Source: a virus (taxonomy: Duplodnaviria; Caudoviricetes). Taken from it: a DNA stretch of 30,407 nt. Below the pieces are notes generated by a model. The model was not told the origin of the DNA. It ran no database searches and was given only the letters and a program-made list of their open reading frames with translations. Shown piece after piece: positions 1 to 30,407 of the stretch. The translations under genes and the position numbers were made by a program. The stretch lies in IMG/VR virus record IMGVR_UViG_3300017754_000406, positions 1-30,407 of that record, one strand, 5' to 3'. Every line of letters begins with the position of its first letter. Position 1 is the stretch's first letter.

Positions 1-102
1 AAGTACGACATCCTTCACGACGTGGTACAGCTACTCGACAATCAAATCAAAATCAAATCAGTTTCTAAACCCAAGTCTAAATCTAAAACAAAATCAAAAT
101 GA
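1..102 (+). CDS. 3' end of a hypothetical protein (truncated by window edge)
   Basis: Frame 1 is open from base 1 (KYDILHDVVQLLDNQIKIKSVSKPKSKSKTKSK) to TGA at 100-102, which overlaps the next ATG (ATGA coupling). Confidence 0.65.
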   Translation, partial: KYDILHDVVQLLDNQIKIKSVSKPKSKSKTKSK

Positions 103-374
103 GCGCAGAAAAAATCTTCGCAGACGGTTTCTCATTCAAGCGTAGCGAGAACGCACCTGACTTCGTAATCGGACGGCTGTCCATCAAGCTTGATGATGCC
201 ATCACATTCCTCAAGAACAATGACAAGAAGGGATGGGTGAACCTCAACATCAAGACTGCACGCAGCGGTAACGCATACGTAGAGCTTGATACCTATGAGC
301 CAAAGTCCGATCAGGACAGCGCCACCAAGTCTAAAGCCAAGGCTAAGACTGAGGAGGAGAACCTTCCATTCTAA
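99..374 (+). CDS. Small putative ssDNA-binding protein
   Basis: 91 aa with a beta-rich core, a low-complexity linker and an acidic C-terminal tail ending EEENLPF, typical of SSB tails; lies upstream of the origin-like region and primase. Confidence 0.6.
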   Translation: MSAEKIFADGFSFKRSENAPDFVIGRLSIKLDDAITFLKNNDKKGWVNLNIKTARSGNAYVELDTYEPKSDQDSATKSKAKAKTEEENLPF

Positions 375-390
375 AAAGGACAGATGACCT

Positions 391-417
391 AGAGAGGGGA
401 CACTGCTCCCCTTTTTT
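391..417 (+). terminator. Intrinsic terminator
   Basis: AGGGGA-cactgc-TCCCCT stem (395-412) followed by a T run, 20 nt after the stop of the 99..374 ORF. Confidence 0.75.
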
Positions 418-429
418 AGGCTCTGGTCC

Positions 430-590
430 ATGTCGAAAATGTCGAAAATAATTCCCTATCTATCTCTCTATATATATCTTTACTATATATTATTCTTTCC
501 CACTAGAAAAGAAGAAAAAAATCGACATAATCGACATAGATATTGAATACCAATTAGTTAGTGGTAAAAAATCTAGCATAAAATCGGCAC
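430..590. promoter_or_regulatory. Putative replication origin: inverted iteron pairs flanking an AT-rich core
   Basis: ATGTCGAAA x2 (430-447) and ATCGACATA x2 (521-538), whose ATGTCGA/TCGACAT cores are reverse complements, enclose a TATATA/purine-pyrimidine-skewed tract; immediately upstream of the primase-helicase. Confidence 0.65.
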
Positions 591-594
591 ACAC

Positions 595-2994
595 ATGACA
601 CAAAACGTCACAATCTTTCAGAACATCAAGGACACGTCGACCCCATTCTTCAGGGAGGTGGATGTTATCCTTCAGCGGATAAAGGACGGAGCCACCAAGG
701 AGCTAGTCAAGAAGATACGACTAGAGAAGAGGAAGGCTGAACGCAACGAGCTAAAGAAACAGCTGCCTGCTATCTGCTTCAGTGGTACATTCAACAAGCG
801 TAGCGACAACGCCATCATTCAGCACAGCGGTCTGATATGTTTGGACTTCGATGGCTACGACAAGCAGAAGCAACTGCTTCAGGACAAGGAGACGCTAAGC
901 AAGAACAAGTACGTGTATTCAGTATTCATCAGCCCTTCGGGTAATGGTCTTAAGGTTCTTGTCAAGATACCTGCTGATGCGGAGAACCACGGCAACTACT
1001 TCAACAGCTTAGAGAAATACTTCAGCTCTCCATACTTTGACAAGACATCAAAGAACCTGAGCCGTGTATGCTACGAGTCATACGATCCGCTGATCTACGT
1101 CAACGAGAACTCATCCACATGGGACCTGATTGAGGAGCCTGAGTACACAGAGATGAGCAAGTACAGGGACAAGCCAACCATACCAATCACTGACGAGAAC
1201 AGAGTGGTGGACATACTGATTCGGTGGTGGACAAAGAAGTACCCAATGGTAGAGGGGCAGCGAAACCAGAACTGCTACATTCTGGCGATGGCAATGAATG
1301 ACTTTGGTATCAACAAAGGACTTGCCTCGTTCGTCCTGAACCAGTACTCAAGCGATGACTTCCCCACACGTGAGATACAGCGCACGATTGACTCTGCCTA
1401 TCAGAACACAGCCAACTTCGGGACCAAGTACTACGAGGACGAGGAGCGCATCAATTCAATCCGTGCCAAGCTCAGAAGGGGTGTATCAAAAAAAGAGATT
1501 CGGATTCAGCTACAGGACTCCCATCTGGATTCGGACACTATCGATTCGGTTCTAAGCAAAGTCGAGGAGGAGAACTCCAAGCAGACGTTCTGGGAACGAA
1601 ACGATCGGGGAGTGATACGGATAATACATATCCTGTTCAAGCAGTTTCTGGAGGACAGCGGGTTCTATAAGTACTGCCCAGAGGGTAGCAAGAACTACGT
1701 GTTCGTGAAGGTGACCAACAACTTGGTTGACCACACAAGCGAGAAGGAGATAAAGGACTTCGTATTAAACCACCTGCTGGAGCTAGACGACGTGTCGGTA
1801 TACAACTACTTCGCAGACAACACACGCTTCTTCAAGGATGAGTTCCTGTCCATGCTGTCGACCATTGACATCTACTTTATCGAGGACACAAAGGACACAG
1901 CATATCTGTACTACAAGAACTGCGCTGTTAAGATTACAGGTGGAGAGGTTAAACCAATCGACTACCTAGACCTAGGTGGTTACGTGTGGAACGACCACGT
2001 GATTGACCGCAACTTCAATCTGTGCGATGTCAGTGATGACTTTGACTTCAGGAAATTCATAAGCAACATCAACGGAGGTGACCCGAACCGAGTGATAACA
2101 ATGGAGAGCACGATTGGATTCATGATGCACGGACACAAGAACCTTTCGTACTGCCCTGCTGTGATTCTGAACGACGAGGTTATATCAGACAACCCTGAGG
2201 GTGGTACCGGTAAGGGTATCCTAATGAACGCGCTTGCCAAGATGAAGAAGGTGGTCACGATTGACGGAAAGTCTTTCACGTTCGAGCGCAGCTTCGCCTA
2301 TCAGTTGGTGTCGGCAGACACGCAGATACTTTGCTTTGATGACGTGAAAAAACATTTCGACTTCGAGCGCCTGTTCAGTGTGGTTACAGAAGGTCTTACG
2401 CTTGAGAAGAAGAACAAGGACGCCATCAAGATACCATTCAGCAAGTCTCCTAAGATCGCTATCACCACCAACTATGCCATCAAGGGCGCGGGTAATTCAT
2501 TTGCTAGACGTAAGTGGGAGCTTGAGCTACACCAATACTACAGCAAGAACTACACTCCGCTCGATGAGTTCGGTAAGCTTCTGTTCGGTGATTGGGGTGA
2601 CGATGAGTGGTGCGAGTTTGACAACTACATGATACAGTGTCTTCAAAGATACCTTTGTGATGGCCTTGTCAAGAGTAAGTTCGTGAACCTTAAGATACGT
2701 CAGCTGTCAGCCGAGACATGCCATGAGTTTATTGAGTGGTGCGGATTGGTTGAGGGCAACGACGAGGAGAACAGCGCACTTAAGATTGACGAGAGGATGT
2801 ACAAGCACGAGCTGTACTACAACTTCATCGAGGAGTACCCTGACTACGGGCCCAAGTCTAAGATGACAATCAGCAGGACACGTTTCTACAAGTGGTTAAT
2901 ATCGTATGCCATCTTCAAGGAAGGCGTTCAGCCTGAGGAGGGAAGAGATATGAACGGCAGGTGGATTATTATTAAATCAAAACAAGGAGAATGA
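595..2994 (+). CDS. Primase-helicase (BT4734/VirE-N-like primase domain, PriCT-like domain, SF3/D5-like P-loop helicase)
   Basis: HSGLICLDFD and FISPSGNGLK primase motifs; EGQRNQ PriCT-like motif; Walker A GGTGKG; Walker B ILCFDD; ITTN sensor; 799 aa. Confidence 0.9.
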   Translation: MTQNVTIFQNIKDTSTPFFREVDVILQRIKDGATKELVKKIRLEKRKAERNELKKQLPAICFSGTFNKRSDNAIIQHSGLICLDFDGYDKQKQLLQDKETLSKNKYVYSVFISPSGNGLKVLVKIPADAENHGNYFNSLEKYFSSPYFDKTSKNLSRVCYESYDPLIYVNENSSTWDLIEEPEYTEMSKYRDKPTIPITDENRVVDILIRWWTKKYPMVEGQRNQNCYILAMAMNDFGINKGLASFVLNQYSSDDFPTREIQRTIDSAYQNTANFGTKYYEDEERINSIRAKLRRGVSKKEIRIQLQDSHLDSDTIDSVLSKVEEENSKQTFWERNDRGVIRIIHILFKQFLEDSGFYKYCPEGSKNYVFVKVTNNLVDHTSEKEIKDFVLNHLLELDDVSVYNYFADNTRFFKDEFLSMLSTIDIYFIEDTKDTAYLYYKNCAVKITGGEVKPIDYLDLGGYVWNDHVIDRNFNLCDVSDDFDFRKFISNINGGDPNRVITMESTIGFMMHGHKNLSYCPAVILNDEVISDNPEGGTGKGILMNALAKMKKVVTIDGKSFTFERSFAYQLVSADTQILCFDDVKKHFDFERLFSVVTEGLTLEKKNKDAIKIPFSKSPKIAITTNYAIKGAGNSFARRKWELELHQYYSKNYTPLDEFGKLLFGDWGDDEWCEFDNYMIQCLQRYLCDGLVKSKFVNLKIRQLSAETCHEFIEWCGLVEGNDEENSALKIDERMYKHELYYNFIEEYPDYGPKSKMTISRTRFYKWLISYAIFKEGVQPEEGRDMNGRWIIIKSKQGE

Positions 2995-2995
2995 T

Positions 2996-3208
2996 ATGCC
3001 AGACATTGCAATGTGTAGGGGTATTGACTGCCCATTCAAAGACAAGTGCTACAGACACACAGCCAAGCCGGACAAGTACCAGTCGTTCCTTGCGAACCCT
3101 CCGATTAAGGACGGGAGATGTGACTACTACTGGGGCGAGAACGCTGAGTATGTATGGACCGAATCAAAAAATCAAACAATAAAACAATGGGAAAACAAAC
3201 AGCAGTAG
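2996..3208 (+). CDS. Small Cys-rich phage protein (possible metal binding)
   Basis: MPDIAMC-x4-CP-x4-CYR...C pattern recognised as a common small phage family; starts 1 nt after the primase stop. Confidence 0.7.
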   Translation: MPDIAMCRGIDCPFKDKCYRHTAKPDKYQSFLANPPIKDGRCDYYWGENAEYVWTESKNQTIKQWENKQQ

Positions 3209-3375
3209 AATGGTTGGTTAAAGAATTAAACCTTGAAGGATATGACCATACAGTTGAACAAGCCAAAGCAATGGAGAGGGAGCAGATGAATGAGATACAC
3301 ATTGACGGCATCGAGCAGGGCTACAACATGAGATACCAACAAGAAAAGAAAATGCAAGATGGCAAAGACGTATAG
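3187..3375 (+). CDS. Small phage protein of the KQTAVEWL type
   Basis: Start moved to ATG 3187, which follows an A-rich leader; KQTAVEWL...EQAKAMEREQ motif is recurrent in aquatic Bacteroidota phages (recalled). Confidence 0.7.
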   Translation: MGKQTAVEWLVKELNLEGYDHTVEQAKAMEREQMNEIHIDGIEQGYNMRYQQEKKMQDGKDV

Positions 3376-3565
3376 GTTCTTCTACCATTACTACAAACAG
3401 AAAAAGAAAATGAGCGTACACTTTAGGAAACAGTGCATTGTTGTGGATGATGTAATTTGCATGGTACCATGCGAGACTAAGTGGAGCAATACACAGCCGA
3501 ACCTAGTCATGCGTGGCTTTGCAACAGACGTCGAAATAAAAAACAACAAAGCCTATATCGTATGA
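3359..3565 (+). CDS. Hypothetical phage protein
   Basis: 68 aa, overlaps both neighbours, ATGA-coupled to the next gene. Confidence 0.65.
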   Translation: MAKTYRFFYHYYKQKKKMSVHFRKQCIVVDDVICMVPCETKWSNTQPNLVMRGFATDVEIKNNKAYIV

Positions 3566-3897
3566 CAGACAATCAGATACTTCACATCAGCATGCTCAAC
3601 TCCTTTAACCTGATAACAGGAAGGGCGACCTTCGATGAGATCATGGACTCAGGGGTTGGGTTCTTCTCCCACATGCCAACTCAGGCAATAGACTCTGAGG
3701 TATTCAAGCTTATCATATGGTACTTTCAGGACAGAGAGATGTTCGAGTACTGCGCCGAGCTAAGCAAGATATACAAGGAGATATTCAACGAGGACGGCAC
3801 ACCGAAGGAGGTGGTATGTGAGTGTGAGTACCCTGATATAGAGACATACGTGCCTAGGGCTATATGTTCTATCTGCAACAACATAATCAGAAGATGA
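3562..3897 (+). CDS. Hypothetical protein with C-terminal CxC...CxxC Zn-ribbon-like motif
   Basis: Start moved to ATG 3562 (ATGA overlap); contains YFQDREMFEYCAEL helix and CECEY...CSIC. Confidence 0.7.
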   Translation: MTDNQILHISMLNSFNLITGRATFDEIMDSGVGFFSHMPTQAIDSEVFKLIIWYFQDREMFEYCAELSKIYKEIFNEDGTPKEVVCECEYPDIETYVPRAICSICNNIIRR

Positions 3898-5363
3898 CAG
3901 ACATAATAACTAGAATACCCGGATACTCAAACAAGGGCATGGTTGAATACTGCGACACACTTAAGAGGGTAATGCTGTCCACTAAAGACGTAAAGGTCGG
4001 GCGTGGTAAGGATGCCAAGATAGAACAGGTCCTGAAGTACAGGTCAGACAAGCCTGTCATTGACAAGATACTCAACAGCCACGAGCACTACTTAAAACTA
4101 TACACACAGGATATGGCACGAGAAACCACAGTCAAGCTAAGAGACTACCAGACAGACATAATAGACAGGGCCGTCCGAATCTTACATGAGCACCGTTTTG
4201 TTTATCTTGCAATGGAGGTTAGGACTGGCAAGACGCTCACTAGTCTCGGCATAGCAGAGGAGGTTCACGCAGACAAGGTCCTGTTTGTAACGAAGAAGAA
4301 AGCTATAGGGTCAATAGCTGCGGATCTCAATCTGTTCATGCCATCATACGACATGACGATCGTTAACTACGAGAGCCTTCACACTGTCGACGCTGACAGA
4401 ATGTGGGACCTAGTTATACTTGATGAGGCTCACAGCATGGGCGCATTTCCAAAGCCAAGCCAACGGGCTGAGGTTGTTAGTGGAATACTGAAAAGATGCA
4501 AGCCAAAGGTTATTCTGCTGTCCGGTACGCCGACGCCTGAGTCGTACTCGCAGATGTACCATCAGGTATATGGCATACCAAACAATCCATTCAGGGAGTT
4601 CTCAAACTTCTACAGGTTCTGTGACAAGTACGTCAAGGTAAAGCAGAGGAAGGTAAACGGCATGTTCGTTAACGACTACTCGGACGGAAGGCCTGAGATA
4701 CTTGAGGCGATGGAGCCATACACAATTAACTACACACAGAAGGAGGCAGGGTTTATAACCGAGACTACCGAGGAGGTGCTTGAGGTCCAGCTAAAGGATA
4801 GCACATATGCTATGATTAATAGGCTGAAGAAGGACCTAGTGATTGAGGGAAAGACCGAGCTGATACTGGCAGACACACCAGTCAAGCTGATGATGAAACT
4901 GCATCAGATGTACTCTGGAACCATCAAGTTCGAGAGCGGTGAGTCAATGGTTCTGGATACCACCAAGGCTGAGTTCATCCGTTCTCGGTTTGCAAACAGC
5001 AAACTTGGTATATTCTACAAGTTCAAAGAGGAGCTGGCTGCCCTGAAGAAGGTGTTCGGGGACGACCTGACCACTGATCTTGGTGTCTTCGATGACACAA
5101 GTAAGTCCATAGCCTTACAAATCGTGAGCGGACGTGAGGGTATAAGCTTACGAAATGCTGAGTACTTGGTCTACTACAACATAGACTTCAGTGCGACCAG
5201 CTACTGGCAGAGCAAGGACAGGATGACAACCAAGGACAGGCCAATGAATAATGTGTTCTGGATATTTGCCAAGGACGGAATCGAGTACGACATCTACAAG
5301 GCCGTGTCGAAAAAAAAGGACTACACAGTTGCCCACTTCAAGAAAAATTTACTAACATTGTAA
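3894..5363 (+). CDS. SF2 (SNF2-like/DEAH) helicase
   Basis: Start moved to ATG 3894 (ATGA overlap); Q motif LRDYQ, Walker A EVRTGKT, LDEAH, LSGTP, GREGISL, QSKDR. Confidence 0.88.
   Translation: MTDIITRIPGYSNKGMVEYCDTLKRVMLSTKDVKVGRGKDAKIEQVLKYRSDKPVIDKILNSHEHYLKLYTQDMARETTVKLRDYQTDIIDRAVRILHEHRFVYLAMEVRTGKTLTSLGIAEEVHADKVLFVTKKKAIGSIAADLNLFMPSYDMTIVNYESLHTVDADRMWDLVILDEAHSMGAFPKPSQRAEVVSGILKRCKPKVILLSGTPTPESYSQMYHQVYGIPNNPFREFSNFYRFCDKYVKVKQRKVNGMFVNDYSDGRPEILEAMEPYTINYTQKEAGFITETTEEVLEVQLKDSTYAMINRLKKDLVIEGKTELILADTPVKLMMKLHQMYSGTIKFESGESMVLDTTKAEFIRSRFANSKLGIFYKFKEELAALKKVFGDDLTTDLGVFDDTSKSIALQIVSGREGISLRNAEYLVYYNIDFSATSYWQSKDRMTTKDRPMNNVFWIFAKDGIEYDIYKAVSKKKDYTVAHFKKNLLTL
5329..5360 (+). 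promoter_or_regulatory. Possible Bacteroidota sigma70-type promoter
   Basis: TTG (5329-5331), 21-nt spacer, TAACATTG (5353-5360; one mismatch to TAnnTTTG), 7 nt before ATG 5368. Confidence 0.3.
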
Positions 5364-5367
5364 TAAC

Positions 5368-5592
5368 ATGAATACACCAACACCATTCAAAATCACAATT
5401 GAGAACAGCCAAATCAGTGTTTCATCCACCCTCCCCTACGACTCAACCATCCATGAGATTATGGAGGTGATATCTGGGATGCTGGTCAGTCATACATTCA
5501 GCGAGAAACAGATAGAGGACTGGGTCACCGAGAGGGCAGACATCCTAAACCAATACTATGACCGAACAACAGATACAGGCCAAGAGGATTAA
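5368..5592 (+). CDS. Hypothetical protein
   Basis: 74-aa ORF filling the gap between the helicase and VRR-NUC; A-rich start context. Confidence 0.6.
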   Translation: MNTPTPFKITIENSQISVSSTLPYDSTIHEIMEVISGMLVSHTFSEKQIEDWVTERADILNQYYDRTTDTGQED

Positions 5593-5896
5593 GGAGCTGG
5601 AGGCCGATGGCTACTTTGTTCTTAAGCTCATACGCACAAACAAGAACGGAATACCTGACCTGCTAGCCATACCAAAAGACTCTGACGTTCTTTTCTGCGA
5701 GGTCAAAAGACCAGACGGAAAGCTAAGCAAACTACAACAATACAGAATCAAAGAATTAAATCAACATGGAATTACTACAGAAGTTTACAGAGGAGCAGAT
5801 AAAGAATCAGGTGGACAAGGCAAGACAGGTAGTGGAGAACATAACGATGGGGAACATACACAGCAACGACAGGGTAAGAAACAACGTGGAGTCTAG
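5558..5896 (+). CDS. VRR-NUC domain nuclease (PD-(D/E)XK; Holliday-junction-resolvase-like)
   Basis: TEQQIQ...GIPDL...FCEVKRPDGKLSKLQ signature; next to an SF2 helicase, as is typical. Confidence 0.88.
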   Translation: MTEQQIQAKRIKELEADGYFVLKLIRTNKNGIPDLLAIPKDSDVLFCEVKRPDGKLSKLQQYRIKELNQHGITTEVYRGADKESGGQGKTGSGEHNDGEHTQQRQGKKQRGV

Positions 5897-6317
5897 GATG
5901 ATCTACTCAAAGCTTCTAAGAGAGACTGGTCTGACGTTTAAGTACATAGCTGGGACTCTCAGTAAGGACCACACCACAATCATACACTACATCAACCTGA
6001 TGAACAACCTTATCGAGACAGAGCCTGAGGTAAACCATAAGTACGCCAAGTGCAGGGACATCTTCTTTGCCGGAAGGGAGAACCACAAGATTGAGTTCGA
6101 CGCAATCAAGGCCAACCAAAAGCTGGAGGAGTGTATGGAAAGATATAAGAGAGCTGCATTTGAAAAGGATAGAGCTATCTCTTTTAATAAGAAGCTGTCT
6201 AGGCTAAGAGATATTGTTGAGCTGATTGATAGCAGGACACCAAAGGGAGCAGAGCAAAAGATATTTATGGCAATCAATCGCATGTTCAATGGACTAGAAT
6301 ACTACAAAGATGAATAA
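5766..6317 (+). CDS. DnaA C-terminal-like HTH DNA-binding protein
   Basis: R.R..VESR.I...LLR..G.T...IA..L.KDHTTIIH matches the DnaA domain IV signature; followed by a coiled-coil; no AAA+ domain. Confidence 0.78.
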   Translation: MELLQKFTEEQIKNQVDKARQVVENITMGNIHSNDRVRNNVESRMIYSKLLRETGLTFKYIAGTLSKDHTTIIHYINLMNNLIETEPEVNHKYAKCRDIFFAGRENHKIEFDAIKANQKLEECMERYKRAAFEKDRAISFNKKLSRLRDIVELIDSRTPKGAEQKIFMAINRMFNGLEYYKDE

Positions 6318-6516
6318 ACAACCAAGCGATATCAGGAGGCTTGAGACCGAGAGGGCAATGCGTATATACATGCGTATGGAGGACTGCCATCTAATCATCA
6401 CAGAGGTGTATGAGAAGATAGTCGACAGAGACTTTGAGAAGGTTCCTGACAAAATCAAGACACTGATATCTGACCTTAGAATGATTCTTAAATCAATGGA
6501 AGACGATGACTTCTAA
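6310..6516 (+). CDS. Hypothetical helical protein
   Basis: 68 aa, overlaps both neighbours in the operon. Confidence 0.65.
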   Translation: MNKQPSDIRRLETERAMRIYMRMEDCHLIITEVYEKIVDRDFEKVPDKIKTLISDLRMILKSMEDDDF

Positions 6517-6883
6517 TCGAGATAAGGAAAGGGAGCTTGAGGCAATAACAAAATATGTCAGCCTGTTTGGTGGATCGTTCCAAAAGCTTGGACAAACGGA
6601 CGTTGGCTACAAGATATTTGACAAAGAGGGCATGGTTGTTGGGTATGTTGAGGTAGTAAAGCTACTACGTAGAGTTACTAGTCCATACCCGCTGAACATA
6701 GACGTGGTCAGACTTTCAAAGCTGATGGGCAAAAGGTTGGGTCCTGTGATTGTTTGGTCCTGTGATGATGGTATTGTATACGGCCCAGTTGAAAAGATGG
6801 TGGCGTCTATGAAGTTTTCTAATGGTGAACTTATTGCGTACTACGAGAAGCAGAAGCCAATCCGGTACGTTAGATTCTCGTGA
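6506..6883 (+). CDS. Hypothetical protein, possibly a degenerate PD-(D/E)XK-fold nuclease
   Basis: 125 aa; RE helix then D-V-G-Y...YVEVVK at the positions expected for D...ExK. Confidence 0.6.
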   Translation: MTSNRDKERELEAITKYVSLFGGSFQKLGQTDVGYKIFDKEGMVVGYVEVVKLLRRVTSPYPLNIDVVRLSKLMGKRLGPVIVWSCDDGIVYGPVEKMVASMKFSNGELIAYYEKQKPIRYVRFS

Positions 6884-6887
6884 CCAT

Positions 6888-6968
6888 GTTGTTGAGGTCC
6901 TAAATCTGAAACAACGAACCCTGCGGTGCGAATCAATCGGGTTTGGTTTGGATCAAACACTGCGGGGT
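6888..6968 (+). ncRNA. Putative structured RNA (hairpin plus multi-branch stem) upstream of the tRNA
   Basis: GTTGTT/AACAAC stem (6888-6915); 11-bp stem ACCCTGCGGTG/CACTGCGGGGT (6918-6968) with two G-U pairs, enclosing two small hairpins. Confidence 0.4.
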
Positions 6969-6972
6969 AAAC

Positions 6973-7046
6973 GATTCGGTAGCTCAGCTGAAAAGAGCGA
7001 CTGCCTTCTAAGCAGTAGGCCATTGGTTTGAATCCAATCCGAATCA
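6973..7046 (+). tRNA. trnR: tRNA-Arg (anticodon UCU), CCA not encoded
   Basis: Full cloverleaf: acceptor GATTCGG/CCGAATC, D stem GCTC/GAGC, anticodon stem ACTGC/GCAGT with loop CT-TCT-AA (TCT 7007-7009), T stem ATTGG/CCAAT, discriminator A7046; Arg identity base A20 present. Confidence 0.92.
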
Positions 7047-7047
7047 C

Positions 7048-7431
7048 ATGAGTATAGTCGGTGACGTTGCCGAGCTTAAGTTTATGGTCCTGATGAGGGA
7101 GATGGGATACACGGTGTGTAAACCAATGAGTCATCATAGCAGGTATGACTTTATCGTCGACATGGCAGGAGACATGAGGCGTGTTCAGGTCAAGTCAACT
7201 AACTACAAGAAGAATGAGGGTGTAAATAGTGGTGTGTATATGTGCCATTCATATACTCAGAAAAGAAAGAACAGGTACCTGAAGTCAGAGGTAGACTACA
7301 TAGCCGTATACATTAGCAACTGCGACGCTTGGTATATGATACCAATACAGGAGATAAAGGGAGAGAACATAAGGATGTACCCTCACAGGACAGACAGCAG
7401 GGGCAAGTTTGAGAAGTACCGGATTAAGTAA
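7048..7431 (+). CDS. PD-(D/E)XK endonuclease (PDDEXK_5, group I intron/homing-endonuclease-like), free-standing
   Basis: GDVAE...SRYDFIVD...RVQVKS...Y...EVDYIAVY...WYMIP pattern. Confidence 0.85.
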   Translation: MSIVGDVAELKFMVLMREMGYTVCKPMSHHSRYDFIVDMAGDMRRVQVKSTNYKKNEGVNSGVYMCHSYTQKRKNRYLKSEVDYIAVYISNCDAWYMIPIQEIKGENIRMYPHRTDSRGKFEKYRIK

Positions 7432-7434
7432 CTA

Positions 7435-10400
7435 CTAGTCTAAGTTAATAATTCCTCCACCACTCTTCTTTTTACTTTTCCTTCCACTCTTTGGAGTGTA
7501 TTGATATGCCTCATCCTTAATCTCTCGCTCTAATTTTTGCATCTCTTTCCTAATCTCACGTTTAATTACCTCCTCAGGATTAACAATTTCATTGAGACCG
7601 CCTTCGCCGAATGTTTCTTTATACAGTTCAGGGTCGTATCGCTCCATGTCTGATCTTGTAGGATAACCTTGAAGCAGCAATTCTTCTAAGTCCTTCTTGA
7701 GTTTCTTTCTCTTTGATGACTTCCCAAGGTCTTTGTATATCTCCTTAAGAACAATCTTTCTAACGTCCTTATACAAAGGGATAAGACCAACATTCCCGAT
7801 AATCTCAAGAGGTATTCTAATTCCTATCTCCTTCTCTGTTATTTCCTTAGCCTCTTTAGTTTTCTTTGGAGCCTCAAGAATTTTTCTTAAAATCAGAAAA
7901 CCTGTCTTTGCTGATGGGCCAAGAGGTCCAAGAGTTGATGCTGCAAGGTCAACTATTTTTTTGTTTGCATCAGGTTTTTTACCTTCCTTATCTGGCGGAA
8001 CAATAGTAAACTGGATGGCATCCTTGTATGGATCGTAATCACCTTCTCTTAAGAAATCAAGCTTTCTTTTATTAACCTCCTCGATGCCTATATTAAACAC
8101 AGTTCTAACTGAGTTTCCGAAGTCTCTTCCAATCATTAGAGATGTAACAGATGATGCAACTGCTTGACCGAGCTTCTGAATAAATGACTTTTCATCCTCT
8201 TCCTCATCATCATCTCCGAACATTGACAACATGCTATTGCTAAGCTGCTGTGTAAGCAAAGAGTACACGACCATACGAGAAGTAACGGCAGCAATCAAAG
8301 CAGTACCCTGCCTTCTAGATATATCACCATTGCCCATCAGCGCATTGATGCCAGTTCTTGCAGTGATGTATTCGTAGGTTACAAACCTAGTCATGTAGTT
8401 GTTGAATCGATTGAAAGCTTTAGCAAATACAGACTGGTTCTGCATGTCTCTGCCCTTCAGGATACCCATGAACGGGTTGTCTGTGGCACTCATAAACGTA
8501 ACGTCCTGATCGGCCTTTGCTGTTGCAGACTGAAGCGCTTCCTTATTTTCATTCATGTAAGCCTCATCGTTGGATGCAATCTTATCAAAGTCAGGCTCTG
8601 TTCCTGTAATCTTTTTGAACTCAAGAGAGAACGAACCAAACCAAACTGGCCTTGTTACAATCTTATCGGGGGTAGATATCAACGCGTCGGCTGTCATCTC
8701 AATAGGGTTCTGAATCTTCTTCTTTACAACCCTTGTGTATATCTGATTGACTGCGTTTGCTACATCGCCTTTCGACTTACTATTCTTAATACCAGCCGCA
8801 TGCTTAAGCATGTTGCTATCAATCATTGAACCGCTAAGAGTGTTATCAGAGTATACCCTGTTTGTTTGAGAGCTGTTAAGGTTATTCATTACAGATACAC
8901 CCAAGGTAGAGAATACAATACCTTTAAGTCTGTACCCTTCAGCAAACATTTTACTTCCTCTTGACAGAACAAAGCTCATGTTGGATAAAAGCTCGGCCAA
9001 GAATCTTGGCGCACCGGCAAGAACAGCTCTGTATCCCTGAGTTGACAGAAAGTTTATGGCATCATCAATGGATGTTGTCTTGCCGAAAGAGCTGACCAGT
9101 ACATTCTCAAGAGCCTGCTCGTATGATTTACCAATAGCATTTGCTATGTCTCTTGCCTGCTTCCCCTTGACGCCATCTTTCATTACATTGATAGACATGC
9201 GTCCAGTTATGATAGGTTCTGTCAGGTAGTAGTCCATGAGCTGGCTTCTGCTGACAAAGTTTGTAACATTGAACGGATCAAAGTTGATAGCCTTTGCCTC
9301 TGGTGTACGCTCAATAAGAGACTTAGCTCTTGATGATGGCATACGACTGCTGCTAAAAGCCTCAATGATTGTCTGACCTGACAGGTCGTCCTTGGCCCTA
9401 CCATCTGATATCACGCTGTGGTGGATGTAGTTGTTGATTGGAACAAACTTCTCACCTCTTATTACGTTTGCGGTATACGATGCCTTTTCTGACAGATCCT
9501 TGTTGATGTCCTTTATAGTCCTGATAGCATTAAACTCAGCACCATTAAATGAATCCAAAAGCTCTTGCATATCAATCTGACCGTTGACAGCAAAGTCATC
9601 TACAATTTGTCGAAGCGTTTCTACATCATAGTCATTGAAGTTAGTCTCACCTGACTCGATAGCCTTTATGGTCTTGTTAATGAAGTCAATTGCAGGTGCT
9701 ACACCTTTCACTCCTGGGTTTGAGTTGTACTCAAGCTGGAGAAGGTATGTCATTATCTTGTACTTGGAAAGTCTAACCTTGGCTGGACTATCATTGAAAG
9801 ATGCAGACACATCATTTAATGCCTTGTCAAGCCTCTTGCTATTATTGTTGGACTCGGTGCTGAACTTAGCATAGGCTTTTGCAATTGGCTCGAACAGGTT
9901 CTTGTAGATTGTCTTTGTCTTGAAGTCTCCGAACACCTGATCGATATAGTAAAGAGGGTTACGAGCAATCATAGTAATGAAAGCATTCTTATCATTCGTA
10001 ACCAAGTTCTTTACCCTAGAGTACATCTTAGAGAACGACAAAGGCTCCGCGTTCTGGACTGCATTACCAAGTTCAGCCCCACTGTTTGCCGAGTTTATCT
10101 TCTTAATAATACGCTGGGCGTAGTGAGGGAAGAATCCGTTATTGATATTGTTTATTACACGAAGCAAGTTTTTCAGCTGCTGATTATCTAAAGACTCCAA
10201 ACCTTTTGTCTGAACTAACTCTGCTAGTCTATTGGCTGCGTCCCTTTCAGCTCTGCTTGGAAGGTTTGATGTATCAATCTCGGCGTCCTGAACAAAGTCC
10301 TGAAGCTGTCTTTTCTCGTCAGCTATTTCCTGCTCAGTCATTGGCGCCTTGACTTCAGCCGGAATGATAGTCGACCTGTACTTTCTCATAATCTCAGCAT

Positions 10401-13400
10401 CTGACGTACTGATAACACCAGCGTCAATCATCTTGTTGATGGTCTTACCAAAGTCAACCTCCCCATTATCGTCTAGCTCCTTGTCTTGGAAGTCGTCAAA
10501 CATTTCCTTCAGCTCTTCAGCCTTGAACTGCTCCTCCTCTACCGCATCAATTATATTAGCTGTGTCTCTTGCAACCTCTGATACATCAGCCAAATCAAGA
10601 ACAGCAGCACGCTCTGAAAGCATATTGACTAGGTCAACGTAGCTGTCAAGAACATCCATTGGTATCAGGTTCGGATTGATGGCAAGCATCTGTCTCAGCA
10701 TTGGCTTAAGGTCCTCAGATATACCAAGCTTGGTCTCGATGTTCTTCTTGGCTTTTGCCAGTGACTTACGGATACCAGCAATCTTGTCTGCGTACTCAGC
10801 GTTCTTGAATACCTTATCCATGTACTCAATAAAGTTTGACACAGACTTGTCGTCAAGAACATTTACTGCTGAGAATCTACGAAGTACAGCTGATGCCTGC
10901 TTGACGCTTATCTTTCCAGTACGTACAAGATCCTTAACAGATTTAGTCAGCTCTCCTGAAGCTTTTTTCCAAGCAGCCTTCAAGCTCTTGGCCCCAAGAC
11001 TCATGTTCTTTATTCGGTCTATAATTATCTGCTTGTCTGTTGTTGTAATTTTAGTAACATCATTCAGAAGACCTAACAGGCGGCGAGCAGATGGAGGGTT
11101 TCTGTATGCCTCACCAAGCATACCATTCACCTGACGCACCAGCTCATCGCGTTGGATGTCATCAGAATTTTTGTATATATCAGACTTGGATACGAATCTT
11201 TTTACCAGATCAATCATCTCCTGACCAGTAAGCTTACGCTTGAGTGCGTTCGGAATCAACGTGTCTGTCACGTCTCTCATCAGCTTGTCGTATCCGGGCA
11301 GCTCAGATACTGGCTTGCCTTCTTGTGCAGCTTGCTCTTTTACTGATTCTTTTATCTGGGCTGCTTCTGCTGTTTTTGATATTGATATTTCTCTTCCTAA
11401 TCTAATAGACTCAGACATCTGATTGAAGAAGTCAATCACTTCTTTCTTGCTGACAGTCTCCTTGAATGGAACAATCGCTCCGTTTGTTATCTGAGATACA
11501 ATCTTGTTTACTACCTGAGCAATCTTCTGGAACGTGCTAACTGGTATTTGCTTGCCCTGATCTGACATCAATGCGGAAAACTGAACAAGCCATTCTTCAT
11601 AACTCTTCTCTTCCCTATATTGAGATGCAAACTCATTTAATCCTTTTACGGTTGACTTTGAAAGTACTGATGTTAGTTGGTCTCTGAACTTACTAAACAA
11701 TTTTGGATTTTCACCAAAAGCTGCACTCATTACAGCATGAGCAACCTCATGATATACTGTCGTTGGGCTAGCATTTGAAAGGTTAATGTCTATCCTTACT
11801 ATTCTGCTACCATCTGGATATATTATTTGTGAAAATATACCTCTTGACTTTACTTTTGAACCAATCGACTCGGCGAAGGCGTCATAGTCACTACCATTTT
11901 CATGAAGATATATCTGTGCATTTGGTATAACAGACTGAAGTGTCTTCAGAACTTTCTTTGCAGCTGCAATTACAGACTTAACTCTTTCATCCTTTTGAGC
12001 TCTTGACTCAACATCCTCCATCATTGACTCGTTAGAGATGGATACTCCCTTCTGTTCCTTTACAGTTACCGGAGCTTCAAGCTCTCTTACAACACCAGTC
12101 TCAGCAGCAATAACTTTAGTCTGTATTGGCTTAGTCTTCTCCTCTCTTCCTTCTACAATATCTCTATACTTTTCTCTAACGCTCTCAGGCATAATTTCCC
12201 AAGAGTCAATCTTCTTATCGGGCACACCAACTACCTCTCCGAGTATTGTATTGTGATATGTTGAGTGCGGAGCATTTTCTCCTACACCAGTAGGCTTGCC
12301 GACAAGCATTATATCGTTTTGCTTGAAATCATTCTCTCTGTAGAAACCATCTCTCAGATCATTGTAGTCTACAAAAACATTGAATGTGCCAAGCAGTTCT
12401 TTAAGAGAACCCTGAGGAGCCGTCTTTAGTTTACCAATCTTATCGATGGCAATCAGGAACTCTTTTCTCTTGGTACTCTTAGATAGCTCCTCAAAAGAAT
12501 TGACTGAGTTTAATGCAGACTTTATTGTCTTCAGTTCATTGGTTTCTTTGCCAAAAGAGTTGATGGCATTCTTGAAATCCTCGAAGCTAGATGTCTTGTT
12601 TATTCTTTCAGCTATCAGGTCTAGAACCCTACGGTTAAACAGCTTTGCTTTTTCAGGAGACCCGCTGATAAAGAATATGTAATCGGCTTTGCTTACTTGC
12701 CCCTCTAATGTTTTCTTAGAAAGACCACTCGCCCACAGGATACCTTTACTTTTGTTTTCAGGATCTAGTGCGAAGCTTGGACCTGCATCTAGGTAGTGAT
12801 TGTCTCCAATGACAGCATCGTAGTAATTCCCACGCCCCAACTGGTCAGCCATCCAAAACCAAACCTTCTGCTTCTTCTCTATGATAGTCTTGATCAGGCT
12901 GTTGATATCAATCTTGTCAGACTCAGTAACAAACGAAAGAGGAGCAGGTGTTTTCGGGAACTTAACGTCAGTACCTTTCTGCTCTTTTACAATAACCTCA
13001 GGGTCCCCTATCGATACCGATGCTCCTTCCTCTACAGCTTGAGTATCCGGAGAAGCAGATGGTTCAACCACAGACGGGGCTGTTGGTGTAACTTCCGTAA
13101 CTTCCTGTGTCTTCAAAGACACTTCAGGAGCAGTCTTACCAATAGCGCTTTCAACTGCTTGAACTAGTTCAGGATTGCTGCCATCTGCTTTTGCCTTATG
13201 GTATGCTTCGGAAATTAAGTTTGCATTTATCTCAGAAACATTTGACTTATTAAAAACAATAATTTCCTGTCTTGGGATAGGTGATTTTAATCGAGTAAAA
13301 TTGTTTAACAAACCATCATACCCCATATTCTCTAACGCTCTTCTAAACTGAGGGTCTTCTTTTAGTTCTTGAGCATAATTACCATCGATATATTTTCCGT

Positions 13401-16326
13401 TCAATATCTCTTTTGGTATAAGTATATCTTCTTTTACCGTCTCTTTCCAAGATTCAACAAGTCTATCATTAAAGTCTTTTGTCACCTTTGCGTCAATATC
13501 AAAAAGATTTGACGTTGCTAATGATAGTTTTTTCAATACACCTTTTCCTTTAGTGTACATCTTCCCTACTATCTCATTTGGAGATATAAAAATATCCTTT
13601 TCAGGAAGTTCTTCTACAGGCTGCCCTCTAAAGTATTTTGTTGATTTTGTTTTTTCAAACAATGGTTCAATGTCTATGCCTTCCAACGCCTTAGATGTAC
13701 TCTCTACATCTCTTAGAGCAGGTGCTACTTCTTCTTGCGTGAGCGGAGCAGTGATGGTTTCTTGGACACCTTCTGCGGTAACTCCTTGAGGTTCTGCTTG
13801 GGGTTCTCCTTCCGCCACTTGTTCGCTAACTCTGGTTGTTGGCTGTACAGGTACTTCACCTGCTGCTTGCTTTTGAACGGCATCTTCTGATATTTTTGTT
13901 AGTTCTTCGTTAATTGCGTTTATTCTGTTCTGTTGTGGTTTAACCAATGCTGCGTCCTTACCCTCAACCTGCTGCTCCAAACCACGGCGCTCGCGCAGTA
14001 GGTTCATTGCCTTCTTTTTATCCTCAGTAGTAAGACCATCAGGCACTGAGTTCAGTAATGATATTGCATTTCGGTACTCATTCAGTTGCTCCTTTGCATC
14101 GGCAAGAGTAATCTCACCTGAGTTTACTTTCTCCTTAAGCTTTGCTACGTATGCTGATCTGATGTTATCATCCTGAGCTCCCAGCTCAAACATCTTAAAC
14201 ACATCATCGCTTACTCCAAGATATCCTTGTCCTCTATTTGCGGCTGCTATAGCACTTGGCATACCAAGAACCATACCTCCAATCCCCTCAGCTGCTGCCG
14301 CTTCAAGTATGTCTGCTGCATATTCACCCACCGTTAATGGCAGGTCAAACATTTTCTTTTCTTTAATGGCGTTGTATATATTTTTTGCGCCAAGCTCAGC
14401 AATTTGTTGGGCCGCTCCAGTCTCTGCCTCTGCTAAAACACCCCCAACAATTGTTAATGCACCTCTTGCGATACCACTTTCAACTTCATTCTTGACTAGC
14501 TCTCCAAATGTCTTTGCTGTTGTTGTGGCACCAGCCTTTCCTATAGCAGATAATGCTAGCCTATTAAGAAGACCTTTGTTGCCAACAACATTTCTAAATC
14601 CTAATCTTTCCAACTGAGCAACTACAATTGACAATGGAACTGATACAGCCATCTTCTCAGACTCTGAAACATCATTAAAGTCTGGATCACTGTTCATCTG
14701 ATTCATCATGTAGTCATGACTCTGACCTATAAGCTTTGCTGTTTTAACTACAGACCCGCCGCCAACAAATGAAGGTATTGACTCAATAGCGCCAAGAAGA
14801 ACACCAGACAACCAGTTCTGTTTTGAAGATTGCTCATACTCCCTTGTTGTGCTGGTAAACATTTCGCCTGCATTCTTTATCGCATCAATTACAACAGGCT
14901 TTTCTTCTTTTTTTATTTGGTCTTTTAGTCTGGACTGTATATCGCTTTTGTAATCATCACTCAATCCCATCCACCATTTCTCATAGCCTTCTCTTGTAAT
15001 CTTTCCATCAGGTCCTTTTTCTGGACCAGCAATGTTATCCTTTTGAGCCATTTCTATATAGCTCTCTTTAATCCAATCACTCCCCCTAATCCAGTCAATC
15101 GGTTGAACAGAATACGCAGCCTCTAAAGCCAAGTCAGCAATACCAGATACTATATTTGTTCCACCTCTAACCAATGCATCAATAACAAGATCATAAGGAG
15201 TTCCCTGCTCCGACTTCATCTCAGTATACTTACCGATAGCTTTATCAAGCGTAGCGCCTCTCTGAGCTATAGACTCCTGACGTGATTGTGCATTTGAGAC
15301 TCTTGAGTTATATGCAGCGCTCTTTACCTCATACATCTTCATTGCAGAGTCCTTTACGGTAGGATCTGTTATTGACTGTATTGAGTTGTATTCATTTGTT
15401 AGTTCCTGAGAAAGCTTTGCAAGATCCTTTAGCTCTTGGTTTAGAGCGTCAGCATCCTGACTGAAAATCTTTGTCTCAGCTTTAACCTCCTCATCTGTAA
15501 CAAACTTTCTGTTCTCGTCCTGATACTGCTTCTCAATCTTAGCCAAATCAATTGGCTTAATCTTCATTGACCCTGACTGAATAAATCTACGAAGACGGTC
15601 CGCTTCAGCTCCCTCCTTTGCTCCAGTAAATGCGTCAAGAGATATCTCAATAGTCTCTCCGGTAGGAGAGGTAGCCTTCATGTAATCTCCAAGAGCACCA
15701 GCCTCCTCAAACTTAAACCCTAGTGGGCCAAACTGATAGTTAAGGCTAGGCACCACATACTCCTCCTCCATACCAACACGCTCAGGAGTAATGCCCTCAA
15801 GAAGGGGCTTAATAAATCCGGGAGTGGCGGCCTCTCTTTCTGCCTCTCTTTTTGCAACATCTCTTGGGAGAACGCCAACTCTAGGAGCGGCTGTGCTTTC
15901 AGATACAATACCTACGGATGGCTTAATGATTGGCTCAGTCCCTGCTGATACCGACAAACCATCTTCCGATGGCAATGCCATAGCGGCGCGTTCCATTGCC
16001 TGCTGCCTTTGTGCGCCTCTTCCTACTGGAGTTGGAGACATTCTTGGCTGTACCTCTGGAGCCTTCTGTTGAGGAAACTGAACCATCCCCTGAGGAAGTC
16101 CCACCGTTGTCGGCTCCTCTTTTTTTTTATAAGGTGCTTGGAATCGTCCGACCATTGAGCCGAACTGAGTAGCGTCAGAGACTAAACCATTTATCTGAGC
16201 GTATGAGAACATGTCATCAAACACCTCTTGGTCTGTCTTGATAAGCGAAGCAAAATCGTTACGAGATTTTTTATATCCCAAAGATGTTGCTCTGTTATAT
16301 AGTTGGTCTATCAGTTTCTCGTCCAT
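7435..16326 (-). CDS. Giant (2963 aa) putative internal virion/ejection protein of large polyvalent type, with ART-like and zincin (HExxH) modules
   Basis: Last gene of the tail/ejection cluster; Gly/Ala hydrophobic helices at about aa 380-700; ART-like motifs at aa 883-1036; HEVAH at aa 1526; long helical C-terminal half; tandem TAG TAG stop. Confidence 0.8.
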   Translation of the reverse strand: MDEKLIDQLYNRATSLGYKKSRNDFASLIKTDQEVFDDMFSYAQINGLVSDATQFGSMVGRFQAPYKKKEEPTTVGLPQGMVQFPQQKAPEVQPRMSPTPVGRGAQRQQAMERAAMALPSEDGLSVSAGTEPIIKPSVGIVSESTAAPRVGVLPRDVAKREAEREAATPGFIKPLLEGITPERVGMEEEYVVPSLNYQFGPLGFKFEEAGALGDYMKATSPTGETIEISLDAFTGAKEGAEADRLRRFIQSGSMKIKPIDLAKIEKQYQDENRKFVTDEEVKAETKIFSQDADALNQELKDLAKLSQELTNEYNSIQSITDPTVKDSAMKMYEVKSAAYNSRVSNAQSRQESIAQRGATLDKAIGKYTEMKSEQGTPYDLVIDALVRGGTNIVSGIADLALEAAYSVQPIDWIRGSDWIKESYIEMAQKDNIAGPEKGPDGKITREGYEKWWMGLSDDYKSDIQSRLKDQIKKEEKPVVIDAIKNAGEMFTSTTREYEQSSKQNWLSGVLLGAIESIPSFVGGGSVVKTAKLIGQSHDYMMNQMNSDPDFNDVSESEKMAVSVPLSIVVAQLERLGFRNVVGNKGLLNRLALSAIGKAGATTTAKTFGELVKNEVESGIARGALTIVGGVLAEAETGAAQQIAELGAKNIYNAIKEKKMFDLPLTVGEYAADILEAAAAEGIGGMVLGMPSAIAAANRGQGYLGVSDDVFKMFELGAQDDNIRSAYVAKLKEKVNSGEITLADAKEQLNEYRNAISLLNSVPDGLTTEDKKKAMNLLRERRGLEQQVEGKDAALVKPQQNRINAINEELTKISEDAVQKQAAGEVPVQPTTRVSEQVAEGEPQAEPQGVTAEGVQETITAPLTQEEVAPALRDVESTSKALEGIDIEPLFEKTKSTKYFRGQPVEELPEKDIFISPNEIVGKMYTKGKGVLKKLSLATSNLFDIDAKVTKDFNDRLVESWKETVKEDILIPKEILNGKYIDGNYAQELKEDPQFRRALENMGYDGLLNNFTRLKSPIPRQEIIVFNKSNVSEINANLISEAYHKAKADGSNPELVQAVESAIGKTAPEVSLKTQEVTEVTPTAPSVVEPSASPDTQAVEEGASVSIGDPEVIVKEQKGTDVKFPKTPAPLSFVTESDKIDINSLIKTIIEKKQKVWFWMADQLGRGNYYDAVIGDNHYLDAGPSFALDPENKSKGILWASGLSKKTLEGQVSKADYIFFISGSPEKAKLFNRRVLDLIAERINKTSSFEDFKNAINSFGKETNELKTIKSALNSVNSFEELSKSTKRKEFLIAIDKIGKLKTAPQGSLKELLGTFNVFVDYNDLRDGFYRENDFKQNDIMLVGKPTGVGENAPHSTYHNTILGEVVGVPDKKIDSWEIMPESVREKYRDIVEGREEKTKPIQTKVIAAETGVVRELEAPVTVKEQKGVSISNESMMEDVESRAQKDERVKSVIAAAKKVLKTLQSVIPNAQIYLHENGSDYDAFAESIGSKVKSRGIFSQIIYPDGSRIVRIDINLSNASPTTVYHEVAHAVMSAAFGENPKLFSKFRDQLTSVLSKSTVKGLNEFASQYREEKSYEEWLVQFSALMSDQGKQIPVSTFQKIAQVVNKIVSQITNGAIVPFKETVSKKEVIDFFNQMSESIRLGREISISKTAEAAQIKESVKEQAAQEGKPVSELPGYDKLMRDVTDTLIPNALKRKLTGQEMIDLVKRFVSKSDIYKNSDDIQRDELVRQVNGMLGEAYRNPPSARRLLGLLNDVTKITTTDKQIIIDRIKNMSLGAKSLKAAWKKASGELTKSVKDLVRTGKISVKQASAVLRRFSAVNVLDDKSVSNFIEYMDKVFKNAEYADKIAGIRKSLAKAKKNIETKLGISEDLKPMLRQMLAINPNLIPMDVLDSYVDLVNMLSERAAVLDLADVSEVARDTANIIDAVEEEQFKAEELKEMFDDFQDKELDDNGEVDFGKTINKMIDAGVISTSDAEIMRKYRSTIIPAEVKAPMTEQEIADEKRQLQDFVQDAEIDTSNLPSRAERDAANRLAELVQTKGLESLDNQQLKNLLRVINNINNGFFPHYAQRIIKKINSANSGAELGNAVQNAEPLSFSKMYSRVKNLVTNDKNAFITMIARNPLYYIDQVFGDFKTKTIYKNLFEPIAKAYAKFSTESNNNSKRLDKALNDVSASFNDSPAKVRLSKYKIMTYLLQLEYNSNPGVKGVAPAIDFINKTIKAIESGETNFNDYDVETLRQIVDDFAVNGQIDMQELLDSFNGAEFNAIRTIKDINKDLSEKASYTANVIRGEKFVPINNYIHHSVISDGRAKDDLSGQTIIEAFSSSRMPSSRAKSLIERTPEAKAINFDPFNVTNFVSRSQLMDYYLTEPIITGRMSINVMKDGVKGKQARDIANAIGKSYEQALENVLVSSFGKTTSIDDAINFLSTQGYRAVLAGAPRFLAELLSNMSFVLSRGSKMFAEGYRLKGIVFSTLGVSVMNNLNSSQTNRVYSDNTLSGSMIDSNMLKHAAGIKNSKSKGDVANAVNQIYTRVVKKKIQNPIEMTADALISTPDKIVTRPVWFGSFSLEFKKITGTEPDFDKIASNDEAYMNENKEALQSATAKADQDVTFMSATDNPFMGILKGRDMQNQSVFAKAFNRFNNYMTRFVTYEYITARTGINALMGNGDISRRQGTALIAAVTSRMVVYSLLTQQLSNSMLSMFGDDDEEEDEKSFIQKLGQAVASSVTSLMIGRDFGNSVRTVFNIGIEEVNKRKLDFLREGDYDPYKDAIQFTIVPPDKEGKKPDANKKIVDLAASTLGPLGPSAKTGFLILRKILEAPKKTKEAKEITEKEIGIRIPLEIIGNVGLIPLYKDVRKIVLKEIYKDLGKSSKRKKLKKDLEELLLQGYPTRSDMERYDPELYKETFGEGGLNEIVNPEEVIKREIRKEMQKLEREIKDEAYQYTPKSGRKSKKKSGGGIINLD
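13725..13883 (-). CDS. Nested (overprinted) 52-aa basic protein of MPFKS type in the +1 frame of the giant gene
   Basis: Translates as MPFKSKQQVKYLYSQQPELANKWRKENPKQNLKELPQKVSKKPSLLRSRKKK*; A-rich leader with A at -3 and -10 to -14; absent from the supplied ORF track (<60 aa). Confidence 0.7.
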   Translation of the reverse strand: MPFKSKQQVKYLYSQQPELANKWRKENPKQNLKELPQKVSKKPSLLRSRKKK

Positions 16327-16332
16327 TATATA

Positions 16333-17844
16333 TTATTGTTTATCTCCGTACTCAACTTCAAATTCTTTCTTTAGCCTAAAATATTCTTTAAGTCTTTCTT
16401 CTGCGTCTTTCTTTGCAGGAATCTTTGTCTGTCCAATAGCCTCGATATTGGTATTTAATCTATCACTCTTTGTTCTAAGAGAACCTCTTACAGCCTCATT
16501 TATGTCAGCCTTATCTCCAAGAAGCAAAGATGTTGCAGACCTTACAAAGTTTGTTTTACCTATAGGATTACCATTTTTATCGAAGAATGGTACTGTTTTT
16601 GTGATACCGCTTGGCAGAAGCAGGTCAAACCCAGTCTTTGTTCTATTTGCCTGAGTAACAGACTCAAGACCATTGAAATAACCTGTTGCTGCTGTAGCCT
16701 CCTGATCGTCACCAGAATATATTTGACCAAGCAAGTTCCCAATGTCTCTTGTTGACTCCTTAGTTTTTGCCCAAGCTAGCTCAGCCTGTGTCGCTCTCTC
16801 AGGTCTGGGTTCCTGATATGGGCTAATCTTCTGGTCGAACTTAATCTGCTGCTCGATCTGTCCCTTCATAAAAGACTTAACAGCCTCGGTCTGCTCTTTG
16901 GTAAGCTGTGGGATTGGCATTCCATTTATAGTCTTTAGAAGAATAAGGTTCTTGTTTTTCTTTGCCTCTTCGTCACTAAATGTATAGTCAAATGCCTGCC
17001 CTGTAGACTGCTCAATACCAATGTTGTTTGTTAAAACTGAAGATGCAGAAAGTGGAGAAACAAGATAAGATTCAATAGCATCATTAATTGCTTTCTGGTA
17101 TCCGGGTCGCTTCATGGCGTCCTCTGTTGTGATAACAAGACCAGCCCTTGTAGAACTGCCTCTCTGAACTTCAGCCTTAATATATTCAGCAAGTCTACTT
17201 GAGATTGACCTGTTTGCCTCATCAACATCAAAGTAGTCCCATCTTCCTTTAATCCTATTGCTCATTGAATCAACAGAAACATTTTCCTTAAGCTCAAGAA
17301 CTCCAGTCTCTTTGTTTTTATTAAATAAGCCAACTCCAACAGTACCATCTGAAGGGTTAAGAGTGTACTCTGCATCTAAAAAATTATAGTACCCTTCAGC
17401 AGTTGCCATCAGATACGTCTCAAGCTTCTGGGATTTATTTTTTGGATCAGTACTTTTCATTCGCTCCATCTTAATCTTGTACTCATCCTGATATTCTTTA
17501 GTTAGATTGAACAGTCTTTTTGTTCCATCTATCATGTTCTGTCTCTTAATACTCCATTCCTTTGGGTCTAATAACCCGTTCTTAAGAAGCCTATCATCAA
17601 GAAGTCTTTGCTGCTGTGCTTTATCTGAAAAGGTTAATATCTTTCTGTTCTGATCTCTGTCCTCCCCCTGAGGCGTATTAGATAACATCTCGCCATAATC
17701 ACGTGTGGCTTTATCAATAGCAGCCTTTTTCTCTTCACGAATCCTTTTCTCCTCAAGTAATGTATCAGAAAGATTCTTGCTTATCTCTGCCCAGTTTACA
17801 AAACTGTCGGCGTTCCTCTCGGCGTACTTAAAATATGTTGCCAT
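16333..17844 (-). CDS. Putative internal virion/ejection protein
   Basis: 503 aa with N-terminal coiled-coil; lies between the small Ala/Gln-rich and the giant ejection proteins, as T7 gp15/P22 gp20 do by position. Confidence 0.65.
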   Translation of the reverse strand: MATYFKYAERNADSFVNWAEISKNLSDTLLEEKRIREEKKAAIDKATRDYGEMLSNTPQGEDRDQNRKILTFSDKAQQQRLLDDRLLKNGLLDPKEWSIKRQNMIDGTKRLFNLTKEYQDEYKIKMERMKSTDPKNKSQKLETYLMATAEGYYNFLDAEYTLNPSDGTVGVGLFNKNKETGVLELKENVSVDSMSNRIKGRWDYFDVDEANRSISSRLAEYIKAEVQRGSSTRAGLVITTEDAMKRPGYQKAINDAIESYLVSPLSASSVLTNNIGIEQSTGQAFDYTFSDEEAKKNKNLILLKTINGMPIPQLTKEQTEAVKSFMKGQIEQQIKFDQKISPYQEPRPERATQAELAWAKTKESTRDIGNLLGQIYSGDDQEATAATGYFNGLESVTQANRTKTGFDLLLPSGITKTVPFFDKNGNPIGKTNFVRSATSLLLGDKADINEAVRGSLRTKSDRLNTNIEAIGQTKIPAKKDAEERLKEYFRLKKEFEVEYGDKQ

Positions 17845-17857
17845 CTATTGTTTCTAT

Positions 17858-18814
17858 TTATCTAGGCATTAAGTAATCAGCCCAATTTATAGCATATGGA
17901 TTCAATACTCTTGGGGCCAAAGAAGGAACCCTCATTGCGCCAAGTCTAGTTGAAGGACCTGTATACGGAGCAGCCATTTCCATTGACGGACCAATCATTC
18001 CTTGTTGAGGAGCTTTAAGTCTTGGATCATAGCTCATGCCCGGAGCAAAAGCAGATCTAAGCGACTTGATATATTCAGGGCTCTGCTTGGACATAAAATC
18101 CATGAACTGATCTCCTGCCATTTTACCAACACCAGAAAGATTAGCAAACTGTGGATTTGCTGCGCCAAACTGACTGAGCTGTTGCTGAAGCTGATCAGAT
18201 GTTAGCCCAGCTTTTGATGCTGACTTTTGAAGTCTGCTAAGTTGTCTGCCTGCTGCGCCTTTCTGAAATAGAGGAATCATTTGAACACCCTGCTGGATCA
18301 TACTAGTAACCCCTTCCATTCCTTGCTGAATAGCCTGAGCCCTAGCCGCCTGAGCATCTGCTGCCGCCTGCTGCGCTCCTGCTGCCTCCTCTAAGTTTAG
18401 TTGGATGCCAATATCTCTATTTACCATACCTTGCTCAGCCGTTGCCATCTCAAGACCCATAAGCTCTTGACCCATTGCGCCTCTAATATCTCCCTGAGCC
18501 TCTTGCTGAGCCATTTGAACTCGACCAACTCCAGCTCCTGCACCCCTAGACTCCCCCTCTCTTAACGCCTCAATAGCCTGAGCACCGGCAGAAAGTGTCG
18601 CCTCGCGTTCTAATTGATATGGCTCCTTTTGTATTCCAATAGCCTCATAAAGATTTACCTCAGCAGCCTTCTCAGCTTCCAGATATGCTTTCTCTGCATC
18701 TGATTTAGCCTGACGCTGAAGCTTACCTTGTTTATTGGCCTGAGCAAAAGACAACCCTGTCCCTGCCGCAGTTGCTGCCAGACCAGCTATTGCTAATGAT
18801 GTTGCTACTGCCAT
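17858..18814 (-). CDS. Putative internal virion/ejection (pilot-like) protein
   Basis: Hydrophobic Ala/Gly N-terminus MAVATSLAIAGLAATAAGTGLSF followed by Ala/Gln-rich helices; position and composition resemble T7 gp14/P22 gp7. Confidence 0.7.
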   Translation of the reverse strand: MAVATSLAIAGLAATAAGTGLSFAQANKQGKLQRQAKSDAEKAYLEAEKAAEVNLYEAIGIQKEPYQLEREATLSAGAQAIEALREGESRGAGAGVGRVQMAQQEAQGDIRGAMGQELMGLEMATAEQGMVNRDIGIQLNLEEAAGAQQAAADAQAARAQAIQQGMEGVTSMIQQGVQMIPLFQKGAAGRQLSRLQKSASKAGLTSDQLQQQLSQFGAANPQFANLSGVGKMAGDQFMDFMSKQSPEYIKSLRSAFAPGMSYDPRLKAPQQGMIGPSMEMAAPYTGPSTRLGAMRVPSLAPRVLNPYAINWADYLMPR

Positions 18815-18815
18815 A

Positions 18816-19226
18816 CTATAATGCTTTAATCATTTCACCAATATACGAATCACCCTTCACGTAGCCAAGGCCCTCGTATGTATTTATTAGGTTTGGGCTT
18901 TTGATAAGCGCGTAGCTGTATCTGTGCCCAGTATTTTTTGCCACGTTAGTAAGTGTATCAACTAGAAGCTTTATGGCATCAGACCTGTTTGGCTTCTTTC
19001 GATACGTCTTACTAGAGATTATCCAGTCAACCCAAGCCACCTTTGAATTGGTGGTATACAAAAACCCTGCACACACTGGCTCATCTCCGTCAAGAACCAT
19101 AATACCACCGGCCCCATCGCTAGGAAGGAAGTCCCTAATCGGAGGCTCCCACCCCCATTCTTTCCACCAACCAACCAGAACCTCGTCATAGTCAGATGGT
19201 TTCAGTGGCCTGATATTAAATTCCAT
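18816..19226 (-). CDS. GNAT acetyltransferase-fold virion assembly protein
   Basis: FNIRPLKPSDY N-terminus, WIISSKTYR and YEGLGY GNAT-like motifs; positional equivalent of T7 gp13/P22 gp14. Confidence 0.7.
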   Translation of the reverse strand: MEFNIRPLKPSDYDEVLVGWWKEWGWEPPIRDFLPSDGAGGIMVLDGDEPVCAGFLYTTNSKVAWVDWIISSKTYRKKPNRSDAIKLLVDTLTNVAKNTGHRYSYALIKSPNLINTYEGLGYVKGDSYIGEMIKAL

Positions 19227-19231
19227 TCCTA

Positions 19232-19239
19232 CAAAGATA
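19232..19239 (-). promoter_or_regulatory. Bacteroidota -7 promoter element TATCTTTG
   Basis: Exact TAnnTTTG in the 19-nt intergenic gap, 5 nt before the ATG of the GNAT gene; no clear -33 TTTG. Confidence 0.6.
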
Positions 19240-19245
19240 CCAAAA

Positions 19246-20085
19246 TCACGGATAGCTTTTCATTACCTCGGACTCTACGGCAAACAATTCTACCTTGGCG
19301 GTATCGCTGTTCTGTATGTCAAACACGCAGTAGTGACCAAGCACTCCATGCGACTCAGCCACCGAGTTCTTGATGAACATAATGTACGGGTCCTGAATGG
19401 GAGGTATGGTAGCCAGCGGAATTGTAGTATCGACAATGATTCTATTTAATCCTGACGGGTAGTCTACAATAATGTCAGTCACTTTACCGAAAAGGACAGC
19501 CGTATTGTATGGAGGTAATGAGTAGTACAGGATGTCTCCTATGCTCATTATTGACCCGATCGATATTGGTGTCGGGCTGATCTGGAAATTGACCTCTACA
19601 GCAGAAGGGACAGCCGAGTTGATTGTCGTAGACCTACCGATACCATTAACGCTACGTAGTGGGTACTCCTCAGGGCTTGCAGGTGTGGTTCCGGAGTTTC
19701 TAATAAAGGCAAAGAATGACTGCTCCTTCTTCTCGAACCAAGGCGCCTGAATGAATCCAGATGTCTGAAGATCAGTCTGAAGTGTAGCCTCCCACTTAGC
19801 GTCACCCTCAAGGTTCAGTGTCTTAAACAGCTTGTTCTCAAGGGGGGCATCATTAAAAACGCTAACCATTCTGGTAGACGTAAAGGCGTTCTGTGGCTGA
19901 CCTTGTCTGGTCCACCAGTCTAAGTAGAATGTGTTTCTTAAGGAGTTAACATTGTGTCGGTACAGGTTTGCTCCCTTAAAGGTGTAGAAGTAGTTATTCA
20001 TCCCAATCATCCAGTCTGGATAGTAGGAATAGAATGAGGGCCAGCCCTGAACCCCTTCGCTATGTGTAAGTGTATAGTTAGACAT
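19246..20085 (-). CDS. Tail stabilization/nozzle protein, separately encoded C-terminal part
   Basis: TLTHSE...GWPSFYSY.P...NNYFYTF...LYRH...VFNDAP..NKLFKTLNLEG...FEKKE...LGHY...ELFAV resembles the C-terminal part of crAss-like/P22 gp10-like stabilization proteins (recalled). Confidence 0.65.
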   Translation of the reverse strand: MSNYTLTHSEGVQGWPSFYSYYPDWMIGMNNYFYTFKGANLYRHNVNSLRNTFYLDWWTRQGQPQNAFTSTRMVSVFNDAPLENKLFKTLNLEGDAKWEATLQTDLQTSGFIQAPWFEKKEQSFFAFIRNSGTTPASPEEYPLRSVNGIGRSTTINSAVPSAVEVNFQISPTPISIGSIMSIGDILYYSLPPYNTAVLFGKVTDIIVDYPSGLNRIIVDTTIPLATIPPIQDPYIMFIKNSVAESHGVLGHYCVFDIQNSDTAKVELFAVESEVMKSYP

Positions 20086-20088
20086 ATA

Positions 20089-21015
20089 TTATGGACATGT
20101 ATCAAATTCAACAATAACACCGTCTGCTACCCTAAACACATCGTTCGGAGTAGGGCATGAGTTAGACTGGTACCATCCGTTTGGCAAAACATTCTCTCCG
20201 TTCTGATCAAAGAACACGCAATCGTACAGTCCAAGTATGGTCCCGTCTCCATTTACAGGGGCTGAGTAGTATGTCTGGTTCTGTGTAGACACACATGCCG
20301 TTGCTTTTGCATCAGCCATTATCGATGAAGGGAATGAAGGTAAAGCCTCTGGACATGCCACCCTAAGAGTAAAGTCATTAAGTGGACACACAGACACAAT
20401 CTTGATATTGACAATTGACGGTACACCAACAAGCTTTGGTATAACCATAACACACTCGCCCGGAGATGTTGCCGTAAAGTCAAGCTGCGTTCCTACGATT
20501 GAAACAGTCTCTGTTGTAGTTGGCGACTGGAATGCTCCACTATAATAATTATATACATCAAGAACGTGTGGGCTGTCTATAACCAATCCGCAATCACTAC
20601 CGCTATCACCAATATACACAGGCAGGTTCGGGTCACCTGTAAGGTATCCATAGGTAGGAGAACTAAGCTCATTGTATATGACACTATCATATGTAACTTG
20701 TATACCATCCGGAGCGGTAAGTGGATCAAACTTTATAATTACAGCGCCAACGTCTCCAACACTGCTACCTGTATCGATTGGTATATTGTAAACGCCAGGA
20801 GACCCAGAAAGCTCGATTACCCAATCCCCACACGAGTCAACGCATGCGGGACAAAGCTGCTGAGGAAGAAGCACGCATCCAACCAGCTCCCTTACTATGT
20901 TTCCCTCACGATAGTATCCATCAGGAGCACAGGTAGTAAGCGCAGCGTCAGTGAAGACTGCCGTAGCAGCGGCCAGCGTTGAAGCGTTTAAGTAGTATGT
21001 TGATTGTGTTGCCAT
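20089..21015 (-). CDS. Cys-rich beta-structured putative tail-tip/adhesion protein
   Basis: 308 aa, acidic, Thr/Pro/Cys-rich; related N- and C-terminal modules (VF.D......P.G.Y...CP). Confidence 0.6.
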   Translation of the reverse strand: MATQSTYYLNASTLAAATAVFTDAALTTCAPDGYYREGNIVRELVGCVLLPQQLCPACVDSCGDWVIELSGSPGVYNIPIDTGSSVGDVGAVIIKFDPLTAPDGIQVTYDSVIYNELSSPTYGYLTGDPNLPVYIGDSGSDCGLVIDSPHVLDVYNYYSGAFQSPTTTETVSIVGTQLDFTATSPGECVMVIPKLVGVPSIVNIKIVSVCPLNDFTLRVACPEALPSFPSSIMADAKATACVSTQNQTYYSAPVNGDGTILGLYDCVFFDQNGENVLPNGWYQSNSCPTPNDVFRVADGVIVEFDTCP

Positions 21016-21021
21016 ATTTAA

Positions 21022-24000
21022 TTATCCTAGACAGTCGCATTGTAAGAACTCAATAAAAGGTATACCGCCAGACACGTAGTGAGGAGGGGCACCTGTTGTG
21101 CACACATCAATTGATGTATCAGACAGGACCTCAACCGTAACCAGCTCCTCAGATACGCAGTCGTAGTAAGAAACCGTAGCAGCCTCTGTTCCTCTATTTA
21201 CTGAAACAGTATATGTAACACATCCCTCGCATCCACCACAATCGCAGCATGCATCCTGAATACCGGCCTCGCCCTCAAGATCAGAGTAGCAAAGCTCTAC
21301 AGGTACAGAGTCTCTGTAGTCCCAAATAAGGTACAGATAAGTTCCCGTAGTGGGAACAGTAAACTCAGCGTAGTTGTAGTTACCTCCGCCCTGATTAGGG
21401 GTGGCCGTTGTTGATGCAGCTATCAGAGCCTGAATGTTTGCTGGCGTATTTGTGTACAGCGTATTTGTTCTGAGGTATCTGAACTCGTCATTTAACGGAT
21501 CAAAGTTGTAGGTATCAAAACCAAACTTATTGCAGATAAGTCTCATGGTCGCTCCAGCAGGTGGTATACCTCCAGTGCCGGGGAATCCTGAAGTGGCATT
21601 ATATCTTGATACCAATGGATTAGCCGTTCCGCTAACAAACTCAACAAGGGCAGACTGAAGCGGAGAAGTGTATGTACCGTTTGTATATCTGAACTCGTTA
21701 TGAATAAACTCACCAGCCTCGCTGTCGTTTGTAACACACACCTCAATAACCGTAAGTAGATCAGCCTCAGGACATCCGACATTTACATCGATAGTGTTTC
21801 CTTCAGAAGAATATATATCTATGTATACTACATTGACATTGTTCAGGTTCTTATTTACGGTCAATGTACCAGCTGATGTCACAAGACCTGTTGTTACTGG
21901 AGTTCCATCGTATGTAGCTGTCACAGAAAATTCACCAGCAGTTACCGGCGAGTATGATACCGTTACGTCTCCAACAATGCTATTCAGCTCTACACAGTAT
22001 GAGTATGTTGATTCAGCCTCAACACTAACTGTCTGAGACCTTCCGCAGGTAATGCACTCATCCTCTTCTGGAAGCGGTATCGGGTTTGAACTCAGCACAT
22101 ACTCGTCCATGTACGGATCAAATCCACCAAGCTTCTGCGTATTGAATGATGCAATAAACTCATCGCGGAACCAAGTACGCATACCCTCCTCTGAGATGAC
22201 AGTAAGCTTATCGCTGTTGTATGAGTCTCCCTTAAGCTGAATAACCGCACCTCTTTTGGCGTCAGTAAAGTATCTGTCATAACCCCACTGAACATAGCTC
22301 TCAGGATTAAAGCTGATACCATACTTCTCGACTCTAGCGATCTGTGTACCCAACACCTCAGGAACTGAAGATATTGCGCCGCCACCAGCAGAGTCTGAAA
22401 GCAAGTTCTTGCCTGCAAGTACATACGATACCTTATCCTCCTGAAGTACTAGAACGTCAGTCTCTCTTCCATCAAGAACATATATAGGACCAAAAGAATC
22501 TTCAAGTGGCTTAAAGTCTAAAAGACCTAAGTTAAACTCGTTAAGCTTGTTGACATTACTCTCGTCGTTATATACACCACTATATGTTATGTCGGCAAAT
22601 CTGTCGGCCTCCTTGTAGTCCTGAGACGATGTTGTCGTAACACGGTTACCCAAGTTAAATGTCTTGCCAACAATTGAGTCCCTTATCTTGTAGCTCTCTG
22701 CACCGTTTCCAAACGCAAAGCAGTTAAAGAATCCAGTGTCAATAATGGCAGGAATGCCAAGCCCTATGTCCTGATTCTGTACGTTTCCGTCATGGTCTCC
22801 AGTTGCCATATCAATAGCAAACGACAGGTCGTTTTCATACCACACATCTGGCAGCGCATCGCTAGGCTCGGTCTCAAATATCAGAGTGGTATTTGCACGG
22901 AACACCTGAATGTTGGCCTCAACCTTAGAACGTCTTTTCTTTTCTGCAAAAATTCCAGAGCATCCTCTTGTAGCCCTTACCAATAAAAATAGCTGATTTG
23001 TTACTGTGTCTCTATAGAATCTGTAGTAGTTATTACAAGCATCGCCTCCAACACCAACATCCAATGGTGAAGCAGCCAGAGTCGGTTCCCATATATTGTC
23101 AATAGGACAAGAGCCTGCGCCTACCTCTTTAATACCATCATCAAGAATACCATCAACATTATCACCTACCCACCAGTCGTACATATTATCGTAGCTAGCC
23201 GATGCAGTAAGCGTCTTCTCTAATGTATAAATTCTTTTCTCGCAGGCATTGTTGCCATCACCAGTACCAAGACGCTCGGTCTTAATGTATATCTTAATTC
23301 TACTTCCAGCAGGTACCGTATAGTCGACGTATGTTCCGGGAGTCGTAGTGCTTTCTACGTTCATTGGGTACTGAAGGACAGGTCCAGCAAGAGGACTAAG
23401 CGTGCTTGCACTTTTTGATCCCGGAGCAATAGTTGCCAGAGGGTCTGCAATAACCGTAAAGTTATTTGGGCTAAGCTTCATGTATGCACCTGCCGGAGGA
23501 GTGCTACCATCTGCTGGCGATATGAAACCTTCTTCCTTGGCACCCTTCTCAAGAACTGTTGTATACACGCAAGAGCTTGTAGGCCCGTCAGTGTCTGCCT
23601 TTACAATAAGCCTATCGCCCTGCTCAACCTTTCTTGCGTTCTCACCCTCAAGCAGGAAGTATACCTGATTGGTTAGTGGGTCTAAAAAGAATAGAGAGCT
23701 GTATATTGTCTCATAGTTCTCTTGGTCAGGCTTAATGACAAACTTGTATCTGCTGGCCCAAGCAGGTGCAATCTGTGTGGTTGGTATTGTTACACGTATG
23801 CTATTCTTCTGATCAGAAAACTGACACGGAACGTGCTCGGTGTTCTCAGGACTCACAAGAGCGGTAGTGGATCTGTTAAACTCATCCATGTACACGATAC
23901 CAATCTCATAGCCCCTGTTGCTGTGCAAGCTTCTAGGGTTTGCTATCTCTTGGAAAGTGGCGTTAGCATATGTCACTTCGTAGTACTCGTACACGTTCTG

Positions 24001-25665
24001 TGTCGGAGTGGTAGTGTTGTTTACATACCTCATGGCCGTAAACTGAAAACCAATCACGTCACTACCCGGAGATGTAATAATTGTTATAGGCTCTCCATCC
24101 GCATCAATACCAGCAGCATACTTTGTAAAAGCGTCAAGGTTGTTTGGCAGAGCACAGTTAACCTGATCAGTAAATGTAATACCATCGCATGATGTTGGGT
24201 TACCCGGAACGGGATCGAATACAGGCTTGATGTTTGCAATTGTCCCCACCACATCCTGAAACGCTTGGCTTGTAGCCATCTCGTAAACAGAGTTGTAGCT
24301 TGTAGGAAGCGAGAATGAGAAAGTCACATCAATGTTCTGAGAAGTCTCTGTAGGACGAGGAGTGTACCCAGAGAATGAGTCATGAGATAATGTAATCTCA
24401 ATGTTGAATGCCGCACCCTCTACCAAGTTTCCTGCCACGCTAGACAGGTCGATCTGAAGAACGCTATTATCAATTGTCTCAGGACCATCAATATTGTATG
24501 TTCCGGTAGCTGTAGTATCGGGCAGATCAGTGTTACCAATAATCTCAGTAACAAGGTCAGTATAGTACTCAAGCCTAACAGGATTGCCGTCCTTGTCTAT
24601 CATGTTGTATCCCTCAACGTAGTTTCCATACATCAAGCGGTTACCCATAATAGTTTGGGCCTTGGCAAATCTTGGCACGTTATCGTAGAGCCTCAGGATC
24701 TCAGCCTCTGGAAGTACCGTAAATATTTTGCTATTAGTAAATGTATATGTGTAGTCTGTATTGTCAGCCAGACCAAGCTCAGACTTGTCAAGCTTCTCAA
24801 TTACCTTAATGATGTTGCTGCCAGCCTCCTTAAACAAAAGGTCAATCCCCTTAACAAGCGGTCCACCTGTATTATATGTTATGATTGAGGTGTTTGCCGC
24901 ATTGACCATGCCCTCGTTCAGGTAGCTAGTAATGTCAAACTCAAATGGGTTTGGCAAAAACGCAGGTGCAGAGAACTGTGAAGTGGCGGAATACTCGTTG
25001 TCGTCGTATCTGTATCTGTATGCAAAGCAGATAAACCTAGTCTCCATGAAGTTCTCCTGACCAACAGTCTTAATCTCCTGAACACCCGGAGACTCAACAG
25101 GCGGCTTCTTGATAACAAGTATTGACTCAGCAGAGAACTGATCCACGTTGCCAATAGGGTTTGGATATAGCGTATTGATGTTTATCTTCCTAGGAGCGTT
25201 ATAGTCGTCTGTAAAGAACAGAAGATTGTCTACTATGTTGACGCCTGTAATAAGGAAGGCGGGGTCAAAGTTGAGCGTGGTATTAGTACCACCACCATCA
25301 TCAATACTGATAACATGATATGTAAGTACGCTTGTTTCTATATTAAATGACACGATCATGTCAAGGTATCCAGTAGATCCTACAGGAAAATTAGGGTCGT
25401 GTACAAACCAATATATAGTCTCTCTGGCCCCGTCCTCAAGCGCTCCGATACATCTAGCGTCAACACTAAGCTGTGTCCCGTCAATGTACTGAAGAGCGGT
25501 CAGTGGAAGGTTGCCTTTAGTGTTCTCAATTACACCAATCTCTGACATCTCGGTTGAACCCATACGCACATTCATTGCGTCAATGTATTCACCATTTGGC
25601 ACAAGTCGCTCGTCGACGACCTTGTTCATCTTACCAGCCGTAAAGTTCCTAGTCAGGTTTGGCAT
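21022..25665 (-). CDS. Tail stabilization/nozzle (muzzle-like) protein, N-terminal part with Cys-rich C-terminal extension
   Basis: GKMNK..DERLVPNGEYIDAMNVR start; NLLFFTDDYNAPRKINI; FAYRYRYDDNEYS; YDNVPRFAKAQ..GNRLMYGNY; GISFNPES; YFTDAKRGAV motifs. Confidence 0.8.
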   Translation of the reverse strand: MPNLTRNFTAGKMNKVVDERLVPNGEYIDAMNVRMGSTEMSEIGVIENTKGNLPLTALQYIDGTQLSVDARCIGALEDGARETIYWFVHDPNFPVGSTGYLDMIVSFNIETSVLTYHVISIDDGGGTNTTLNFDPAFLITGVNIVDNLLFFTDDYNAPRKININTLYPNPIGNVDQFSAESILVIKKPPVESPGVQEIKTVGQENFMETRFICFAYRYRYDDNEYSATSQFSAPAFLPNPFEFDITSYLNEGMVNAANTSIITYNTGGPLVKGIDLLFKEAGSNIIKVIEKLDKSELGLADNTDYTYTFTNSKIFTVLPEAEILRLYDNVPRFAKAQTIMGNRLMYGNYVEGYNMIDKDGNPVRLEYYTDLVTEIIGNTDLPDTTATGTYNIDGPETIDNSVLQIDLSSVAGNLVEGAAFNIEITLSHDSFSGYTPRPTETSQNIDVTFSFSLPTSYNSVYEMATSQAFQDVVGTIANIKPVFDPVPGNPTSCDGITFTDQVNCALPNNLDAFTKYAAGIDADGEPITIITSPGSDVIGFQFTAMRYVNNTTTPTQNVYEYYEVTYANATFQEIANPRSLHSNRGYEIGIVYMDEFNRSTTALVSPENTEHVPCQFSDQKNSIRVTIPTTQIAPAWASRYKFVIKPDQENYETIYSSLFFLDPLTNQVYFLLEGENARKVEQGDRLIVKADTDGPTSSCVYTTVLEKGAKEEGFISPADGSTPPAGAYMKLSPNNFTVIADPLATIAPGSKSASTLSPLAGPVLQYPMNVESTTTPGTYVDYTVPAGSRIKIYIKTERLGTGDGNNACEKRIYTLEKTLTASASYDNMYDWWVGDNVDGILDDGIKEVGAGSCPIDNIWEPTLAASPLDVGVGGDACNNYYRFYRDTVTNQLFLLVRATRGCSGIFAEKKRRSKVEANIQVFRANTTLIFETEPSDALPDVWYENDLSFAIDMATGDHDGNVQNQDIGLGIPAIIDTGFFNCFAFGNGAESYKIRDSIVGKTFNLGNRVTTTSSQDYKEADRFADITYSGVYNDESNVNKLNEFNLGLLDFKPLEDSFGPIYVLDGRETDVLVLQEDKVSYVLAGKNLLSDSAGGGAISSVPEVLGTQIARVEKYGISFNPESYVQWGYDRYFTDAKRGAVIQLKGDSYNSDKLTVISEEGMRTWFRDEFIASFNTQKLGGFDPYMDEYVLSSNPIPLPEEDECITCGRSQTVSVEAESTYSYCVELNSIVGDVTVSYSPVTAGEFSVTATYDGTPVTTGLVTSAGTLTVNKNLNNVNVVYIDIYSSEGNTIDVNVGCPEADLLTVIEVCVTNDSEAGEFIHNEFRYTNGTYTSPLQSALVEFVSGTANPLVSRYNATSGFPGTGGIPPAGATMRLICNKFGFDTYNFDPLNDEFRYLRTNTLYTNTPANIQALIAASTTATPNQGGGNYNYAEFTVPTTGTYLYLIWDYRDSVPVELCYSDLEGEAGIQDACCDCGGCEGCVTYTVSVNRGTEAATVSYYDCVSEELVTVEVLSDTSIDVCTTGAPPHYVSGGIPFIEFLQCDCLG

Positions 25666-25666
25666 A

Positions 25667-26590
25667 TTACTTTATCATCTTGTCCAGTCCACGAAGGTTC
25701 ATCAACAAACGACCGGGATGGATATTACTGATTCTGATTTTTGCGTTACGAAGAAGCGCCTGCTTCTCTTTTCTAGCACGTGCTACAATATACTCCTGAA
25801 CACCAAGCTTGGAGTTAAGTATCTCGTACTGAATGTAAGCGTATACATATTTCTCAAAAAGCTTATTGACAGACACCGAAGCATCGTTTCCGTTTTCCAT
25901 ACCGTCAGACACGTACTCAAGAATACACAGCTGGTCTCTCATGTCGGATGAGAAGTTAATCACGCCTGCCTTCTTGTTGATATTGAACGTGGGATTAAAG
26001 TTAGCCGTCTCAGTATTCAGACCATAACGCTCACCAAACTGAGCATCAAAATACCACAGGCCATTAACATTCCATCCCTCCTGTCCATCATATGGGTTGC
26101 CCGGATTTAGATAGATGCTCTTCTTTGTTCCCTTCAGCCTATCGAAGTCGATTGTGGAGTTCTGAGGCTCCAGCACGTTCCCATTGATGTCGAAAAGAAT
26201 GTTGGCATTATTGTCCTGAAGGTACGCGCCTGAATAAATTGTCTGAATGTTTTCGGACAAAGGACGAAGGTATCCATCTCTATACAATGAGATGCGCACC
26301 CAGTTGACGTAGTCTGATGGTAGTACATAGATTAGATTTTCTCCGACCGTAAGCTCGAGAACTTTAATTTCTTTGAAGGCGTCATAGTTCAGTTCCTGAA
26401 CAGCACGCTTAGCATGGAACAGAATCTTATACCTGTCCTCGTTGTTTACCAGAGAGTGGTTTCCAGCATACATCAACATGAAGTTGTTGACAATATCTTC
26501 TAAGCTAACATACTGATATGAACCCCAGTTTGCATCCTGAGGACTGTTGCCATTATTGTCGTAGTACTGATATTGAGATATGTAGGCCAT
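25667..26590 (-). CDS. Tail ring/adaptor (tubular) protein
   Basis: VSLEDIVNNF...FHAKRAVQELNYD...LPSDYVNWVRIS...ILEYVSDG motifs; directly upstream of the stabilization gene. Confidence 0.72.
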   Translation of the reverse strand: MAYISQYQYYDNNGNSPQDANWGSYQYVSLEDIVNNFMLMYAGNHSLVNNEDRYKILFHAKRAVQELNYDAFKEIKVLELTVGENLIYVLPSDYVNWVRISLYRDGYLRPLSENIQTIYSGAYLQDNNANILFDINGNVLEPQNSTIDFDRLKGTKKSIYLNPGNPYDGQEGWNVNGLWYFDAQFGERYGLNTETANFNPTFNINKKAGVINFSSDMRDQLCILEYVSDGMENGNDASVSVNKLFEKYVYAYIQYEILNSKLGVQEYIVARARKEKQALLRNAKIRISNIHPGRLLMNLRGLDKMIK

Positions 26591-26600
26591 CTATTTATTT

Positions 26601-27539
26601 TTATTGCTGCTGTTGCATCTGCTCCTGTGTCATACCAAACTGAACAACCTCGGTCTCACGGATAGACATTCCAGCATACTCAAGAATTTTTGCAACAAGC
26701 TTATACTCATCCTCTAATGGTAGCTCAAAGTCTTGATAGTCTGGCTGGCTCTGATCAAATACAGGCTCACCACTAGCAAGCGTAATGTATGTCCACTTTG
26801 GGTCCTTTGGCAGTCTAAAGTACTGGGCCTGAACCTGACCTGTGGTAGCAAGTGTTGTTGGATATACCGAAAGCTTATCACCCTCCTGAGTAAAGGCTGG
26901 GAACAGTGTGCTTGGAGATGTCAGGTTTGAATTAAGGAGCATGCTTATCTTGCTAAGCGTAACCTTGTCAGCCTCCTTAAATAATGATGAGTCTATAATA
27001 GCGTAGTTTCTTGGAGTGGCTGTAAATATGTTGGCCGTCAAAACAATGACAGTGTTACTTGAAACAGATACCACCCTAGCTGTTGCATTAGTAGTTGTGT
27101 TTACCACAATATCTCCTGCCGAGATACCAAGCGTAGTAAACAGGGCCGTGCTGTCAACCAACTGACTGGCGACAACAGATGTGTTGGTACCGGTATCAAG
27201 AATTGTCGGATAGCATAGCACCTTATTTATCATAAAGTACTGATCTCCAGTGGTTGTGAGTGATGGAGAGAAAAATATATTGCCCGAAAAGTTATACAAA
27301 AAGTTTGTAGAAGAGAAGCCCTCAATAACCTCCTCTATCTGACGTCTAGTGTTTGCATATCCAGTCCCTGAAGTGCGAACATTCTCCTGATTAATCTTGT
27401 CATTATACCCAGAAAATGCCTCCTCATAGATCTCTAGCTGAGCCTGCTTGGCAAACAGATTAAAGTCAGATGGGGAAAGGTATCCGTAGTTGTTTTTATT
27501 CAGTACAGACAGTACAGTATTTCTTACCGAATTGATCAT
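26601..27539 (-). CDS. Tail ring/head-tail adaptor protein
   Basis: Start moved to ATG 27539 because the upstream extension crosses a terminator and promoter; VL..LNKNNYGYLSP.DFNLFAKQAQ and YFRLPKDPKW...DFELP motifs. Confidence 0.72.
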   Translation of the reverse strand: MINSVRNTVLSVLNKNNYGYLSPSDFNLFAKQAQLEIYEEAFSGYNDKINQENVRTSGTGYANTRRQIEEVIEGFSSTNFLYNFSGNIFFSPSLTTTGDQYFMINKVLCYPTILDTGTNTSVVASQLVDSTALFTTLGISAGDIVVNTTTNATARVVSVSSNTVIVLTANIFTATPRNYAIIDSSLFKEADKVTLSKISMLLNSNLTSPSTLFPAFTQEGDKLSVYPTTLATTGQVQAQYFRLPKDPKWTYITLASGEPVFDQSQPDYQDFELPLEDEYKLVAKILEYAGMSIRETEVVQFGMTQEQMQQQQ

Positions 27540-27553
27540 CAACTTACTTTTTA

Positions 27554-27561
27554 CAAAGATA
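27554..27561 (-). promoter_or_regulatory. Bacteroidota -7 promoter element TATCTTTG
   Basis: Exact TAnnTTTG 14 nt upstream of ATG 27539, directly after a terminator U-tract; same TATCTTTGTA 10-mer as at 19230-19239. Confidence 0.65.
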
Positions 27562-27593
27562 AATAAAAAAGAGGGTGCTATTTGCACCCCCCT
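27562..27593 (-). terminator. Intrinsic terminator
   Basis: On the minus strand GGGGGTGC-aaata-GCACCCTC followed by TTTTTTATTT, downstream of the 249-aa gene. Confidence 0.8.
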
Positions 27594-27616
27594 GTATGTA
27601 TAACCAAAAAACCAAA

Positions 27617-28366
27617 CTACTCTGAAATCAGGTTCTCTAGCATCTTGAGGGCATCAATTCCCTCGTCAGTTCTAAAGAACATAGCAACGGTAGAATATGG
27701 GTCCTCTCCGTATGGTACAAGAAGCATCTTCTTCTTATTGGTTGTGGTGTTAAACCATACCTCCTTCTGGCCGTTTCGGAAAGTTAACAGCTTCTGTTCA
27801 AAGAACTTATGAACCGTAGACTGTAGCTTCAGCATTGGATCGTTAATCACATTTACAAACCCTCTTGGGTCCTGCTTTGCCATAATAAGGATATCCCTTT
27901 TCAGCTCAGCGGTTGTAACTCTTGATGGGTCCTTCCCGATCATTACTCGGTAAACAGTCTCCATCTGCTCGATGCCAAGCTCACGGGCAAGCACCAAAGC
28001 ATCTACCTCGGCGTTCAGTATTTCAACCTCCTTGCTTGCATCCTTCTCATGGTTAACCTCCTCAAAAGAACGACCGTTCAGTGGGTGGTAGTAAAGGAAC
28101 TGCTGGAGTACAGGATTATTTTTGGGGACACGAAGGAAGCCACTCTCAAAGATAACAGGCTCCACAATTGCATTACCGTCCTGCTCGTCTTCGAATGGGG
28201 ACTTTTGGTTGATGGCGTACCGCAGTGGGCGGTTTACGTTGTTATCCTCATCATACCAGAGAAGCGGATATCTGCGAGTATTACGAGAAGGGAGTGTAAA
28301 AGACAGAGGAGCTGCGTCATTTTTCAGCTTGTAAATTCTGTCTACAGGGGACAATTTTACTTTCAT
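27617..28366 (-). CDS. Hypothetical protein in the head-morphogenesis cluster
   Basis: 249 aa between the capsid and ring genes; A-rich leader; LRYAINQKSPF.DEQ motif. Confidence 0.75.
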   Translation of the reverse strand: MKVKLSPVDRIYKLKNDAAPLSFTLPSRNTRRYPLLWYDEDNNVNRPLRYAINQKSPFEDEQDGNAIVEPVIFESGFLRVPKNNPVLQQFLYYHPLNGRSFEEVNHEKDASKEVEILNAEVDALVLARELGIEQMETVYRVMIGKDPSRVTTAELKRDILIMAKQDPRGFVNVINDPMLKLQSTVHKFFEQKLLTFRNGQKEVWFNTTTNKKKMLLVPYGEDPYSTVAMFFRTDEGIDALKMLENLISE

Positions 28367-28386
28367 TTGATAAGATTTGATTTGTT

Positions 28387-28428
28387 AAAAGAAAGGAGGG
28401 AGTGTCCTTGAAGACACTCCACCCCTTT
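28387..28428 (-). terminator. Intrinsic terminator after the major capsid gene
   Basis: GGAGTGTC/GACACTCC perfect 8-bp stem (28399-28420), extended by AAAGGGG/CTCCTTT and followed by TTTCTTTT on the minus strand. Confidence 0.8.
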
Positions 28429-28444
28429 AGATTTCCTGTTAGGA

Positions 28445-29878
28445 TTAAGAACCGTAGCGGAACAACACGAAGTTGTTAGCGCCCAAGGTACACACACAAC
28501 GCTCGGACAGGAAGTTGACTTCCATTGCATCGAGGTCGCTAGTCTGAGCACCACCCGCAGAACCTGTAATCCAAGTCTTATAGCGGCGGTCTTCAGCCTC
28601 AGTGGCGCGATAACGAACGTGCAGGAACGGACGCTTAGCGTTCTTTCCGAGGATCTGATCGTACACGGTAGTGGAACCAGCAGGAACCAACAGACCAGTT
28701 ACGGTACCAGAAGCAGAAGCTCCGGTTGGCAGACCACCACGCATTGTGGGATCGTTCAGGTATTTCCAGTCAGACTTGTAGAAGTCATAACCACGACGGA
28801 AACCGCTGAAACCGAGGTTCAGAGCCATGTCGGTATCGTTATCGAACAGACCGAAAGAAGCAGCCTGAGCAGCACCAGTACCATTGAAACCATTCAAGGT
28901 AGCCAGCATGTCATCGATATCGAAAGAGAAGTCACGGTTAACGAAGATTACGTTCTCCTCGATAGAACCTTGCTTATCCAAGCGAGAGATGATAGTGTCG
29001 AAGTCTGCCAGAGTTGTGGGGTTACCACCGCCCCATACGTTACCACGGCTGTTTACTACGTAGAAGATTCCCTCAGAACCTTTGTTACCAAAGCTAGGGT
29101 TCAACGCAGAGTTAGCAGCACCAGAACCAGACTCAGCAGGAACTGCCTCGATCATTGCAGTCTCAAGATAGTCCTCGAAACGCAGACGAGTCTCGTGCTC
29201 ACTCTTCAGGTACCACAGGTATCCAGTAGCACCGTTCTCGGTAGTTACTTCAACCCATCCAATCTGAGCCATGTCAGAACCGCTAACAGCGTATTTGTCC
29301 TTGATGATGATCGGGCTGTTCTGGAAGATTTCGTCTTCAGCTTCCAAAGAACCAACCATTCCAACAGTTCCTTTCTTAAACTCAGAACCATAGATCCATA
29401 CAGATACAGTTGCTGTGATAGCAAAAGTCTGGCCGGGGCCTTCGTAGTAAGCAACAGTGAAAGTGTCAGTAGCTGTGTTAACAGCAGTAACGATACCCTT
29501 ATTGCTAAGTCCAGTAGCGTTATCAGAAATAAAGACAGTCTGACCAGCACGGATAGCGATAGCAGTTACGTTAGCATCGTTAACAGTGATAGTAGCAGAG
29601 TCAGCACCAGCAGCAGCAGAAGTAGCACAGTTAGTGTACTTGGTGTGCAGACGGCCTTGCTCAGCCCACTTAATCAAGTCAGAGTTGGATGGCATCTCGG
29701 CGCCAACCAAACGGAGGAAAGAAGCGACGGTACGGTTACCATAACGCTCAAACTCCTTCTCATAAGTATCAGGAAGATACTGGTTCAAGAAGTTGAAGTT
29801 GGTGATGTAGTTCGTCGATAGGGGAACCTGCTCAGCACTTGGCTGTAACTGGAACCCGGGGGTAGATAATACAGGCAT
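28445..29878 (-). CDS. Major capsid protein
   Basis: 477 aa; QYLPD.YEKEFERYGNR and SDLIKWAEQGRLH motifs recalled from Bacteroidota podovirus capsids; strongest codon bias in the window; scaffold-like gene upstream and terminator downstream. Confidence 0.85.
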   Translation of the reverse strand: MPVLSTPGFQLQPSAEQVPLSTNYITNFNFLNQYLPDTYEKEFERYGNRTVASFLRLVGAEMPSNSDLIKWAEQGRLHTKYTNCATSAAAGADSATITVNDANVTAIAIRAGQTVFISDNATGLSNKGIVTAVNTATDTFTVAYYEGPGQTFAITATVSVWIYGSEFKKGTVGMVGSLEAEDEIFQNSPIIIKDKYAVSGSDMAQIGWVEVTTENGATGYLWYLKSEHETRLRFEDYLETAMIEAVPAESGSGAANSALNPSFGNKGSEGIFYVVNSRGNVWGGGNPTTLADFDTIISRLDKQGSIEENVIFVNRDFSFDIDDMLATLNGFNGTGAAQAASFGLFDNDTDMALNLGFSGFRRGYDFYKSDWKYLNDPTMRGGLPTGASASGTVTGLLVPAGSTTVYDQILGKNAKRPFLHVRYRATEAEDRRYKTWITGSAGGAQTSDLDAMEVNFLSERCVCTLGANNFVLFRYGS

Positions 29879-29896
29879 TGTTTTTTCTTTTAGATG

Positions 29897-30406
29897 TTAT
29901 ATTTTTTTGATGCTGCGAATTTTGAGGCCCTTTCCGGCATCGGGGTTTACAGCTTTAACTTGTACCCCACCCTTGTTTGTTGACTCAGGAGCTCTACGTT
30001 CAGACATATTTATATTTTTTGTCTTACGCATTACATCCTCTGTTGCATCTGCCAGTCCTTGCTCATAGAAGAACTTAGCGAAGCGATCAGGGTTCATCGC
30101 GATTGCCAAAGACTTGTGGTATCCAGCAGCGTCCTTCATCAATCCGTTGTCGTCCAAAAATTTACCAATGAAATTCATTGGATTGGACTGCAACTTCTTT
30201 AATTCTGCTGCGTCACCGGGAGCGAACTTCAGTGAGCGGTCATTTACTTTGAACTCAAAACCTTTGAACTCTCCGCCGAAGACTTCTTCTGTCTTCTGTT
30301 CAAACCACTTGTGCTTACGTTCATTTTCCTCCTGTACAGTCTTTGACTGTTTTACATATTGCTTATAGCTCTCAAACTCTTCCTTGTCCTCGTCAGAGAT
30401 ACCAGC
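29897..30406 (-). CDS. C-terminal part of a putative scaffolding protein (truncated by window edge)
   Basis: Frame open to the window end (AGISDEDKEEFESYKQY...FKGFEF...GYHKSL...FFYEQGLADA); immediately upstream of the capsid gene. Confidence 0.7.
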   Translation of the reverse strand, partial: AGISDEDKEEFESYKQYVKQSKTVQEENERKHKWFEQKTEEVFGGEFKGFEFKVNDRSLKFAPGDAAELKKLQSNPMNFIGKFLDDNGLMKDAAGYHKSLAIAMNPDRFAKFFYEQGLADATEDVMRKTKNINMSERRAPESTNKGGVQVKAVNPDAGKGLKIRSIKKI

Positions 30407-30407
30407 C

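Follow-up and report, generated by a model that had tools for sequence, protein, structure and literature searches.

The locus described here raises the question of why a phage carries a tRNA-Arg(UCU) gene in which the near-invariant elbow pair G19-C56 is replaced by A19-U56, and whether this replacement reflects decay, selection in the phage or descent from a host gene with the same pair. The gene belongs to the window, i.e. the whole stretch of DNA analysed, a virus record of 30,407 bases in which a replication arm with primase-like, helicase and VRR-NUC genes runs rightward and the virion arm converges on it. The window is probably about half a genome, since relatives retrieved through the helicase reach about 55-64 kb. 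The junction of the two arms holds one tRNA gene, located in a slot with the following features, the basis of each assignment being given in brackets.

6506..6883, plus strand: gene of a 125-aa protein without family, last conserved gene of the replication arm and left border of the slot (comparison with relatives)
6884..6972, plus strand: non-coding leader with two hairpins (about 6887-6916 and 6919-6967) and conserved loops (sister loci; no Rfam match)
6973..7046, plus strand: tRNA-Arg(UCU) gene, positions 1-73 with 20a (sequence, ARAGORN, Rfam, fold)
6991, plus strand: A19, a G in canonical tRNAs, adjoining A20 at 6992 (sequence)
7007-7009, plus strand: anticodon of the tRNA-Arg(UCU) (sequence)
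7029, plus strand: U56, a C in canonical tRNAs, predicted Watson-Crick partner of A19 (sequence, covariation)
7046, plus strand: discriminator A73 (sequence)
7048..7431, plus strand: gene of a free-standing PD-(D/E)XK endonuclease of 127 aa, Pfam PDDEXK_5 (Pfam E 2.4e-21; profile match to PDB 2OST, E 1.9e-10; allele pattern of the sister loci L526 and L527)
7435..16326, minus strand: gene of a 2963-aa protein at the end of the convergent virion arm, right border of the slot (annotation)

The sole match of the 2963-aa protein (7435-16326, minus strand) is a PHROG of unknown function, at the C-terminus, and a crAssvirus muzzle C-terminal domain is carried by the protein encoded at 19246-20085 (minus strand).

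The tRNA gene and its elbow

The gene folds into a cloverleaf of 7, 4, 5 and 5 pairs in which the four stems are fully paired, the D loop reading A14 G15 C16 U17 G18 A19 A20 A20a A21 and the T loop U54 U55 U56 G57 A58 A59 U60. This cloverleaf is both the minimum-energy and the centroid fold (-22.1 kcal/mol, z -2.08, 6 of 200 shuffles as good). An earlier note on this DNA had reported A19 (6991) and U56 (7029) in a tRNA-Arg(UCU) with perfect stems, an observation confirmed by the sequence, by both search programs and by the fold; its guess that scanners would score the gene low or call it a pseudogene proved wrong, as ARAGORN calls a tRNA-Arg(tct) at 6973-7047 and Rfam RF00005 gives 68 bits (E 5e-13) against a gathering score of 29. 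The core tertiary bases U8-A14-A21, G15-C48, G18-U55 and U54-A58 are present. G19-C56 is absent as literal bases and a Watson-Crick pair is retained as A19-U56; since the pair is kept by covariation, this lack lowers the agreement with the canonical consensus and not the status of the gene as a tRNA. The 19-56 pair is described as a Watson-Crick pair that lies exposed and offers a stacking surface to the RNAs and proteins that bind the elbow (PMC4810234). The arginine identity set is intact, with A20 (6992), C35, U36 and A73 (7046); the identity rule given in PMC9976931 comprises A20, C35, U/G36 and A/G73, A20 being the major bacterial arginine identity base. The gene encodes no CCA end: immediately after C74 (7047) comes the ATG (7048) of the endonuclease reading frame, which occupies tRNA positions 75-77, the CCA site.

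A survey of 19/56 covariation in phage tRNAs, as suggested in the earlier note, was performed on viral contigs. With A19 fixed and position 56 free, 123 loci representing 111 distinct tRNAs were obtained (about 710 stretches estimated from 11/64 parts); with G19 fixed and position 56 free, about 41,000 stretches were estimated from 1/64 parts. U56 is found in 99 of the 111 distinct A19 tRNAs, the others displaying C56 (11) or A56 (1), and C56 is found in 139/139 distinct G19 tRNAs. Positions 19 and 56 are therefore paired far beyond chance and the pair is real and compensated, which bears out the view that the two changes are compensatory. Uncompensated single changes in relatives, regarded beforehand as evidence against that view, do occur and are rare (C56 in 11/111 viral and 3/121 cellular A19 genes); these A19-C56 genes fit passing intermediates. 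The reverse combination, G19-U56, is seen in 0/139 G19 viral tRNAs; if it were only as frequent as A19-C56, a sample of this size would be expected to miss it, and the zero is thus no sign of a preferred route.

A19-U56 is rare, amounting to roughly 2-3% of the viral tRNAs with such a D-arm type, and is spread over many isotypes and unrelated tRNA bodies. A scan for viral Arg-UCU genes without bias at 19/56 yielded 120 loci; of the 118 matches that were parsed in full, 114 are G19-C56 and 4 are A19-U56 genes. Arginine tRNAs make up 56/99 of the viral A19-U56 tRNAs and 37/139 of the G19-C56 ones (odds ratio 3.6, p 4e-6, kinship ignored). When Arg-UCU genes with A19 were searched in species genomes (about 510 stretches estimated in 185,579 genomes), the 121 loci comprised 117 A19-U56, 3 A19-C56 and 1 A19-G56, and about three quarters of them bear Bacteroidota titles, mostly Chitinophagaceae and its genera (counted by eye). 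Chitinophagaceae-type A19-U56 tRNA-Arg genes also occur in records titled Sphingomonadales, Citrobacter and Paceibacteria (L246, L343, L349, L317), these contigs having probably been mis-binned or mislabelled. One viral tRNA-Arg(UCU), with U19-A56, displays a double transversion of the elbow pair that is likewise compensated (L425, 2492-2568, minus strand).

The same G18-A19 and U54-U55-U56 can be recognized in the tRNA-Ile(GAU) of phage T5 (T5t02, NC_005859 28210-28286), whose RefSeq note describes it as convertible to an amber suppressor. The T5 gene differs in its isotype and in that the likely host family of the window phage shares the swap. To our knowledge, E. coli, the host of T5, has G19-C56 throughout.

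A family trait and the origin of the phage gene

The cellular gene closest to the phage tRNA, L334 of isolate SKW33, lies in a genome (G002) whose record title is Chitinophagaceae, and the genomes of the family of G002 were used as the family sample. For tRNA-Arg(UCU), 201 such genomes show A19-U56 in 51, G19-C56 in 134, both in 0 and neither pattern in 16 (lists compared by eye); among these 16, uncompensated A19-C56 genes are represented by L365 and L369, the latter close to the end of a contig. For tRNA-Arg(ACG), all of the 117 matches, from 111 of 121 family genomes, carry A19-U56 (rows read by eye). The pair is scarce in a sample of the whole phylum Bacteroidota (5/141 Arg-UCU and 15/121 Arg-ACG matches), so that the trait points to Chitinophagaceae. 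In G001, the complete genome of Puia sp. P3, A19-U56 is restricted to Arg-ACG and Arg-UCU among 46 distinct tRNA calls, Arg-CCU being canonical. A19-U56 is an arginine-specific trait of the family, fixed in Arg-ACG and polymorphic in Arg-UCU, with Arg-CCU and the other tRNAs lacking it in the one genome G001. Since the A19-U56 genes are the only matching copies for their codons, they would have to work in translation. The opinion that the phage gene is functional rather than decayed is accordingly upheld: the gene looks functional, in view of the covariation and of A19-U56 being carried by the only matching chromosomal copy in 51/201 genomes.

No residue of the N-terminal domains of ArgRS separates 8 A19-U56 from 5 G19-C56 genomes (13 of the 15 genomes searched gave the domain). 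No report of a natural A19-U56 in Chitinophagaceae or phage tRNA-Arg was found in a literature search that covered few subscription papers; the genes themselves lie in public genomes. Some irregular genes were observed in the same genomes. The tRNA-Arg(UCU) match of G042 is split by about 640 bases (L368, L377) with a distant PDDEXK_5-like frame in between, and split matches also occur in G101 (L372/L376) and G178 (L371/L375); all three are possibly intron-containing tRNA-Arg genes. In G001, the ArgRS frame (L677) breaks after about 206 codons and some tRNAs display one-base insertions or deletions, probably as assembly errors.

L334 is identical to the phage tRNA at 69/74 bases, the 5 others differing, and shares A19-U56, G15-C48, the anticodon and T stems, A20, A73 and the absence of an encoded CCA. 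The tRNA-Arg(UCU) of Puia sp. P3 (L297) likewise has A19-U56, G15-C48, A20, A73 and no encoded CCA. The phage gene is distinguished from L334 by U4-A69, A20a, G26 and C47, by being phage-borne and by the endonuclease start codon directly behind it. Where the stems differ from those of the nearest cellular genes, pairing is always preserved, and an encoded CCA is absent in 62/63 close cellular genes; the donors thus also lack it, and the missing CCA of the phage gene is not a sign of decay. Within the phylum sample (141 matches), G15-C48 combined with the CATTGG form of the T stem is seen only in six family-sample loci and in G335 (read by eye). Viral sequences are more distant: besides the window's own contig, the best viral match (L427) shows 8 differences, and the tRNA-Arg(UCU) genes of the sister phages L526 and L527 show 22. 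A BLAST search of the slot against phage records returned matches to tRNA-Arg genes only. A Chitinophagaceae-type origin of the phage tRNA is, on these sequence comparisons, well supported, and the host is likely a member of Chitinophagaceae, as judged from the likeness of the tRNA and the Bacteroidota-type phage genes only. A capture of the tRNA and the endonuclease as one chromosomal unit was considered and rejected: no endonuclease match was obtained in the 201 family genomes, in a search run with no positive control, and the cellular tRNA loci show no flank similarity.

The donor may have carried either allele. Twenty of the 134 G19-C56 family genes, chosen for a similar core, were compared over their full length, and the nearest (L699, L700, L703) show 6 differences from the phage tRNA, of which 4 lie outside 19/56. 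Inheritance of the swap from an A19-U56 donor is favoured, not proven, by the thin margin of 5 versus 6 differences. The converse, that a G19-C56 Chitinophagaceae gene was captured and acquired the swap later in the phage lineage by two near-neutral transitions (G to A and C to U), the tRNA being still an ordinary, working one, appears unlikely while deserving serious consideration. L699, L700 and L703 have the U4-A69 of the phage; A19-C56 intermediates exist (11/111 viral; L365); viral tRNAs of many isotypes and with widely differing bodies show the swap repeatedly; and it would be tolerated in the phage since the host machinery already accepts A19-U56 on arginine tRNAs. However, this course of events needs two changes at near-invariant sites, whereas the route from an A19-U56 donor needs one swap of an acceptor-stem pair, which is a far commoner kind of change. 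Moreover, a quarter of the family already has the A19-U56 allele, and both alleles travel on other viral contigs with this tRNA type, the 24 of them carrying A19-U56 (7), G19-C56 (16) or U19-A56 (1).

The preferred reading, to which we assign a probability of roughly 0.6, is that the A19-U56 tRNA-Arg(UCU) is the Chitinophagaceae form, captured from such a host and predicted to serve as an ordinary elongator tRNA for AGA codons. The tRNA is a real, compensated and probably functional variant of a known molecule, best regarded as a trait of the host family carried by a phage. It would be part of the early-arm transcript, from which host RNase P would release it; the host would also trim it and add the CCA, and host ArgRS would charge it via A20 and the anticodon. 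A19-U56 would keep the purine-pyrimidine geometry and the flat stacking face of the elbow at the cost of one hydrogen bond. Host RNase P, CCA-adding enzyme, ArgRS and ribosome would already handle A19-U56 on their own arginine tRNAs, as judged from these host genes being the only matching copies. A pre-tRNA with the G19A/C56U double change is cleaved normally by PRORP3 (kreact 1.78 versus 1.67 per minute, KM 7.7 versus 4.8 nM; PMC4797305 Table 4, repeated in PMC5039416), a plant protein-only RNase P, acting on another tRNA body. Cleavage of a single C56U mutant of another tRNA by PRORP1 is given as 22% (PMC5039416).

The captured tRNA would top up the decoding of AGA for the virion genes. AGA is the commonest arginine codon of the virion arm, where it amounts to 49% of 296 arginine codons, compared with 20% in G002 (135 ORFs) and 8% in G001 (50 ORFs). 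Relatives without a tRNA in the slot are also rich in AGA (L432 47%, L438 54%); the supply of AGA decoding is therefore not a requirement.

The endonuclease slot

The endonuclease belongs to the same family (PF11645, PDDEXK_5) and shows the same fold motif as PDB 2OST, which we take to be I-Ssp6803I. The natural target of I-Ssp6803I is a tRNA gene. I-Ssp6803I is also the first PD-(D/E)XK homing endonuclease, with a recognition site of 23 bp (PMC3384342). D6, E9, D34, Q47 and K49 are invariant in 14 homologues, 13 of which show 59-92% identity. The phage enzyme, whose activity is predicted, differs from I-Ssp6803I in that its gene is free-standing at the 3' end of a tRNA and not located inside a group I intron; no intron was detected in an Rfam scan, and the tRNA is uninterrupted. 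A free-standing endonuclease gene beside phage tRNA genes is also known from SegB of T4/T6 (PMC13096335). Of the five annotated phages checked for PDDEXK_5 homologues, four (EC106, AG74, HSTV-4 and Forrest) have them adjoining tRNAs, and no annotated tRNA is found near the homologue of the fifth, EFP01. SegB, in contrast, is a GIY-YIG enzyme encoded within large tRNA clusters. The slot of the window has only one tRNA, and the ATG of the adjoining PD-(D/E)XK gene takes the place of the CCA. Because of this position, maturation of the tRNA 3' end would cut the endonuclease message and may limit its expression.

Searches of viral contigs for relatives with the endonuclease, its alignment or the 125-aa neighbour gave nothing. 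A metagenome scan returned 7 loci, namely the window's own contig, 4 syntenic sisters (L526-L529) and 2 distant ones. Two of the sisters (L526, L527) have a canonical G19-C56 tRNA-Arg(UCU) in the identical slot, ending with C74 before the ATG; in L528 only the acceptor stem and T arm are left (about 1666-1717), directly before the endonuclease start; and L529 has no tRNA in the slot. The endonuclease is kept in all four. Neither the endonuclease nor this tRNA is present in 80 more distant helicase relatives, of which 36 span the junction. Odd tRNA-like calls upstream of the helicase, with acceptor and T-arm sequences similar to the L528 remnant, were noted in L437, L444 and L456. L526 and L527 are 98.7% identical over the upstream 2 kb, 71% over the endonuclease ORF (2001-2384) and 90% downstream; the window and L526 are 91% identical over the endonuclease ORF and 70-80% upstream. 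Endonuclease alleles thus appear to have been exchanged between phages exactly from ATG to stop, as homing would give; this is one event, and ordinary recombination could have produced it too. Judged by its family and by this allele pattern, the endonuclease gene is likely mobile and of the homing type. It appears to move without regard to the tRNA, which sits in an optional slot.

The leader (6884-6972) is kept in all four sister loci, including where the tRNA is lost. Both bases have changed in 3 pairs of its first stem, in each case in L529. Apart from its five training sequences, a model of the leader gave no match in 87 sources, including the 80 more distant relatives. The element could serve as a promoter or a processing signal, or it could be transcribed as a leader RNA for the endonuclease slot. 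The search for sigma-70 promoters and terminators gave no convincing candidate (2 promoter-like sites versus 1.8 expected, with a consensus ill-suited to Bacteroidota).

The earlier note had proposed that the altered elbow serves to escape host defences which target tRNAs. In its most specific form, the swap would have been selected against a host tRNA nuclease, U56 turning the UUC of the T loop into UUU and A19 restoring the elbow pair. The Schlafen nuclease Cash, associated with type III CRISPR, is described as cutting tRNA T loops at a UUC motif (PMC13462974), and phage tRNAs beside homing endonucleases are described as able to counter tRNA-cleaving defence (PMC13096335). A19-U56 also seems commoner in viral Arg-UCU genes (4/118 parsed) than in cellular ones (about 510 stretches in 185,579 genomes), seemingly several-fold so with a cellular denominator taken from Bacteroidota only, and host capture alone does not explain this excess. 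At 19/56, however, the phage tRNA equals the allele of the likely host, itself identified by inference (fixed in Arg-ACG, 51/201 in UCU), so that it presents no contrast with self, and the sister phages have G19-C56 (L526, L527), a remnant (L528) or no tRNA (L529) in the same slot. The main text of PMC13462974 reports mutants of U54 and U55 and, as far as that text goes, never names C56. With 28 E. coli tRNAs cut by Cash, translation could hardly be rescued by one tRNA that resists. The defence proposal is not supported and is judged improbable. A broader version is rated just as low: A19-U56 would be a recurrent escape allele that removes the UUC read by Cash and keeps the elbow, repeatedly selected in phage tRNAs and in the arginine tRNAs of one family, and here coupled to a docked homing endonuclease able to spread or amplify it. 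If U56 did block T-loop nucleases, it would offer tRNAs a simple and general way to escape such defences.

That the gene is decaying or non-functional, or only an attachment site for integration into a host tRNA gene, is very improbable. The CCA is not encoded, the slot decays in the sisters (L528, L529) and the 3' part has a 21-base core common to host genes, but the stems all pair, the stem differences from the nearest cellular genes preserve the pairs, the Rfam score is 68 bits and the host genes are also without CCA; a scan of 25 window proteins revealed no integrase family, on a contig that is probably only half the genome. Least credible is the idea that the swap shields the phage's own DNA from the neighbouring endonuclease, which would have the T arm of a G19-C56 tRNA gene within its target: the enzyme is related to I-Ssp6803I with its 23-bp site (PMC3384342) and U56 lies 19 bases upstream of the ATG, but L526 has a 93% identical endonuclease beside a G19-C56 tRNA, so that C56 is compatible with nearly the same enzyme, and A19 would be needed only as compensation.

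Phage tRNAs are already known to be linked with homing endonucleases, and the gene that starts at the CCA site provides a PD-(D/E)XK instance of this association. With the capture of a Chitinophagaceae-type gene as the preferred reading, the phage A19-U56 tRNA is less a surprise than a helpful marker of the host and a test case supplied by nature. A whole bacterial family has replaced the near-invariant G19-C56 pair in its main arginine tRNA, and a quarter of its members have done so in the tRNA that reads AGA. Such matched natural alleles allow one to ask what purpose the sequence of the elbow pair serves and why the swap is tolerated most often by arginine tRNAs.

What the first reader, a model, noticed from the sequence alone, without database searches (positions are those of the whole stretch)
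13725..13883. Hidden overprinted gene: 52-aa basic MPFKS-type protein inside the giant ejection-protein gene
Seen: the acidic, low-complexity linker DAVQKQAAGEVPVQP...TQEEV (aa about 815-868 of the giant protein), read in the +1 frame, gives a complete ORF from ATG 13883 to TAG 13725: MPFKSKQQVKYLYSQQPELANKWRKENPKQNLKELPQKVSKKPSLLRSRKKK (13 K, 3 R, 3 E). Its leader, AACTAACAAAAATATCAGAAG, has the Bacteroidota initiation pattern (A at -3 and -10 to -14). Recalled, not searched: MPFKSxxQ..YL....PE.A..W..E.P....LP.KV is a widespread family of free-standing small phage proteins, and DA(V/I)Q.Q...EVPV linkers recur in giant phage proteins. Inference: that linker motif may be the shadow of a conserved nested gene encoding a DNA-binding or condensing virion peptide, or a partner of the adjacent ART cassette. 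Standard gene callers would miss it.
Basis: partly seen in the sequence, partly recalled or inferred. Interest (0 to 1): 0.9.

Follow-up and report, generated by a model that had tools for sequence, protein, structure and literature searches.

The report
Portable gene nested in phage gene
A gene for a 52-residue basic protein lies one base out of step inside a giant phage virion-protein gene, is the reading that selection preserves on that DNA, also occurs free-standing or nested in an unrelated scaffold-like gene in other phages, and likely makes a small protein packed inside the phage head.

Summary
Confirmed: an ATG-to-TAG ORF (13883-13725, 52 aa) sits in the +1 frame of the 2963-codon gene. 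It is under selection. In a host-frame search with all third positions free, 103 of 103 distinct matches keep the ATG and 12 of 14 third positions are invariant, while host first positions vary. The family is large (1,967 clusters). It occurs free-standing, as an N-terminal domain, nested in giant genes (98 distinct loci, cultured Elemovirus included) and nested in non-homologous scaffold-like genes (63). 41 of 42 positive records hold one copy; one complete relative has none. The small gene therefore looks older than its host linker: a captured, portable gene rather than a newly overprinted one. An ART partnership is unsupported (2 of 87). Neighbourhood, charge and a predicted two-helix fold suggest a DNA-neutralising internal head protein; this is inferred, and there are no expression data. 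The scan noted this nesting before on other genomes. In passing: a conserved A9-A10 run opens a second hidden (-1) frame in the same gene.

The parts
13725..13883 (-). Nested +1-frame gene, 52-aa MPFKS-family basic protein (predicted helices 6-15 and 17-26, K/R-rich tail)
13884..13904 (-). Leader of the nested gene: A at -3 and -10 to -14, weakly structured, in-frame stop 6 codons upstream
13723..13884 (-). Host-frame acidic linker (codons 815-868) read from the same DNA
7435..16326 (-). Host gene: 2963-aa giant polyvalent-type protein, last gene of the virion module; the Elemovirus gene at the same position is annotated 'structural protein'
13120..13710 (-). Variable cassette after the linker; ART-like (no Pfam hit itself; 37% over 121 aa to the C-terminal part of an ART-PolyVal domain plus its trailing module in L048)
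16120..16128 (-). A9 run at host codon 67, predicted slippage or -1 frameshift site (separate feature, seen in passing)
15935..16126 (-). Hidden -1 frame of 63 codons without a start codon, ending in a conserved YGIxxGxWFxG motif (separate feature)

Best explanation
The 52-codon ORF is a conserved gene read in the +1 frame of the giant gene, likely translated from its own A-rich start site into a small two-helix protein with a lysine-rich tail that is predicted to be packed inside the phage head and neutralise or organise the DNA. Shown: the ORF, selection on its frame, its family, and its three genetic settings (free, nested in the giant gene, nested in the scaffold-like gene), nearly always one copy per genome. 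Inferred: independent initiation from the late transcript. Inferred: origin by capture of a pre-existing small gene into a tolerant host linker, because the K/Q/P-rich peptide reads one base back as a stop-free acidic spacer once codons such as Phe3 are fixed at TTC. Inferred: exchange of the ~130-bp dual-coding cassette by recombination. Least certain: the virion-internal, DNA-binding role.
For: Host-frame search: ATG in 103/103; 12 of 14 free third positions invariant, the other two only A/T (nested Tyr/Phe); GCC in 103/103 against 211 of 1604 Ala codons in the flanks. Parsimony changes per site at host positions 1/2/3: 11.2/4.2/1.4 in the overlap against 15.4/10.2/23.7 in the control; scaffold B set 2.2/0.6/0.5 against 1.9/1.2/4.2. 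Free copies with the -1 frame closed in P-RSP2, S-CBS2, C75C1 and FlowerPower gp48. Phe3 is TTC in 161/161 nested copies but TTT in 34/47 non-nested ones. Leader A-3 0.86/0.76 and A-13 0.90/0.95 against 0.37 for control +1 ATGs; MFE -1.4 against -6.1 (determinants in PMC6847099 section 15). Giant- and scaffold-nested copies reach 97% aa and 92% nt identity over 30 codons, although the hosts share no BLAST similarity. The nearest large neighbour is portal/terminase (19), virion structural (14) or tail (2) in 35 of 49 non-nested loci. Median net charge +11 to +14; domain at residues 1-3 in 138/150 hits; predicted helix hairpin, mean pLDDT 72.
Against: No expression or proteomic evidence was obtained. 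The gene is dispensable in this lineage: 5 of 10 host-selected loci lack it and the complete genome G035 has no detectable copy. L357, and probably L350, carry a TAG at codon 30 that removes the basic tail; L106 starts with ATT. The window's leader lacks A-6, and only 37% of giant-nested and 25% of scaffold-nested leaders exceed the control 95th percentile on a PWM of true starts. No characterised homologue: no Pfam hit, phrog_1375 (unknown function) only weakly, no PDB sequence or fold match. Neighbour counts are not independent (many related phages), and most locus sets were found with the nested peptide itself.
Confidence: 0.6

Rival explanations
1. The gene is real but its protein acts in the infected cell (host takeover, anti-defence or timing of late events) and is not packaged.
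For: Dispensable and exchanged between lineages; nested in the giant gene just before variable conflict-type cassettes such as GNAT, ART and ParB; FlowerPower gp48 lies next to the holin gene.
Against: Non-nested copies lie beside portal, terminase and virion genes, and no nearest large neighbour was a named replication or metabolism gene. The family occurs in phages of cyanobacteria, Streptomyces and Flavobacterium, which fits a universal target such as DNA better than one host protein (inference).
Confidence: 0.25
2. The ORF is an N-terminal tag: ribosomes start at its ATG and slip -1 into the host frame, giving an MPFKS-tagged C-terminal isoform of the giant or scaffold protein.
For: The domain is N-terminal in 41 of 43 longer homologues; in L227 it is fused in frame to the scaffold core.
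Against: A slippery heptamer occurs in only 9 of 98 giant-nested and 7 of 63 scaffold-nested ORFs, and the window's tail reads AAG AAG AAG TAG. L227 differs from its relatives by a single-base shift that may be an assembly error.
Confidence: 0.07
3. The peptide is a partner or inhibitor of the adjacent ART-like domain.
For: The window's next cassette resembles ART-PolyVal in part.
Against: Pfam ART domains follow in only 2 of 87 giant loci scanned; the window's segment has few close matches among 97 loci; 63 copies lie in scaffold-like genes.
Confidence: 0.03
4. The ORF is only the shadow of a conserved host-protein motif or of a non-coding DNA or RNA element.
For: The host frame is also open and fairly conserved there (58% median identity).
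Against: Variation falls on the nested wobble positions and spares host-synonymous positions. Nested L202 and free L216 share 93% aa at 69% nt. The host-frame motif differs between subfamilies and is absent where the ORF is absent.
Confidence: 0.03

Closest known systems
Embedded spanin genes, lambda Rz1 in the +1 frame of Rz (PMC6139136: abstract and section 11 read)
   Same: A small gene lying wholly inside another in a shifted frame on the same strand.
   Different: No Cys, lipobox or membrane segment here. The host genes are virion genes and two non-homologous ones. The paper found no spanin family with both embedded and separated members, whereas this family is embedded, free and fused.
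PHROG 1375 (unknown function)
   Same: 21 of 30 family members match it at E<=0.1, best 2.7e-05, over the helical core.
   Different: The match is weak (window peptide E 0.039) and carries no function or note of nesting.
Small basic virion proteins: phiX174 J, T7 gp6.7/gp7.3, T4 internal proteins with an N-terminal capsid-targeting sequence (recalled, not tested)
   Same: Small, basic, encoded among head genes; an N-terminal module found on varied cargo proteins.
   Different: No sequence or fold similarity shown; those genes are not nested in linkers.
Polyvalent proteins (PMC5512222: passages read)
   Same: The host giant protein family carries swappable ART-PolyVal, ddrB-ParB, LPD23 and GNAT modules after the linker and lies among virion genes.
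   Different: This describes the host frame only. The passages read say nothing of nested genes; the whole text was not read.

Membership tests
Embedded (nested) protein-coding gene | Complete ORF wholly inside another ORF in a shifted frame | tested here: met
Embedded (nested) protein-coding gene | Purifying selection on the nested frame | tested here: met
Embedded (nested) protein-coding gene | Own translation initiation signal | tested here: inconclusive
   ATG conserved, A-3 and A-13 enriched, weak structure; the PWM separates only part of the leaders from controls
Embedded (nested) protein-coding gene | Protein shown to be made | not testable with these tools
   no RNA holder listed; no Ribo-seq or proteomics available
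De novo overprinted gene (nested frame is the newer one) | Nested protein restricted to the overlap, with no free homologues | tested here: not met
   free and fused homologues are widespread
Rz1-type o-spanin | Lipoprotein signal with Cys | tested here: not met
   no Cys; highest 15-residue hydropathy -0.5
Rz1-type o-spanin | Embedded in an i-spanin of the lysis cassette | tested here: not met
   hosts are the giant virion gene or the gene between portal and capsid genes
PHROG 1375 | Significant profile match | tested here: inconclusive
   E 0.039 for the window peptide, best member 2.7e-05
Internal head / DNA-neutralising virion protein | Small, strongly basic, encoded in the morphogenesis module | tested here: met
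Internal head / DNA-neutralising virion protein | Present in virions and binds DNA | not testable with these tools
   needs virion mass spectrometry and a binding assay

The most novel reading that the evidence does not exclude
A ~130-bp self-contained dual-coding cassette, with its own start site and a reading that doubles as an inert acidic spacer, works as a portable nested gene that moves between unrelated essential virion genes. Its two-helix N-terminus is a general head-packaging tag used across unrelated tailed phages, and the giant gene yields three proteins from three frames.
Probability: 0.35. Interest if true: 0.88.

Novelty: new variant of a known kind. Interest (0 to 1): 0.72.

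Why it matters
It shows a route to gene overlap other than de novo overprinting: an old free gene carried inside the linker of a larger one, at two unrelated host sites. It exposes an unannotated gene in hundreds of aquatic Bacteroidota-type phage contigs (383 and 458 matches, overlap not counted) and in cultured Elemovirus, so it can be tested directly. It explains a recurring 'linker motif' of giant phage proteins as the shadow of another gene. It also points to a large phage protein family (about 2,000 clusters) that has no known function.

Tried and rejected
PDB sequence searches with the peptide and two alignments gave only summed weak hits to repeat-propeller proteins, rejected as artefacts. 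Foldseek: nothing at E<=0.001 in PDB or BFVD; the BFVD top rows are unnamed or uncharacterised small phage proteins. The wide VIA fold search was never run. Complex prediction of two capsid subunits with the peptide: no verdict, score 0.00, no evidence either way. Sequencing runs: no RNA holder listed. ESM Atlas: only unnamed viral clusters; DUF3008 at 0.84 is a lead only. PDB search with the capsid protein found no relative. The single phage-paper hit for 'MPFKS' is an unrelated C-terminal string. G022 has two copies 67 kb apart in a 99.6-kb record; whether this is an assembly duplication was not checked. The control region for the giant-gene parsimony count aligned poorly (31 gap-free codons), so the scaffold sets and carry more weight.
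Full report
Observation. window:13725-13883(-) encodes MPFKSKQQVKYLYSQQPELANKWRKENPKQNLKELPQKVSKKPSLLRSRKKK. It starts at codon 815, phase +1, of the 2963-aa ORF 7435-16326(-). The window is a 30,407-base virus record: replication genes on one strand and a virion module on the other, with several PHROG 'virion structural' hits and a crAss muzzle C-terminal domain. The +1 frame of the giant gene has 5 ATG ORFs of 41 aa or more, so length proves nothing. Contigs from two studies reproduce the stretch with 0-2 differences per piece (one may be the source sample).

Conservation. A viral scan with the peptide found 383 relatives; all 80 kept are ATG-started ORFs of 41-53 aa in the +1 frame of a long host ORF. 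That set was chosen by the peptide, so I ran two less biased tests. First, loci found with non-overlapping parts of the host protein: 5 of 10 carry the nested ORF (L082 and L083 are near-identical), two of them a divergent subfamily; the other 5 lack both the ORF and the DA(V/I)QxQ linker in the DNA held. Second, a DNA pattern written from the host-frame motif with all 14 third positions free: 119 loci, 103 distinct. All 103 have the ATG; 12 of 14 third positions are invariant; the other two alternate only A/T, which is Tyr/Phe in the nested frame; most free host first positions vary about evenly. GCC is used in 103 of 103 against 211 of 1604 Ala codons in the flanks. Against this: 101 of 103 are open for 38 codons or more; L357 has a TAG at codon 30, and L350, cut by the locus end, shows the same base. 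On trees built from host flanks, parsimony changes per site at host positions 1/2/3 are 11.2/4.2/1.4 in the overlap against 15.4/10.2/23.7 in the control (68 loci; only 31 control codons aligned without gaps), and 2.2/0.6/0.5 against 1.9/1.2/4.2 in 33 scaffold loci. In three of four metagenomes laid on the 9-kb gene, contigs of other sequences at 80% likeness pile up most on the bin with the nested ORF, with loose ends at 13883-13888. I use this only to mark where similarity lies.

Family and settings. A profile finds 1,967 clusters at E<=0.001; in the best 150 the domain lies at residues 1-3 in 138, including 41 of 43 proteins over 100 aa. Among 208 distinct loci from three peptide scans plus the window: 98 nested in giant genes, 63 nested in a ~400-aa gene between portal and capsid genes (scaffold by position and acidity, my inference), 31 free, 16 N-terminal fusions. 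In 53 MAG loci: 23 nested, 29 free, 1 fused. Cultured examples: nested and unannotated in Elemovirus gp21 'structural protein'; free and unannotated in P-RSP2, S-CBS2 and C75C1; annotated as a hypothetical gene in FlowerPower (gp48) and 023Pt_psg01. The giant and scaffold hosts show no BLAST similarity with the overlap masked, yet their nested copies reach 97% aa and 92% nt identity over 30 codons (L107, L163); nested L202 and free L216 share 93% aa at 69% nt. Phe3 is TTC in 161 of 161 nested copies (TTT would stop the host frame) and TTT in 34 of 47 non-nested ones. Of 47 records searched (42 picked as known carriers, 5 as host-selected negatives), 41 have one copy, one has two and five have none, one of them complete with terminal repeats. 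On a 28-row capsid tree, 7 of 8 scaffold-nested phages form a supported group and the eighth lies outside the giant-nested group; peptide subfamilies A and B are scattered among giant-nested phages (5 and 6 changes); gene-less records sit inside that group (one row is a very long branch, and two partial rows were left out). This fits loss and allele exchange; the order of events is not rooted.

Initiation. Nested leaders have A at -3 in 0.86 (giant) and 0.76 (scaffold) and at -13 in 0.90 and 0.95, against 0.37 for 6,555 control +1 ATGs and 0.72 and 0.93 for 89 true starts; median folding energy is -1.4 against -6.1 kcal/mol. A at -3, -6, -12 and -13 are positive determinants in Flavobacterium johnsoniae (PMC6847099, abstract and section 15 read). 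The window's leader lacks A-6 and scores at the 96th percentile of controls, but only 37% and 25% of nested leaders pass the 95th. Translation is inferred, not shown.

Function. AlphaFold2 predicts helices 6-15 and 17-26 and a low-confidence tail (mean pLDDT 72); M1, P2, F3, Q8, P17 and W23 are invariant in 30 diverse members; median net charge is +11 to +14. For 49 of 51 non-nested loci with a large neighbour, the nearest is portal or terminase in 19, virion structural in 14, tail in 2, an unknown family at the scaffold position in 8 and unnamed in 6 (the loci are not independent). I commit to an internal head protein whose tail neutralises DNA and whose N-terminal hairpin may act as a packaging module; the analogy to phiX174 J, T7 gp6.7/7.3 and the T4 targeting sequence is recalled, not tested. 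No Pfam, PDB or named fold match exists; phrog_1375 matches weakly. The ART idea fails: of 87 of the 97 giant loci scanned, 2 have a Pfam ART domain in the next 400 aa, others have GNAT, ParB, LPD23 or nothing recognised, as expected of polyvalent proteins (PMC5512222, passages).

Comparison and novelty. Embedded genes are known (Rz1 in Rz). The spanin survey found no family with both embedded and separated members (PMC6139136, section 11); this family is free, fused and embedded in two unrelated hosts. Searches (listings only, plus one passage) found no description in the held library, which lacks most subscription papers. The scan's own notes report the same nesting on at least ten other windows, one in a scaffold-like gene; these are unchecked and are not counted as support. 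Verdict: a real nested gene, a new variant of a known kind, with function inferred.

In passing. An A9 run at 16120-16128 opens a 63-codon -1 frame. 93 of 94 giant genes have an A9-A12 run near codon 68, against 5 runs of 8 or more in 150 kb downstream. No -1 frame there holds a Met. 41 carry a YGxxxGxxxxG-type core motif that is absent from control -1 frames. It is present also in genes lacking the MPFKS ORF, and the scan has noted it before.

Noticed in passing
window 16120-16128 and 15935-16126 (-): A9 run at codon 67 of the giant gene followed by a start-less -1 frame ending RRYGIAIGRWFVGISRD; A9-A12 runs in 93 of 94 relatives. Predicted slippage or frameshift product of about 129 aa. Noted before by the scan on other genomes.
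   Followed up: yes
L121, L123, L127, L150, L163, L197, L202, L224 (match at 4001): The same nested gene lies 35-76 codons into the open frame of the gene between portal and capsid genes instead of in the giant gene.
   Followed up: yes
L227:3859-5041: The MPFKS frame is fused to the scaffold core and the scaffold N-terminus ends early; a single-base shift relative to relatives, natural or assembly error unknown.
   Followed up: partly
L357 and L350: TAG at nested codon 30 keeps the two helices and drops the basic tail.
   Followed up: partly
L106:4001: Nested copy starts with ATT instead of ATG.
   Followed up: no
L097-L176: Subfamily B carries two conserved cysteines (ACY...WDC) in the helical hairpin; possible disulfide or metal site.
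   Followed up: no
L177-L255 neighbourhoods: Free copies sit among other small basic ORFs rich in KKGG/AxGG motifs between portal and scaffold-position genes; DUF6321 and DUF5661 modules occur on some long MPFKS-led proteins.
   Followed up: no
G022 (L125 record), 20976 and 87894: Two copies 67 kb apart in a 99.6-kb record; possibly a duplicated assembly.
   Followed up: no
window 13120-13200 (-): A short ISEAYHKAKADGSNPELV module after the ART-like segment recurs in other giant proteins (L048, L006, L060, L012).
   Followed up: no
window 28619-29821 (+): A 400-codon ORF antisense to the capsid gene.
   Followed up: no
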